Shown here: piece by piece, positions 1-64,000 of the stretch
Layout: each line of letters opens with the position of its first letter
Position numbering within the stretch: the first letter of the stretch is position 1
Source: an uncultured Sulfolobales archaeon
Lineage (GTDB): Archaea; Thermoproteota; Thermoprotei_A; Sulfolobales; NBVN01
DNA: 64,000 nt
NCBI GenBank assembly: GCA_937949785.1
Contig: CALEDH010000013.1
Location: 7,519-71,518, forward strand
Direction of reading: 5' to 3'
Notes under the pieces: generated by a model
What the model saw: the letters and a program-made list of their open reading frames with translations, nothing else
Told to the model about the DNA's origin: nothing
The model's database searches: none
Program-made: the position numbers and the translations under genes

Positions 1-932
1 CTACTGTAGAATTCTATTAGGGTAGGCCCGTATGATGATGTTAACATCATCTGCCCTGACAACACACCTACGTACCTCTCCTTAGTGACTTCCTGAAGCG
101 CTCTAAGCGATGCCTCAACTATCTCAACGCTCCTAACGAACTCATCGTCATTTATGAATGGTAGTAACTTTCCAGGACCTTGAATGCTTCCCATACCACC
201 TGTTTCAGGACCTATATCTAATTCGAAAGCATGGGGGTGGTCCTGAACTAGTGGAAGAGGTAGAACGCTATACCCATCAGTGATGGTCATAAGCGTGTAC
301 TCAACGCCCTCAACCCTCTCCTCAACCAACACCTTATAATCAATATCGCTGTAATGTGATGTTATGTCATCGGTTAGCTTCCTTACATATCCCATACGAA
401 CCTCAGACTTAACATCTCTTAAATATGCCTGCATATCCGCCACCACCTTAACTCCCTTACCGCCTACCTGCCTAGCCGGCTTTATCACAACATCACCTGC
501 ATTACCTACGTACTCAACCGCTTCCTCAACACTTTTAAATGCTTGATATGTAAGCCTCCCTGGAATTCTATACTTCCACATTAACTCTCTCATAAATACC
601 TTACTCTTCTCGATCTGCGATAACCTACTCGTAGCACCGAATACCGCATAACCTAAATCGATTAAAACATCTGCGACGCCGTGGAATTGCGGTTCTTCAG
701 GACCGATAACGATTACATCAGGTGATATCTCTTCAACTGCCTCAGCAACCTTCATAGGATCTAAGGTATTACATCGTACTAACTTACCACCGCTTCCCTC
801 TGAGACCCTTTTAAGCCCTGGGTTTACATACGAAGCTACTGTGAATATCTTAGGACTAGTTGAACTCCTACTAATCATTAAAGCTATGGCGTGTTCTCTA
901 GCTCCTTCACCAACTATAACTACTTTCAACAT
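1..932 (-). CDS. purD: Phosphoribosylamine-glycine ligase (GAR synthetase); first ~310 codons, C-terminus runs off the window edge
   Basis: Hand translation of minus strand from ATG at 932..930: MLKVVIVGEGAREHAIALMISRS...VIKPARQVGGKGVKVV...GPETGGMGS, an ATP-grasp PurD pattern. Absent from the ORF track because there is no stop inside the window. Last gene of the pur operon. Confidence 0.85.
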   Translation of the reverse strand, partial: MLKVVIVGEGAREHAIALMISRSSTSPKIFTVASYVNPGLKRVSEGSGGKLVRCNTLDPMKVAEAVEEISPDVIVIGPEEPQFHGVADVLIDLGYAVFGATSRLSQIEKSKVFMRELMWKYRIPGRLTYQAFKSVEEAVEYVGNAGDVVIKPARQVGGKGVKVVADMQAYLRDVKSEVRMGYVRKLTDDITSHYSDIDYKVLVEERVEGVEYTLMTITDGYSVLPLPLVQDHPHAFELDIGPETGGMGSIQGPGKLLPFINDDEFVRSVEIVEASLRALQEVTKERYVGVLSGQMMLTSSYGPTLIEFYS

Positions 933-933
933 C

Positions 934-2232
934 TCACCACCTAACCAAACAACCCTGCAAGAAACAGCCAGAACATAGACCAACGTTAAATCCTTTAAAC
1001 ACTTCGATGACCTCATCTACTGACAGCCAAGTCAAGGAGTCAGCCTCAATGTATCTTACAGCATCTTCATCACTTAAGTTGGCAGCTAGTAACTCATCCT
1101 TAGGTGCTAAAACCTTACCGTAAGGGCAATTAGTTACTAGTTTAGGACTCCCAATAACTACATGAACTTCCTTAACACCTAACTTATTCCTAAGGACTTG
1201 AGTAATGTTTTTAATAGTAAGCCCTCTAACTAAGCTATCATCAACTAAAGCCACCCTCATACCGCTGAAAACAGACTTAATTGGGTTTAACTTTAACTGA
1301 ATGCCTATCATCCTCTCTAACGGATCTTCCCTAATAGCAGTTCGAACCTTAACTCCAGTGGATATAAATCCTAAATCAATGTTTTTACTGAGGTGGTTAG
1401 CAAATCCTATAGCGTACGGTATTGACGTATCTGGAATTCCTACGATGACATCTACCTCCCCCTTAAATTTCCTACCTAGGACGTTACCAAGGGACTTCCT
1501 AACAACATATACGTCGATGTTATCAAGCGTTGAGTCATGCCTAGCCATATATACGTATTCAAACATGCATGAGTACCGTTCAACACTCTCGAATATCCTC
1601 ACCCTTCTAACGATGTCAGGAGATACGTAGATAAGCTCCCCCGGGTTAAGCGGTTCCTTCGGATCGCCACCTAATATCGTTATAGGGGCTGTCTCCGATG
1701 ACGTCATCACTAGGTCGAAGCCGTAACCACCTACGTGTAGCGGACTTATACCAGGCCTTGACCTATACGCTATCAGCTCAGACTTATTGGTGAGTAAAAA
1801 TAATGAGTAAAAGCCGTGTACGTTATTAATAGACTCGGTAAAAGCCTCTAATAAATTATATCCTGACTTAACCAATCTCATTAGACTCCTCCCAACCTCG
1901 TTTAATGACCTATCCATAAAGCCGTCAACCAGTAGAGATATTTCATAACCGTCATCAGCTAAGTTTAAGCACTTCATACTGCGGACCTCGCTCTCATTGT
2001 ATACCCCTCCAATACCCATATACCCTCTCAACATGTTTAAGGACTCCTTATCAAACATTAAGGATGTTACGTCACCGCTAACACCTTTTAAAGTTCTCCC
2101 ATCACTTACCACTGCATAGTAGGTATGCTGCCCTCTATTCAACAACGTCAGTAATCCGTAATACACGTACTTACTGACGTCCCATAAGTCATCAAAAGCT
2201 GAAATACTGATCAAACCACCCATAAACATCAC
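934..2232 (-). CDS. PurF-like amidophosphoribosyltransferase paralog with degenerate Ntn-glutaminase domain (Cys1 replaced by Gly)
   Basis: 432 aa. N-terminus MMFMGGLISI instead of MCGI. PRPP loop VALVDDSLVRGLT is retained, as are Fe-S-type Cys (RYSCMFEYVY, TNCPYG, CSGC). 4-nt overlap with the upstream purF. Confidence 0.75.
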   Translation of the reverse strand: MMFMGGLISISAFDDLWDVSKYVYYGLLTLLNRGQHTYYAVVSDGRTLKGVSGDVTSLMFDKESLNMLRGYMGIGGVYNESEVRSMKCLNLADDGYEISLLVDGFMDRSLNEVGRSLMRLVKSGYNLLEAFTESINNVHGFYSLFLLTNKSELIAYRSRPGISPLHVGGYGFDLVMTSSETAPITILGGDPKEPLNPGELIYVSPDIVRRVRIFESVERYSCMFEYVYMARHDSTLDNIDVYVVRKSLGNVLGRKFKGEVDVIVGIPDTSIPYAIGFANHLSKNIDLGFISTGVKVRTAIREDPLERMIGIQLKLNPIKSVFSGMRVALVDDSLVRGLTIKNITQVLRNKLGVKEVHVVIGSPKLVTNCPYGKVLAPKDELLAANLSDEDAVRYIEADSLTWLSVDEVIEVFKGFNVGLCSGCFLQGCLVRW

Positions 2233-3596
2233 AACCTAGAAAAGGTCTTTTCAAGGCAGTCAACGTTAACGTCTGCGAATGGGTATACCCCGGTGTAGCA
2301 TGCGAGGCATAGTGATGGTAAGCCGACCGATTGCTTAAGTCCCTCTACGGTATTGTAGAGTAAGCTATCAGCCTCAATAGCTTTCGTTATTAATGAGATA
2401 TCATAAGTTTTAGAGGCTATCAGCTCCCTCCTAGATGGGAAGTCAATACCCATAAAGCATGGGTAACGTACTGGAGGACTGGCTATTCGAACATAGACCT
2501 TACCGACACCGCCGTCTCTGAGGAGTCTGACAATCTTTCTCATAGTAGTACCCCTGATTAACGAGTCATCAACAACAGCAACCTTCTTACCGCATATCAC
2601 TGATTTAACCACGCCGTACTTAGTATCTGCGAAGAAGTCCCGCATGGTTGGAGGCATGATGAAACTCCTACCGACATATCTATTCCTCATTAACCCCTCA
2701 TTAATTGCTACCTTACGTGACATACTGTAACCTAAAGCAGCGCTCCTACCGCTATCAGGAACAGGGATCACCACATCAACAACTTCGTTATCTAGGTTTC
2801 CGAGGTAAATACCCATCCTCACCCTTGCTTCATGGACTTGAACACCGTTGAAGATGGAGTCAGGCCGTGAGAAGTAGACGTATTCAAACACACACGGTGT
2901 GAACGTATTAGATACGGTGCTACGCACCTCCTCTAAAGATTTACCATCATATGAAATAATGGTGCCAGGCATTACCTCCTTCCACTCACCAAGTTTTAAC
3001 GACTCAATAGACGCTGTCTCAGAGGCCGCTGCTACGAACCCATCACCAGCTGCATAGGCTAGAGGTTTAAATCCGTAAGGGTCTCTAGCTATAATTAATC
3101 TTGGTTCGGAAGTCATTACTGCGAGGCTATAACTACCTTTAACTAAGACTCCTACTTTCCTAACAGCCTCAACAGCGTCCCCTAAGTCTTCAGTAAACTT
3201 AAATATGAGCTTAGCTAAGACCTCTGAATCGCTTGACGGCTTAACACCTAAGAACTCCTTAGATAGTTCAAGGTAGTTCATTATGTTACCATTAAAAGCT
3301 AGTGAGATCTGCTTCCCCCCATCACCTATAAGTACGGGCTGCGCACCTAATCGACCCATATACTCTCCAGTTGTTGAATACCTTACATGTCCTATTGCTA
3401 AGTTAGAAGTTAAACTACATACCTCACCAGGACTTATCGCTGAGACCACATATCCGGGCCTAACCACATTTCTTATCCCGTCAGGACGTATTATTGAGAT
3501 TCCTACAGATTCCTGACCTCTATGCTGTAGCTCTATTAATAACTTGTAAGTAGTTAATGATGCGTTAGACCCGTAGAAAGCTGCAATACCGCACAC
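2229..3596 (-). CDS. purF: Amidophosphoribosyltransferase (glutamine PRPP amidotransferase), [4Fe-4S] type
   Basis: MCGIAAFYG N-terminal nucleophile, LQHRGQES, GHVRYSTTG, FNGNI, VVDDSLIRGTT, Cys ligands TPCVFEYVYF / YPCFMGID / CLAC. Confidence 0.9.
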   Translation of the reverse strand: MCGIAAFYGSNASLTTYKLLIELQHRGQESVGISIIRPDGIRNVVRPGYVVSAISPGEVCSLTSNLAIGHVRYSTTGEYMGRLGAQPVLIGDGGKQISLAFNGNIMNYLELSKEFLGVKPSSDSEVLAKLIFKFTEDLGDAVEAVRKVGVLVKGSYSLAVMTSEPRLIIARDPYGFKPLAYAAGDGFVAAASETASIESLKLGEWKEVMPGTIISYDGKSLEEVRSTVSNTFTPCVFEYVYFSRPDSIFNGVQVHEARVRMGIYLGNLDNEVVDVVIPVPDSGRSAALGYSMSRKVAINEGLMRNRYVGRSFIMPPTMRDFFADTKYGVVKSVICGKKVAVVDDSLIRGTTMRKIVRLLRDGGVGKVYVRIASPPVRYPCFMGIDFPSRRELIASKTYDISLITKAIEADSLLYNTVEGLKQSVGLPSLCLACYTGVYPFADVNVDCLEKTFSRL

Positions 3597-3602
3597 CTTA
3601 AA

Positions 3603-5810
3603 TCACCGACCTAGCAGTAGTTCTAAGGAATTCGTGTAAGTCCTCCTTAACTCGTTCACACTGACGTTGACAGCCTCAAACTCCCCCCAAGTAAATATTA
3701 AGTCACTGCCCCCCACCTCACCGATGACCCCTACATCGGCCCTATAAAGCGATGCTAATTCCAACACATCGTCTATCCTATCCCTCCCAACCTCAATTAA
3801 GTATCTGGCCTGAGTCTCTGAGAAGAGTAATTCCTCAACTCGACTACAACCCCTAGACGGAACTCTCTTTAAATCTATCCGCACACCCTTCATACCGTTA
3901 ATACACATCTCAGCCACAGCTACAGCTAACCCGCCAATATCTATATCGTGGACGGCTTTAGCATATCCTAACCCTACTAACTTACTAACATACCCCCCAT
4001 TAGATACTTCGGTTGAAGGTCTGGGAAGCGGTACCTCACCAAGCTCTAAGCCTAAGCATGTGTGTAGGAACTCACTACCGCCTAACTCAGGGTAAGTAGT
4101 ACCTACGACTAATAGGTAATTCCCATAATCCTTTAAATCAAAGGTCATCGACTTCTTAATATCATCAATCACTCCAACACCTACGATAGTTGCTACAGGC
4201 TTCACCATAATATCCGAACTTAGGTCTTCGTTGTAGAAGCTGACCTTACCACCTACAACAGGTAGTTTAAGTTCCTGAGCACACCATGAAATACCTTTAA
4301 CCATTTCAGTGAAGTACCAGTAATGAGTTGGTTTCTCAGGATTACCTGCGTTTAACTCATCAACTATGGCAATAGGCTTAGAACCAACACTGATTAGATT
4401 CCTATAACACTCAGCAACCGAGTTAGCAGCCCCTCTAAACGGATTTAAAAACACGTACCTCGGATTACCATCACCCTTAACAGCTATACCTAACCCATCA
4501 TCAACATCTATAAGTCTTAAGACTGCTGCATCACCTAACCCAGGCTTAACTACCGTCCTAATACCGACCTCATAGTCATACTGACTGTAGATCCACTCCT
4601 TAGAAGCAATATTAGGTGAGCTCAGTAATTTCAGTAAGGCATCGCCTAACCCTACTTCAGGAAGTCTAATGCTATCGTCATTATGCAGCCTAATATGGTG
4701 TGCCGGAACTTCAACTTCCCTAAACTTAATACGTGGCTTTGCCAGCGTATCAGCTGGGAGAGAAGCTATTAAATCATCTCTATAGTAAATCTTAATAATA
4801 CCGCTCCCATCTAAATGACCTATCACACTATACTGAAGTCCGTACTTATCCAGTAATACCTTAAGTTTCTGGAAGTTATCACTACTAACTACTAATAACA
4901 TTCTCTCCTGACTCTCCGACACCAGTATTTCCTCAGGCCTGAGGTCCGGTTCTCTAACATGTAATTGCTCCAACTTTATGTAAGCACCTAAGCCGTAGTT
5001 TGATGTGAGTTCTGCTAGTGCTGTTGCTAAACCACCGCCGCCTAAGTCCTTAACATGTTTAACTATCCCTAAATCAGCTGCCTCAACTAGGAAGTCGATA
5101 ATTAACTTCTCCACTAAGGGGTTTCCAACCTGAATGGCTGGGAGGTAATCAACATCTCCTTGAAGGTCTAAAGATTTAGAGGCAAAGCTGCTGCCCAGCA
5201 AACCATCCCTCCCAGTCGTATTACCAACGATGACTACGTAGTCGTTCTCCTTAGGTTTATCGTTAACGATCTTACTAGCTGCTATGACACCGATACATGC
5301 AACGTTTACTAAGGGGTACTTACCGTAGGACCTGTCAAACCACGTCATCCCAGCTACTACTGGGACCCCTATCCTATTGCCGTAATCGCTAATACCCCTA
5401 ACAACACCTCCAATTAACCAACGTGCATGTCCGTCTTCAGGACTGCCGAAGAACAGTAGGTCTAGAAGCGCTATAGGCCTAGCACCTAATGTTAACACAT
5501 CCCTTACAACACCTCCAACACCAGTAGACGCTCCATTGTAGGGATCTACAGCTGATGGATGATTATGACTTTCAATCTTAAGTATGACAGCGTAGTCTCT
5601 AAACACCTTAACTGCAGCTGCATCCCTACCAGGCCCTATCAACACTCCCTCACCACTGCTGGGAAGTAGTCTTAGGTAGTGCTTACTACTCTTATATGAG
5701 CAATGCTCACTCCACTGAGCTTCAAACATAAATAACTCAGCATTTGTTGGCTCCCTACCTAACGCAGTCCGGATCTCATCCAACTCCTCACTACTTAAAG
5801 CCATTACCAA
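3603..5810 (-). CDS. purL: Phosphoribosylformylglycinamidine synthase II (FGAM synthase large subunit)
   Basis: 735 aa; FEAQWSEHCSYKSSK, ESHNHPSAVDPY, duplicated AIR-synthase-like halves; overlaps purQ. Confidence 0.9.
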   Translation of the reverse strand: MVMALSSEELDEIRTALGREPTNAELFMFEAQWSEHCSYKSSKHYLRLLPSSGEGVLIGPGRDAAAVKVFRDYAVILKIESHNHPSAVDPYNGASTGVGGVVRDVLTLGARPIALLDLLFFGSPEDGHARWLIGGVVRGISDYGNRIGVPVVAGMTWFDRSYGKYPLVNVACIGVIAASKIVNDKPKENDYVVIVGNTTGRDGLLGSSFASKSLDLQGDVDYLPAIQVGNPLVEKLIIDFLVEAADLGIVKHVKDLGGGGLATALAELTSNYGLGAYIKLEQLHVREPDLRPEEILVSESQERMLLVVSSDNFQKLKVLLDKYGLQYSVIGHLDGSGIIKIYYRDDLIASLPADTLAKPRIKFREVEVPAHHIRLHNDDSIRLPEVGLGDALLKLLSSPNIASKEWIYSQYDYEVGIRTVVKPGLGDAAVLRLIDVDDGLGIAVKGDGNPRYVFLNPFRGAANSVAECYRNLISVGSKPIAIVDELNAGNPEKPTHYWYFTEMVKGISWCAQELKLPVVGGKVSFYNEDLSSDIMVKPVATIVGVGVIDDIKKSMTFDLKDYGNYLLVVGTTYPELGGSEFLHTCLGLELGEVPLPRPSTEVSNGGYVSKLVGLGYAKAVHDIDIGGLAVAVAEMCINGMKGVRIDLKRVPSRGCSRVEELLFSETQARYLIEVGRDRIDDVLELASLYRADVGVIGEVGGSDLIFTWGEFEAVNVSVNELRRTYTNSLELLLGR

Positions 5811-6481
5811 CCCTCCCTCAACGCATTAGATATGCTTAACCAGACCACCCTACCCCCCTGAGATAATGTCCTAGGGGTTAACTCAGGTTCTGACGCCCTT
5901 TCCGGGTGGGGCATTAAGCCTAGAACTAAACCATCGCTAGTACCTACACCAGCTATATCGTATGAACTCCCATTAGGGTTATACCCATAATACGTTATTA
6001 AGGGTAGCTTACTAACCTCTTCGTAAAAGCCCACGTAGTAACGTCCCTCACCATGAGCTATAGGCATATCGGCTACAAAGTCATTTGACACTAGTTTTAG
6101 CCAAGGCCCCCTCGGATTTACAAACCTAACCCTAACCCACCTACATATAAATCTACATGATTCGTTTGGAAGTAAAACGCCTGGTAAGACCTCAGCTTCA
6201 GTAAGTATTTGAAACCCGTTGCATATGCCGAGTAGGGGGATGCCATTATCTAATGCGTTGACTAATTCCTTAACAACTTCACTCTTAGCTGCAATAGCTC
6301 CGGCCCGAAGCCAGTCCCCATAACTAAACCCGCCTGGAATTACGACTGCGTCCCAACCATCAGCCCTGAACTCTGAGTGCCATATAGAATACGCTTCTAA
6401 CCTCGATACCTTACGTAGGACCCAAACCACATCTAAATCAGCATTAGTTCCAGGGAACTTAATTACCGCTACTTTAGGCAT
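5804..6481 (-). CDS. purQ: FGAM synthase I, glutaminase subunit
   Basis: FPGTN, GGFSYGD, GICNGFQIL (Cys nucleophile), MPHPERA; class-I amidotransferase in pur operon. Confidence 0.9.
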   Translation of the reverse strand: MPKVAVIKFPGTNADLDVVWVLRKVSRLEAYSIWHSEFRADGWDAVVIPGGFSYGDWLRAGAIAAKSEVVKELVNALDNGIPLLGICNGFQILTEAEVLPGVLLPNESCRFICRWVRVRFVNPRGPWLKLVSNDFVADMPIAHGEGRYYVGFYEEVSKLPLITYYGYNPNGSSYDIAGVGTSDGLVLGLMPHPERASEPELTPRTLSQGGRVVWLSISNALREGW

Positions 6482-6726
6482 CTTAACTCTACCCTTACAT
6501 CATGTACTGAGGGGTTGTAGAGCCTTAGTTTACTGCATAAATCTTTAACGTAGTTCAAAGCCTCTTCATGTGATTTAGACTCAACTAAGATTTCTAAGTA
6601 CTTGCCAGACCTAACTCCTCTCACCTTGTCGAAGCCGTATCTACTGATTAAGTCCTTATATATCGTCTCACCTTCAGGGTCTCTAGCAACTCTCTTATTG
6701 GTTATCACTACCTCAACTACATACAT
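6469..6726 (-). CDS. purS: FGAM synthase PurS subunit
   Basis: 85 aa, size and position between purC and purQ; RDPEGETI motif typical of PurS. Confidence 0.8.
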   Translation of the reverse strand: MYVVEVVITNKRVARDPEGETIYKDLISRYGFDKVRGVRSGKYLEILVESKSHEEALNYVKDLCSKLRLYNPSVHDVRVELRCLK

Positions 6727-7495
6727 TTAAATCCCTCAACGTTAATCCCAACCTACATGCTAGTGATGAATAAGCTGAAATGAGTGCTTCAACACTCCCA
6801 CCCCTCCTAAACACCTCCTTATCTAGGTGGTTTCCACCCTCGTCGACAACCCTAATACTATCACCGCTAATCTCATCAGCTAATATCAACGCCTCACCGT
6901 CTAACTCCCTACCAAACTCTACTTTGAAGTCAATTAACTTCAACCCACGACTACTTAACTCCTCAAGTAAGATATCATTAACTTTAAGGCTAATACTCCT
7001 CAACTCATCTACCTCCTTCTCACTAACTAATCCTAGGTTAACGATGTCTTCAGGAAGTATTAATGGGTCGTGAAGCTTATCATCCTTATAATGGAACTCA
7101 ACTATAGGTCTGTTAAGCTTCTCAAACTCCTTAAATAGAGGCAGTCTCTTAATTAAACTCCCATAAGCGTAATTCCGAACTATTACCTCTACAGGGATAA
7201 TCCTAAGCCTCCTAACTATGTGGATGTTCCCACCATCATAACTTATAAAATGGGTTTTAACACCCTTAGACTCTAGAAGTTTAAAGAGATGGGCGCTTAC
7301 CGCAGCATTTAATACACCTTTCTTAGGTGCATGAAACTTCTTAACACCGTCTAAAGCAGTAACAACGTCTTTAAACTCCATTGCGAGGTTATCATCATTT
7401 ATTACATAAACACGTTTAGTTTTTCCTTCATACATTAACTCCCATCCCATCATATAACATTCCTTGATCTTCTTTATGTAATGGTTAATAAGCAT
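6713..7495 (-). CDS. purC: SAICAR synthase
   Basis: LMYEGKTKRVY, VIVRNYAYGS, ADEISGDS. The true start may be an internal Met (7453/7450/7435), because homologs normally begin just before YEGK. Confidence 0.85.
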   Translation of the reverse strand: MLINHYIKKIKECYMMGWELMYEGKTKRVYVINDDNLAMEFKDVVTALDGVKKFHAPKKGVLNAAVSAHLFKLLESKGVKTHFISYDGGNIHIVRRLRIIPVEVIVRNYAYGSLIKRLPLFKEFEKLNRPIVEFHYKDDKLHDPLILPEDIVNLGLVSEKEVDELRSISLKVNDILLEELSSRGLKLIDFKVEFGRELDGEALILADEISGDSIRVVDEGGNHLDKEVFRRGGSVEALISAYSSLACRLGLTLRDLNVCS

Positions 7496-7519
7496 AACTC
7501 TAAACGTTTCTACATCACT

Positions 7520-7542
7520 TTTTTACATAATTTATGTAAAAA
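7520..7542. promoter_or_regulatory. Perfect 11+1+11 bp palindrome TTTTTACATAA-T-TTATGTAAAAA in the divergent purC/purP promoter region; candidate operator and/or TATA element
   Basis: Read directly. Arms 7520-7530 and 7532-7542 are exact reverse complements. It lies 25-47 nt upstream of the longest purC start. Confidence 0.35.
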
Positions 7543-7627
7543 GAAAATACTTATACATCATTATGTTAAAAAGTTAATAAAGACTTAAAACCTCCCATAC
7601 GTTTAAATCCAAGGGATTTAAGTCGTA

Positions 7628-8692
7628 ATGAATGTCATACGACTTAAGGATGTTGACCTTAAATCTGATGATGTTAGTATCACTACTCTATGTAGTCATA
7701 CTGCATTACAAATATTCCATGGTGCTAAGTATGAGGGATTTAAAACTGTCGGGTTAGTTGAGTCTAGTAGGAAGTGGTTTTACGAATTATTTAGCAATTT
7801 AATTGATGAATTTATCGTAGTAGATAGCTGGTCGGAAATTTGTTCTTCGAGAGTTATTACTAGGTTAAGAGAGTTGAACTCTGTCTTAATCCCTCATGGT
7901 AGCTTAGTAGAGTATGTTGGGTTAGAGCAGGTTATGAACCTCCCCATACCTATATTCGGCCTACGTAGCTTACTAACTGTTGAATCTAACCAACACAGTA
8001 AGATGGAATTACTGTCCAGAGCGGGTATAGCGATTCCTAAGTCCTACAGATTTGACGACCCTATAGATACTACTGTAATTGTTAAGTTGTCAGGAGCTAA
8101 GGGTGGTAGGGGTTACTTCGTAGCTAGTGATAATGATGAGGTCGCAGTCAAAGTTAATAAGTTATTGGTGAGCGGTATTATAAAGGATGTAAGCGATGTT
8201 TTAATTCAGGAATACGTTATCGGTGTTCCAGCATACTTCCACTACTTTAACAGCATGGTCTTAAATAGGTTAGAGCTACTTGGTATTGATATACGTTATG
8301 AGTCTAACGTTGATGGACTACGTAGGCTGCCGAACTACGTATTAGGTAATATCACCCCTACGTTTAACATCATAGGTAATCTACCGTTGGTTATTAGGGA
8401 GAGCTTACTGCCAACGGTTATGAGGTACGGCATGAACTTCGTCGATGCTACACGTAAGTATCTGCCGCCAGGTATTGTAGGGCCTTTCTCCTTGGAGAGC
8501 ATAATTAAGGACGATGGTAGTATAGTTGTTTTCGAGTTCTCGGGGAGGATAGTAGCTGGTACAAACCTCTACACTCAGGGAAGTCCCTACTCATCATTCT
8601 ACTGGGACGAACCTATGAGTATGGGGAGGAGGATCGCTAGGGAGATTAAACTAGCGATTCAGGCAGGTAAGCTAAGCGAGGTCCTAACCTAA
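7628..8692 (+). CDS. purP: 5-formaminoimidazole-4-carboxamide ribonucleotide (FAICAR) synthetase, formate/ATP dependent, archaeal ATP-grasp
   Basis: 354 aa; LCSHTALQIFHGAKYEGFKTV and an ATP-grasp C-terminal half; divergent from the pur operon. Confidence 0.8.
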   Translation: MNVIRLKDVDLKSDDVSITTLCSHTALQIFHGAKYEGFKTVGLVESSRKWFYELFSNLIDEFIVVDSWSEICSSRVITRLRELNSVLIPHGSLVEYVGLEQVMNLPIPIFGLRSLLTVESNQHSKMELLSRAGIAIPKSYRFDDPIDTTVIVKLSGAKGGRGYFVASDNDEVAVKVNKLLVSGIIKDVSDVLIQEYVIGVPAYFHYFNSMVLNRLELLGIDIRYESNVDGLRRLPNYVLGNITPTFNIIGNLPLVIRESLLPTVMRYGMNFVDATRKYLPPGIVGPFSLESIIKDDGSIVVFEFSGRIVAGTNLYTQGSPYSSFYWDEPMSMGRRIAREIKLAIQAGKLSEVLT

Positions 8693-8693
8693 A

Positions 8694-10082
8694 TTAAATA
8701 ACCCCTAACTTGTGGAGAACTCCTCTACCCGCTAACACACCAGTAGCTGCAGCTACGTTAATACCTCTCGACAGTCCTGCACCGTCGCCCGCAACAAATA
8801 AGTTTTCGATATTACTCTCTAAGTACCTATTAACAACCGCTCTGACACTATAATACTTTATCTCCGGTGCGTAGACTAATGTCTGCGAAGACGCTACCCC
8901 AGCTATGATGTTATCCAGTCTTTGAAGGCCTTCAATTATATTCGTTAAGACCCTATATGGTAGTGCCATTGATATATCACCTGGAGTTACTTCCTTAAGC
9001 GTCGGTCTTATCGAACTCCTATTTATCCTATCCCAAGTACTTCTCCTACCGGCTTCAAGGTCGCTGAACCTCTGTATTAGCGGTTTCCCACCACCTAACT
9101 TAGTTGATAACCTAGCTATACTCCTACCATACTCTACTGTGTCCTCTAAGGGATTAGTTAACCTAACAGTAGATAGTAAAGCAAAGTTAGTATTACCACT
9201 ACTTTTACTACTGTAGGACTCACCGTTAACACCTACGGTACCATCATCGTATACCTCCTTAATTACGAATCCCCCAGGATTTGTGCAGAAAGTCCTCACC
9301 TTATCGTCGAATGCCTTAGTGTACATGATTATCTTAGGATCTCTAACAACCTTAGTAACCTCATCCATAACCACTGACTGAACCTCTACTCTGACCCCTA
9401 CATCGAGGGGACCTGGAATCACAGCGATCCCTAACTTCTTCGCAATCCCTGAAAACCAGTCAGCTCCTGACCTACCAGTAGCTAGTATAAGGTAGTCACT
9501 GCTGATGTCACCATTACTTGACCTAACCAGAAAGCCGTGCCCCTCATTACGTATGTCGTTAACTTCAGTACTGGTTAACATCTTAACACCTCCCCCCTCA
9601 AGGAATTTCGTAAAGTTCTCTAGGACTGTGACAGCCTTCTCACTCCCTATATGTCTTTGGGGGATCGATATGAAGGTAGCTCCCGCCTTTATAGATCTCT
9701 TCTCTAACACCTCAACCATCTCAGTATTAGGTAGGTAGAGCCTTGTCACATCACTGAAGCTTACTACAACACCATCAACATATTTTATCAACTCGTAAGC
9801 CTCCTCCCAACTACCAACTAATTCGTGAAGCTCACCTCCTATATCCGGCCTCAAATTTATGAGGAAACTACTTAAGGCACCAGCACCCCCAATACCGCTT
9901 AAAACTAAGCAGGGCTTGCAGAACATGCACTTCCCAGTATGTATTAATGGGCATCTCCTCATAGATGCCCTAGGACCTTTATCAATTAACGCTACGCTTA
10001 ACCCCTTACCCTTCGTAACTATCTCATAGGCAGCGAACAAACCAGCCGGTCCAGCCCCAACTATAGCTACATCATACTTCAT
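8694..10082 (-). CDS. FAD-dependent dehydrogenase, COG2509-like, with N-proximal Cys cluster
   Basis: MKYDVAIVGAGPAGLFAA Rossmann GxGxxG; Cys cluster RRCPLIHTGKCMFCKPC; C-terminal FVAGDGAG. Confidence 0.7.
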   Translation of the reverse strand: MKYDVAIVGAGPAGLFAAYEIVTKGKGLSVALIDKGPRASMRRCPLIHTGKCMFCKPCLVLSGIGGAGALSSFLINLRPDIGGELHELVGSWEEAYELIKYVDGVVVSFSDVTRLYLPNTEMVEVLEKRSIKAGATFISIPQRHIGSEKAVTVLENFTKFLEGGGVKMLTSTEVNDIRNEGHGFLVRSSNGDISSDYLILATGRSGADWFSGIAKKLGIAVIPGPLDVGVRVEVQSVVMDEVTKVVRDPKIIMYTKAFDDKVRTFCTNPGGFVIKEVYDDGTVGVNGESYSSKSSGNTNFALLSTVRLTNPLEDTVEYGRSIARLSTKLGGGKPLIQRFSDLEAGRRSTWDRINRSSIRPTLKEVTPGDISMALPYRVLTNIIEGLQRLDNIIAGVASSQTLVYAPEIKYYSVRAVVNRYLESNIENLFVAGDGAGLSRGINVAAATGVLAGRGVLHKLGVI

Positions 10083-10086
10083 ACGA

Positions 10087-11124
10087 TCACCTCCTTAAAG
10101 ACCCAAATACGTCCTGCCTAAGGTCCACCATTGCCATCACATCCTCACCAGTCCCTATTAAAGTTATAGGGACCTTAAGAACGTTTTCAACTTCACTCAC
10201 CCAATTCCTCACCTCTACCGGCAGTTTACCCCACTCCCTAACATTACGAGCATCTCTAAACAACACATCAACCTTAGTTAGAGCTACCTGAGTCGCTGAA
10301 TTTATGATGAGTGCCTTCCTAGCTAACTCCATATTAAACGGCGCTGCCCTCCTAACCCTACCGGTGACAGAAGCCCTTTCAGAAAAACCTAACCTTACAA
10401 CCTCATCAGGGTTTAACTCGTTGGGTAACGGACCCTCACCAACCCTGGTCACATACGATTTAAAAACGACTAAAACATCATCAACTTTCTTAGGACCTAA
10501 GCCAACCTCACTCAATACACCTGATGCCGATGTATCCCTACTCGTTACGTATGGGTATGTGCCGAAGTATAGGCTGAGGTAGAGTCCCTGAGTCCCCTCA
10601 ACTAATACCTTCCCCCCACGGTCAGCATATTCATTAACCTCTAAAGCCACATCCCTTAGATAATTCTTCAGAACCTCATATTCTTTAGCTAATTTAAGCT
10701 TCCTCATAACCCTATCGGAGACCGCAGCACCCACCCCTTGCTTGGTACTACCTATCAACTTCATTAACTCATCAGTAGTCTCCCTAAATACGTGTTCGTC
10801 AGTAATCACACCTGTATTGAAGTCTACGAAGATCCTATCACCGCATTTAGTCTTCTCGACCTCATCTAAGAAAATATCTAAGTTTATAAGAGCTCCAGCC
10901 GGTATGTAAAGCCTGCAAGACCTACATAGAAAAGCTGATGGAACCGACCTCAACTTCCAAACAACGCCGTTAAAGCTCACAGTGTGTCCAGCGTTGATAC
11001 TACCCGTCCTAACAGCAGCGGATGGCATATCTTTTAAACCTAGATACGCTGCTACCTTACCCTTACCTTCATCTCCGAAAAACCCACCAACAACTACAGT
11101 TACTGGCGTAATATCCCTCAACAT
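10087..11124 (-). CDS. purA: Adenylosuccinate synthetase (short archaeal form)
   Basis: VVVGGFFGDEGKGKV P-loop, NAGHTV, GTTKQGVG-like STKQGVGAA, 345 aa. Confidence 0.85.
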   Translation of the reverse strand: MLRDITPVTVVVGGFFGDEGKGKVAAYLGLKDMPSAAVRTGSINAGHTVSFNGVVWKLRSVPSAFLCRSCRLYIPAGALINLDIFLDEVEKTKCGDRIFVDFNTGVITDEHVFRETTDELMKLIGSTKQGVGAAVSDRVMRKLKLAKEYEVLKNYLRDVALEVNEYADRGGKVLVEGTQGLYLSLYFGTYPYVTSRDTSASGVLSEVGLGPKKVDDVLVVFKSYVTRVGEGPLPNELNPDEVVRLGFSERASVTGRVRRAAPFNMELARKALIINSATQVALTKVDVLFRDARNVREWGKLPVEVRNWVSEVENVLKVPITLIGTGEDVMAMVDLRQDVFGSLRR

Positions 11125-11217
11125 TTAGGGATGTCCAATATATAAAGTTGATCTACTATGGCGTTCACTCATTCAATTTAAGAATTCTAAAGTAGGAAAG
11201 TATAAGGTGGTAATACG

Positions 11218-11829
11218 ATGTCCGGTAAGTTCTTACCGGTTACATGGGATGACATAACGTTGTCAACGCTGAGGCTGGCTCGTAAGGTTGTTGAAGCACA
11301 TGCAGTCCCAGATATGTTAGTCGGTATCCTCAGAGGTGGTTGGGTTGTCGCTAGATTATTAAGTGATTACTTAGGGGTAAACTCGGTAGAAGCTGTTGGG
11401 ATTAGGTTTTATAAGGGGGTCGGCGAACGCCATGAAAGACCTGTGATAACCCGCCCACTCACAGCCGATGTAGGTGAGAAGAAGGTCTTAATAGTTGATG
11501 ATGTCGCAGACAGCGGTAAAACACTACAAATAACTATTGAATTACTACAGCTTTACGGGCCTAAGGAAGTTAAAACGGCCTCTATCTACGTAAAGCCAAC
11601 TACCGTTATAGTGCCGGACTTCTACGTTATAGAAACAGATGCATGGATAATATTCCCTTGGGAATACGCTGAAGTACTACGAAACCTCATTAAGTCAAAA
11701 GGCCTAAGCCTTAACGCGGATTCCTTAAACTACGTAATGAGGGAAGTGGGATTAAAACGTAATGTATTTATAGATGAGTTACTGGCCTTACTATCACTAA
11801 CAGCTAATAATGCCGGACGAAAGCCGTAG
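11218..11829 (+). CDS. Purine phosphoribosyltransferase (6-oxopurine/adenine PRTase family)
   Basis: VLIVDDVADSGKTL PRPP-binding loop; 203 aa; paralog of 41604..42239. Confidence 0.75.
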   Translation: MSGKFLPVTWDDITLSTLRLARKVVEAHAVPDMLVGILRGGWVVARLLSDYLGVNSVEAVGIRFYKGVGERHERPVITRPLTADVGEKKVLIVDDVADSGKTLQITIELLQLYGPKEVKTASIYVKPTTVIVPDFYVIETDAWIIFPWEYAEVLRNLIKSKGLSLNADSLNYVMREVGLKRNVFIDELLALLSLTANNAGRKP

Positions 11830-12034
11830 GTTAGGTAAAAATTTAAAAGGATGTTGGTGACCACCTCTTAATTGGTATTCTACGCTTTAATACTAGGGTC
11901 TTAGAATGCTTCTACCTGGTTTTAAGTTGTAAACCTTAATAAACCAGCTGGAAGAATGTCTTAAGTACATGCCCGGTACGTTGTGAGGGTTGGCACCAAG
12001 AAAGGCATATGTTGATGCGGTGTTAACTCAGTAT

Positions 12035-12137
12035 GAGAGGAGGTCTAACGTTAACTTCCGTAACGTTAGGTCGGGCGGAGGTCAGTCAATGTTTAATAAC
12101 CTCCTCTCCTATTGTTAAGAGGTATACCTAAGAGGTG
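12035..12137 (+). promoter_or_regulatory. Structured 5' leader of the FDH-like operon: nested hairpins plus a pyrimidine tract able to pair with the Shine-Dalgarno region
   Basis: Inner stem CTAACGTTA (12045-12053) / TAACGTTAG (12061-12069). Outer stem GAGAGGAGG (12035-12043) / CCTCCTCTC (12100-12108). Alternative partners AGAGG at 12118-12122 and SD AGAGGTG at 12131-12137, 5 nt before the ATG at 12143. Confidence 0.35.
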
Positions 12138-12142
12138 ATTAA

Positions 12143-14188
12143 ATGCCTGAGCACCTTATACGTGCTGTCTGCCCTTACTGCGGTGTTGGATGCGGGTTAA
12201 TGATTAAATCCTCAGATGGTAGATATGTTGGTATAGAATATGACTATAGCCATCCAGTTAATAAAGGAGGTCTATGTCCTAAACCTAATGACCTCTCATT
12301 TATTAACTCACCAGATAGGTTAAAAAAACCTCTTAGGAAGTCTGAAAGCGGTTTCATAGAAATTAGCTGGAAAGACGCTACTAAGGAGGTAGCCGCTAGA
12401 ATTAAAAACATAATTAAAGATGTAGGACCTAATGCCGTAGCCTTCTTAGCGAGTGCTAAATGTTTTAATGAAGAGAATTATCTACTACAAAAATTAGCAA
12501 GGCTTTTAGGCACTAACAACGTTGACCACTGCGCTAGGTTATGTCATGCACCAACATTAATAGGTATGGGTAGGGTTACAGGTGTTGGTGCTTTAACATC
12601 AACGTTTGAAGAGATAGCTAATTCCGACGTAATAGTTGTCTGGGGTGCTAACCCTGCTGAGACTTACCCAATACTTATGGGTCAATACGTCTTAATGGCT
12701 AAGAGAAGGGGGGCTAAGCTAATAGTTGTAGGTCCTGTTAAGAATAAAACAGCATGGCATGCAGATATCTTCATACATATAAAGCCTGGGTCAGACATAG
12801 CTGTTGCTAACGCTATGATGAACGTGATTATTAAGGAAGGACTATATGATAGGGAATTTGTTGAGAAGAGGACTGAGGGATTTGAGAAATTAGTACAGGT
12901 AGTAGATAAGTATACCCCGGAATTAGCTGAGTCTATAAGCGGTGCTCCAGCATTTACGATCAGGCAAGCTGCATATGTGATGGCCTCAAGTAGAAAGGGT
13001 TCCTTAATTTGGTCTATGGGTATTACTCAACACATAACGGGAACGCAGAACGTACAGACCTTAGCAACACTAGCTGCCTTATTAGGTTGGTACGGAAAGC
13101 CTGGAACATGTGTGGGAGGTTTAAGAGGTCAGAACAACGTTCAAGGCGCATGTGATATGGGTGCGTTATCTGAATTCCTACCAGGCTATGTTAGAGTTAC
13201 AGACGAAGCTGGTAGGAAGAGAATTGCTGAGTTGTGGGGGGTTGGGGAACTACCTAAGGACGTAGGTATAACGCTGCCCTGCGTGTTCCGTGAAGCTGAG
13301 GCCGGTAGGATAAAGGCCGCATACATAATGGGTGAAAACCCGGTGGTGAGTGAGGCTAACTCATCCCACGTCATTAATGGTTTAAGTAAAATGGAATTTC
13401 TAGTAGTTCAAGACATATTCTTAACTGAAACTGCTGAGCATGCAGATATAGTACTTCCAGCAGCTGCTTGGGCTGAGAAGGAGGGAAGTTTTACTAATAG
13501 TGAGAGGAGGGTGCAGTGGTCTTTTAAGGCCTTAGAACCGCCTGGTGAGGCTAGACCTGACCTTAATATCATAATAGATTTAGCTAAGGAATTAGGCCTA
13601 GGAAATTACTTCAATTACTTAGGTCCTGAAGATGTTTTACTTGAGGTCAATAAGGTTATCCCAGCATATGCAGGTATAACACCTGATAGGTTAAAGCGGA
13701 ATGTTGGAGGTATCTTATGGCCGTGTCCGTCGGTAGATCATGGAGGTACTCAAATACTCCACGTAGATAGGTTTAGAACGCCGAGCGGTAAATTTAGGAT
13801 ATTACCAGGCGAACATCAACCTCCTGCTGAAATGCCTGATGAAGACTACCCACTTATATTGACAACCCATAGAGTCGTTGGTGCTTACCACACAAACACG
13901 ATGACAGGTAGGTCTAACTCGTTAAGTAAGAGGTGGCCTGAGGCAGAAGCTATAATAAATCCAGCAACAGCAAATACTTACGGAGTTAAAGATGGTGAGG
14001 TAGTAAAATTAGTTACCCGTAGAGGTGAGTACACAGTTAAAATACGTCTAAACCGAGGTGTTGCAGATGGTGTGGTCTCAGTACCATGGCATTGGGGTGC
14101 TAACATATTAACTAATGATGCCTTAGATCCCGATGCTATGATCCCAGAAGCTAAGGTCTGTGCATGTAATATAGTGAAGTTTAGGTGA
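12143..14188 (+). CDS. Molybdopterin (bis-MGD) oxidoreductase, formate dehydrogenase alpha-like, Cys-type
   Basis: N-terminal 4Fe-4S motif CPYCGVGCG...C; active-site HCARLCHAP (Cys-His where Sec-His occurs in FdhH); C-terminal MopB_CT-like VVSVPWHWG. Confidence 0.8.
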   Translation: MPEHLIRAVCPYCGVGCGLMIKSSDGRYVGIEYDYSHPVNKGGLCPKPNDLSFINSPDRLKKPLRKSESGFIEISWKDATKEVAARIKNIIKDVGPNAVAFLASAKCFNEENYLLQKLARLLGTNNVDHCARLCHAPTLIGMGRVTGVGALTSTFEEIANSDVIVVWGANPAETYPILMGQYVLMAKRRGAKLIVVGPVKNKTAWHADIFIHIKPGSDIAVANAMMNVIIKEGLYDREFVEKRTEGFEKLVQVVDKYTPELAESISGAPAFTIRQAAYVMASSRKGSLIWSMGITQHITGTQNVQTLATLAALLGWYGKPGTCVGGLRGQNNVQGACDMGALSEFLPGYVRVTDEAGRKRIAELWGVGELPKDVGITLPCVFREAEAGRIKAAYIMGENPVVSEANSSHVINGLSKMEFLVVQDIFLTETAEHADIVLPAAAWAEKEGSFTNSERRVQWSFKALEPPGEARPDLNIIIDLAKELGLGNYFNYLGPEDVLLEVNKVIPAYAGITPDRLKRNVGGILWPCPSVDHGGTQILHVDRFRTPSGKFRILPGEHQPPAEMPDEDYPLILTTHRVVGAYHTNTMTGRSNSLSKRWPEAEAIINPATANTYGVKDGEVVKLVTRRGEYTVKIRLNRGVADGVVSVPWHWGANILTNDALDPDAMIPEAKVCACNIVKFR

Positions 14189-14691
14189 GGAATATGGTCA
14201 AAATACTGTATGTAGATCCTAAAAACTGTATTTCATGTAGGGCGTGTGAGGTAGCGTGTGAGAGAGAACATGAAGGCATCAGCCACATAGATGTTTACCC
14301 TGTAGAAGATGTTGAGATCTCAGTACCGTATACGTGTAGGCATTGTGAGAACGCACCATGCGTTACCGTATGCCCTACTAAGGCATTATACAGAACTGAT
14401 AGTGGGGTATTCGTAAACTACTTAAGATGTATTGGCTGTAGGCAATGTATAGTTGCATGTCCGTTCGGCATACCTAAATTCTTAGACATCCATAAAGTAA
14501 TTGTTAAATGCGATCTATGCAGACATAGGCTAATAAGGAACTTACCGCCAGCATGCGCTAGTACATGCCCAGCAGAAGCTATTAGCTTCATAGATGAAGA
14601 TGAAGTAACTAAAATTAAGAGAGGTGTTGAACTCTCTAAAATATCTGAGGCGGTCAAAACAGCTAGAACGCTATCGTATCTGAGGACTTAA
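14185..14691 (+). CDS. 4Fe-4S dicluster electron-transfer subunit of the Mo-oxidoreductase
   Basis: Several CxxCxxCxxxC(P) motifs (CISCRACEVAC, CRHCENAPCVTVCP, CIGCRQCIVACP, CDLC...C); 4-nt overlap with the alpha subunit. Confidence 0.8.
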   Translation: MRNMVKILYVDPKNCISCRACEVACEREHEGISHIDVYPVEDVEISVPYTCRHCENAPCVTVCPTKALYRTDSGVFVNYLRCIGCRQCIVACPFGIPKFLDIHKVIVKCDLCRHRLIRNLPPACASTCPAEAISFIDEDEVTKIKRGVELSKISEAVKTARTLSYLRT

Positions 14692-14797
14692 CACCGCTTC
14701 AGGTTTAAATCCTAACACTATGTTATGCAGAAAGTACTTTGCCATAGAAGTTAATTTTATGAACGTCAATTTTTAAACCGTTATTACGTATTAGTAA

Positions 14798-14917
14798 GTG
14801 GGTTCCTATATGAAGTGTAGTCGAGGTAAAGAGAAGAAGGGGAAGAAAGAGGAGAAGAAGGAAGAAAGCTAAGATTTCACATCTCTACTAACCCACTAAG
14901 GGTAATTTATTTTTATT
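14798..14917 (+). other. Candidate small transcription unit: inverted repeats flanking a 45-nt polypurine tract / 20-codon Lys-Glu-rich micro-ORF (14810..14872), followed by a T-rich tract
   Basis: GTGGGTT (14798-14804) pairs with AACCCAC (14890-14896). ORF is MKCSRGKEKKGKKEEKKEES. TATA-like ATTTTTAAA at about 14769-14778. TTTATTTTTATT at 14906-14917. Confidence 0.3.
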
Positions 14918-15029
14918 ACTACTCCTCCAACCTCAGCTAAGGCTTTCTGAAGAACGGGGACTTAACCACCTATACCCTTTCGACGCTAATCCCCCGAATG
15001 TTAGGTTAATAGCGGTTTTACTGATATAA

Positions 15030-15620
15030 CTATCTACGGCTTAACCACACATCGTAGCATATTGACCTCCATAACTTGTTGATTAGATTTAAATTAGAGG
15101 GTATGGTCAGGAACTCTAATTCAGATGATTTTATAATTTCTGGAATAGCGTTCTGAAACTTTATATAGAGCAGATCGTCGTCGTACCCGCATGTCAACTT
15201 CCTAACCACCTCTGAGAGCTGTCCTAAAGACTTTAACTCCATCTCAGAATAACCTAACTTACTTAGAATACCCCTTACGACCTTATTATCATATCTAGTA
15301 GTAGCTAAGTATATATGGGTATTACTTAGTTGTAGGAGTTCTTCCATAGACGCTATTAACGATTTACCTACTCCTAACCCTCTATAATTAACCTTCACCG
15401 CCACGTAATATATTACCCCAACATTCTTAGGTGAGGAATTTACTGAGTAGTAAACGCCTACACCAGCAACATCGTTATTTAAATATGCTATTAACCCTCT
15501 GCATACCCTCTGATTTATGCAGGAGCTAATGTATGGGATGTGATAACGTTCCATCACACCACCTATTACATCGACTATTACATCAACGCATTCGCTGAGA
15601 CATTCACGGATGCGTAACAA
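15030..15620 (-). CDS. GNAT-family N-acetyltransferase
   Basis: Acetyl-CoA motif A: VAVKVNYRGLGVGKSLI; 196 aa. Confidence 0.6.
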   Translation of the reverse strand: MLRIRECLSECVDVIVDVIGGVMERYHIPYISSCINQRVCRGLIAYLNNDVAGVGVYYSVNSSPKNVGVIYYVAVKVNYRGLGVGKSLIASMEELLQLSNTHIYLATTRYDNKVVRGILSKLGYSEMELKSLGQLSEVVRKLTCGYDDDLLYIKFQNAIPEIIKSSELEFLTIPSNLNLINKLWRSICYDVWLSRR

Positions 15621-15679
15621 CCGCTACACCTTAACCCTACCTACTCTCCCTTAGTAATTAGTAGCTTACCACCACAACT

Positions 15680-16303
15680 TCATTTAGAGCTTACCGACTT
15701 CTTATAGGGGCATAAAACCGAGTACACACAGTAATTGCATTCCCAAACATATCTTGGGAAGATAGGGTTTACAACCCTACCCACTATATCAGACTCTGAA
15801 AACCTATCAAACACTGTGAACTGAGCTACCCTCTCAGACGTTATGTAGATTAATAATGAGTAATTTAAATTCATCAACCAATTGTAAATCATGACCTGCT
15901 CTAAGTGTTGTTCATGAGGGATGTTAATATCAGACCTTGAAGTCTTGATCTCCAAACCGATCTTACCTTCATCACCGAAGATCACGGCATCAGCCCTACC
16001 CCTTATCACTACCTTACCACCATCAGGTAATAATAGCTCTTTAAACTCTTCAACCTCCGTCTTAATCACATCGCCGAATCTCTCCTTAAGAATTTCCTGC
16101 AACCCTCTATGAATTAAACTACCGGAAATGTAGAACGGTATGAACACCTCCCTAAGACTTAATTCAGGGTACCTTAACTCATAATCCCTCTTAAGTGAAC
16201 ACCTAACTAAGTCGGAGACCCAGTAAACATCTTGCCCTCTAACATGCTTCTCACGTTCCTCCTTACTTAATTCGTAAATAAACTTAACAATATCTAGACG
16301 CAA
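15680..16303 (-). CDS. Cas4-like PD-(D/E)XK (RecB-family) nuclease with 4-Cys cluster, not CRISPR-linked in this window
   Basis: N-terminal Cys (DLVRCSLK), GRADAVIF...LEIKTS (D...ExK), EQVMIY (QxxxY), C-terminal CNYCVYSVLC. Confidence 0.6.
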   Translation of the reverse strand: MRLDIVKFIYELSKEEREKHVRGQDVYWVSDLVRCSLKRDYELRYPELSLREVFIPFYISGSLIHRGLQEILKERFGDVIKTEVEEFKELLLPDGGKVVIRGRADAVIFGDEGKIGLEIKTSRSDINIPHEQHLEQVMIYNWLMNLNYSLLIYITSERVAQFTVFDRFSESDIVGRVVNPIFPRYVWECNYCVYSVLCPYKKSVSSK

Positions 16304-16429
16304 TGACTACCCCAAACCTAAAAGTGTAGATTGAGTTAATTAACTTAAGCAGTATAAATCCTAAGGGCAGAAAAAGTTAAATAGTAAGTAATCATATAGT
16401 AGTAAAGTTTCGGTGAGGTACTGACTTAG

Positions 16430-18013
16430 ATGCGTTTTCCAGTAGAATTACTTGACCCTGTGGACAGTGACGAATATAACGTAATTAGCGTTACGCCGGA
16501 TCTAGCATTAGATGTAGGGCATACATATGCTGGGGGTTTAGGAGTTCTTGAAGGCGATAAATTCTATGCTGCCGCGAAGTTGGGGTTAAAGTACACTACC
16601 TTCTCACTATACTATGCTAACGGTTATGTAGACTACGATTTTAACGGGGATGGTACACCGGTACCTAAGCCCCAACCACAGCCTAACGAGTTCTTAGACA
16701 TGTTAAGGCCTTTAGATAGGTTTAAGATTAAGTTAAAAGGTGAAGATGTTGAGGTCGAATCGCTTGTTTACGAGAGCGGGAACTCTAGAGCTATATTTTT
16801 CAAACCTATATCCCCTCCATGGACTTCAGAACTAGTTAGCAGGATCTACATCGAGACATGTTTAGAAGATAAGTTCTACAAGTACACCATGTTTGCTAAA
16901 GCTATTGTTGAATTTATCAGGAACAACATACCGCTACATGATATATTGTTTATAGACCTCCAGGAAGCGTATACCGCCCTCTTACCGTTAATCCTTAAGA
17001 TCCCGGGTAAGTATAGGCTTATAATACATACTGCGGGGGTTTGGGGTCACCCCAGCTTCCCTCGAGATCTAATCCGTAGCGAGTATGGATATTATATGAT
17101 AAGCCCTGAAGTCGTGCTAACTGACATAGGCCTCGCTGCATCATCCCAGGCCTTCGCTGTTTCTGCTAAACACCTTGATATCCTTTTAAAGATCTTCCCG
17201 CACTTCAGCGATAAACTTACATACGTAACTAACGGTATCAATATCGAGAGGTGGATGCACCCGAAGTTAAAGGAATCCTATGAATCTCACAGGCTAACCT
17301 TAGATACCTTACCGGAGTTTAAACGTAAGGTAAGAAGCGAGTTAGAGGTTTTCCTAAGGAACTTCAAGGATGTTTCCCTTGAAGGAAAGGTTATAGCACT
17401 GTGGTGTAGGAGGATAGTAGCTTATAAGAGGCCGTGGTTTGCCATTAGATTGATTAAGGAGTTAAAAGATAAGCCAATAGTTTTCATACTATCCGGTAAA
17501 GCCCATCCTAACGATGGTTGGGGCTTAGAGATCATGAAAGAGTTTATGAAAATACATAAAGAGATGGATAACGTTATCTACATACCTAATTATACCATAG
17601 ATATAGCTAAGAAGTTACTGTCAAGCGTTGATATAATGCTGTTCACACCGTTTTCCGGCTGGGAGGCATGTGGGACTAGCTATATGAAAGCTGCAGTTAA
17701 TGCCGTACCAACAATAAGTTCTAGGGATGGAGGGATATTAGAGTTAGTGGTACACGGAGTTAACGGGTGGTTATTCGGCAACGATATTAGGGAGCCTACC
17801 GAGTACATAGGTCCTAAAGGAGATGAAATAAATGAATTAGAATATCAGGAGCTTAAGAAGCTCTTATTAGACGTTGTTAAGTTAATTACCCTAAATCCTG
17901 AAGGATATTATAGAGTAGCATTATCAGCTCTGAGGTCCTTCATTCCTAGAGTTTCAATGACTAGGGTATTAAGGGAGTATTACCCGCAAATAATTAAACT
18001 ACCGACTATTTAG
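16430..18013 (+). CDS. Alpha-glucan (glycogen/maltodextrin) phosphorylase, short archaeal GT35 form
   Basis: HTYAGGLGVLEGDKF near the N-terminus and a PLP-lysine-type motif EACGTSYMKAAVNAVP; 527 aa; sits in the glycogen cluster. Confidence 0.65.
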   Translation: MRFPVELLDPVDSDEYNVISVTPDLALDVGHTYAGGLGVLEGDKFYAAAKLGLKYTTFSLYYANGYVDYDFNGDGTPVPKPQPQPNEFLDMLRPLDRFKIKLKGEDVEVESLVYESGNSRAIFFKPISPPWTSELVSRIYIETCLEDKFYKYTMFAKAIVEFIRNNIPLHDILFIDLQEAYTALLPLILKIPGKYRLIIHTAGVWGHPSFPRDLIRSEYGYYMISPEVVLTDIGLAASSQAFAVSAKHLDILLKIFPHFSDKLTYVTNGINIERWMHPKLKESYESHRLTLDTLPEFKRKVRSELEVFLRNFKDVSLEGKVIALWCRRIVAYKRPWFAIRLIKELKDKPIVFILSGKAHPNDGWGLEIMKEFMKIHKEMDNVIYIPNYTIDIAKKLLSSVDIMLFTPFSGWEACGTSYMKAAVNAVPTISSRDGGILELVVHGVNGWLFGNDIREPTEYIGPKGDEINELEYQELKKLLLDVVKLITLNPEGYYRVALSALRSFIPRVSMTRVLREYYPQIIKLPTI

Positions 18014-18340
18014 TAATTACTGCTGATGGTGCGAACGTCTACCTACCCTTTAAACCGCAGCTAAGCCTTCCATGTTTAAACCTCCTAAAAAATCTTAAAT
18101 ATTACAGCTCATTGATTAGACGTAGTTTTCTAGTAGTTAACTTCCTAAACGACTTACCTCTTATTCGAACAACGGCAGAACGGTAAACCCGAACGAGTGT
18201 AGGTCAAGGAGGGTATATGCTGGGTTTCTTATGTTCGTTAGAAAGTCCTTCTACGGCATGGAGGCCTAACTTAGCGAGGATTAACCTAGTCAGAACAGTT
18301 CAGCCTTCACGGAAGAGGAGAAATCATGTGCTATGCGTTA

Positions 18341-19567
18341 CTAGTATTGTCGAGAACTACTAAGAACCCCTAAAATCTTCAATTCAAGAATTGTTAAAGC
18401 ATTGTTTAGTAGGCAGTACGCGTTAACCCTAGATCCGTGGGGTGAGAAGTATTTATGGACCTCACCGCTTGACCCACCCTTAGATGATATATAGTAGTAG
18501 TGGTCACTTATCCCTAAATTCCTCCAGACCTCTATAACATCCATGTCTAACTCATTAATTAGTTTTAAAAGGGATTTATGCCTATTGAAAACTGCTACCT
18601 GTTCCCTATCACCTAGCCAAGCGCTTAAGTCTTTCTCTACATCCGCCCAGCTAATAGTATTATCCACTGGTACGTCGTAAGCGTCCGCAGGGTTGAAGAG
18701 ATCAATAGCTTCCGAAGCGGTTAGCCCTTCAACACCATACCTACTTAAGTAATTGATGAAATGTGTTAGGAAGTCGAAAATACCTGTCTCAGCCCTATGA
18801 TGCTCTCCAAACGTCTCGTAATCTAAGGCAATTACGACTAAGTCCCCTGGCGATTTAACGATCCAGTCAACATATTTATCGGCGAAGAGCGGGAACTGAT
18901 CCCAAGACCTATTGCTGAATCTAAACGCTACGTCATCGCTTAGCCTATAATTCCTTAGGAAGAGTTTAATACCGCAACTACTGGCGGAGTACATATGGTT
19001 AGGGTTCCTACCACTAAGAATCCTATCAACACCCTCAGTAATTACGGCCTTAAACCCCATGTCGTTGACAGTATTAGCTATTAAGTTATTATAGATCATC
19101 TCAGTATTTACAAATACTTTAGGGTCGACCTCAAACACCTCCTTAATTAAGCGTCTCTGACTGCTTACTTGGGCAGTAAACTCGCTATGGTCTTCGTATA
19201 CTGATACTAGGCTATGGTAGTAAGGTTCGACGATTACCTCAGCCAGTCCTGAACTAATTAAATCTTTGAACAATCCCACAACTTCAGGTGTGTAAATCAT
19301 AAGCTGTTCGAGTACAACACCTGAGAAGCTGATGTTTACCTTCACAGACCCCCCACACTCCCTCAGATAATTAATAAGTAGTTTAGTAGTAGGTATGTAG
19401 CAATTACTACTTACCTTCTTAAGAATATCCTCATTACTTTGCTCATCAAACAGTAAATCCCATAGCCCTACACCACTTAAGTTACCCTTAAATAAACCGC
19501 TTGTTAAATCACCCCGTAACCTACGTGGTTGATGTAATTCAAATAGGATAAGAACGTACTTAACCAT
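18341..19567 (-). CDS. Glycoside hydrolase family 57 (alpha-amylase / glucanotransferase-type)
   Basis: N-terminal LILFELHQPRRL, ALDYETFGEHH (catalytic Glu region); 408 aa. Confidence 0.8.
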   Translation of the reverse strand: MVKYVLILFELHQPRRLRGDLTSGLFKGNLSGVGLWDLLFDEQSNEDILKKVSSNCYIPTTKLLINYLRECGGSVKVNISFSGVVLEQLMIYTPEVVGLFKDLISSGLAEVIVEPYYHSLVSVYEDHSEFTAQVSSQRRLIKEVFEVDPKVFVNTEMIYNNLIANTVNDMGFKAVITEGVDRILSGRNPNHMYSASSCGIKLFLRNYRLSDDVAFRFSNRSWDQFPLFADKYVDWIVKSPGDLVVIALDYETFGEHHRAETGIFDFLTHFINYLSRYGVEGLTASEAIDLFNPADAYDVPVDNTISWADVEKDLSAWLGDREQVAVFNRHKSLLKLINELDMDVIEVWRNLGISDHYYYISSKGGSSGEVHKYFSPHGSRVNAYCLLNNALTILELKILGVLSSSRQY

Positions 19568-19583
19568 TAGAACCTCACCTTAA

Positions 19584-20834
19584 TTACGAGAGCACAGCTT
19601 CCTTAATACTGTGGGAGGGTGGTATATACTTCTGCGGCCATATCTTAGAGTTAATTATTACGGCGTCATTACCTATTAATACGTTATTACCTATGACGCT
19701 ATCCTTAATAACTACATTACTTCCGATCCTTACATGCCTACCTACGATACTATTAGTTACCACAGTCTTACTGCCTAAGGAGCATCTATCCATTATTACT
19801 GAGTCCTCTACAACTGAGTGATCGTTTATTATGGTGTAGTGATCTATTATCGAGTTTAATATCTTAACGCCCCTACCTAAGAATATATGCCTACCTAAAA
19901 GTACGTCACCCTCTATGACTAACTCACCCCTTTGAATTCTATCAATAATAGATCTTTGAAGTTCTCTTGATATAGGTCTCCTACCCATGAACTTAATCCC
20001 GCCGAAAGAGAAATCAATATCTAACTCCTCATCACTTAAAGCCTTAAGCATGTAACGCACTGACTCCTTATAAGCTTCAGGATTACCTATATCAAACCAT
20101 AACCCCTTAGAAACATATCCGTAAACACCGTAACCACACTCTATTAACTTAGGTATGACATGCTTACCGAAGTCTAACTCACCTGCCTCATATAACCTCC
20201 TACCAACACCATAATCAAAGAAATCCCTGAAATCCGATGATAAGATGTAAATCCCAGTGTTTATAATCCTAGATGGGGCTTCCGAAGGCGTAAGTGGTTT
20301 TTCAACAAACCTACGTATCCGGCCGTCAGAACCGATATCAGCAACTCCGTAATGCCTCAACTTTGTCACATCCTCTAACTCTTTCAGCATTACGGTCATG
20401 TAGGCGTCCTTATCTCTATGAAAAGACCATACATCACTTAAAACAACATCAAATAGAATATCCCCCTGAACGACTATTAAGTCTTCCCTAATATTATAGT
20501 AATCCATTATGAGCTTAACGGACTCCGCATTACCTCTAGACTCTATGTTCGGCTGATATCTAATTCTCAACTCATCCTCATGAAGACCTAACTTATAAAC
20601 AAAGCGTTCACCAATACCTAAGTGATCATATAGTCCTACATAGTTTACGTACCCGCTAACCCCCAGGTAAAACTCCCTAATACCCTGCCTAGCTAACTTC
20701 ATTATTATAAAGTCTACTAAGTGCTTGTTTAGAAATCTAATCATAGCTTTAGAAGTATCTACAGTTAGTGGGTAAAGTCTAGTTCCCAACCCACCTATCG
20801 GTATTATAGCCTTAGTTAAGGTGATTTCCCTAAT
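19584..20834 (-). CDS. NDP-sugar (glucose-1-phosphate) nucleotidyltransferase with C-terminal left-handed beta-helix
   Basis: In-frame KAIIPIGGLGTRLYPLT signature. The ORF-track start (TTG 20789) falls inside the GxGTR loop. The open frame extends to 20849 with only ATT/CTG/ATC/ATA candidates, so 20834 (ATT) is a guess. Hexapeptide repeats occupy the C-terminal third. Confidence 0.75.
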   Translation of the reverse strand: MREITLTKAIIPIGGLGTRLYPLTVDTSKAMIRFLNKHLVDFIIMKLARQGIREFYLGVSGYVNYVGLYDHLGIGERFVYKLGLHEDELRIRYQPNIESRGNAESVKLIMDYYNIREDLIVVQGDILFDVVLSDVWSFHRDKDAYMTVMLKELEDVTKLRHYGVADIGSDGRIRRFVEKPLTPSEAPSRIINTGIYILSSDFRDFFDYGVGRRLYEAGELDFGKHVIPKLIECGYGVYGYVSKGLWFDIGNPEAYKESVRYMLKALSDEELDIDFSFGGIKFMGRRPISRELQRSIIDRIQRGELVIEGDVLLGRHIFLGRGVKILNSIIDHYTIINDHSVVEDSVIMDRCSLGSKTVVTNSIVGRHVRIGSNVVIKDSVIGNNVLIGNDAVIINSKIWPQKYIPPSHSIKEAVLS

Positions 20835-20927
20835 CAGAATTCCCGATAATTATTATGTCTTATAGGCTTATAAATATTAAATTATTTAAACATGGAATTA
20901 TATTACTTAATTGTTTTACTATTTTAG

Positions 20928-22550
20928 GTGGTAACTTTGGCTGAGGTTCCAAAAACTATTAAGAACGTTTGGATACTTACTTTCGAGCTCGACAAGTTCG
21001 CCGCGGTTGGAGGTCTAGGAAGAGCAGTTAATTTATACATCAAAGTATTAAAGGACAGAGGTTTAAACGTTACAGTCTTCATGCCCTCGCATGGTAGGCA
21101 TCTCTCAGAAGAGTTTAGAAGTAAGTTTAACTTAAGGAGATTAAATAACTTCTCAGTAAGAGGGTTTAGGAAGGGTTTAGATGGTAACCTCTACCAATAC
21201 GGTATCGGGGCTGATGAGGGTTCTTTCAAGAACGTGAGGTTAATTATATTTAAGGGTCTAGACCACGAGACTGGGAGGTTTTTAGATTCCTGGGAGGTTT
21301 ATGGTAACCTACCTGAGAAGGTATGCCTCTTCGCTAAGTCTTTAAGACATTGGATTGAGTACTCGGGGGAGTTACCTGACCTCATACATTCTAATGATTG
21401 GACGTCAGGTTTGGCTGGCTCCCTACTTAAAATATACTTAGAATCAAAATGTATTAAAATACCGTACCTACACTCAATACACCTACTTTCATCGCCTTCG
21501 TTCCCATGGCATTACGCCTCAGAGGATTGGTGTGGGGTGCCTAACATACCCCATAAGGTCTGGAGGCATCATAGGCATGAAGTTCTTAATACTGAATATG
21601 TGTGGGATTCTGTTAACGGTAATGTAGACCACTTCACCGTCTTAGAATCCGATGTCCTAGTAACTAATAGCTATGGCTACCTAAACGAAATACTAAATAG
21701 GTTTGGGAGGTGGTTAGAGCCGAAGACCTGCGTTGTACATAACGCTACTGATTGGGATGTTAATTCGGTAATGGACTTCGCAGTAAAACATTTAGGGAGT
21801 GGTTCAAGAAGTGCTGTTAGGAAGTACGTCATCAACTACCTTTCAAGTAGTACTGAGTTAAGTAGGGTAGGTAGTCTAAGCGATTGTGAACTCTTAATAG
21901 TGAGTTCAGGTAGGCTGACATGGCAGAAAGGCTTTGATATCCTCCTAAAAACCTTAGATCACATGGATAAACGCATAGGTGTGTTAATTCTTGGAATTAG
22001 AGTGGGTGATAGCGAGTATGAGGAATACGTAATAGGATTGGTAAGGGAGAGGTGGGGGAATGCCTTAATAACGTTATCTAATCTGGATGAGATCATCCTC
22101 AAGCTAATCGTATATTCAGGTAATGTCTACGCAGCACTCTCCAGATATGAACCTTTCGGTATAGTTTCAATTGAGGCTCAAGCATTAGGTACACCTGTAG
22201 TAGTCTCTAATACCGGCGGCCTACCTGAAACAATATTAGACCTCAAATATGACGTTAACGGCGGGGGAACCGTTGTCCCACTGAATAATGAGAGGTTTAT
22301 CGGTGAGGTCTTAGAATCCATGTCATATGTCGCTGAGGTCATCGATAACAACCGCCATGAATTAGTAGATAGTATAAGAGTCGATTGGATTAGGAATCTA
22401 GTAAGAAATTATAAGAACTTAAACATAAGGTCAAATGCTATTAGATGGGTTAATAGTAGATTTAGGGAGGAGAGCCTGTGGAAGGCGTTGATGAGTTGTT
22501 ATGAAAAGGCTGGGTTATACGCATACTATAGGTCTTTCGGAGGGTGTTAA
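20928..22550 (+). CDS. glgA: Glycogen synthase (GT5, archaeal)
   Basis: ILTFELDKFAAVGGLGRAV N-terminal motif, C-terminal GT-B EPFGIVSIEAQALGTPVV. Confidence 0.8.
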   Translation: MVTLAEVPKTIKNVWILTFELDKFAAVGGLGRAVNLYIKVLKDRGLNVTVFMPSHGRHLSEEFRSKFNLRRLNNFSVRGFRKGLDGNLYQYGIGADEGSFKNVRLIIFKGLDHETGRFLDSWEVYGNLPEKVCLFAKSLRHWIEYSGELPDLIHSNDWTSGLAGSLLKIYLESKCIKIPYLHSIHLLSSPSFPWHYASEDWCGVPNIPHKVWRHHRHEVLNTEYVWDSVNGNVDHFTVLESDVLVTNSYGYLNEILNRFGRWLEPKTCVVHNATDWDVNSVMDFAVKHLGSGSRSAVRKYVINYLSSSTELSRVGSLSDCELLIVSSGRLTWQKGFDILLKTLDHMDKRIGVLILGIRVGDSEYEEYVIGLVRERWGNALITLSNLDEIILKLIVYSGNVYAALSRYEPFGIVSIEAQALGTPVVVSNTGGLPETILDLKYDVNGGGTVVPLNNERFIGEVLESMSYVAEVIDNNRHELVDSIRVDWIRNLVRNYKNLNIRSNAIRWVNSRFREESLWKALMSCYEKAGLYAYYRSFGGC

Positions 22551-24027
22551 GTTGAACTTACCTACGTATAGATTTAAACCTAGGGCTGGATCTGAATGGG
22601 GTTCAGGCGGTATCTTCGGTTTGAAGTACCATATGAACGTCCTGTACTTCACCCTTTCCTTCGAAGCTGAGGCCTACTTCCTCACAGACAATAAGTTTAA
22701 GGTATATAGGTATGACTTCGTAGGACCTAGTCCTAGGTCTGGTGGGGATACGTACAACGCTGTTGAAGCTGTGGATGATAGGATATTCTTCGGTGGTTGG
22801 GTAAACAGTCCTGTGGGGTTTAAGGTGATTAACAACTACGGGAGGATAGACTTCACTAATAAGCACTCCCACATACATTCATATAACGTATATGAAGGGG
22901 TAGTTACACTCCTTTGGAAGGAGTCAGCCGGTTTAGAGGATAGGTGGGTGGGCGAGGTCTCATCCTTAGTTTTCGACCCACTAAATATTAGACTACTCGT
23001 TTCTAGGGCTGATGGGAGTATGTCGTTAGGTGTCTTCAGCCTTAATTTAAGTAGTAATAAAATGGAGTTGCTGAGCGATAAGCCAAGCATGAAGGGAGCT
23101 ATATTAGGTGATACAGCATGTTTCGACGTATCGATAGGGCTTGACGGAATTCACGGCATTCAATGCCTTGACCTAATTAGAGGTGGGTGGACCTATAAAT
23201 GGCTTTCTAAGGATTTAAAAGAAATATCAGTTGATGGGGAAGGTGTTGTAAGACCGCTGCAGGTGGGTTCAATAGCTGCAGCATATGGGAGGCTCCTAAC
23301 GTTTGTGAGGGGTGGTGTTATAATATTAGACCCTTCAGAAGGTGATGAAGGCTTATACTTTGTGAGGCTTTATGACTTCTGCGGGAAGGATTACGGACCG
23401 CTTAGAACTAATCACGTAGTAGTGGGTGGTGGGGTATTGATACCGTTTAACACATATACTCATGGAATCTTAAAGTACCGTGAGGAGTTGAAAAACGTTT
23501 CAAGAACTATTAACTACATCCCAACCACTTCAAACTTACTCTACATAACACCACCTAAGATTAGAGTTATAGGTTCCTTCGGCGCACGTATAACGTCAGT
23601 AGAACATCTGGGTACGAAGTTAGTACTAGGCTGTAATACTATGGCTAATCTAGGGGTTGATGACTCCGTCCCATACGACATAGGTGAGAGAGACCTGATA
23701 TTTATAGATATGGATAACGTTTTAAGGAGGTGTGATGACCTTAACATAATTAAGGTAACTGGTAATATAGTTGGTAATAACGCTTGGGGCGGGATACCAC
23801 TCAACAATTATAGGAAGGCTTTAATGTATGTTAAGGCTGGTAAGGATAATTACCTGAGAATCTTTGACTACGACATAGGTTTACCCCCAACACTTCATAG
23901 TTCTGATACCGTAGATATCGATGTGGGGAAGAACTTCGTAGATCTAAGTAACTACAATAACATAGTATCATTTAAATTTGAGTCTGAAGACCCGCGGGCT
24001 GAGATATATATAAGCCTTAGGAACTAA
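22501..24027 (+). CDS. Conserved-looking hypothetical all-beta (propeller-like) protein coupled to glgA
   Basis: 508-aa ORF with repeated beta-strand-rich segments (DRIFFGGW, RGGVIIL, VVGGGVLIPF, KLVLGCNT). The likely real start is TTG 22552, 2 nt after the glgA stop and preceded by GGAGGGTG. Confidence 0.5.
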   Translation: MKRLGYTHTIGLSEGVKLNLPTYRFKPRAGSEWGSGGIFGLKYHMNVLYFTLSFEAEAYFLTDNKFKVYRYDFVGPSPRSGGDTYNAVEAVDDRIFFGGWVNSPVGFKVINNYGRIDFTNKHSHIHSYNVYEGVVTLLWKESAGLEDRWVGEVSSLVFDPLNIRLLVSRADGSMSLGVFSLNLSSNKMELLSDKPSMKGAILGDTACFDVSIGLDGIHGIQCLDLIRGGWTYKWLSKDLKEISVDGEGVVRPLQVGSIAAAYGRLLTFVRGGVIILDPSEGDEGLYFVRLYDFCGKDYGPLRTNHVVVGGGVLIPFNTYTHGILKYREELKNVSRTINYIPTTSNLLYITPPKIRVIGSFGARITSVEHLGTKLVLGCNTMANLGVDDSVPYDIGERDLIFIDMDNVLRRCDDLNIIKVTGNIVGNNAWGGIPLNNYRKALMYVKAGKDNYLRIFDYDIGLPPTLHSSDTVDIDVGKNFVDLSNYNNIVSFKFESEDPRAEIYISLRN

Positions 24028-24087
24028 TATTATATGCGATTAAACCCTAAAAATCCTGATAATTTAAATTTAATGTGGGTGGTCTAG

Positions 24088-25470
24088 GTGAGTGAGTCCA
24101 TACGAGAGTTACCTCCTGAGAGCACTGTTAAGTTAAAGCGTGTCGGCCTACATACACATATAAAGGGTTTAGGCTTAGACGAAGACTTCAGAGCGGTAAA
24201 GGTTAAGGACGGCATGGTTGGTCAGGAAAGAGCTAGGGAAGCTGCTGGTTTGTTAGTAAGGATGATTAAGGAGGGTAAGTGGGCTGGTAAGATAATAATC
24301 ATCGCCGGTCCTCCGGGAACTGGTAAGACAGCACTAGCTGTTGCCATAGCTAGGGAGTTAGGTATGAACGTACCGTTCATTGCTATGAGTGCTGCAGAGG
24401 CTTACAGTGCTGAAATTAAGAAGACTGAAGTGTTGTTAGCCGCTATGAGGAAGGCGATAGGTGTGGAAATACATGAGATGAGGGATGTATATGAGGGAGA
24501 GGTAGTTAAATTTAACGTTACTTCAGGTCCGCATCCGTACAACCCATACATGAGGGTTATTGAGAGGGCTTCAGTTACTTTGAGGACTAAGGAAGATGAG
24601 AGGACTTTAGAGGTTAGTGATGACTTAGCTGAGCAGATGATCCAGCAGGGAGTTAAGGAGGGGTATGTAATTCAGATAGATGCTGAGACCGGTAGGGTCT
24701 CAGTTCTGGGGATTAGTGAGGAAAGCGAGTACGGACGTAGATACTACGAAGTCGGCAGTAGGTTTAGAGTTCAAAGACCGAGCGGTAAGGTAAGAAAGCA
24801 GAAGGAATTCGTATACTACTTAACGCTTTCCGACTTAGACCGTATAGCGGTGAGAAGGAGGTCTGGGGGGTTGCTATCACTGTTCTTCGGAGGTGTTGAG
24901 GCTAAGGAGTTAGGTCCTGAAATCATAGCTGAGGTAGATAGGCAGGTTAAGGAATTAGTCGATAGCGGTAAAGCCCGCCTATACCCCGGCGTTCTATTCA
25001 TAGATGACGCCCATATGCTAGATATAGAGTGCTTCGCCTTCCTTGGTAGGGCAATTGAGAGCGAGTTATCACCTATACTCATACTAGCCACAAATAGGGG
25101 CTTCGCTAGGATTAGAGGTACGGATGTTGAGGCACCTCTAGGCTTCCCAGCAGACCTCGTCGATAGAGCAGTGATAATAGGTACAGAAACATATGACATT
25201 GAAAGCATTAAGGAGATCTTAAAAATACGTTCGATAGAGGAGGAAATAGAACTAGATGAAGCAGCTTTAAATAAGCTAGCAGAAATCGGTAGTAAGCGAA
25301 GTCTTAGGTACTCCTCACAGCTATTAAGCATAGCGGCAGAGAACGCTAAGATGAGGGGGGCTAGTAAGGTCTCTGAAGCAGATGTAATTAGGGTTGACGA
25401 ACTATTCATGGATGTTGCAGAAGCAGTAGAACACTTAAAGAAGTACGAATCATTAATGATTAAATATTAA
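24088..25470 (+). CDS. TIP49 / RuvB-like (RuvBL) AAA+ ATPase
   Basis: HIKGLGLDE, GQERAREAAG, Walker A GPPGTGKTALA, about 220-aa domain-II insertion, Walker B PGVLFIDDAHMLD. Confidence 0.85.
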   Translation: MSESIRELPPESTVKLKRVGLHTHIKGLGLDEDFRAVKVKDGMVGQERAREAAGLLVRMIKEGKWAGKIIIIAGPPGTGKTALAVAIARELGMNVPFIAMSAAEAYSAEIKKTEVLLAAMRKAIGVEIHEMRDVYEGEVVKFNVTSGPHPYNPYMRVIERASVTLRTKEDERTLEVSDDLAEQMIQQGVKEGYVIQIDAETGRVSVLGISEESEYGRRYYEVGSRFRVQRPSGKVRKQKEFVYYLTLSDLDRIAVRRRSGGLLSLFFGGVEAKELGPEIIAEVDRQVKELVDSGKARLYPGVLFIDDAHMLDIECFAFLGRAIESELSPILILATNRGFARIRGTDVEAPLGFPADLVDRAVIIGTETYDIESIKEILKIRSIEEEIELDEAALNKLAEIGSKRSLRYSSQLLSIAAENAKMRGASKVSEADVIRVDELFMDVAEAVEHLKKYESLMIKY

Positions 25471-25528
25471 AGCTAAGCCGATAGCTACCACATGCTACGC
25501 TTTTATTGAATAGCAAATAAAGTTTAAG

Positions 25529-26629
25529 TTAAAAAGTATGCTTTGGCTCTACCTTCACACCGTATTCTTCCAGCCTAACGTATAACTCGTTTAAAGCTTC
25601 CTCATCCGACCTCACCAGGTTTGGTGGATGTTTAAAGTACGGTGCTGAAGCCCATGGTGGAGCCCCATAAACACCTAGGTCTTTTAAAACCTTAGCTAGC
25701 CTCACAGCATCTACTAGTACTGATGATGCCATGGCCTTATCATCAACAACTAATTTAATGTCGAAAGTTACTGGGAGCCCCATGAAGCCTAACGCCTTAA
25801 TATATATGTAGGAAACCTTGATATTCCCTAAGAACGGTATGTACCCGTTAGGTCCTGCGAATACCCTATTAAGCGCGTCGTAGGGGTCAGGCTGCGTAGA
25901 TGCGACTGCTAAACTTTTACTCAACTTCTTACTATGTAGTCTTGACTGCTCCAACATGTTTTTGAAGTCGGTATTACCCCCGACGTTTAGCTGATAGGAT
26001 TCTACGATTTCACCACCCCTCATCGATATCAACCTAGCGAGAGCTCTATGAACTATAGTAGCTCCTAACTGCCCCTTGATATCATCACCTAGTAGCGTTG
26101 CCCTACGCGACTCATATAACCTATTATAGCCATCATCACTAGCTATGAATTCAGGAATACAGTTAACGAATGAAGTACCCGCCATAGCAGCTGCTTCAGC
26201 GTAGAATCTAGCAGCTTTTGAGCTCCCGACAGGCAGTAGATTCACTAACACGTCCACTCCTAAATCCTCTAAATCCTTAGCTAAGTCTTCAGCAGTTGGT
26301 TCTGGAAGGTTTGAAGGTGAGAAATCCTCTACCATGTTATCAGCAACACCATCTAATACCCTACCCATCCTCACGATAACTCCGCTATCACTTAAATCTA
26401 CTAGTTTAGGGACTTGATTAGGAGGTTGGAAGATAGCTTCAGTTAATTCTTTCCCTACCTTATGCCTTGATATGTCGACCGCATAGACAACCTCGATATC
26501 ACCGACACCGTACCTACCTATCCTTGAATGTATTAATCCATTACTACCCCCACCAGACCTATAGTAATGGATTGACTGTACGAACATTGAAGCTATATTG
26601 CCAACACCAACTATACCAACCCTAATCAT
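25529..26629 (-). CDS. myo-Inositol-1-phosphate (inositol-3-phosphate) synthase
   Basis: MIRVGIVGVGNIAS Rossmann N-terminus, LGDDIKGQLGAT, NVGGNTDFKN; 366 aa archaeal size. Confidence 0.75.
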   Translation of the reverse strand: MIRVGIVGVGNIASMFVQSIHYYRSGGGSNGLIHSRIGRYGVGDIEVVYAVDISRHKVGKELTEAIFQPPNQVPKLVDLSDSGVIVRMGRVLDGVADNMVEDFSPSNLPEPTAEDLAKDLEDLGVDVLVNLLPVGSSKAARFYAEAAAMAGTSFVNCIPEFIASDDGYNRLYESRRATLLGDDIKGQLGATIVHRALARLISMRGGEIVESYQLNVGGNTDFKNMLEQSRLHSKKLSKSLAVASTQPDPYDALNRVFAGPNGYIPFLGNIKVSYIYIKALGFMGLPVTFDIKLVVDDKAMASSVLVDAVRLAKVLKDLGVYGAPPWASAPYFKHPPNLVRSDEEALNELYVRLEEYGVKVEPKHTF

Positions 26630-26678
26630 TGGGCATACCTAACTAATTTTTATATTTACAGATATAAATATTTACTGC

Positions 26679-26688
26679 TATAAATATT
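26679..26688 (+). promoter_or_regulatory. TATA box (TATAAATATT) for the padR-like gene; an identical copy at 26663-26672 faces the divergent gene
   Basis: Exact 10-bp direct repeat read in the 80-bp divergent spacer. The second copy lies 22-31 nt upstream of the ATG at 26710. Confidence 0.4.
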
Positions 26689-26709
26689 AACTACCTACCA
26701 ATTAATACT

Positions 26710-27039
26710 ATGGAGCTTAAGATGGTTAACTCTAAAGCCTATGAAAGATTGAAAAGAAAGATGACCGTTGAGAATCTATGGCTATACGTTATTAAGGTAT
26801 TAAAGGATGTGGGTGAGTTAAGAGCTTACGATATTAAAAAGGAGTTGATTAAGAGATTTGAAATTAAACCAGCTACTATAACTGTGTATGCGGTGATATA
26901 CAAGATGGTTAGGGATGAACTCATAGAGTCCGTAAGCAGCCCTGACGGCACTAGATATAGAGTAACTAAGAAGGGTTTGGAGACCTTTGATCAAGGCATT
27001 ACCTATATAGATAGGCTCATTAAAATACTAAGCAGTTAA
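26710..27039 (+). CDS. PadR-family transcriptional regulator
   Basis: 109 aa winged-helix; ENLWLYVIKVLKD..LRAYDIKKEL...VYAVIYKMVRDELIE pattern. Confidence 0.7.
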   Translation: MELKMVNSKAYERLKRKMTVENLWLYVIKVLKDVGELRAYDIKKELIKRFEIKPATITVYAVIYKMVRDELIESVSSPDGTRYRVTKKGLETFDQGITYIDRLIKILSS

Positions 27040-27227
27040 TTATGGTTCCCTGAAAGCTTACACAGGCCTTACCTTCTTGAGGGGTAATACAGCAGACCTA
27101 ACATTTCATACACGACCTCCTACCGTTGACGGTATAGGCCTTAGAATATGTAAGCTATATGGAAATTAGCGTCTGTAATCCAGTAGCGGTAGGTATATAA
27201 TTCATAACTTTTAAATCCTATAAAGGT

Positions 27228-27647
27228 GTGGTGATGAGGGTTTATACGAAAGAGTTAACCTTAAGTACTAAGAAGAGAGTTGAAGTTATAAAAATAACTG
27301 ACTATGTTAATCAGGTTGTTAGGGAGTCCGAAATTAACGAAGGTGTAGTAGTAATATATGCGCCTCACGCCACAGTAGCCATAATAATCAACGAGTTTGA
27401 ACCTAGATTAACTGAAGACTATGTTGGATGGATAATGAGACACATACCTCCAAACGCTGGTTGGAGACATGATGAAATAGATGACAATGCTTATGCTCAT
27501 ATCGCCTCAGCTATCATCGGTCCTAGTAAGGCTGTCCCTCTGAGTAAGGGACACCTACTACTCGGGACTTGGCAGGACGTTATGCTATTAGAACTTGATG
27601 GTCCCAGACACCTAAGGAAGGTAGTAGTTCAGGTCATAGGTGATTAA
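27228..27647 (+). CDS. YjbQ/UPF0047 family protein (secondary thiamine-phosphate synthase-like)
   Basis: 139 aa; IYAPHATVAIIINE, NAYAHI, LGTWQ motifs typical of UPF0047. Confidence 0.75.
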   Translation: MVMRVYTKELTLSTKKRVEVIKITDYVNQVVRESEINEGVVVIYAPHATVAIIINEFEPRLTEDYVGWIMRHIPPNAGWRHDEIDDNAYAHIASAIIGPSKAVPLSKGHLLLGTWQDVMLLELDGPRHLRKVVVQVIGD

Positions 27648-27703
27648 ACCAATATAGGTTAAATTATGATTACTTCCAAACCTACGCAGTAGTTAATGTC
27701 TGT

Positions 27704-29188
27704 TTAAACCATGGTAATTATCTTACCTAGTACTTTATTGAGGTGGTTAAAGCATCTCTCCATAATCTCATCAACGTTTCCCGTCGAGCAGCATAATTCC
27801 TCATCATCACCTACTAATCTAACCTCAGATTTAATACCCCTCCTTAAGTTATTGATGACGAGCACGTGAGGTGCTAATAAAGTAATTATATCTTTATTTA
27901 AGTCCCTATAGCTGCCTAAGATGGTTGGCTTTACCAATTCTTTAGATACCTCTCTGAAAATCCTACTTAGCTTTACAGCATCTCCTATAGTTTGAAGCTT
28001 ATCGATAAACCACTTAAAATGATCTGTTAAGGACTCCTTAAGTACTTGATAGTACTCATGAAACTCCAGTCTTTCAACCTCGAAATTGTTAACGCTGTCA
28101 ACGATCCAGCTCACCAAGCTATCCGTGAATAACTCTACATCATACCAAGTATCTAAGTCTGTATGATATACCTCATCTATATCTCTCATGTTTTGAAGGG
28201 TTATCGTTGGGATACCCATAGAGCTAAAAGTTAGTCCATCAGTATATGGGTGGTCGAAGCCCTCATATACGTAGTTAATTGAGGAGTGTTTCACGAAGAA
28301 CCTACCTATCTCAGGACCTGTTGCATTAACCCTTACCGGCTCCTTACATGCGGTATCTAAGTTAACTACAAATTCCACATTACTTAGATCAGATGTCCTG
28401 GCATACTCCCTCGACCCGTAAGACCAGTACCAAGGGCTTAGGTTAGGATTACCGAATTCTTCAGCGGTAAAGCTCACTAACCTTAAGGCGTACTTAGGGG
28501 TTTTAGAGGTGGAAGTCCTCTCAACCAACTTCATTAAAGTATAAAGACCTATAAGATTATCTCTAAACCCTGTTAACCACCTATCATGATGTGCTGAAAC
28601 TAATACCTCACCTTCCTTGCGACCACCTACGAATGCCTCTACGTTATACCCTATACCTGACTTTACCTCAGTTACACATCTTAGGTCTACATGAGACCTT
28701 ACCAACCTCCTCAGCTTAATACCGTCTTCATATTTCACGTGAACAGCTGGGATTGGTGGGTAACTACCTCGGCCTGATGAATAACTCCACACACCTGTAA
28801 CTACTATCCTTCTATACCTGCTCGGAAATTCGTCGTAGAAAATTACCGCCTCAGCACCTAACTCAACCGCTAAGTTATAAAGCACCCATATGTTGTCTGG
28901 GAAATCCGTAGTACTTACTACTAAGATCTTACCATCACAACTACTTAAATCATCTGTTAGCACCCCCTGCATATCGTAGCTACGGATAGGTGGTAGACAC
29001 ACACAGCGGTAACTGCTTACATAACAACCTAAGTCCTTCCAAGATAATACGTTGATAGGATATATTTTTGGGTGAATCCCCACCTCTTCTAAGTAACTCC
29101 TTAATTTAACGATTACAGATAGTTCTTCTTCAGAACCAGCTATAACATCACTTACAGATGATAACTCACTTAATAATTCTGCAGACAA
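27704..29188 (-). CDS. M28-family metallopeptidase (aminopeptidase-like)
   Basis: VSAHHDRW (His/Asp ligands), SFTAEEFG (Glu-Glu), DT..LD; 494 aa. Confidence 0.6.
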   Translation of the reverse strand: MSAELLSELSSVSDVIAGSEEELSVIVKLRSYLEEVGIHPKIYPINVLSWKDLGCYVSSYRCVCLPPIRSYDMQGVLTDDLSSCDGKILVVSTTDFPDNIWVLYNLAVELGAEAVIFYDEFPSRYRRIVVTGVWSYSSGRGSYPPIPAVHVKYEDGIKLRRLVRSHVDLRCVTEVKSGIGYNVEAFVGGRKEGEVLVSAHHDRWLTGFRDNLIGLYTLMKLVERTSTSKTPKYALRLVSFTAEEFGNPNLSPWYWSYGSREYARTSDLSNVEFVVNLDTACKEPVRVNATGPEIGRFFVKHSSINYVYEGFDHPYTDGLTFSSMGIPTITLQNMRDIDEVYHTDLDTWYDVELFTDSLVSWIVDSVNNFEVERLEFHEYYQVLKESLTDHFKWFIDKLQTIGDAVKLSRIFREVSKELVKPTILGSYRDLNKDIITLLAPHVLVINNLRRGIKSEVRLVGDDEELCCSTGNVDEIMERCFNHLNKVLGKIITMV

Positions 29189-29189
29189 A

Positions 29190-29897
29190 TTAAACTACCT
29201 CACTTATTAGTAGACTTAACACCTTCAACTTACCTCTAAACTTATAGACCTCATATGAAATTAGAGATGCTGCTAAGGCCTTCATAAAATCCCAAATTAT
29301 GAACGGCATAATACCACGGAGGAATGCGACATACATTGAAGTAAGTATGCTGTTAAAACCTACTATAAGTGTGTAGTATGTTGATAACCATAACCAGCCG
29401 AAGAGGTAAACAGCAGCTATGATTGTAATCGATGTAAGCATTAACCTAACTATATCCCTACCCCTACTTAAGTAACGTCCTAGTAGGCCTGCTACTAGAA
29501 ACCCTATTAAATATCCTGTAGTAGGGCTTACAACGTATTGAAGTCCACCGCCATATGCGAATACTGGGAGTCCTGCAAAACCTAGCATTAAGTATGTTAA
29601 GATTGTTTTCCAGGCATCACTCCCAAACATCAATATTATCATTACCAACACAAATGTTTGGAATGTGAATGGTATTTCAGTAAACGGGATGATAAATGAT
29701 GCCCGCGCCGATAGTGCCATAAGTAAAACACCTACTAACACAGCTATAACCTTCGAAAGCAATCTGATACCACTCCTCACATCTCCCCCAGCAATTAACA
29801 ACCACCTACCACCATCTTCTAAGTAAACCACCCTATCCGACTTCAACACGCTCTTAACAATGGTTATTAGTCTTGAAGCCCTACCCTTCATCACCAT
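29190..29897 (-). CDS. bioY: BioY biotin transporter (ECF S-component); N-terminal ~50 aa may be over-extended
   Basis: Multi-TM, PFTFQTFVLVM, GYLIGFLVAGLL typical BioY segments. Confidence 0.65.
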   Translation of the reverse strand: MVMKGRASRLITIVKSVLKSDRVVYLEDGGRWLLIAGGDVRSGIRLLSKVIAVLVGVLLMALSARASFIIPFTEIPFTFQTFVLVMIILMFGSDAWKTILTYLMLGFAGLPVFAYGGGLQYVVSPTTGYLIGFLVAGLLGRYLSRGRDIVRLMLTSITIIAAVYLFGWLWLSTYYTLIVGFNSILTSMYVAFLRGIMPFIIWDFMKALAASLISYEVYKFRGKLKVLSLLISEVV

Positions 29898-29972
29898 AAC
29901 CCTTAAATGCTTAGGGGTTTAAACATATAAATCTTTTAAAACTGATTAGGATATCTACTAACGTGAATTTAC

Positions 29973-31181
29973 ATGAATACCGGTAATTACCCGTTGAAAG
30001 ATATTAGGGTTATCGACCTTACCTCAGCTATGGCTGGCCCTTTCGCTACGATGATATTAGCTGACTTAGGGGCCGACGTAATTAAGGTTGAACCTCCTTC
30101 AGGCGACCATGCTAGGGATTGGGGACCTCCATTCTACTCAGATAAGTACAGTGCTTACTTCGCATCAGTTAATAGGGGGAAGAGAAGTATTGCAGTAGAT
30201 TTAAGGAAGAATGAGGGGAGGGAAATACTCTACAGATTGATCAGTAACTCACATGTCTTCATAGAATCCTTCAGACCTGGCGTGGCTGTAAGGCTTAAAA
30301 TAGATTATGATACGTTACATCAGATCAACCCTAAAATCGTATATTGCTCAATATCTGGTTACGGTCAGTACGGCCCGTATAAAGACCTGCCTGGGTACGA
30401 CCTAATAGCTTTAGCAATGAGCGGTTTAATGGATCTAACCGGTGAGCCCGGCAGACCACCAGTTAAGTTCGGAGTACCTATAAGTGATATCATTACAGGT
30501 ATGTACGCAGTGATAGCTATTCTATCAGCTCTTCGCCTAGGTGTTGGAACGCATATAGATCTATCGTTGTTAGATAGTTCAATATCAATACTAACACATC
30601 AAGCCAGCTATTACTTCACACTTGGTGAGGATCCGCAGAGAATGGGGAGTGCCCACCCAAACATAGTTCCGTATCAAGCATTTAAGGCTAGAGATGGTTA
30701 CTTCGTAGTAGCGGTTGGCAATGATAGCATCTGGAAAGACTTCTGTCTATGTATAGGTATGCCTGAGCTGATAAACGATCCGAGGTTTTCAACAAACTAT
30801 GAGAGGGTCAAACATAGGGGAGAACTAAGCGAGTTACTTGAAGGTATGTTTAGCAATGAAGATGTTAACTTCTGGATCACGAAGCTGAGGGATGCTGGAA
30901 TACCAGCAGCCCCGGTAAATAGGGTTAGTCAAGCTCTAAGTGACCCCCACATCGCATCAAGGGAGATGGTTAGGGAGGTACGTCATGAAGCATTAGGTAT
31001 TATAAAGATGATATCAAGTCCTATTAAGTTCTTAAGAAACGCTATCAGCGTCGGTAAGTATGAAGCACCGCCACGGTTAGGGGAACATACAACTGAAGTG
31101 CTTAAGGAATTAGGTTATAATTACGAGGAGGTAGAGACATTAATTAAGGAGAAAGTGGTTTTCGTAAATCCAACGCTGTAG
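29973..31181 (+). CDS. Family III CoA-transferase (CaiB/BaiF)
   Basis: IRVIDLTSAMAGPFATMILADLGADVIKVE, GYDLIALAMSGLM, HPNIVPYQAF. Confidence 0.85.
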   Translation: MNTGNYPLKDIRVIDLTSAMAGPFATMILADLGADVIKVEPPSGDHARDWGPPFYSDKYSAYFASVNRGKRSIAVDLRKNEGREILYRLISNSHVFIESFRPGVAVRLKIDYDTLHQINPKIVYCSISGYGQYGPYKDLPGYDLIALAMSGLMDLTGEPGRPPVKFGVPISDIITGMYAVIAILSALRLGVGTHIDLSLLDSSISILTHQASYYFTLGEDPQRMGSAHPNIVPYQAFKARDGYFVVAVGNDSIWKDFCLCIGMPELINDPRFSTNYERVKHRGELSELLEGMFSNEDVNFWITKLRDAGIPAAPVNRVSQALSDPHIASREMVREVRHEALGIIKMISSPIKFLRNAISVGKYEAPPRLGEHTTEVLKELGYNYEEVETLIKEKVVFVNPTL

Positions 31182-31326
31182 AAAACCTCTTCAAACATTT
31201 TATTAGGTTCCAGAACTGTGATGTAGGGATAACTCTCACCAACCTGGTAAATAAGTTTAGACTGTCATATCTGTTAAGGATAACCATTTATTTAAATTTA
31301 GCTGAAGGATTAATTGTTAGGGGGAT

Positions 31327-31569
31327 ATGTCGATGTCAAAGATCAAGATAATTGACCTCAGGTATAGAGAACCTGGATGTACTAGCCACCCGGCAATCCT
31401 GCTGAACAACTTCTTAAGAGAGCTAAAAGAACCTGAAGCTCTGATTAGGGTTACCACTGAAGACATACCGGTTAAGGTACTTGAGGTATTCGTCGATAGG
31501 TATGGATATAAAGTTTCTGCAGTAAGAGAATTATTAGGTTATGTAGAGGTGCTAATTTCAAAGGCCTAA
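31327..31569 (+). CDS. Small TusA/SirA-like protein (divergent, GCTSHP in place of CPxP)
   Basis: 80 aa; the alpha/beta pattern IIDLR..GC..P...L......EALIRVTTED...V..F....GYKV resembles the TusA fold. Confidence 0.35.
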   Translation: MSMSKIKIIDLRYREPGCTSHPAILLNNFLRELKEPEALIRVTTEDIPVKVLEVFVDRYGYKVSAVRELLGYVEVLISKA

Positions 31570-31638
31570 AACGTTGAAACCTCATAACCACGCTGCGAAG
31601 CTGTAATAGCGGTCTACTCAAAAAAGTCTAAGCATAGG

Positions 31639-31929
31639 TTAAGATACCTTATCTTCCTCGGTGGTCGGTTTCTGTGCTTCACTACCTACGCTCTTAAGCT
31701 CTTTTTCAATCTCCTCTTCAATCTCCTCTATAGGTTTTGGCATCGGGGTTGTCGCTAATGTGTATCCAATCCAAGCCAGGATCCCGAAGACCGCTGCTAT
31801 AGCTATAAAGCCAGTTAACTTAAGGATGAGGATGGCTAAATCACTTAGAAATACTAACCAAGCATAGACGAGGATCACTACAGCGGAGACCGCCATCATA
31901 CCAATACCTAAAACCTGATCTCTACTCAA
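31639..31929 (-). CDS. Small membrane protein (2 TM) with acidic C-terminal tail
   Basis: Two hydrophobic spans, then EEIEEEIEKELK; no family recognised. Confidence 0.4.
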   Translation of the reverse strand: MSRDQVLGIGMMAVSAVVILVYAWLVFLSDLAILILKLTGFIAIAAVFGILAWIGYTLATTPMPKPIEEIEEEIEKELKSVGSEAQKPTTEEDKVS

Positions 31930-31996
31930 TTAAATCCCCATATTAACTAGAAAATGCTTAAATATTTAAGCTTAATTAAACTCCTATGAATGAGAG

Positions 31997-32491
31997 ATGC
32001 ACTACGTTGCATTCGATGTTGACGGCGTCCTAGTGGATATAAGTGAGAGGTTTAATGTAGCTGAGAAGCTATCTAGATATAGCGGGGACTTCTGGAATAA
32101 GTTTTTCAACGTAGATTTAATACGCTTAGATAGGCCTAGGGAGGTGGTAAGAGAGTTAATTAAGTATAAAACAGAGAAGTACGGATTAATCATAATATCT
32201 GGGAGGCCTCAGAAACTCTACCATTCTACGTTAAATCAACTAACATCCTTCTACAATGTGAGGCCTGCTAAAATCTATATGAGAAGTACTTATGATTATA
32301 GACCTGCTAGCATTGTTAAGTTAGAACTTATAGAGAAAGCGTTAAATGAGGGTTTCCAGATAATTGAATACCACGACGATGAAGAGGAAGTCTTAAACGT
32401 TATTAAGCATTTATATCCAAGTATAACCCTCTACCTCCATAGCGGAGCCTCATATAGTGTTTATTGGGAAAGTATTAAGAACTACGTTTAA
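31997..32491 (+). CDS. HAD-superfamily hydrolase (small phosphatase-like)
   Basis: Motif I AFDVDGVLVD, motif II IISGR, acidic motif HDDEEE. Confidence 0.5.
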   Translation: MHYVAFDVDGVLVDISERFNVAEKLSRYSGDFWNKFFNVDLIRLDRPREVVRELIKYKTEKYGLIIISGRPQKLYHSTLNQLTSFYNVRPAKIYMRSTYDYRPASIVKLELIEKALNEGFQIIEYHDDEEEVLNVIKHLYPSITLYLHSGASYSVYWESIKNYV

Positions 32492-32517
32492 GAAGATTAA
32501 CATTTTAGCAGAGTAGA

Positions 32518-33111
32518 TTAAAGCCCTAACTCATTGTGGATAGACTTCAACGCCTCTAAAGAAATCGATGCAAAATCCTCTAAACTTAACCCTAATTTCC
32601 CACATAATAATATTCTACTCCTATCAACACTCCTCGCAAAGTCTTTCTGCTTAAACTTCTTAAGTAATGACTCAACACGTACCTCATCTAATTTCTTATT
32701 TGGCATGACAAGTGCTGTAGCAACTATTAAACCGGCTATCTGATCCGATATTTTAAGAGCGTAAGAGAGCTTTAATTCCGAAGTACGGCCTGTAAGCTCG
32801 TTATGTGAGGCTATAGCTTCTAAAACTTCAATCGGCAGTAAGTCCTCTAACATCTCAACTGCAAGTAAACCATGCTTACTTAAATCCTTACCAACTAACT
32901 CGTAATCCAAATCATGAAGTAAGCCTGTAATACCCCATAACTCCTCATCCTCACCTAACCTACGAGCTAAAGACCTCATAATAGCCTCGACTGCTAAGGA
33001 ATGCTTTAAATTCCTGTCGTTAAGTACATACCTACTCAGGAATTTAAACGCCTCATCCCTGCTAATCATTATGTGATCCATAGATAATTTTAGAGTGAGG
33101 TAAAAGAGCAA
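32518..33111 (-). CDS. HD-domain phosphohydrolase
   Basis: H...LLHDLDY (HD dyad), ASHN; the start is probably the internal Met (MISRDEA). Confidence 0.65.
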   Translation of the reverse strand: MLFYLTLKLSMDHIMISRDEAFKFLSRYVLNDRNLKHSLAVEAIMRSLARRLGEDEELWGITGLLHDLDYELVGKDLSKHGLLAVEMLEDLLPIEVLEAIASHNELTGRTSELKLSYALKISDQIAGLIVATALVMPNKKLDEVRVESLLKKFKQKDFARSVDRSRILLCGKLGLSLEDFASISLEALKSIHNELGL

Positions 33112-33358
33112 TTATGAAAAATACGTGTTTGAGAACTAGAACTAATTTCCTTACTGACTGTAAGTTAAGTAAAGCTTTAAGAGTTCCTATCCGCTATCGA
33201 CGACGGTATGGCTGCTAGGGAGTGGGTGCACCATAACACTCTAATATAATAGCTGTGAGGAGTCCTCAGTGGTACCTGCCGGTAGGGCTCCGACGAATCC
33301 ATGAACTGTGAGTAGGTTTTGATGGTTTACAGGGGTTGTAAGGTTTTTAAATTATATA

Positions 33359-34120
33359 ATGTGTGATGTTTTAGGTGGTGGATTGCTTAAAATTAAGCAG
33401 GTAGGTAAGTTTGAATCCGGTAATAAGCCGTTAATCGTCGGCCTTCCAGGCATGGGTGGTGTAGCCTACATAGTAACTAACCACATCATAGCGTCTACGT
33501 CCTCTAAGTTAGTCGCTGAGTTTTATATGTACAGTTACCCACCACAAATTAATATTAACAACGGAACAGCAACCCTATTAAAAGCCGTCCTCTACGACAC
33601 ACCTATAGGTTTGGTGTTAGCGGCTAATGCCCAACCAACAACGTCTGAAGCGCAAAACGAGTTCTGCGATAACATCTTAGAATTCCTATGTAAAAACGGT
33701 TTAGATAAGGTAATAGCTACTGCTGCCTATGTGGTAGGCAATGTAAGCAGTAAGAGAAACGTATATGTGACCGGTAATAGCGAGAAGCTAATTAATGAGT
33801 TCTTAAAGCTAGATGTCCAACTCTTAAAGAGCGGCGTGGTTTCAGGGATTAACGGAGCTATAGTTGGTTGGGCATCATATTATGACATACCTGCAGTAGT
33901 ACTTTTATCGGAGACCTGGGAATCGATAGTTCAAGTTGATGAATTTGACTACAGGGCAGCTAAACACGTACTAACCATTCTAGGCAAGTACTTAAATTAT
34001 GAGATGGATACCAGCGCTCTTGACTCTATGGCAGACCATGTAGAGAGTAAGGTAATCGAGTTAGTCACAAAATCTTTAAAGCAGTTCGGAATTAAGAAAG
34101 TTTCTAAAGACATCATGTAA
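33359..34120 (+). CDS. PAC2-family (proteasome assembly chaperone-like) protein
   Basis: PLIVGLPGMGGVAYIV N-terminal motif and 253-aa size typical of archaeal PAC2/DUF75. Confidence 0.55.
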   Translation: MCDVLGGGLLKIKQVGKFESGNKPLIVGLPGMGGVAYIVTNHIIASTSSKLVAEFYMYSYPPQININNGTATLLKAVLYDTPIGLVLAANAQPTTSEAQNEFCDNILEFLCKNGLDKVIATAAYVVGNVSSKRNVYVTGNSEKLINEFLKLDVQLLKSGVVSGINGAIVGWASYYDIPAVVLLSETWESIVQVDEFDYRAAKHVLTILGKYLNYEMDTSALDSMADHVESKVIELVTKSLKQFGIKKVSKDIM

Positions 34121-34131
34121 GGTTTTCCAAG

Positions 34132-34785
34132 TTGACGGTCAAGGCAGTAATATTCGACTTAGACGGTACCTTAGTAGACAGCAATGAAGCGCACGCCATT
34201 GCCTGGGTCAACGCATATAGATTAGCTGGATATGGTGAGGTATCAATAGAGGAAGTACGTAAGAACATCGGTGCTAGGGGGGACTTAATAACAGAGAGGG
34301 TTCTCGGTAAGGAAGCTGTTAAAGACTACCGAAGGATAAGATCATTTAAAGATAGAGTCTTCCTACATCTACTTAGAGAAGGTAAAGTAGTAGTTTTTCC
34401 TGAGGTCTACTACATACTGAAGACCTTAAGACGTTATGGAATTAAACTATCTGTTGCTACGTCTACATCAATACCCTTACTCATAATAATGCTTGAATTC
34501 TTTAATATAATTAATTACTTTGATTCATTAGTTGCAGGCGAGGAAGTGGTAAGAAGTAAGCCAGACCCTCATCTCTACCTTAAGGCATTAAGACTCACTG
34601 GAACCTCACCCCAAGAAACTTTAATCGTAGGTGATACCGAATTCGACGTAATACCGGCTAAGAACATCGGTGCGACCTCAGTATACATCAAACGACCTGG
34701 GAATGTAGGCCCGTTAAATGTTAAACCTGATTACATAGTTAAAGACCTTACAGAACTAGCTAAGATAATCCTACAGAGATGGTGA
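34132..34785 (+). CDS. HAD hydrolase, beta-phosphoglucomutase/phosphatase-like
   Basis: VIFDLDGTLVDS, SVATST, KPDP, VGDTEFD (all four HAD motifs). Confidence 0.8.
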   Translation: MTVKAVIFDLDGTLVDSNEAHAIAWVNAYRLAGYGEVSIEEVRKNIGARGDLITERVLGKEAVKDYRRIRSFKDRVFLHLLREGKVVVFPEVYYILKTLRRYGIKLSVATSTSIPLLIIMLEFFNIINYFDSLVAGEEVVRSKPDPHLYLKALRLTGTSPQETLIVGDTEFDVIPAKNIGATSVYIKRPGNVGPLNVKPDYIVKDLTELAKIILQRW

Positions 34786-34924
34786 TGTAAGGATTGGGGA
34801 AGGATAGAAAGGTAGAGACTTAGTACCTATGAAGACTTCCCTTTAAAAGATGTATCACCTACTTACCCATTAGTAATGAGAGCCACTATGAAGTAGGATG
34901 GGGTGAGGTTAACCTGAAATGCTA

Positions 34925-36142
34925 TCATTCATACCTAAGTGCTTCAACCGGGTTGAGTCTCGCTGCTCTCCAGGATGGGTAAATGGAGGCAATCGCTGTG
35001 GTGAAGATTGAAAGCGAAAGCGCTATGAATGTATAGTAGTAGCTTATTATTGGTGTGTAGTTAGTAAAGCCTGAGGGACTTCCAGGTCCTCCACCAACAC
35101 CCGGCCCTACCCTAAACATCGTTGTGAATACGTACGTAAGGGTATGGGATAGTAGAAAACCTAATCCAAGTCCTAGCAACCCACCTACAACCCCTATTAA
35201 CGTTCCCTGAGTTAAGTACGTGAGCAGTACTTCAGAATCCTTCATACCTAGCGCCTTTATTAATCCTATTTCCCTAACCCTCTCAAGAACTGAGATCATC
35301 ATGATGTTAAAAGTCCCTAAACCAGCCGCTATGAATGAAGTGCTGGCTATGCTTACTAACAGCATGTTTATCTGATTTAAAATCGTTGTGAAGGTGTTTA
35401 TGATTGACTGTACTGTCATTACTCTAGCCCGCGTACCTAGTAGTAATCTAATGTTATCTACTACATCGTTAACTAAGCCTACATCTGAGGCTTTAACCAT
35501 AATCGCTGAGTACCCCTGACCTCCACCAAACTTCATAAAGAAGTCTAAGGGAATGTAGATAGTGTCATCTGGGGATGATATAAGTGGGGTTGTACCGTAG
35601 TAGTTAAGAATTCCTAACACGTTTAGGACTAACGTTCTCGTACCTAACCTAACAACTACTACCTGACCTACATCGATTATTTTCCTACCAGTCGTCCTAT
35701 CATAAGCTACGTTATAGCCGATAACCGCTGCAGGCATAGGTGAGTCTGAGAATAAGTTACCTTCAATTAGGTCCACACTCCCTCCTAGTAATTCCTTAAG
35801 CTCGTAAGACCTCACACCAACGACTGAGACCCTAATATTCAGACCCTCAACACTCCCACTTAAACTCCTCATAGGTATGATACTGACAACATTAGGTATT
35901 TCAGAAATTCTGTATAAGTCAACATCGCTTAGCAATCTAGTACCGGCGGAGGTAACTAATATCGTAGACGGTCCAAGCCTCTCGAAATTAGCTATGAAAC
36001 TAAGGTAAAGTCCTTGAGTATGCGATGATAGTGCCACTATAATCATAACCCCAACAGCAACTGCGAGTATGGTAATGACCGTCCTCAGCCTTCTCTGAAT
36101 GAGCTGCTTCCATGCCAGCCTAACCAGGTCATAGAGATTCAC
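34925..36142 (-). CDS. ABC transporter permease, MacB/FtsX type
   Basis: N-terminal TM, large extracytoplasmic domain, C-terminal FtsX 3-TM bundle; ERVREIGLIKALGM and ASIYPSWRAARLNPVEALRYE. Confidence 0.8.
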   Translation of the reverse strand: MNLYDLVRLAWKQLIQRRLRTVITILAVAVGVMIIVALSSHTQGLYLSFIANFERLGPSTILVTSAGTRLLSDVDLYRISEIPNVVSIIPMRSLSGSVEGLNIRVSVVGVRSYELKELLGGSVDLIEGNLFSDSPMPAAVIGYNVAYDRTTGRKIIDVGQVVVVRLGTRTLVLNVLGILNYYGTTPLISSPDDTIYIPLDFFMKFGGGQGYSAIMVKASDVGLVNDVVDNIRLLLGTRARVMTVQSIINTFTTILNQINMLLVSIASTSFIAAGLGTFNIMMISVLERVREIGLIKALGMKDSEVLLTYLTQGTLIGVVGGLLGLGLGFLLSHTLTYVFTTMFRVGPGVGGGPGSPSGFTNYTPIISYYYTFIALSLSIFTTAIASIYPSWRAARLNPVEALRYE

Positions 36143-36145
36143 TAC

Positions 36146-39085
36146 TTATCTCCTCATAAACTTCCAAATAACTACTCCCACTATAGCTACTGCGATTACA
36201 ATTAACAGTATTGTAGTGTACGGTACATTACTTCCTCCAGCTAGTATGCTTGGTGATACGGTCTGAGTTATATTAGCAGGCGTACCAACCCTTATAATCA
36301 GTTCGGTAGTCACGTTCTTCGGAGTTCTCAAATTATCTAAGTATGAGATAACCACAGGTAACCGAATTATACGTTCTGAAGTGTTCATTAACTGTAGGGT
36401 TATAGTGGCTGCCGTCGTCGAACCAACATCAATATTACCTAAGTATATGGCTCTCTCTTCGGTGAGACTCCTAATAGGCAACCCCGCTATCACAGGACTG
36501 ACAAATGTTGAATACGTAGGTATAACCCCTACGTTAATTAAGGTTAGCGATACTGAGAACGTCTGACCAACATTCACCGTGGTAGGTATGACTACGTAGT
36601 CGATGACCCTTAAATCAGCCTTCCCCCTAAGCAATAACGTGAAGACCTTATCCTCACTCCTCAAACTCCCTAAAGCCTTATCTACGTAGGTAAAACTCAT
36701 TACTAGGTTCGACGTGTAGATACTTGTTAAGGACACGTAGATAGGTAAGTGTAGCGTTATTGACTCACCCGGATTTAATTTTGGAATATAGCCATCGTTA
36801 GCACCGATAATACTTAACCCAGAACCGGTTGTAATCCTATAGCTTATACCGTCTATAACATCACTACCCCTATTACTTAACCTAACCGTAACGTTATTAA
36901 CCGTAGCTATCGATAACTCGTTAACGTTTAGAGTTATATCTAAAGCACCTACTGGAGTTCTAGGCTCTACCGACACAGCGCTAGTATATGACTCACTGTA
37001 GACTTGGTTAAGTATGTCGTAGTACGTAGCTGTAAGGGAGAGCAATGCCACAGTATACGCTGTGACGGATGAGGCCTTCAAACTAATATCTACGTACTTA
37101 CTCTCCCCAGGCCTAATATCACCGATGAAGTGTTTAGATGTGTTAACCAAGGTGAGTAACGTTCCCTGCGGATTAACCGTCAACGTTAAGTCCTTAACTA
37201 AGCTATCCCCAGAATTCCTAATTCTGACCGTTAAAGTAGTGGTACTGCCTGACAGGATATGTGAAGGGGTTAATGATATGTCCAACAAAGCCTTAATCGG
37301 AATTACCTCAACTAGGTATGTGTTGGTATCAGTCTTTAAAACACTTAAAGGATCTAAGTACTTAACGTTAATGACTAGTAAGTAGGTTCCCGGCCTATTA
37401 GCTACGGCGTACGGGATATAAGTAACGTACCTCTCATTAGCTTCTAACCTACCTACCAGAACGTCCTTACTAGTGTTTAACATTAGGGGTAGTCCCTCAC
37501 CAGCTATTGAGATCTGAACGTTCCTCACATCTTCAGTGCTTATTAGTGTAAGCTTCAGCAACCCTGTTGATAACGCGTTAAATCTCCTAGGCTCTATATC
37601 CAACATTAGCACCTTACGTAACTCCTGCGGCTTAATGACTGCGGTAAAGTCATATACGTTGCTAAAGTAGTTACCTAAGTCATCAACGTAATTCACCTGA
37701 AAACCTACCCTAACGTAGGTAGCTGAGTCTACATGCGGTGTTTTAACTAAGAATTCCACACATACCGCACTACTTGGTGGGAGTACTTCCACCCTTAACT
37801 GCGGTGATGTAAGTAGTATAAAGTTTTGAGGGAATACTGACTGAACACTTATGTTTCTCAGGTTAATACTACCAACATTACTTAAGTTAAGCCTTAACCT
37901 TGTTTCCACACCGCCAGGCAGTTCTCTATCTATTAGGTCAACACTGATCAATGACTCGCGAAGAGCTCTTAAAACCACCGGTATATTAAATGTTTTTGAA
38001 CTACTTACACCGTAATCATCGCTGTAGTCCACTGTTACCGTCAGCATTGAGAGAGTATTTGATGAAGTTTGAAGCGAGCATAGCCCTACTGGTAAGGATG
38101 TGCTCGCCCCAGACCCTAAAGAATTAACTACGTATAGTGAGGTACTACATACTTGAAGTGGTTGCTGTGCAGATAACCTAATTACTAGATCCCTAGCTAT
38201 GCCGCCGTAGTTGCTTAACTTCAGATTAGCAATTAGTTGCGAACCACTTAAAATCTCATTCGAATCTAGGAAAACGTTTAAGATAGGCTTATCGTAACGG
38301 TTTACGTAGATAGTACTCTTAAACGTGGATGAGTATTGAGTGCCTGAAGGGCCGTAGTAGGTTAAAGAAGACGTTAACGTTACTGTAGAGTTCGTCAGCG
38401 ATGGAGGTATAAAAACTTCTATAGGTATGGCCACCACGTCCTTAGGTGCTAAACTATCTAATCTAACCTCAGAGGTGTTAGAATATATTGATGGTTGAAC
38501 AGACACCTCTAATTTTACCTTATTAGCTGTAGCTGTGCCATCATTAGCTAGGCCTAAGACTATTAACTGCTGCCCAGGGTAGGTTGAGGTATTATAGTTA
38601 TGTAGACTTATATTAGGTCTACCATATAAAGGTATCACTACGTAGACCTCATCACTGTAAGTCCTACTGTAGTAAAGAGCTTCGACAATATACTCTAAAA
38701 CCATTTTAGCGGTATAGCGGCCTAAAGCTATATTATCTCCAACCTTAACTTTAAACTGAAACTCTAAGACCGTACCGGCAGGTATTGAAGTACTCCCATA
38801 CCTAAGATATGCTGTGATTGATGGCTCACCGTTAACAGATGTAAACCCTCTAGGGAGTTCTAAGCGGGCTACTATAGTTTGAGACGATATTGAGTTCTTA
38901 ATTCTTAAGATTACCGTCAACGTACCTATATCGCCTGGACCAACTTCAGTAGGAGCTGAATACGAACCCCACATAACTGAGAGTACTTCAAACATGTTAG
39001 TCTGAGCTTGTATGCCGGTAAATTGGACTAACTGAAGTATGAGTAGGATAATTAGCAGAGGTATGATTAACTTAGTCTTCCTCAT
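36146..39085 (-). CDS. 979-aa membrane-anchored surface protein with at least 6 CARDB/COG1361-like beta-sandwich repeats
   Basis: Signal-like N-terminus (LIIPLLIILLILQLVQFTGIQAQ), C-terminal TM plus KFMRR. Recurrent xxLxNxGxxxxxxV motifs (LANDGTATANKV, LSNYGGIARDL, LSNVGSINLRNI, IRNSGDSLVKDL, LSNRGSDVIDGI, LINVGVIPTYS). Many N-x-S/T sequons. Confidence 0.7.
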   Translation of the reverse strand: MRKTKLIIPLLIILLILQLVQFTGIQAQTNMFEVLSVMWGSYSAPTEVGPGDIGTLTVILRIKNSISSQTIVARLELPRGFTSVNGEPSITAYLRYGSTSIPAGTVLEFQFKVKVGDNIALGRYTAKMVLEYIVEALYYSRTYSDEVYVVIPLYGRPNISLHNYNTSTYPGQQLIVLGLANDGTATANKVKLEVSVQPSIYSNTSEVRLDSLAPKDVVAIPIEVFIPPSLTNSTVTLTSSLTYYGPSGTQYSSTFKSTIYVNRYDKPILNVFLDSNEILSGSQLIANLKLSNYGGIARDLVIRLSAQQPLQVCSTSLYVVNSLGSGASTSLPVGLCSLQTSSNTLSMLTVTVDYSDDYGVSSSKTFNIPVVLRALRESLISVDLIDRELPGGVETRLRLNLSNVGSINLRNISVQSVFPQNFILLTSPQLRVEVLPPSSAVCVEFLVKTPHVDSATYVRVGFQVNYVDDLGNYFSNVYDFTAVIKPQELRKVLMLDIEPRRFNALSTGLLKLTLISTEDVRNVQISIAGEGLPLMLNTSKDVLVGRLEANERYVTYIPYAVANRPGTYLLVINVKYLDPLSVLKTDTNTYLVEVIPIKALLDISLTPSHILSGSTTTLTVRIRNSGDSLVKDLTLTVNPQGTLLTLVNTSKHFIGDIRPGESKYVDISLKASSVTAYTVALLSLTATYYDILNQVYSESYTSAVSVEPRTPVGALDITLNVNELSIATVNNVTVRLSNRGSDVIDGISYRITTGSGLSIIGANDGYIPKLNPGESITLHLPIYVSLTSIYTSNLVMSFTYVDKALGSLRSEDKVFTLLLRGKADLRVIDYVVIPTTVNVGQTFSVSLTLINVGVIPTYSTFVSPVIAGLPIRSLTEERAIYLGNIDVGSTTAATITLQLMNTSERIIRLPVVISYLDNLRTPKNVTTELIIRVGTPANITQTVSPSILAGGSNVPYTTILLIVIAVAIVGVVIWKFMRR

Positions 39086-39774
39086 CTACTACCTACCTCA
39101 ACAACATTTCCATCTCTCATCTTAATAACTACGTCAGCGTATTTAATTAACTCGATGTTATGGGTGACCATGAGCACAGTTTTACCATGTTCGCTCACTA
39201 ATTTCCTGAAGACATCAACGACTATCTGAGCGTTTTTAGAGTCTAAATTACCCGTAGGTTCGTCAGCTAATATTAAGTCAGGACTGTTTATTAAGGCCCT
39301 AGCTATTGCAACTCTCTGCTGCTCACCGCCACTGAGCTCTAAAGGCCTCTTATACTCCATCCCTTTAATCCCCAATAATTCTAACATCTTAGAAACTAAC
39401 TCCCTCCGTTCTTTGCTGGGTACGCCCTTAATAACTAATGGTAATTCTACGTTTTCAAATACCGTCAGATAGTTAAGTAGGTTATAACTCTGAAACACGA
39501 ACCCCATATGATAATTCCTATAGTCAGCTAGCTTCTTACCATTAAGCTTACCCACATCTACGTTATTAATAAGTACAGAACCTCTAGTAGGTTTGTCAAG
39601 ACAGCCTATAATATTTAGAAGTGTTGACTTACCACTACCTGAAGGCCCTACAACGGCTGTGAACGTATTACGCTTAATATTTAAATTAACACCTCTTAGA
39701 GCATACCACTCAACCTTACCGGTCCTATATACTTTCCAAACATCCTTAAGTACTACATGATCCTCGTCCACCAA
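39082..39774 (-). CDS. ABC transporter ATP-binding protein (MacB/LolD-like)
   Basis: Walker A GPSGSGKST, signature LSGGEQQRVAIARAL, Walker B LILADEPTGNLD; 4-nt overlap with the downstream gene. Confidence 0.9.
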   Translation of the reverse strand: MVDEDHVVLKDVWKVYRTGKVEWYALRGVNLNIKRNTFTAVVGPSGSGKSTLLNIIGCLDKPTRGSVLINNVDVGKLNGKKLADYRNYHMGFVFQSYNLLNYLTVFENVELPLVIKGVPSKERRELVSKMLELLGIKGMEYKRPLELSGGEQQRVAIARALINSPDLILADEPTGNLDSKNAQIVVDVFRKLVSEHGKTVLMVTHNIELIKYADVVIKMRDGNVVEVGSR

Positions 39775-39818
39775 ATGATCACCTACCTTTAAATACGCTA
39801 TGTTGGATTAATAATTTT

Positions 39819-39828
39819 AAAAAAAAAA
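39819..39828 (-). terminator. T10 tract immediately after the stop of the 167-aa gene (archaeal oligo-T terminator)
   Basis: A10 on the plus strand at 39819-39828, 6 nt downstream (minus sense) of the stop at 39834-39836. It is followed by the TATA-like TATTTAAAGG before the ABC ATPase start. Confidence 0.5.
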
Positions 39829-39833
39829 TAAAT

Positions 39834-40337
39834 TTACTTAGCTAACCAACATCCCCATATCTTTACTACTTTACCCTCACCGTAGTTGATGAGTACGTGG
39901 ACTACGCCTTCACCTTCCTTATAAAGGCTTACCCAGACTTCAGCAACCTTTAACGCTGCACTACCATCTCCTTGAACTGCTATTTTAATTATAGGTCTGA
40001 TTGCCGAGATATCATATCCTTCATCTAGTAAACGACTAACATTTCTATCTGATCTCAATATGCTTAGTACTTTATCCTTAAACTCGCTACTTAATTCGAA
40101 GATACCGTATCTAATGCCCAGCCCAAACTGCTTACCGGGTGGGAACATGTGTTGATTTCTAAACATTTTCTGAAGGCCTACTCCTACCAAGTTACTATTA
40201 TCACATAGCGTTGCCGGTAGACCTAAGCCGTTAGTATTAGGTTTAGCGTAGGATATTACTGCCGTAGTGCTTAGCATTATTACTGTCAGTGAAATTAATG
40301 CAATTACTACAGATGTTTTAAGTAGTGTTTTACTCAC
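39834..40337 (-). CDS. Small N-terminally anchored/secreted hypothetical protein
   Basis: 167 aa; N-terminal hydrophobic span VVIALISLTVIMLSTTAVI; no family recognised; directly upstream of the ABC operon. Confidence 0.45.
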   Translation of the reverse strand: MSKTLLKTSVVIALISLTVIMLSTTAVISYAKPNTNGLGLPATLCDNSNLVGVGLQKMFRNQHMFPPGKQFGLGIRYGIFELSSEFKDKVLSILRSDRNVSRLLDEGYDISAIRPIIKIAVQGDGSAALKVAEVWVSLYKEGEGVVHVLINYGEGKVVKIWGCWLAK

Positions 40338-40463
40338 CTTCTCACCCCCAACTAATCCCTTTAATGAGGTTCTATAATAGGTACTAGGCAGAACTGCTCA
40401 AGGAACTGCTAGTTAATTCCTAAGGAACTAGTTTTAAAGTGCTGTTAAGCCTACATATTCCCG

Positions 40464-40940
40464 GTGGTTGAGTTGATAATCCCACCTCAGCACTTAATGA
40501 ATCTCGGCTATGATTTTAAGTCGTTAGATTGTAGCGGTATTAAACTCACATTAGATGAGGTATTAATACCTACATCAGGAGGTATTATAGATATTGATGG
40601 GAAGTACATACCTAATTATCAGAGATTAGAATGTGATAAAGACGGCTTCTACGAATTATTAAAGGGCTACTACGTAATTAGATATAACGAGTATGTGAGG
40701 GTGCCTGAGGACTCCATAGCTTTAGCCATACCTAGGTCATCGATAGTAAGGTCTGGTGCTTCAATATTTACAGCTGTCTGGGACCCAGGGTATGAGGGTA
40801 GGGGGTACGGATTGCTAACTATCTACAACGACTTCGGGATTAAAATAAGGAAAAACGCGCAGATCGCTCAGCTAGTTTTTATTAAGATGTCTGAGAGGAG
40901 TGTGAAGCCCTATAGGGGTTCATATTTCGGTGAGAGGTAG
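40464..40940 (+). CDS. dUTPase / dCTP deaminase-family trimeric enzyme
   Basis: PRSSIVRSG, WDPGYEGRG, AQLVF motifs; 158 aa. Confidence 0.7.
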   Translation: MVELIIPPQHLMNLGYDFKSLDCSGIKLTLDEVLIPTSGGIIDIDGKYIPNYQRLECDKDGFYELLKGYYVIRYNEYVRVPEDSIALAIPRSSIVRSGASIFTAVWDPGYEGRGYGLLTIYNDFGIKIRKNAQIAQLVFIKMSERSVKPYRGSYFGER

Positions 40941-40943
40941 TAA

Positions 40944-41564
40944 TTATTGAGGCTTCCCTGATTTATTAACCTCACCTAAGATTTCAAGCAATTTCTTAAC
41001 TAACTCAGCGATGTCTACTTCCTCTTCAGTCTTAGGTAGTTCTACTTTCTCCCCTTTCATGAACTTCTCAACCCTAGAGCTAAATCCTTCAACCACCCTA
41101 ACTAGTTCAGAAGTATTTAACCTACCTTCGTATTTCTCTTTATACACTATCTTACCATCCTTCGAGTACATCAAGTAGGTTGTAGGTGATGCATGTATCT
41201 CATATTCCTTAAATGATTTGCCAGCAGCCTCAGATGAACACCTCCTCGCAAACCATTCGCAAAGTACTACTAAGAAGTAATGTCCTTCTAATTTCTTAGC
41301 GTTATTACGGATGTATGGGAACCAACTACCGTCGAATGTCCTGCATGCATGGCATTTAGCGTTGTCGAAGTAAATTACGTAGTAACCGTCTACAACCGGT
41401 TTAAATGCATCACCATCGGTCAGTACTAACACCCACTCATCCACATCCCTATCATATACGTAGATGCCTTGAGGGGACTCACTCGTAACTTCCTTCAACC
41501 TACTTAACTTAACTACATCTACTTCACGTCTAAGTAGGCTCTTAATCACTAACTCATCGTCCAT
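40944..41564 (-). CDS. Thioredoxin-fold-like protein with CxxC (CHAC)
   Basis: FDNAKCHACRTFDGSWFP resembles a Trx-like active site; 206 aa; otherwise unassigned. Confidence 0.4.
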   Translation of the reverse strand: MDDELVIKSLLRREVDVVKLSRLKEVTSESPQGIYVYDRDVDEWVLVLTDGDAFKPVVDGYYVIYFDNAKCHACRTFDGSWFPYIRNNAKKLEGHYFLVVLCEWFARRCSSEAAGKSFKEYEIHASPTTYLMYSKDGKIVYKEKYEGRLNTSELVRVVEGFSSRVEKFMKGEKVELPKTEEEVDIAELVKKLLEILGEVNKSGKPQ

Positions 41565-41603
41565 CTTAAACCCTCAAAACTCTACAATACCTTACCTAAA
41601 TAG

Positions 41604-42239
41604 TTATTCTTCCCCACACAGCACGTCTAAATAAAGGTGCTTCGCTATATTCAATGACCTACGATCTAACTCGTCAACATTAACACCTGTAAGCCTACTA
41701 AACTCGTTAATTATGGTGTTTATGTTAAACGATGTGGAGTCACATCCGTAATGCTTGTAAATTATTGAGTATATGACTTCGTGAATGGTCCAAGGGTATA
41801 TCACCCATAACCACTCTTCTAACCTACTTACGTAATAATTAGGTATGTACTTAGATGAAGGCTTAATATGAAGTACTGCGGTCTTTAAATCCTCAGGTCC
41901 GAAGGTCTTAACATATTCTACAATTCTAGTTAGCGTTAAACCGCTATCAACTATATCATCAACGACTAATACCTTCTTACCCCTAATAGGTAATTCCACG
42001 TTATAAAGTAGGACGTCATCTGATATCCTACCACCAACTCCCCACAGACTAGCCTTAATGCTGTGAACATCGCTAACATTTATAACGTCGCTAATGATTC
42101 GAGCAGGGATTAAACCGCCTCTAGAAATAGCTACTATTGTATCAGGTACGTAGTTACTCTCTAAGATCTTAGAGGTCAACTTATATGACATATTTATAGC
42201 TTCACCCCATGAGATATAGACATACCTAATGCTAACCAC
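41604..42239 (-). CDS. Purine phosphoribosyltransferase paralog
   Basis: VLVVDDIVDSGLTL PRPP loop; same architecture and C-terminal extension as 11218..11829. Confidence 0.7.
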   Translation of the reverse strand: MVSIRYVYISWGEAINMSYKLTSKILESNYVPDTIVAISRGGLIPARIISDVINVSDVHSIKASLWGVGGRISDDVLLYNVELPIRGKKVLVVDDIVDSGLTLTRIVEYVKTFGPEDLKTAVLHIKPSSKYIPNYYVSRLEEWLWVIYPWTIHEVIYSIIYKHYGCDSTSFNINTIINEFSRLTGVNVDELDRRSLNIAKHLYLDVLCGEE

Positions 42240-42329
42240 CTTACTATAAGACCTCTATCAATGGAAATTAAAAGCGATTATCACATCAATTCCAGCTGAA
42301 TAATTAACTATTATAGATAATCATTAGGC

Positions 42330-42968
42330 TTAGATAACCCTAACTACCTCACCAATACTCCTCCTAGGCCTGGTCCTATGAGGTTCTGACGGATATCCCA
42401 AAGCAATAATCGATTGGAGCTCACATCCTTCTGGGGGGTTGAGTAGTTTATTAAACTCATCTTGAATTAGGAGTGGGACACCCAACCATACAGCACCTAC
42501 TCCTAACGCATGCGCGGCTAGTATTATGTTCTCAATTGCCGCAGCCACGCTCTGCGTAATGAAGACCATCTCTATATGTGCTAATTCCTCCTTATGCGTC
42601 CTACGTCTAAGGTCTGCGTATGCAGCTATATAAATCGGTGCGTAGTACATCCCCTCACTTATCCTCCTTAACCACTTATCTACTTTATCATATGGTATCG
42701 GGTTCTTAAGTGCTGAAATTCCGTAGACCCTATGCGCTTCTAATAATAGCTTATGTATCTTTACCCTCAATTCGTAGTTCTTAACCACTATGAAGAACCA
42801 CGGCTCGGAACCCCCAGCATTTGGAGCTCTTAAACCGCATTCTAAAATCTTATTTACCACTTCATCTGGGATCGTATCCTGCTTAAACCACCTTATACTA
42901 CTCCTACTTAAAATTACGTTAAGAAATTCTTCAACTCCTACCAACATATCCCCGATAACATAACTCAA
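42330..42968 (-). CDS. Nitroreductase-family flavoprotein
   Basis: RSSIRWFK, APNAGGSEPW, AIENIILAAHALGVGAVWLG. Confidence 0.75.
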   Translation of the reverse strand: MSYVIGDMLVGVEEFLNVILSRSSIRWFKQDTIPDEVVNKILECGLRAPNAGGSEPWFFIVVKNYELRVKIHKLLLEAHRVYGISALKNPIPYDKVDKWLRRISEGMYYAPIYIAAYADLRRRTHKEELAHIEMVFITQSVAAAIENIILAAHALGVGAVWLGVPLLIQDEFNKLLNPPEGCELQSIIALGYPSEPHRTRPRRSIGEVVRVI

Positions 42969-43057
42969 ATCTAATCTTTAAAACGAGTAATGGATATGAA
43001 TTCGTTAAACCCGATAACTATTTAAACCTAACTTAACTATTAAGTGATGTGTGAGAA

Positions 43058-44287
43058 TTGCTAATCCCTACCATGAAAACTAAGGCAGTGCTCGACCAGT
43101 TAGGCGGTGAAGCTGCTTTTACATACCTAGCTAGGGCTAAGGAGCTAGCAAGTAGGGGTGTTAAGATATTTAACTTCGGGATAGGTCAGCCGGACATACC
43201 TACCTTCAACCACATAATTGATGCTGCTAAGGAAGCCTTAGATTCTAGATTTACCGGGTATACGGAGACAGTTGGCATTTATGAGTTGAGAGAAGCATTA
43301 AGTACACATCTAAACAGTAGGTACGGTTGCGATGTAAAGCCTTCTGAAATTGTGGTAACTCCTGGAGCTAAATGCGCTTTATTCTTATCAATAGCTGCCT
43401 ACTTAAGAGAGGGTGATGAGATCATCGTCCCAGAGCCTTCCTTCCCGGCATACCCGGAGATCGCGAAGTTTTTAGGTGCTAAACCTGTCTACGTACCCCT
43501 TAAATGGTTAGGAAGGGAGTGCGGGTTTAAACTCGATATAGATGCTATAGAGAGATCCATTAGCTCTAAGACTAAGATGATTGTTATTAACAACCCCCAC
43601 AATCCTACAGGAGCTTTATTCAGCAGCAGCGAGGTTGAGCAGATTATAGAGATAGCTAGGAAGAAGAACGTCATGATACTGTCAGATGAGATATACGATC
43701 ACTTCGTATATGATGATGCCGGATTTAAGTCGTTTCTCTCATTCCCCGATTGGCGTGACTATATAGTCTACGTAAACGGCTTCTCGAAGACCTATTCAAT
43801 GACTGGGTGGAGATTAGGTTACATCGTTGCTAGGAGAGAGGTAATACCTAAGCTAAGCGTCCTAGCTGTAAATGTGTATAGCTGCGCTACGAGCTTCGTA
43901 CAGAAAGCTGCTATATCTGCGCTTCAGAAATCTGAAAACGACATTAAGAAAATGATAGAAATCTTTAAGAAGAGAAGGGACTTAATGTGCAGTAAGCTCA
44001 GCAACATCAACGGCTTAGAAGTATGGGCTAGTAAGGGAGCTTTCTACGTATTCCCAAACATAAGTAGGATACTTAAAGAATGTAGAGTAGACGTTGAGAA
44101 ATTCGTGAATCACCTACTAATGAATTATGGAGTAGTAGTTCTCCCAGGCACAGCATTTCCAGACAAATTCGGTAAAGACTTCCTAAGGCTAAGCTTTGCA
44201 ACCGACTTAACAACCATTGATGAAGGTATTAATAAGATGGGCGAATGCGTAAACAACTTAATGAGCGGTAAAGATATAATAAGTTGA
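43058..44287 (+). CDS. Class I/II pyridoxal-phosphate aminotransferase (aspartate aminotransferase-like)
   Basis: GQPD, NPHNPTG, SDEIYD, NGFSKTYSMTGWRLGY (PLP Lys). Confidence 0.85.
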   Translation: MLIPTMKTKAVLDQLGGEAAFTYLARAKELASRGVKIFNFGIGQPDIPTFNHIIDAAKEALDSRFTGYTETVGIYELREALSTHLNSRYGCDVKPSEIVVTPGAKCALFLSIAAYLREGDEIIVPEPSFPAYPEIAKFLGAKPVYVPLKWLGRECGFKLDIDAIERSISSKTKMIVINNPHNPTGALFSSSEVEQIIEIARKKNVMILSDEIYDHFVYDDAGFKSFLSFPDWRDYIVYVNGFSKTYSMTGWRLGYIVARREVIPKLSVLAVNVYSCATSFVQKAAISALQKSENDIKKMIEIFKKRRDLMCSKLSNINGLEVWASKGAFYVFPNISRILKECRVDVEKFVNHLLMNYGVVVLPGTAFPDKFGKDFLRLSFATDLTTIDEGINKMGECVNNLMSGKDIIS

Positions 44288-44302
44288 GTTATAGGACATT
44301 AA

Positions 44303-44354
44303 GGGATGAGGAAATCTACCGCTGACGAACGGTGAGTCCAGAATCCCCAACTGA
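44303..44354 (+). ncRNA. Candidate C/D box sRNA (2'-O-methylation guide)
   Basis: GgGAUGA (C, one mismatch at the bulged U) - 12 nt - CUGA (D') - 6 nt - GUGAguc (degenerate C') - 12 nt - CUGA (D). 52 nt long, in a 122-bp convergent spacer. A short terminal stem is possible (44298-44302 with 44555-44560 equivalent flanks: AUUAA / U(C)UAAU at 44355-44360). Confidence 0.35.
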
Positions 44355-44409
44355 TCTAATACCTCCTAACATCGAAGCGTAAGCATCCTACTTTAAAGTT
44401 ACCGCGAAC

Positions 44410-44586
44410 CTACCTAATCGCTAATTTCTTAACCTTAACTGATTTATCATTAACCTCGTAAGACCTAATTAAGCGAAGGATGGCTAATCTGATGACCTCA
44501 GACCTACTCATTTTATGTTTTAAGGCATATCTATCTAGGACCTCAACAATTTCATCCGATAACTTAAATGTAATAACCCTCATCAT
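44410..44586 (-). CDS. Ribbon-helix-helix (CopG/Arc/MetJ-like) small DNA-binding protein, 58 aa
   Basis: Hand-translated: MMRVITFKLSDEIVEVLDRYALKHKMSRSEVIRLAILRLIRSYEVNDKSVKVKKLAIR, a beta-strand then helix-helix pattern with the SRSEVIR motif. Below the 60-aa cutoff of the ORF track. Confidence 0.55.
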   Translation of the reverse strand: MMRVITFKLSDEIVEVLDRYALKHKMSRSEVIRLAILRLIRSYEVNDKSVKVKKLAIR

Positions 44587-44635
44587 AACACCGATCCCTC
44601 TTTAACCTAGGGTTTATATATAGGATTAAGTAGTA

Positions 44636-45232
44636 GTGGTATCCGGAGAGTTCAGTGAAAATAATCTAAATCATAAGCAGTTAGTTAGGTGTGTGCATAT
44701 GGAGTTTAAGATTAAAGTTATAGAAAATGGAGGACTTGCAATCAACCTCACACTCCTATACTTACTTCTTAAAAGAGGTGCTCTCTTAAGAGGTCCTTAC
44801 CTATACGTAAATACTGAGCTAACCAGCATTGATGAGCTTATTAACGTAATACTTAACCATAAAGACGTTGATGTACCGACCATTAATTTCTGTCCATCAG
44901 ATGAACCAACAATGATTTACGAGGTCGATAGCTTATTAGCGAGGCTGTGTTCTGAGGTATATAAATATTTCGACGATAGGTGTGCTGCTTGCGTTGTAAA
45001 GGTTTACTCAATATTATTTGAGAGCTGGTTGTTTGATGAAGTTTCACTAATAAGGCTTTTTGAGGCCATTATCAGATACGGCTTACCTACAGAATTTAGC
45101 AACGGTAGCTTAGTAATAACTACATGCCCAGCTAACTATGAAGACGTTAGTAGATTAGCTCATGGAACGTATGTGGAGGGTATTGATTTACTCAAACGTT
45201 TTGCTAATGACTTCTTAAGCTCTAGTTTATAG
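44636..45232 (+). CDS. Hypothetical protein (orphan by eye); the real start is possibly ATG 44699
   Basis: 198-aa ORF, divergent from the RHH gene, ends 6 nt before tRNA-Pro; no motif recognised. Confidence 0.4.
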   Translation: MVSGEFSENNLNHKQLVRCVHMEFKIKVIENGGLAINLTLLYLLLKRGALLRGPYLYVNTELTSIDELINVILNHKDVDVPTINFCPSDEPTMIYEVDSLLARLCSEVYKYFDDRCAACVVKVYSILFESWLFDEVSLIRLFEAIIRYGLPTEFSNGSLVITTCPANYEDVSRLAHGTYVEGIDLLKRFANDFLSSSL

Positions 45233-45237
45233 GTTGA

Positions 45238-45314
45238 TGGTGGGGCCGCGGGGATTTGAACCCCGGACCACAGGGGCCCAAGCCCTGCATTCTACCAAGC
45301 TAAACTACGGCCCC
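45238..45314 (-). tRNA. tRNA-Pro (anticodon UGG), intron-less, CCA encoded
   Basis: Manual fold of the minus strand: acceptor GGGGCCG/CGGCCCC, anticodon stem CAGGG/CCCTG, loop CUUGGGC (UGG, G37), T-arm CGGGG-TTCAAAT-CCCCG, discriminator A, CCA at 45240-45238. Confidence 0.9.
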
Positions 45315-45400
45315 CAACCAACTCTTATTATCAATTTAAGTTTTTAATTTTAATTACCTACTATTTTTTAAGGTTTACAGCATCAATCTACATAGGAGCT

Positions 45401-47746
45401 GTGAGGTTTAAGATGATGGATGAGTCAATAGGGCGGCTGAAGTTCTTCTTAGAGGTACTTAAGAGCCCTTTCGTAGGCCGTGATGAGGAGGCTAAAGTCG
45501 TTGTTTTAACGCTCTTAGCTAAGGAACACTGCACGTTTGTAGGGGAACCGGGCTGTGTTGTCGGGGATACGCTTATAAGTAGTTCTGATGGTAGTTTATA
45601 CCATATCGATGATTTAGCTGTAGGACTTCCTACGGGGGTTTTCCCGACAGACTTCCCCATACTCCCTTCAGCAAAGGCCACACAACTACATATATATGAT
45701 GTCGTAGATGTGGTGAGGATTTCTACATGCTTAGGTTTTTCTTTAGATGTAACCTCTAACCATCCTATAATGACTGATAGAGGTTGGGTTGAGGCTAGGA
45801 ACGTGAAGCCCGGTGATAGAGTTGTAATACTCTCTAAGCTTCCATCCCCTAACAAATTAATACGGATCCCTATTAAGGAGTCGCCCCTCAATAGTAACTC
45901 ACTATTAAACCTACACGACCTCAAATATCTAATCATAGATGAATATCTAGGTGAACTTATTGGGATGTTCTTCATAAGGGGTTATTTCAAAGATAGTTAC
46001 GTAGAGCTAGAGTTTAGGGGCGATGAGGTATTTCTCATACGTTACGTCGAAGACCTGATGAAGAAATCCTTCGGTAAAGACGTTGTAGACGTAATAAGTA
46101 GGACGACCTATAAGTCTGAGGACAGCGTTAAAGAGGTTGTGAGGCTAAATGATAAACACCTACGTAATTTATTAAAGATCTTAATATACGATGATAAAGT
46201 TATGGGAAGAGTGCCTAAACTCGTATTGAGGTCTCCTAAGAACGTTTCAGCTGCATTCTTAAGAAGTTTATTTGAGGTTTATGGAGGGTTACGCAGAGAA
46301 GTAAGGTATTCGGATGAAGGTAATTACGTGTTTTTGAAGGGGCTTAAAGCCTCTTTATTAAGAGAGATTCAAATTCTACTATTAAGGCATGGGATAATAT
46401 CGAGGATCCGACGTGTTAACAGCTCTAATAATAATGGATTGAGTAACGAGTATAAGTATATTTTAGAGATCTATGACCTAGAAAGTCTTACTAGGTTCTA
46501 CGATGAGGTAGGCTTTATCTCTAAGCATAAGAACGATGGAGTTAAGTCACTAATTAAGCTACTCTATGATAGCGTTAGCTGTAGGGGGAGGTGTAGGGAT
46601 GTAGGCAACTTACTCCTCGACTCGATCAGCGATGTGAGGGTTGTTCGCGGCTTATTTAGAGTTTACGACTTCTACATCCCTACCACGCATGCCTTCATCA
46701 CCAATGGACTGATTTCACATAATACTGCTAAATCAGCTCTAGTACGTAGGGCTGCAGACCTACTCGACGCTAAATTCTTTAAATACTTACTAACTCGTTT
46801 TACTGAGCCTGCAGAGATCTTCGGACCCTTAGATATAAGGGCATTACATGAAGGGAAATATATTAGGATAACCCACGGTAAGTTACCTGAGGCTGATATA
46901 GTATTCTTAGATGAAATCTTCAAGGCTAACTCAGCCATCCTCAACTCGCTTAACACCATACTCCAAGAGAGGGTATTATATGACGGCTACAATGAGATTA
47001 AGGTACCGCTCTGGAGTCTGTTCGGGGCAAGTAATGAGGTGCCTGAGGAGCCTGAGACCGAAGCTTTCTATGATAGATTCACGTTAAGGCATTTCGTAAA
47101 GCCTGTCAGCGAGGACTTATGGTACGACCTCCTCAGCAAGTCCTGGGACTTAGAGGTTAGGTCAAGCCTTACTGATAGTTTAAACGATGAACGTAGGGTC
47201 ATGTCGATCAATCATTTACGAGAACTACATCAAATCGTCCTAAACGTGAATACAGACCTAGTAAAAAGTAAGTTCGTTAAGCTCCTTGCAATCTTAGAAG
47301 GTAGAGGTATTCACGTGACAGATAGGAGGAAAGGGAAGACGTTGAAGGTTATAGCCGCACATGCTATGATGAACGGTAGGACTGCAGCTATTGAAGATGA
47401 CTTAATAGCAATAAAGTATGTAGTTCCGAGAGATCAGGAAGAACTAGATAAGGTCAGCACCATACTTTCAGAGGAACTTAAGACACCTTACAAGTATTTA
47501 AGGGAACTCAATGAGGTCAAAGGGAATGTTAAGGAGATATACAACTACGTGTCTTCGCTACGTAATATTGAGTCCAGATTCGTTGAGATGAGGTTTAGGG
47601 AGATATATAGGGACTTAGAAATAACTAAGGAGAGAGTGATTAGCTTAATGCTTGAAAGCAGTAATAAGGAGGTTGAGAAAGTAGCTAATGAAGTAATACA
47701 ACTTATAGATACTGTAATGGAAGTTATAAGAGGTAAGATCACCTAA
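45401..47746 (+). CDS. RavA/MoxR-family AAA+ ATPase precursor containing an intein in the Walker A loop
   Basis: Extein: VGRDEEAKVVVLTLLAKEHCTFVGEPG|TAKSALVRR...LLTRFTEPAEIFGPLDI...EADIVFLDEIFKANSAILNSLNTILQER...ASNE..E......ALYDRF-like AFYDRF. This is collinear with the RavA signature segments I know. Confidence 0.85.
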   Translation: MRFKMMDESIGRLKFFLEVLKSPFVGRDEEAKVVVLTLLAKEHCTFVGEPGCVVGDTLISSSDGSLYHIDDLAVGLPTGVFPTDFPILPSAKATQLHIYDVVDVVRISTCLGFSLDVTSNHPIMTDRGWVEARNVKPGDRVVILSKLPSPNKLIRIPIKESPLNSNSLLNLHDLKYLIIDEYLGELIGMFFIRGYFKDSYVELEFRGDEVFLIRYVEDLMKKSFGKDVVDVISRTTYKSEDSVKEVVRLNDKHLRNLLKILIYDDKVMGRVPKLVLRSPKNVSAAFLRSLFEVYGGLRREVRYSDEGNYVFLKGLKASLLREIQILLLRHGIISRIRRVNSSNNNGLSNEYKYILEIYDLESLTRFYDEVGFISKHKNDGVKSLIKLLYDSVSCRGRCRDVGNLLLDSISDVRVVRGLFRVYDFYIPTTHAFITNGLISHNTAKSALVRRAADLLDAKFFKYLLTRFTEPAEIFGPLDIRALHEGKYIRITHGKLPEADIVFLDEIFKANSAILNSLNTILQERVLYDGYNEIKVPLWSLFGASNEVPEEPETEAFYDRFTLRHFVKPVSEDLWYDLLSKSWDLEVRSSLTDSLNDERRVMSINHLRELHQIVLNVNTDLVKSKFVKLLAILEGRGIHVTDRRKGKTLKVIAAHAMMNGRTAAIEDDLIAIKYVVPRDQEELDKVSTILSEELKTPYKYLRELNEVKGNVKEIYNYVSSLRNIESRFVEMRFREIYRDLEITKERVISLMLESSNKEVEKVANEVIQLIDTVMEVIRGKIT
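45554..46723 (+). mobile_element. Intein (390 aa) with LAGLIDADG-like homing-endonuclease region
   Basis: Starts CVVGDTLISSSDG (block A), TSNHPIMTDRGWV (block B), LGELIGMFFIRGYF and AAFLRSLFEVYGG (LAGLIDADG-like), VYDFYIPTTHAFITNGLISHN followed by Thr(+1). Excision restores GEPGTAKS. Confidence 0.8.
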
Positions 47747-49023
47747 TGCCGGGGGTTCTGAAAGGCGTTAAATATGAGGACCCGTTAGTGATATACCGCG
47801 GTGAGAGGGTATGGAACTTAGCTCGGAGGTTAAGTAAGGGACGTGTTAAAGTAGATAGAGAATTAGCTACCGATATCTACTACGCTATGTATCTCCCCTT
47901 CCCCACATTAATACCCCAGACGAACATTCCGTATGGGAAGGATAGGGACTATAGTATCGTTAAGGAGTTGATCTCAAGTGAAGTATTAAAAGAGGTTAAG
48001 AGGTATACCATCATTAACTCATTAATGAGTACCCTACTCTCAGCTAGTTTTCTACAGCACCTACATGAAGAACTAACCTATGGTGGAGAGGGGGATGAGG
48101 AAGGTGTGAGCGATATTAATGACTTCGACGTTAACGCCTTAAGAAGAGCTGTAAATAACGCGTTAAAGCATGTTGAGGAGGAGGGCGGGGTAATAAAGAA
48201 CGTTGAGAAGATGTTAAACGAGGGTAGTGAAGCTGGCACAGGCACTACCTTAGACTTAGAGGAGGAAGGTGAGGATATCTTAAGGCTTGCTAAATCTACC
48301 GATGTAAGGAAGTTGCTTGAGGTGATATCATGGATTCCTAAAATTTCTCATAAGGTTAGGAGGAAAACTACTAAATCATCTAAGGGTGAATTACATGGGT
48401 ATGAGTTAGGCTCAGATGTTGAGAGGATAGTACCTACCGAACTTATCTACCCTAAACTATATTTCAACATGAAAGTGTCTGAAGGTAAGCTACTTTTATA
48501 TGATAAAGCCCTACCTGAATGTAGAGGGCCTCTCTACGTATTGCTTGATAAGTCAGGTAGTATGGAGGGCGATAAGATTAAGTGGGCTAAAGCAACGGCA
48601 ATAGCTCTGTTCATGAAGTCTAGGAAGGAGTATAGAGAGTACTTCATAAGGTTCTTTGATGGTTCACCGCATCAACTAGTTAAAATATCTAAGAGGTTGA
48701 AGAGTAGCGAGGTTCTCTCCTTCGTAGACTACTTGGCTAGGATTAAAAGCGGTGGCGGTACAGATATCACTAAGGCGTTGATGACGGCAGGTGATGACAT
48801 ACAATATGGGAGTAGTAAGGGTGTCTCAGACGTAATTCTAATAACTGATGGAGAGGATAGGATATCCGAGCATCTAATTAGGAGGAAGTTAAAAATGCTT
48901 GGAATTAAGCTAATAACGGTTATGATTATGGGGGAGAACAAAGACCTAAGAAATATCAGCAGTAAATACTTAAGAGCGACTAAGTTATCGCAGAGGGAAT
49001 TAATTCAAGTGGTTGAGGCGTAA
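47746..49023 (+). CDS. VWA-domain protein (ViaA-like partner of the RavA-like ATPase)
   Basis: MIDAS motif LLDKSGSMEG, later GGGTD and ITDGED; the start overlaps the ATPase stop (TAATG). Confidence 0.8.
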   Translation: MPGVLKGVKYEDPLVIYRGERVWNLARRLSKGRVKVDRELATDIYYAMYLPFPTLIPQTNIPYGKDRDYSIVKELISSEVLKEVKRYTIINSLMSTLLSASFLQHLHEELTYGGEGDEEGVSDINDFDVNALRRAVNNALKHVEEEGGVIKNVEKMLNEGSEAGTGTTLDLEEEGEDILRLAKSTDVRKLLEVISWIPKISHKVRRKTTKSSKGELHGYELGSDVERIVPTELIYPKLYFNMKVSEGKLLLYDKALPECRGPLYVLLDKSGSMEGDKIKWAKATAIALFMKSRKEYREYFIRFFDGSPHQLVKISKRLKSSEVLSFVDYLARIKSGGGTDITKALMTAGDDIQYGSSKGVSDVILITDGEDRISEHLIRRKLKMLGIKLITVMIMGENKDLRNISSKYLRATKLSQRELIQVVEA

Positions 49024-49062
49024 CAAGGCTATCTAACTCTATAGGCTTAATACCTCATTAAG

Positions 49063-49926
49063 GTGATGTGTAAGGTGATGTTCGCAGACGCCCACCTACA
49101 TTCTAACCCGTTAAAAGGCTTAGGGATTAGGAACATATCTAAGAAATTTAAGGATTTAGGTGGGTGGTTCTTAGCCATAGTATCCCTACCCCCAGCACAT
49201 TACGGATTGAATCCGGTCTTTGAAAACTACGTGAAGAGCGTAGACATACTTGTTAGTGAGTGTAAGGCGGCTAAGGAAGGAGGACTTACTGTAAAATGTT
49301 TAGCCGGTATACATCCAGCCGATTTAGAGAAGTTAATCAATACCCAGGCATTAAAGTATGATGAGGCACTTAACCTAGCGTTTAAGGTGCTCGAATACAT
49401 CAGCAGCTTAATTAAGAAAGGGGTGTTAGACGGTATAGGTGAGGTAGGTAGGCCTCACTATAAGACGTCGCCTGAGGGTTTCATAATAAATGAGATCATA
49501 CTTAGACATAGTTTAAGACTTACTAATGATTTAGATGCCATAATCCATCTACATATCGAGCAAGGAGGTCTCCTCACGGTGATGGATTTAAACGAGGTGT
49601 TAAACTATATGTCAATAAGGAAGAACTCAGTGCTCCTACACCATCTAGACATAAGGACGGGCTTAGAGGCAAGTAATTCAGGTCTTACGTTCACGATCTG
49701 CGGGAAATTACAGTTGATTAGGGAGGCTGCCAAGAAGTTGAGTCCGACATATATGGTTGAAAGCGACTTCATAGACGACCCTAAACGTTTAGGTGTGGCT
49801 TCATGGCCTTGGGAAATCATTGAGAATCAACAAGTAATACTTAGAGAAGGTATTATCGATGAGGAATACCTATCGAGGTTAAATATAGATAACGTTGTTA
49901 AGTACTACAGGGTTGATCCACCGTAA
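49063..49926 (+). CDS. TatD-related TIM-barrel metal-dependent hydrolase (COG1099-like)
   Basis: FADAHLHSNP (HxH), GIHPADL, GEVGRPHY, IHLHIEQG, HHLD, ESDFIDD. Confidence 0.65.
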   Translation: MMCKVMFADAHLHSNPLKGLGIRNISKKFKDLGGWFLAIVSLPPAHYGLNPVFENYVKSVDILVSECKAAKEGGLTVKCLAGIHPADLEKLINTQALKYDEALNLAFKVLEYISSLIKKGVLDGIGEVGRPHYKTSPEGFIINEIILRHSLRLTNDLDAIIHLHIEQGGLLTVMDLNEVLNYMSIRKNSVLLHHLDIRTGLEASNSGLTFTICGKLQLIREAAKKLSPTYMVESDFIDDPKRLGVASWPWEIIENQQVILREGIIDEEYLSRLNIDNVVKYYRVDPP

Positions 49927-50714
49927 GTATTTATAAGCTCATCAGGTGTGAAGTAATAAGATATCTTCCCGTCGAAATAATCTCTTATAACTGCTTTAGC
50001 TGCTTCATGTAGAAGCGGTTCTCTATCCTTCTTTGAAACCCAACCTCTTTTAACAGCTAAGACCTCTAGAATCCTATAGGGGTCTACCTCCTCAATCCCA
50101 TACACTTCTATAAAAGCGGTCTTATTGAATTTTAAAACCTTCTTAATAAACTCAACCGCTACGGATGTTATGTTATTGAGTTTATCAATGTTCTCAGACC
50201 TTATTACTGATTCAACATCACCACTACCCGACGGGATTAAACCAGGGGTATCGATTAGGTAAATCCCCCTCCCAATACTATATAGCTGAGACCTCACGGT
50301 ATATCCCGGACTACCCGGCAATGTCGATGTCGGCGCAGAATGTCTTCCCTTAAGAGCGTTTATCAACGTAGACTTCCCTACCTTAGGCAATCCAACAACA
50401 GCAATTACTAGCGGTCTCTTAGCCATCCCACGAACCTCACTTCGTAATACCTTAGTACCTAACCTATCCCTTGCAGAAATGTAAATAGACCTAAGCCCTA
50501 ATGACTCAAAGTACTCCTTCCATCTCTCCGCAACCTCCCTAGGCACTAAATCAGATTTATTAAGAACGATAATTAAGGACTTACTTAAATTCAATGCTAA
50601 TGACTCCGCCCTAACACTTCTAGTACTAATAGGATCTCTGATGTCCACTACTTCAAGAACAACATCAGATGATGCCATTAACTCTTTGATCAAACCCCAG
50701 CTAGCTAGCCTCAC
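49905..50714 (-). CDS. Circularly permuted GTPase (YlqF/RbgA-like ribosome-biogenesis GTPase)
   Basis: Motif order G4 NKSDL, then G1 GLPKVGKSTLINAL, then G3 DTPGL. Confidence 0.75.
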   Translation of the reverse strand: MRLASWGLIKELMASSDVVLEVVDIRDPISTRSVRAESLALNLSKSLIIVLNKSDLVPREVAERWKEYFESLGLRSIYISARDRLGTKVLRSEVRGMAKRPLVIAVVGLPKVGKSTLINALKGRHSAPTSTLPGSPGYTVRSQLYSIGRGIYLIDTPGLIPSGSGDVESVIRSENIDKLNNITSVAVEFIKKVLKFNKTAFIEVYGIEEVDPYRILEVLAVKRGWVSKKDREPLLHEAAKAVIRDYFDGKISYYFTPDELINTYGGSTL

Positions 50715-50890
50715 ATCCCTCTCTACAGATTAACTAGATCTAAAATTATTAAAAATTAAAATCAGTAAGCCAGTCATCGTTGACAGTTCAAACACTGTAT
50801 CATATATAGATCCGCTAACATCGATACATCATTTAATTTTACTACGTGTTTAATATCTTGAAAACAAGAACTAAATTGAAATAAAGATAG

Positions 50891-50908
50891 TTAGCTTTAT
50901 TAGCTTTA
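50891..50908 (+). promoter_or_regulatory. Tandem 9-bp repeat TTAGCTTTA x2 containing the probable TATA box of the SOR gene
   Basis: Read directly; the second copy plus TAG (CTTTATAG) lies 24-31 nt upstream of the ATG at 50934. Confidence 0.3.
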
Positions 50909-50933
50909 TAGTAAATAATCTATTGGTGTTAAT

Positions 50934-51311
50934 ATGAAAAAATTAAGTGAACTTATATACACTTCCAAATCTACCGATGTAGGAGCGATCTCGAAGGCTG
51001 AGTATCACCTACCTAAAATCATAGTTCCTGAGGAAGTTAAGGTGGGTGAGCCTTTTAAAGTTAAGGTCGTAGTAGGCCCTCATCCTAACACTTCTGAACA
51101 CTACATAAAGCGTATAGAACTCTATTTCAGCGAAGATGGTAGGGCGTTTAACCCAATCCTACTAGCATACGTAGATTTAACACCTATATACTCACAGCCT
51201 GAGGTTGAATTCACCATAAAGTTAAGTAAGAACGGTGTTTTACATGTTGTTGAATACTGTACGTTGCATGGACTGTGGGAAGAGACTAAGGAAGTTAAGA
51301 TGATGACGTGA
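50934..51311 (+). CDS. Superoxide reductase (1Fe neelaredoxin-type)
   Basis: AEYHLPKI (His), GPHPNTSEHYIKRIELYF (two His), EYCTLHGLWE (Cys-x2-His): the 4His+Cys ligand pattern. Confidence 0.7.
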   Translation: MKKLSELIYTSKSTDVGAISKAEYHLPKIIVPEEVKVGEPFKVKVVVGPHPNTSEHYIKRIELYFSEDGRAFNPILLAYVDLTPIYSQPEVEFTIKLSKNGVLHVVEYCTLHGLWEETKEVKMMT

Positions 51312-51359
51312 TCAGACAACCTTAAATACCTTTTTCAAACAACATCGTGGTGATGTAGC

Positions 51360-51794
51360 ATTTCAGAATTAATAGATGAAAAAGATTTAAAGATACTATC
51401 AATACTTATTAACAATTCTAGAACTTCATATGTTGATATTGCTAGGGAAGTAGGTATTAGTGATGTAGCAGTTATTAAGAGGATAAAGAAGTTGGAAAGC
51501 CTAGGAATCATTAAGAAATATACCGCAATAGTAGACCCGAGAAAGTTAGAGTATAAAAGCATTTCATTTACTGGTGTTGATGTAGACCCTCAATACCTAT
51601 ATGACGTAATTAACGAACTTAAGACTAAGGATTTCGTTAAGTATTTATCTTTAACGAGCGGAGATCATTCAATAATACTAGCTATATGGGCTAAGAACAG
51701 TGATGACATGGCTAAAATACATAAGGAGATTTCTAACTTGCCTGGGGTTAAGAGGGTTTGCCCATCAGTAGTGCTCGACGTGATTAAGGAGTAG
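51360..51794 (+). CDS. Lrp/AsnC-family transcriptional regulator (start codon unresolved; ATT 51360 is the best in-frame candidate)
   Basis: In-frame SELIDEKDLKILSILINNSRTSYVDIAREVGISDVAVIKRIKKLESLGIIKKY (HTH_AsnC) precedes the first canonical start (TTG 51492). The RAM domain follows. Confidence 0.75.
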   Translation: MSELIDEKDLKILSILINNSRTSYVDIAREVGISDVAVIKRIKKLESLGIIKKYTAIVDPRKLEYKSISFTGVDVDPQYLYDVINELKTKDFVKYLSLTSGDHSIILAIWAKNSDDMAKIHKEISNLPGVKRVCPSVVLDVIKE

Positions 51795-51870
51795 AACGAC
51801 TACTTCGTATTAAACGGTCTACTTAATTAGACTACCCTATATAAATTCTTAAATCCTCAGATAGCATTAG

Positions 51871-52350
51871 TTGTGCGGATTTAAAATGTGCGGGGTAGTG
51901 TCTAGGGAGTACCCTAAATATGCGTTAGTAGCTGTAGGTGCTGTGCTGATTAGAAATAATGAAATCCTCCTTGTTAAGAGGGGCTATCCTCCTGGGAAAG
52001 GTAAGTGGTCTATTCCAGGAGGTGTTGTTGAGGTTGGCGAAGATCTTTACTCAGCTGCGGTCAGGGAGCTTAAAGAGGAAACAGGAATTAATGCAAGCCC
52101 ACTTGGAATTGTATGGGTCTGCAACAATATAGTACGTGATAACGATGGTAGAATTCAGTTTCACTACGTAATCTTAGACATACTATTTGACTCGAATACC
52201 ATAAGCGGTGACTTAAAGGCAGGTGGTGATGCTGTTGACGTTTCATGGGTACCGATAAACTCAATTATATTCAGAGAGGATATCTCAAAAACCGTAAGGA
52301 ACCTCATTGAAAGAATAAATAAATTCGGGTTAAACTATATAAGAATTTAA
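51871..52350 (+). CDS. NUDIX hydrolase
   Basis: Nudix box GGVVEVGEDLYSAAVRELKEETGI. Confidence 0.8.
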   Translation: MCGFKMCGVVSREYPKYALVAVGAVLIRNNEILLVKRGYPPGKGKWSIPGGVVEVGEDLYSAAVRELKEETGINASPLGIVWVCNNIVRDNDGRIQFHYVILDILFDSNTISGDLKAGGDAVDVSWVPINSIIFREDISKTVRNLIERINKFGLNYIRI

Positions 52351-52761
52351 GTTATTCACTCACCACAATAAGGTCTGGAGAAGAACTACTTGAAATTAGG
52401 AACATAGTAGTTATGAAAACATCTCCTCACTAACGGTATTTAACTATATCTGCAATGCTTCTACCCCTGCTAGCACTAATACCATCGATCCCCCACCTTT
52501 AACGTAGATCCCCTCACCGCATGGCGAGTCGTTAGTACTCCGATATTCAGATACCTCCCACTCATCATATACTACATACCTACATATGTCTAAACATGTC
52601 GTTGTACATGGTACGGCCTCCTGAAATAAGTTCTTAACCTTTCAAGCATCGTAATCGCTCGACATTATGAAATGAGTGAGAATTGTAGGGAGTCTTATTT
52701 AACATTGGAAATATTCTAAATTGGCTAGGGTAATGTTTTTAACTAATACCTGTTAATCAAT

Positions 52762-54441
52762 TTGGTGGTCTACCTGAGAAGTGATGTTATTAAGGTTGGT
52801 GTTGAAAGAGCTCCCCATAGGTCTTTGTTTAAGGCTTTAGGACTAACAGATGAGGAATTAAATAGGCCGCTCATAGGTATTGCTAATTCGTGGAATGAAT
52901 TAATTCCAGGGCATGCCCATCTAAAGGATGTTGCAGAAGCTGTTAAAGTTGGAGTGAGAATTAATGGTGGGACACCGCTGGAGTTCAACACCATAGGTTT
53001 ATGTGATGGAATAATTATGGGTCATGAAGGTATGAGGTATTCGCTACCTTCTAGGGAGTTAATAGCTGACTCTATAGAGCTAGTTGCTAATAGTTACCAG
53101 TTAGACGGCTTAGTGTTCATCGGCTCATGTGATAAGATAGTTCCGGGTATGCTTATGGCTATGGCCAGACTTGACATTCCATCAATATTCGTTGCTGGAG
53201 GACCTATGTTAGCGGGTAGGTATCGCGGATGTGATATAGACCTGCATGATGTCTTCGAAGCTGTAGGAGCTGTGAATACCGGGAAATTATCACTCGACGA
53301 CTTGAAGGTCATAGAAGATGTCGCATGTCCGGGGTTTGGCTCATGTGCCGGTATGTTCACAGCTAATACTATGGGGGCCTTAAGTGAGGCTCTAGGTGTT
53401 TCACTACCGGGTAACGGTACAGCCCCTGCAGTATCTTCTGAGAGGCTTAGAATTGCTAAGTATTCAGGTATGTTAGTAGTTGACTTAGTGAGGAGGGATG
53501 TAAAACCATCTCAAGTTCTGAGTAGGGAAGCATTCTTAGACGCTATCGCAGTTGATATGGCGTTAGGAGGTTCTACAAATACTGTGCTACATTTAACCGC
53601 TATTGCCAGGGAGGCAAGAGTTAATATAACGTTAGACAACTTCGATGAGTTAAGTGATAAAACCCCAACGCTATGTAGGTTAAGTCCTGCAGGTAAGTTC
53701 CACGTTCAAGACCTCCATGAAGCAGGAGGCATACTTGCGGTGATGAAGGAGTTAAGTAAGAAGGGTTTAATACATGGAGATAGGGTGACTGTAAGCCTGA
53801 AAACTGTTAAGGAGCTTATAAGTAGTGTTAGTGTTTTAAGGAGGGAGGTTATCAGACCTGTTGAAGATCCTTGGCTTATAAGAGGGGGATTAATGATACT
53901 TAAAGGGAGTTTAGCTCCTGACGGAGCTGTGATTAAGCTATCTGCAGTAACAACCGAGGTTAAGCAATTCAAGGGTGTTGCTAGGGTATTCGAGTGCGAG
54001 GAAGACGCTGTCAAGGCAGTCCTCAACGGTAAGATATGTAGAGGAGACGTAGTTGTGATTAGATATGAAGGCCCTAAAGGAGGACCTGGAATGAGGGAGA
54101 TGTTAGCAACTACCTCTGTATTAGCTGGGAGCGGGTTGGATAAGGATGTAGCCTTAATAACTGACGGTAGGTTTTCCGGAGCGTCTAGAGGGTTGGTAGT
54201 GGGTCACGTATCACCTGAGGCTGCTGAAGGAGGACCTATAGCGTTAGTAGAGGACGGCGATCCCATAGCTATAGATCTTACATCTAAGAGAGTTGACATG
54301 CTAATACCAGACGATGTCATGAATGAAAGGCTTAAGAGGTTTACACCACCGCCGAAGAAGTTTAAGAGAGGTGTCCTAAGTAGGTATTCAGACGTTGTAA
54401 CTTCAGCGAGTACTGGGGCCGTATTTAAAGAATTAATATAG
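52762..54441 (+). CDS. ilvD: Dihydroxy-acid dehydratase
   Basis: [48 protein letters not shown]. Confidence 0.9.
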
Positions 54442-54472
54442 TGATTAACTCGATGGAAATGTTTTTATTACA

Positions 54473-55806
<1,334 letters not shown>

Positions 55807-55829
<23 letters not shown>

Positions 55830-57528
55830 AGAGTATCACCTCCTTAAGACTGCCTCCTGGGGGTAGTTGAGGTAATGCAAACTCATCCCTACTTATAGGG
55901 ACTCTAATAACTGATGCCACGCTATCGTTTAAAGCCTTCCTAAGTGAGGCCCTTAAATCTTCATAATCTGCTACGTCATACCCTACCGCGCCGAAGCCTT
56001 CAGCAAGTTTTACGTAATCAGTTGATGGTCCGAAATCAATGCCTACGACCCTCCCTCTAAAGAATAGTTCCTGAACCTGCTTTACAAGGCCTAAAGCCCT
56101 ATTATCAAACACCACCGTAATTACCGGTATGTTGAAATCCACAGCAGTTGCTAGGTTATTCATGGTCATCAAGAACGAGCCGTCCCCATCAAGGTTAATA
56201 ACAGCTCTGTCAGGTCTAGCTACTTTAGCACCTATGGCTGCTGGTAATCCGAAACCCATAGTTCCCATACCGCCTGACGTGATTAGCGTTCTGGGCTTAA
56301 AGACGTCCCAGAAAGATGCGATCCACATCTGATGTTGACCAACACCAGTAGTTACTATAGAGTCCCCTGGTACAGCATCTCTGATAACCTTTAGAACCTT
56401 CCAAGGCTTTAACCCCTCATCATCCACATAGTAATACTTTGAATAATATTCTTTAAGTTCCTTAACTCTAGAAATCCATCCAACCCTACCTACCTTCCTC
56501 CCAACAACGTTAACACTACTTATCAACATGTTTAATACTTTCTTAGCATCACCGTAAATCTCTACATCAACCTTCATCGGCAGTTTCATCACATCTGTAG
56601 GGTCTATGTTCACCACAATGATCTTTCTTCCAACTATATCATTGCATGAGGGTAACGTCCTATCACTTAACCTAGCGCCGACCACCAACACTACATCGGA
56701 TTCTAGTAACGCGTTATTAGCCTCAGCTCTACCGTAATACCCGACAACTCCGAGATATAATGGATTGTTATGAGGAATAGCAGACTTACCTAACAACGTT
56801 GATACTATTGGCATACCTAATAGTTCAGATAGCCTCATAACTTCCTCAGTAGCGTCTGACCAGAAGACCCCGGCACCAACTAATACTAGCGGCCTTTCAG
56901 CCTCTACTAAAATCTTAGCAGCTTTAACGACGTCATCTGGATTAATAACAGTCCTGAAGGGCTTATAGCCTAAAACCATGGGTTCCTCAGGCCATACCTC
57001 CTCGTTAATCTTAGCGTTAAGTAGGTCTCTAGGAATGTCAACAACTACAGGGCCTGGCTTACCGCTAATGGCTATGTGGAACGCGTTCCTTATCCATAAT
57101 GGGATCTCACCTACTTCCCTAATCTGAACTACGTACTTAGCAATATGTTGCATCACACCTACAACATCGGCTTCCTGAAATGACTTCCTACCCATACTGC
57201 TTCTTGAAACCTGCCCAGTAATAGCTATTACTGGACTGTTATCCCAGTACGCGGTGATTAGACCAGTTACTAGGTTCATAGACCCAGGTCCGGAAGTAGC
57301 TGTGCAAACTCCAGGCCTACCGCTTATTCTCGCATAGCCGTCTGCAGCATGTGCAGCTCCCTGCTCATGCCTCATAAGTATATGCTTTATCTCCTCATTT
57401 TTTAAGTAGTCTATTAACTCATCGTATATAGGCATGTTCGACAGTCCTGGTATTCCGAAGACCACCTTAACTCCTTCCCTTCTTAAGGTTTCTACCACTA
57501 ACTTAGCTCCTGTAGGCATAATAATCAC
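55807..57528 (-). CDS. ilvB: Acetolactate synthase large subunit (ThDP/FAD)
   Basis: GIPG, HEQGAAHAADGYAR, GVGQHQMW, GGMGTMGFGLPAAIGA, LDGDGSFLM. Confidence 0.9.
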
Positions 57529-57689
57529 CTAAACGTAGAAGAGTCGGATTTTAACGAAGTCACCTTAGCTCCATTCAACCTTCTAACATACGTTTTAGTT
57601 AGGATTAATGAATTTGGAATACTTCCAACTCCATCACCAGCTTGTTCTAATTATTACCGAGGTTTTTAAATCTTTATGCTGATGCGTGA

Positions 57690-58850
57690 CTACTTTAACC
57701 ACTTAACATCACCTATGATTGTTTTAACTATGTTAAGAAGTTCATCATACCCTACACTACGGCCGGCATCACCTAACTCCTTGATCTTTACAAGTACTTT
57801 ATCTATTACGTCTTCACTAGGTTCTACTCCTAACTCCTTCAACATATAAGCAACTGCGTGCCTACCACTATGCTTACCTAAGACTATCCTCCTCTTCATA
57901 CCAATAGCTAAAGGATCTATAGGTTCGTATGTAAGCGGGTTGCCTAGTATTCCGTGAACATGTATCCCAGATTCATGGGAGAACGCGTTAATACCAACTA
58001 TAGGTTTATTAGGCTGTATTTCAAACTTAAATAGCTCTGATACCAATCTTGCAGTGCTTCCTATTAATTCTAACCTTATATTAGTTTTAAATCCTATGAG
58101 GAACGTCAACGCAGTGACTACTTCCTCTAATGCTGCATTTCCCGCCCTCTCACCAACACCTAAGACAGTCACATGCACTTGATCAGCCCCACTTTCCAAA
58201 GCAACTACGCTGTTCGCAACGGCCATGCCGAAGTCATTATGGCAGTGAACGCTTAATACGTAGTCACCCATAACCATATTCCTAACATATCTGACAAGCT
58301 CTGCCATTATTGAAGGCCTCATAATACCCACAGTATCTGCTATGTCAATTCTCTCAGCACCAGCACCTACTACCTCCTGAAATACCCTCACCAGAAACTC
58401 CCACCTACTCCTGGTGGAGTCCTCAGCACTAAACTCTACTGTTAAGCCGTGCGATTTAGCGTATTCAACAGCCCATGTAGCCCTCTCCACAACTTCTTCA
58501 GGAGTCATCTTCAACTTATGCTTCATGTGAATATCTGAGGTCGCTATGAATAGGTGTATAGCATCTACATCACAATCTAAGACCGCATCTATATCGCCTT
58601 TAGAAGTTCTCGCCAACGCTATGACCTCAGCATTACATACCTCACTAGCAATAGTCCTAACCGCTGAGAACTCACCTCTGCTTGTTATCGGGAAACCTGC
58701 TTCTATAGAGTCAACACCTAATTCCTCGAGGGCTAATGCAATTCTTAACTTATCATCAGGTTTTAACGCAACGCCAGGAGTCTGTTCGCCATCTCTTAAT
58801 GTGGTATCTAATATTCTTACATATTTATTAGAATTTAATTCAGGTTTGAT
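57690..58850 (-). CDS. leuA: 2-isopropylmalate / citramalate synthase family enzyme, short form (start unresolved; 58850 ATC is a guess)
   Basis: The ORF track starts at TTG 58616, but the in-frame upstream sequence reads VRILDTTLRDGEQTPGVALKPDDKLRIALALEELGVDSIEAGFPITS (catalytic N-terminus). Downstream HCHNDFGMAVANS, HESGIH. Confidence 0.8.
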   Translation of the reverse strand: MKPELNSNKYVRILDTTLRDGEQTPGVALKPDDKLRIALALEELGVDSIEAGFPITSRGEFSAVRTIASEVCNAEVIALARTSKGDIDAVLDCDVDAIHLFIATSDIHMKHKLKMTPEEVVERATWAVEYAKSHGLTVEFSAEDSTRSRWEFLVRVFQEVVGAGAERIDIADTVGIMRPSIMAELVRYVRNMVMGDYVLSVHCHNDFGMAVANSVVALESGADQVHVTVLGVGERAGNAALEEVVTALTFLIGFKTNIRLELIGSTARLVSELFKFEIQPNKPIVGINAFSHESGIHVHGILGNPLTYEPIDPLAIGMKRRIVLGKHSGRHAVAYMLKELGVEPSEDVIDKVLVKIKELGDAGRSVGYDELLNIVKTIIGDVKWLK

Positions 58851-58941
58851 ATTTACTTCATACGTAGCAATACAGATCCCGAATAGTATAGAGGGTATGA
58901 TTATAAAAACTTTTCTAAACCAGAATTACGAAATACTTTCA

Positions 58942-59433
58942 TCACCTACCCAACTTTCTTAAATATTCTATCAGGCCTCCAGCATCTACGATCCTGATCA
59001 CTATATCAGGCAACTCCTTACACCTTACTGTAATACCTCTTTCAGGTATTAGGATCTCACCAGATGATAGGTCAGCAGATACGTAATCACCTTCCCTCAC
59101 AACGTTACTAATATTAGGGCATACCATCACCGGTAATCCATTATTAATAGCGTTTCTGAAGAATATCCTTGCAAACGACTCTGCTAATATCATCTTAACA
59201 CCTGCTGCTTTAAGAGCGATGGCCGCCTGCTCCCGTGAGGAGCCCATACCAAATAACTTCCCAGCAACTACTATGACTCCCTTAGAAGCTTTCTTACTGA
59301 ATTCCGGGTCTACTGGTTCGAGTACGTGTTGGGCTAGGTATTGATGGTCTGTATATTTTAAGTATTTAGCAGGTATTATGAGGTCTGTATCAATTCTATC
59401 TCCTAACTTTATTACAGTCCCTTCGACGATCAT
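58942..59433 (-). CDS. leuD: 3-isopropylmalate dehydratase small subunit
   Basis: 163 aa; [29 protein letters not shown]. Confidence 0.85.
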
Positions 59434-60701
59434 GGCATATCACCAGGCTCAGCCATCCTACCTAGAACTGCTGAAGCAGCTGCTACGGAAGGACCTGATA
59501 GGTAGGTCTTAGAATCTGGACTCCCCATCCTGCCTTTGAAATTCCTGTTAGAAGTAGATAGCACTACTTCACCGGGGCCTGCAACTCCGAAATGGCCGCC
59601 TATACAAGGACCGCATGTGCTGAAAGTTACCATACATCCAGCATTGACTAATATCTGAATATATCCTAGTTCTAAGGCCTTATTAAATACCTTCCTAGAC
59701 GCAGGTATCACTACGCATCTACTTCTAATTTTCCTACCCTTCATTATCTTAGCAGCTATCTCTAAGTCGCTTAACCTTCCATTAGTACAGGAGCCTATGA
59801 AAACCGTATCAACCTCCATACCCTCAACATCACGTATACTTTTAACGTTATCTACACTATAAGGAGCTGCGATAAGTAGGTCAACCTTACTTAATTCAAG
59901 CGTATATTCATCTACGTATTCTGCGTTATCATCCGGCAGAAATTTTCCTCTATACTCATACCCCCTCTCCACTCTCAAGAAGTTAGTAGTTTCTTCATCA
60001 GGTATGAAGAGGACGGAATCAGCATTAAATTCTATACCCATATTAGCTACTGTAGCTCTGTAATCCATAGGGAAAGAGGATGGATTCTCGACGTAGAACT
60101 CTATAGACATACCGTTAAAGTAATCTGCTTTAAACACCTTAAGTATTTCCAGAGCTACGTCCTTCCCAGTAACCCACTCCTTAAGAGAACCTCTGAGAAC
60201 TACCTTAAATGGTTGGGGGACTGAAACCCATGTCCTACCAGTAATTATAGTAGCTGCTACGTCCGTCGCACCCATACCTTGGGCAAAAGCCCCTAAAGCC
60301 CCTGCAGTTGATGTATGACTATCGGCACCGACTACTAAATAACCCGGCATAACATACCTTTCCAACAATATTTGATGAAGTATACCATCACCTATGTCAT
60401 GAAAATTCAACACCTTAATCTTACCTGCGAAATCCCTTACAAACCTCTGTATTTCAGCACTTCTTATATCGGGCGGTGGGACTAAGTGGTCGAAGGCTAT
60501 AACTAACTTCTCAGGATTTAGAGGTGTTCCACTGCTTAAATTCTCGATAATCTCGATTACATGAAATCCTGTTAAGTCGTGGAAACCTATTAAGTCAACA
60601 GCTACTTCAACTATATCATTCGGGGAAACTGCCCTACCTGACGCGTTACTTAATATTTTCTCTGTAAGAGTCTGCCCATTATACATGATTCGGTACCTCA
60701 T
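59430..60701 (-). CDS. leuC: 3-isopropylmalate dehydratase large subunit
   Basis: [43 protein letters not shown] (aconitase-family Fe-S ligands). Confidence 0.9.
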
Positions 60702-60812
60702 ATTTTTTGAGGTACTACCTATTATGCTTTAATAGTGGGCTGTGAAAGTACTACCGAAATACTTATATACCGCAATTATAGATCAAGCTATATACTGGTG
60801 TAAGGCGATGCA

Positions 60813-61580
60813 ATTCCAAAACAAGTAGTAGGAGAATTAGTCGAGATAGAATCTATAGCAGATAAAGTTAGGAGATTAGTAATAGACTTACATCAATATG
60901 AGAAGAACCTCCATATGGGTTCTACGTTAAGCTGTGTTGAAATCCTCACAGTTCTGCTTAGAAAATATGTTAAGATTACGTCAGACCCTCTAAGTAAGGA
61001 TTGGTTAATCCTCAGTAAAGGGCATGCCGCACCAGCGCTTTACGCATTATTAGCTGAAAACGGATTAATACCTTATGAAGAGCTAATCAAGCTACAGTCC
61101 TTAGAATCGAGACTTCAAGGACATCCAGACGTAATGATACCTGGTGTTGATATGTCTACAGGTAGTCTCGGACAAGGGTTAAGCTTCGGCATAGGGGTTG
61201 CCATATGGATTAAATCTAAAGGTGGTTCTGGTAGGGTTTACGTAGTTATGGGTGATGGTGAGTTAGATGAGGGTCAGGTATGGGAGGCTATGACGGACGC
61301 CGCCCGTAGAAACCTTGATAACTTAACTGTAATTATAGATTGCAATGGATATCAATTAGATGGCAGGTTATCTGAGGTTAAGCCTAAGCATTACATGCCT
61401 TTAGTATGGAGTGTTGTTGGGTGGGAGGTCTTCCTATGCGACGGCCATAACGTACCTAACATCATATCAACTTTAGATGAGGCTATAAGGGTTAAAGCAC
61501 CGACAGTAATATTCGCTAAGACGGTTAGGGGTAGAGGGCTTAAACAATTAGAAGGTACTGACCTTCAAAGGGTTGAATGA
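60813..61580 (+). CDS. Transketolase N-terminal subunit (split archaeal Tkt); start unresolved, ATT 60813 is a guess
   Basis: GHAAPALYALLAE, GSLGQGLS, GDGELDEGQVWEA. About 34 in-frame homologous-looking residues (IPKQVVGELVEIESIADKVRRLVIDLH...) precede the ATG at 60915 called by the ORF track. Confidence 0.8.
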   Translation: MPKQVVGELVEIESIADKVRRLVIDLHQYEKNLHMGSTLSCVEILTVLLRKYVKITSDPLSKDWLILSKGHAAPALYALLAENGLIPYEELIKLQSLESRLQGHPDVMIPGVDMSTGSLGQGLSFGIGVAIWIKSKGGSGRVYVVMGDGELDEGQVWEAMTDAARRNLDNLTVIIDCNGYQLDGRLSEVKPKHYMPLVWSVVGWEVFLCDGHNVPNIISTLDEAIRVKAPTVIFAKTVRGRGLKQLEGTDLQRVE

Positions 61581-62518
61581 CCATGACTATAAACTCACCG
61601 CGTGAAGCTATTGGCTTAGTATTAGCTGAGTTAGGTAGTGAGGTGCAGGACCTAGTCGTGATTACCGCCGATGTTGGGAGGGCTACTAGGGCATATACCT
61701 TCGGTAGGAAGTTCCCGGAAAGGTATTTTAACGTAGGTATAGCTGAGCAGCATATGATTAGCTTTGCAGCCGGTTTAGCATCTGCAGGGGCTATCCCCGT
61801 GGTCTGCGCGTTCTCAACGTTTATTATGAGGGCATGGGAGCAAATTAGAAACACTATAGGTAGGATGAGTTCTAACGTAAAGATCGTTGGAACGCATGCT
61901 GGGTTCAGTGACTATGCGGATGGTTCTAGCCATCAATCATTAGAGGATATAGCTCTGATGAGAGTAATACATAATATGTCGGTCGTAGTGCCAGCGGATG
62001 TGAAGGATATTTTAAGAAGTCTACCAGTAATTGTTAAGGATGTTAAAGGTCCCCTCTACTTTAGAGTTGGACGTGATTACTCACCATCAATTACAGACGA
62101 TTACGACTATGAGTATAGGCTAGGTAAAGCATACATCGTTGAAGAAGGTGATGACATAGCTATAATAGCCGCTGGCCCAGTCTTATTAGAAGCTTTAGAA
62201 GCTGCCCGAGACCTTAAGAGGTTAGGGATTAAAGCAGCTGTAGTGAACTTAATGAACGTTAAACCTATTGATGAACGAACTTTAGAGAAGGTTGCAAGAA
62301 GTTGTGGACGTATCATCACTATCGAGGAACATTCCGTACTCGGTGGTATAGGGGCTGCAGTAGCTGAAGTACTCACCCAGAAATACCCGGTTCCAATGAA
62401 GTTCATCGGCGTTACCGGGTATGGGAGGTCAGCTAAGAATGTTAGGGAATTATTAGATTTTTACGGACTTAATAGCCAATCAATTATTAAGGCATCACTA
62501 GAACTAATTAAACTGTAA
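61577..62518 (+). CDS. Transketolase C-terminal subunit
   Basis: NVGIAEQHMISFAAGLA, GSSHQSLEDIALMR, EEHSVLGGIG; 4-nt overlap with the N-terminal subunit gene. Confidence 0.9.
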   Translation: MTMTINSPREAIGLVLAELGSEVQDLVVITADVGRATRAYTFGRKFPERYFNVGIAEQHMISFAAGLASAGAIPVVCAFSTFIMRAWEQIRNTIGRMSSNVKIVGTHAGFSDYADGSSHQSLEDIALMRVIHNMSVVVPADVKDILRSLPVIVKDVKGPLYFRVGRDYSPSITDDYDYEYRLGKAYIVEEGDDIAIIAAGPVLLEALEAARDLKRLGIKAAVVNLMNVKPIDERTLEKVARSCGRIITIEEHSVLGGIGAAVAEVLTQKYPVPMKFIGVTGYGRSAKNVRELLDFYGLNSQSIIKASLELIKL

Positions 62519-62578
62519 GAACGTGAAAACTACTTAAGTAATTAAAGGTTTCAATTAAATTTTAGTTAGGGTTAATTA

Positions 62579-63454
62579 TTGACTAAAGTACTACTAGTTA
62601 ACGGAGTGTTAACCCATGATTCAGGTAAGACGTGGTTCTCATCACTACTTGCAAGATCCCTTATTAGCGAGGGCTTTAAAGTTGGTATATATAAGCCTGT
62701 GGCTGGCCACAACGCATGGACTCAATACAACACAGTAGTTAGGAGTAAAGAACTTAAACTACTTGTTGGGGCAGATGTCTTAACGTATTTAGACTTAGGG
62801 TTAGTTAAAGTTGGAGAACTAATGATAGCTAATCCTGTAGACTTACTTATGGCTCCACTTGATGTTGTTAAATACATGAACAGCGGAGCACTTTATAAGT
62901 ATGCTGTTGACCTCCTAAATCAGTTTAAACAGATTGTACTGGCAAGAATCACCTCATGCGAGCACAATACTTCCGAACACTTCATCATTAGCAGCAATTT
63001 AAGTTACTTAACTGACCCCCTAATCAGTGACTTAAAGGAGCTATCCATTACCTTAGAGGCTAGGGATATAAGCATAGATGATTTAATTAAAACGTTGAGG
63101 AGCCAGCAGGTTGAGAATGAAATGAACGCCTGCCTTAAAAAGATATGTGAGGGTGTGGATGTAGTTATTGTGGAATCGTTTAATGACGCATTTACACCGT
63201 ATCCATCATTATTAAACCATATAAGCCAGGTAATATCGGTGAGTCAAGGACGTGCTATATTGTTCAAGGATGTAATTAGTATTAAGACGGTAGTTAAGGA
63301 GATGTTAATGGCGGTAGGTGATGAAGGACTTAAAGCCTTAAACATAATAGGTAGGCTAACCCCATCTCTAGTTATCGACATACCGCCCAGCCCGGACATA
63401 AAGTCAATGCAGGGGACTAGCTGGGAAACGATGATTAGAAGTCTAATACGTTAA
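62579..63454 (+). CDS. BioD-like (dethiobiotin-synthetase-fold) P-loop protein, function unclear
   Basis: GVLTHDSGKTW (GTxTxxGKT-like) and YKPVAGHN (KPVxxG-like); at 291 aa it is longer than BioD. Confidence 0.4.
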   Translation: MTKVLLVNGVLTHDSGKTWFSSLLARSLISEGFKVGIYKPVAGHNAWTQYNTVVRSKELKLLVGADVLTYLDLGLVKVGELMIANPVDLLMAPLDVVKYMNSGALYKYAVDLLNQFKQIVLARITSCEHNTSEHFIISSNLSYLTDPLISDLKELSITLEARDISIDDLIKTLRSQQVENEMNACLKKICEGVDVVIVESFNDAFTPYPSLLNHISQVISVSQGRAILFKDVISIKTVVKEMLMAVGDEGLKALNIIGRLTPSLVIDIPPSPDIKSMQGTSWETMIRSLIR

Positions 63455-63547
63455 CACACAAGTGCCTCCACTCTCAACATTTATCTCAAACATAGTTATA
63501 AATATGCTTTAATAATAATACCTAACTTAATATCTTGGTGGTGACGT

Positions 63548-64000
63548 ATAGTCAAGGAATATCTTAAAGAACTTATTGCTAAGAGAATTGCTGGAGATAT
63601 AGTTCTAAGTAATAACTACGGCAATTCTTTAAGGAAGTGGAGGGAGATTTTTAGGTCGTCGCAGTTAGATGTAGCTAGAGTTATGGGGGTCTCAGCAAGT
63701 GTTATAAGCGATTACGAGAAAGGCCGTAGGACGCCTGGAGCTAGGTTTATAAAGAAGTATGTAGATGCTCTCCTAATAATTGACGGAGGGAGGGAATGGG
63801 CTGTTGTTAAAGAACTTGCTAAGAATTTTAACCTCCTCTACAGTACATCCATACTTGATGTTAAGGAGTTAAACTCACCTATAAAATTAGATACCCTCTT
63901 AAACCTTATCGATGGATTTATAGTCAACTCATACGTATCATCTGTTGATGAGATCTTCGGCTATACCGTAATAGATAGCTTGGAAGCTATTGATGGATTA
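63548..64000 (+). CDS. XRE-family HTH regulator, N-terminal part (continues beyond the window); start unresolved (ATA 63548 is a guess)
   Basis: In-frame VKEYLKELIAKRIAGDIVLS...LRKWREIFRSSQLDVARVMGVSASVISDYEKGRR (HTH_3). An in-frame TGA lies at 63542. There is no ATG/GTG/TTG before the HTH except the Met inside it. Confidence 0.6.
   Translation, partial: MVKEYLKELIAKRIAGDIVLSNNYGNSLRKWREIFRSSQLDVARVMGVSASVISDYEKGRRTPGARFIKKYVDALLIIDGGREWAVVKELAKNFNLLYSTSILDVKELNSPIKLDTLLNLIDGFIVNSYVSSVDEIFGYTVIDSLEAIDGL

Follow-up and report, generated by a model that had tools for sequence, protein, structure and literature searches.

An intein in the Walker A loop of a RavA-like MoxR ATPase gene from a Sulfolobales archaeon

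The P-loop is a documented hot spot for intein insertion, and its AAA+ examples include site a of MCM and site a of RFC-S (PMC4760082, PMC4513877). The PhoVMA and TliVMA inteins (VMA-b site; PDB 7qst, 7qss, 7qsu; PMC8966425) also occupy a P-loop, that of the A subunit of an A/V-type ATPase, which is not an AAA+ protein, and they carry an accessory domain. PhoVMA has lost its catalytic residues in the two LAGLIDADG blocks, and the endonuclease is inactive in vitro, with its fold kept (PMC8966425). The Pho RadA intein (PDB 2lqm/4e2t; PMC4513877) interrupts the P-loop of a hyperthermophile ATPase, a recombinase of RecA fold, and is a mini-intein without an endonuclease. An operon layout that pairs a MoxR ATPase with a VWA-domain protein is described for RavA-ViaA and NorQ-NorD (PDB 3nbx, 6q7l; PMC9976466), and the bacterial proteins contain no intein.

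Here we describe an intein in the Walker A motif of a RavA-like MoxR ATPase that shares this MoxR and VWA operon layout. The gene lies in a 64,000-nucleotide stretch of DNA from an uncultured Sulfolobales archaeon, hereafter the window. Like that of Pho RadA, the intein sits in the P-loop of an ATPase; unlike it, the window intein has an endonuclease domain. A preliminary description of the locus had proposed an insertion of 390 residues (residues 52-441) between the two halves of Walker A, and our analysis places the element there to the base, at GEPG/TAKS.

Anatomy of the intein and of its host protein

The insert is a HINT splicing domain within which a LAGLIDADG endonuclease domain is nested, and it lies in frame between Gly51 and a threonine, with the junctions GEPG/CVVGDTLI...GLISHN/TAKS (Table 1). 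The precursor gene is free of stops and frameshifts. In the database copy of the window protein (P0001) translation begins at ATG 45413, as against GTG 45401 in the open reading frame, and this ATG is likely an alternative start of the precursor.

Table 1. Features of the intein-bearing MoxR locus (positions within the window)
Feature	Position	Strand	Remarks
Precursor ORF	45401..47746	+	781 aa, 89.6 kDa; RavA-like MoxR AAA+ ATPase split by intein
N-extein, aa 1-51	45401..45553	+	RavA P-loop alignment
Walker A, first half, GEPG	45542-45553	+	end of N-extein
Intein, precursor residues 52-441	45554..46723	+	390 aa, 44.4 kDa; supported by Pfam, PDB, Foldseek and empty-site orthologues
Block A, CVVGDTLISSSDG	45554..45592	+	Cys1 (45554-45556), first nucleophile
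Block B, GFSLDVTSNHPIMT	45734..45775	+	Thr67-x-x-His70; T67 and H70 invariant in 47/47 alleles
LAGLIDADG motif 1 (block C), LGELIGMFFIRGYF	45947..45988	+	Arg142 at the catalytic Glu/Asp position
LAGLIDADG motif 2 (block E), VSAAFLRSLFEVYGGL	46244..46291	+	Tyr243 at the catalytic Asp position
Blocks F and G, FRVYDFYIPTTHAFITNG-LISHN	46655..46723	+	Asp372, His379, His389 and Asn390 invariant in 47/47 alleles
C-extein, aa 442-781	46724..47746	+	Thr+1 first, then Walker B, AAA lid and C-terminal helical region
Walker A, second half, TAKS	46724-46735	+	opens C-extein
Walker B, IVFLDEIFKA	46898-46927	+	in C-extein
VWA-domain partner gene	47746..49023	+	425 aa; ATG overlaps MoxR stop codon (TAATG)

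All of the splicing elements recognized in the preliminary description, namely blocks A, B, F and G, Cys1, the terminal His-Asn and Thr+1, are present. Besides the block B, F and G residues marked in Table 1, C1 and N69 are also invariant in all 47 distinct alleles, whose overall identity to the window copy is only 28-60%. Thr+1 follows the intein in every intein-bearing allele, and valine at this position is seen in empty alleles only. The element scores as a canonical intein by profile, with 39.7 bits to Pfam Intein_splicing (cut-off 35.8, a modest margin) and 31.3 bits to Pfam LAGLIDADG_3 (cut-off 22.5). Its sequence matches in the PDB are RadA, DnaX and DnaB inteins, the best of them Pho RadA (E=5e-9, over blocks B and F/G). 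Foldseek searches with an AlphaFold model of the precursor (mean pLDDT 81) return archaeal P-loop inteins as the best PDB matches of the insert, TliVMA (E=1.7e-20), PhoVMA and PI-PfuI; TliVMA and PhoVMA, the best structural matches, are 18-19% identical in sequence to the window intein. Outside the insert the best PDB match is RavA. The residues of blocks A, B, F and G, the +1 residue, the HINT profile and fold and the occurrence of empty sites are all those of a class-1 intein, and from its sequence we infer that the window element is a bona fide member of this class that splices.

Deletion of the 390 residues leaves a protein of 391 residues and 45.2 kDa, with Walker A restored as GEPGTAKS and Walker B as IVFLDEIFKA; the predicted junction peptide of the ligated extein is EHCTFVGEPGTAK. 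The extein matches the Pfam families bpMoxR (196 bits), AAA_5 (80 bits) and AAA_lid_8 (33 bits), and it shows, once the intein is removed, the Walker A, Walker B, AAA lid and profile matches of a MoxR-class AAA+ ATPase. Aligned with E. coli RavA (PDB 6q7l/3nbx; E=2e-39, residues 9-295), the spliced sequence sets gepgtaks against gppgiaks, P-loop to P-loop. The earlier assignment of the host to the RavA type stands as a subfamily resemblance and fails as an identification with RavA itself. The NCBIfam RavA equivalog NF010054 reaches 164.7 bits against a cut-off of 681, with positions 7-300 of its 498 aligned, and neither this profile nor the PDB alignment, which ends at residue 295, finds a match to the C-terminal half of RavA in the extein. 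RavA proper is therefore ruled out, the N-terminal AAA+ module alone being alignable, and in the window protein a helical region stands in place of the C-terminal half of RavA.

The VWA gene is intact and translationally coupled to the MoxR gene, and in 75 of 77 related loci a VWA gene immediately follows MoxR, whether or not the intein is present. The product of the window VWA gene gives a weak match to ViaA (28.6 bits). The neighborhood also contains an aminotransferase-like ORF, a 198-residue ORF without a family match and tRNA-Pro, and further neighbors are, in order, TatD, an RsgA-like GTPase, desulfoferrodoxin, AsnC, NUDIX and IlvD. Pfam PF20030 names a MoxR-vWA-beta-propeller ternary system as a genomic context; no beta-propeller gene occurs among the neighbors of the MoxR-VWA pair, and given this absence and the housekeeping surroundings we reject a conflict system of that kind. 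No further intein was found in the large ORFs checked in the window. The GC content of the intein (0.400) is near that of the exteins (0.419) and of the window (0.413), so the intein is compositionally assimilated, and a recent foreign origin is rejected because its GC is not anomalous.

Empty sites and divergence among orthologues

Alleles that lack the intein at the same P-loop site, a prospect raised in the preliminary description, prove to be common. Among 80 orthologous loci from different species of Thermoprotei, 21 carry the intein at GEPG/C...SHN/TAKS and about 57 have an uninterrupted site, which in most reads GEPGTAKS, in three GEPGVAKS and in one GEPGSAKS. The GEPGTAKS predicted for the spliced product is thus the sequence of most empty alleles, and in dozens of orthologues it runs unbroken across the codon where the intein sits. 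Searches with the extein alone return mainly intein-free proteins of 375-395 residues. When the flanks of the window intein are joined, the DNA of the resulting empty site, TGCACGTTTGTAGGGGAACCGGGC/ACTGCTAAATCAGCTCTAGTACGT, runs colinear with the intein-free allele at locus L017, whose extein is 74% identical to that of the window over the best aligned segment.

The intein is distributed patchily across the extein tree. Two close relatives of the window locus, L017 and L030, are intein-free with the operon unchanged, and so, among the 80 loci, are those of Staphylothermus and Aeropyrum metagenome-assembled genomes (L077, L060 and L072); neither S. marinus F1 nor A. pernix K1 is itself represented in this set. 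Within the clade of the window, all five species carry the intein. Compared with the other four (L001-L004), the window protein has 85-88% amino-acid identity over the extein; for the splicing blocks the figure drops to 65-74%, and for the endonuclease to 43-52%. Against L001, dN is 0.07 in the extein, 0.16 in the splicing domain and 0.35 in the endonuclease domain. Purifying selection on the extein is strong (dN/dS about 0.05, a ratio that is only indicative because dS is saturated, at more than 1, in every comparison). The dN of the endonuclease domain also lies well below dS, so this domain is not in free fall.

Other alleles bear signs of movement. The inteins of L014 and of L005 and L021 are 66% identical, and the corresponding exteins only 53-55%. 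In the P0013 cluster, a sister lineage whose endonuclease motifs are intact, members of 780 and 384 residues with exteins 95.8% identical occur side by side, and presence/absence polymorphism of the intein is thus still seen. Relatives of the intein were collected by an exhaustive search of representatives.

A degenerate endonuclease and the retention of the intein

The preliminary description suggested that the endonuclease may be decaying because the first LAGLIDADG motif lacks its acidic residue. The domain is indeed degenerate, and more so than that account supposed, because the second motif has lost its acid too and both catalytic acids are gone. The window motifs read FFIRG and FEVYG, where intact alleles (such as P0013, P0033 and P0037) have FVAEG or FFAEG in motif 1 and FEGDG in motif 2. 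Glutamate stands at the catalytic position of motif 1 in only 8 of the 47 alleles; acids are present at both positions in only seven and at neither in 36, as in the window copy. In the AlphaFold model the domain is confidently folded as a double alpha-beta-beta-alpha-beta-beta-alpha unit, with helices at 181-193 and 280-294 and beta hairpins after each (pLDDT about 85-95), and the Pfam match, the motifs and the model agree on a two-helix pseudo-dimeric LAGLIDADG architecture. The window endonuclease is very probably inactive, though folded according to the prediction, and the domain might keep some role, for example as fold support for splicing or in DNA binding.

These data make it very likely, in our judgment, that the locus encodes a chromosomal, MoxR-class, RavA-like AAA+ ATPase in a two-gene operon with its VWA partner, and that its Walker A loop houses a class-1 intein that splices, is fixed and vertically inherited, and retains an endonuclease that is dead but folded; this is also the most likely account of the window copy. 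The 89.6 kDa precursor would be translated with its P-loop split and could not, for that reason, be an active ATPase. ATPase function would have to depend on splicing, as proposed in the preliminary description, because 390 residues divide the loop. Inteins remove themselves in four standard steps, which here would comprise an N-S acyl shift at Cys1, trans-esterification onto Thr+1, cyclization of Asn390 assisted by His389 and an O-N shift, and would release a 45 kDa ATPase with the GEPGTAKS loop restored together with a free intein of 44 kDa. Historically, a member of the group of archaeal inteins that reside in P-loops would have entered the MoxR gene in Thermoprotei through endonuclease-mediated homing, become fixed in the lineage of the window and been passed on vertically; its endonuclease has lost both catalytic acids. 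The intein would persist because the gene is under selection and an inexact excision would ruin a loop that it cannot do without.

The reason for this persistence could also be sought in the host. Threonine is a weaker nucleophile than cysteine or serine, so splicing at Thr+1 may be slow or conditional. If it depended on temperature, redox state or stress, the host might exploit the precursor as a zymogen switch that controls whether the MoxR-VWA chaperone assembles or works in these hyperthermophiles, with the dead but constrained endonuclease domain retained for the gating. Such a switch is compatible with our main explanation and differs from it in why the intein is retained. Such a mode of action has been proposed for Pho RadA and other P-loop inteins. 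Splicing of Pho RadA, the best PDB sequence match of the window intein, is controlled by the native exteins and by temperature, and retention in the P-loop has been proposed to modulate ATP use (PMC4513877). The whole window clade, moreover, keeps the intein despite the dead endonuclease, and the endonuclease domain evolves below the neutral rate. We nevertheless consider a switch unlikely, since some 70% of orthologues lack the intein, among them L017 and L030 with the same operon, and since persistence is explained equally well by how hard it is to delete an insert precisely from an essential loop. No sensor is apparent in the sequence either; the Cys -8 of the window clade also occurs in intein-free L017, and the idea that Cys-8 and Cys1 act as a redox trap is rejected on the same ground.

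That the window copy is still mobile, its endonuclease cutting empty alleles, would accord with the two-motif LAGLIDADG fold predicted with high confidence, with a LAGLIDADG_3 score above the cut-off and with the signs of recent mobility in related alleles. Arg142 and Tyr243, however, replace both catalytic acids; PhoVMA, with the same double loss, does not cut in vitro (PMC8966425); and occupancy in all five species of the clade, with an endonuclease far more diverged than the extein, is the pattern expected after fixation. Continued mobility is therefore very unlikely. Nor do we find it credible that the insert is an intein-derived domain that is never excised, or that the gene is dead or a pseudogene. 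Nothing specific speaks for a non-excised domain beyond a window Pfam score close to the cut-off, and against it stand the invariance of every splicing residue checked across alleles as little as 28% identical and a Walker A that aligns residue for residue with the P-loop of RavA only after removal of the insert. The selective constraint on the extein, the uninterrupted reading frame and the intact, coupled VWA partner argue against a dead gene. A fixed intein that still splices remains our reading.

Comparison with P-loop inteins of other hosts

The preliminary description suggested that this might be a new intein allele. The suggestion holds insofar as we found no paper that names a MoxR host: searches of the literature that combined intein with MoxR, RavA, CbbQ, NorQ or COG0714 returned nothing relevant. 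It fails insofar as over 40 public protein clusters contain the same allele and have already been assigned intein and LAGLIDADG domains automatically. Two entries of InBase, "Smar 1471" and "Ape APE0745", may represent the same allele, and neither name was found in the literature searched. The window element is a typical case of a familiar intein habit, residence in the P-loop, in a host gene without a written account, and it leaves the understanding of inteins and of MoxR proteins unchanged. It does show the P-loop rule to reach further than replication and repair genes, and it bears on annotation, in which "intein-containing MoxR ATPase" would be preferable both to a 781-residue "AAA family ATPase" and to "LAGLIDADG homing endonuclease". 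The allele family is also a convenient comparative set, because stages of the homing cycle all occur in it, within one gene and one archaeal class: empty, polymorphic (the P0013 group) and fixed with a dead endonuclease.

Closest to the window intein outside its orthologues are the inteins of a CbbQ/NorQ-type MoxR protein (P0057), of Cdc48 (P0043, P0044 and P0058) and of a probable LonB (P0200, a host assignment made from the P-loop motif). They are 33-35% identical to the window copy, reach 44-46% identity against the P0037 and L019 alleles and lie at the same G/[TS]GK[ST] point in other host genes. The LAGLIDADG motifs of P0043 (FIAEG, FEGDG) and, by Pfam score, of the P0058 family are better kept than those of the window. 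P0057 shows that a second MoxR-class subfamily has been invaded too, and the hosts of the Walker A hot spot now include chaperone-type, RavA-like MoxR proteins as well as the CbbQ/NorQ type.

The MCM (CDC21) site-a inteins, such as Pab and Pho CDC21-1 (PMC6801210, PMC4760082), occupy the same structural point of Walker A, with GDPG/C...HN/TAKS in P0061 and P0047 against GEPG/C...HN/TAKS in the window. Like the window intein they are of class 1 with a nested LAGLIDADG domain, and they are homologous to it at about 30% identity. With identity this low, the MCM site-a inteins count as separate alleles, and their host gene is another one too, for a replicative helicase where the window has a chaperone-type MoxR ATPase. 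Together, the P-loop inteins of MoxR, Cdc48, MCM and LonB-like proteins form a natural series for the study of ectopic jumps between paralogous Walker A sites. Beyond the AAA+ hosts, the nearest RadA-hosted relatives of the window intein are inserted at G/SGKTQ, and the conditional splicing of Pho RadA is an experimental result. The condition of PhoVMA, with its catalytic residues lost, its activity gone and its fold preserved, is by analogy the state that the window copy would have reached.

Precursor and host ATPase

The window encodes a 781-aa precursor (45401..47746(+)) whose codon positions place an intein exactly where the preliminary description had located it. Its first residue is Cys52 (codon starting at nt 45554) and its last Asn441 (codon ending at nt 46723), with the junctions ...TFVGEPG/CVVGDTLI...NGLISHN/TAKSALVRR... 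(slashes mark insertion points). The database copy (P0001) is 100% identical and starts at ATG 45413, four codons after 45401. Profile searches likewise identify the 390-aa insert as an intein, as proposed, since two Pfam models exceed their thresholds on it, Intein_splicing with 39.7 bits (cut-off 35.8) and LAGLIDADG_3 with 31.3 bits (cut-off 22.5). The insert also matches the Pho RadA intein over blocks B and F/G in a PDB sequence search (E=5e-9), and the PDB entries closest to it in fold are TliVMA (E=1.7e-20), PhoVMA, PI-PfuI, PI-TkoII and PI-SceI. An AlphaFold2 model of the entire precursor (input alignment of 31 sequences; mean pLDDT 81) places two domains within the AAA+ fold, a HINT domain rich in beta structure and a two-fold alpha-beta endonuclease domain that is well ordered. 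In GC content the intein (0.400) does not stand out from the window as a whole (0.413) or from its exteins (0.419).

The flanks match bpMoxR (196 bits), AAA_5 and AAA_lid_8 in Pfam. Without the insert, the 391-aa product aligns over residues 9-295 with E. coli RavA structures (E=2e-39), IVFLDEIFKA falling opposite IVFLDEIWKA and the recreated GEPGTAKS opposite GPPGIAKS, which bears out the suggested P-loop interruption. In the precursor model, the part outside the insert is closest in PDB fold to E. coli RavA, CHU_0153 (a MoxR protein) and BchI. The earlier RavA/MoxR label holds for the MoxR class but not for RavA proper: the NCBIfam RavA model scores 165 bits against an equivalog cut-off of 681 and aligns along the AAA+ module alone, and the host is therefore a RavA-like MoxR-class ATPase rather than RavA.

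Coordinates of the intein blocks and neighbouring features
Feature	Position (strand)	Sequence or remark
Block A	45554-45592	CVVGDTLISSSDG
Block B	45734-45775	...VTSNHP...
Block C (LAGLIDADG 1)	45947-45988	LGELIGMFFIRGYF
Block E (LAGLIDADG 2)	46244-46291	VSAAFLRSLFEVYGGL
Blocks F and G	46655-46723	...VYDFYIPTTHAFITNGLISHN
Cys44	45530-45532	position -8 from splice site
VWA protein gene	47746-49023	next gene after MoxR; weak ViaA match
tRNA-Pro	45238-45314 (-)	anticodon TGG; sole tRNA of the window
ORF	44636-45232 (+)	198 aa
Antisense ORF	45388-45975 (-)	195 aa
Antisense ORF	46672-46959 (-)	95 aa
ORF	36146-39085 (-)	978 aa; NPCBM_assoc/NEW3 and CARDB-type repeats

The MoxR stop codon and the start of the VWA gene share bases (TAATG), and 75 of 77 related loci have a VWA gene immediately after MoxR, with or without the intein. 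No beta-propeller gene was found near the MoxR locus, which is surrounded by housekeeping genes (tRNA-Pro, TatD, GTPase, desulfoferrodoxin, IlvD). The tRNA-Pro gene is on the other strand, ~90 nt upstream of MoxR; no family in Pfam or NCBIfam reaches its threshold for the 198-aa ORF, which is conserved in the six closest related loci only. Both antisense ORFs, mostly within the MoxR/intein gene, are most likely not real genes but shadows of the coding sequence opposite. The 978-aa product, unrelated to the intein, resembles large proteins of the cell surface or S-layer type.

By established class-1 intein chemistry, the 89.6 kDa precursor, its Walker A motif split, should be inactive. Cys1 would undergo an N-S acyl shift, the thioester would be transferred onto Thr+1, Asn390 would cyclise with the assistance of His389, and an O-N shift would leave a MoxR ATPase of 45.2 kDa, its GEPGTAKS restored, beside the free intein of 44.4 kDa, products so nearly equal in mass that plain SDS-PAGE would not separate them.

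Empty alleles and distribution

With each species represented by a single genome, scanning turned up 142 related loci, all in Thermoprotei (Sulfolobales and Desulfurococcales sensu lato, Pyrodictiaceae, Acidilobaceae, Aeropyrum, Thermogladius, Zestosphaera), of which 80 were kept. The intein occupies 21 of the 80, every time at GEPG/C...SHN/TAKS. Intein-free alleles at the same site, a matter raised by the preliminary description, are present in ~57 (mostly GEPGTAKS, three GEPGVAKS, one GEPGSAKS). No occupied allele has valine at +1, only empty ones do, in keeping with an intein that needs a nucleophile there. The joined flanks of the window gene, TGCACGTTTGTAGGGGAACCGGGC/ACTGCTAAATCAGCTCTAGTACGT, are codon-for-codon colinear with the empty allele of locus L017. 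An extein-only search returned 739 proteins at E<=1e-60; the best 120 are almost all intein-free (375-395 aa), those of Ignisphaera aggregans and I. cupida, both cultured, among them.

Intein occurrence is patchy on a neighbour-joining tree of exteins. The entire window clade (window, L001-L004) is occupied; L016 carries the intein and its sister L017 lacks it; a Zestosphaera-like clade carries it and Z. tikiterensis (L030) does not. Further carriers are L005/L021 and the isolated L014, L015 and L019. An EHC(T/V)F motif precedes the P-loop in the window clade only, other clades having EHA; the Cys of this motif, Cys44 in the table, also occurs in intein-free L017 and is thus probably unrelated to the intein.

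The proposal of a new intein allele survives in part: our literature search found no paper naming MoxR, RavA, CbbQ or NorQ as an intein host, but the same allele already sits in public databases, in >40 protein clusters for which intein and LAGLIDADG domain matches have been precomputed; NCBI calls one of them "LAGLIDADG family homing endonuclease". The InBase entries "Smar 1471" and "Ape APE0745" may be this allele too.

Splicing constraint, loss of the endonuclease acids and mobility

Residues C1, T67, N69, H70, D372, H379, H389 and N390 are invariant across 47 distinct MoxR inteins, whose identity to the window intein falls to 28% overall. Both endonuclease catalytic positions are acidic in 7 of the 47 (canonical E-G and D-G in database proteins P0013, P0033 and P0037 only), one in 4 and neither in 36. 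The window intein reads R and Y and has thus lost both acids; the earlier suspicion of decay was right about the first motif and had overlooked the second.

Divergence within the window clade (identity, window versus L001-L004; dN, window versus L001; dN/dS ratios are rough because dS, ~1.2-1.5, is saturated)
Region	Identity	dN	dN/dS
Extein	85-88%	0.07	0.05
Splicing blocks	65-74%	0.16	0.14
Endonuclease domain	43-52%	0.35	0.23

Judged by these rates, constraint is strong on the host gene and also acts on the splicing domain; the endonuclease domain is relaxed without being neutral, which fits a domain that still has to fold. Strong purifying selection on both the exteins and the VWA partner argues that splicing probably occurs in vivo. 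The window element is of the standard archaeal kind, a P-loop intein whose endonuclease is degenerate; that the host exploits it as a conditional-splicing switch for the MoxR-VWA chaperone is unlikely.

Inteins are more alike than their exteins between L014 and L005/L021 (66% versus 53-55% identical) and between L019 and L021 (60% versus 49%), which implies horizontal transfer of the intein between diverged Thermoprotei hosts. P0013 belongs to a 90%-identity cluster (P0013, P0324 versus P0320-P0333) that holds both 780-aa intein-bearing and 384-aa intein-free members; the exteins of P0013 and intein-free P0320 are 95.8% identical, ungapped, and presence or absence is therefore polymorphic among near-identical hosts. 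Since the P0013 lineage keeps both catalytic acids (FVAEG and FEGDG), its intein may still be mobile. The window clade, every species occupied and the endonuclease presumably dead, would stand at the point of the homing cycle where an intein is fixed and degenerates.

Relatives and known P-loop inteins

When 1.84 billion representatives were searched exhaustively with HMMER, 2276 proteins matched at E<=1e-3.

Relatives of the window intein in other genes
Host	Proteins	Insertion point	Remark
CbbQ/NorQ-type MoxR	P0057	GPSG/TGKS	34% identity to window intein
Cdc48	P0058, P0043/44	GPPG/TGKT	P0043/44 44-46% identical to P0037/L019 alleles
MCM	P0061, P0047	GDPG/TAKS	known site a
RadA	P0062	G/SGKTQ	
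Probable LonB	P0200	GEPG/TGKS	P-loop motif as sole basis
RNR	several	NP/CGE	not P-loop site

The 1069-aa P0057 (AAA_5 plus CbbQ_C) contains two inteins, one in its P-loop (GPSG/C...HN/TGKS), so a second MoxR subfamily has been invaded too. RNR excepted, the nearest non-orthologous relatives are inserted at the same P-loop point, in agreement with the published P-loop hot spot, to which MCM site a, RFC-S site a and DnaB site b all belong (PMC4760082). The P-loop intein PhoVMA has lost both catalytic residues and is inactive in assay, its solved fold is kept, and restoring the acids can rescue activity (PMC8966425). The window intein resembles PhoVMA in residing in a P-loop and in lacking the two endonuclease catalytic residues.
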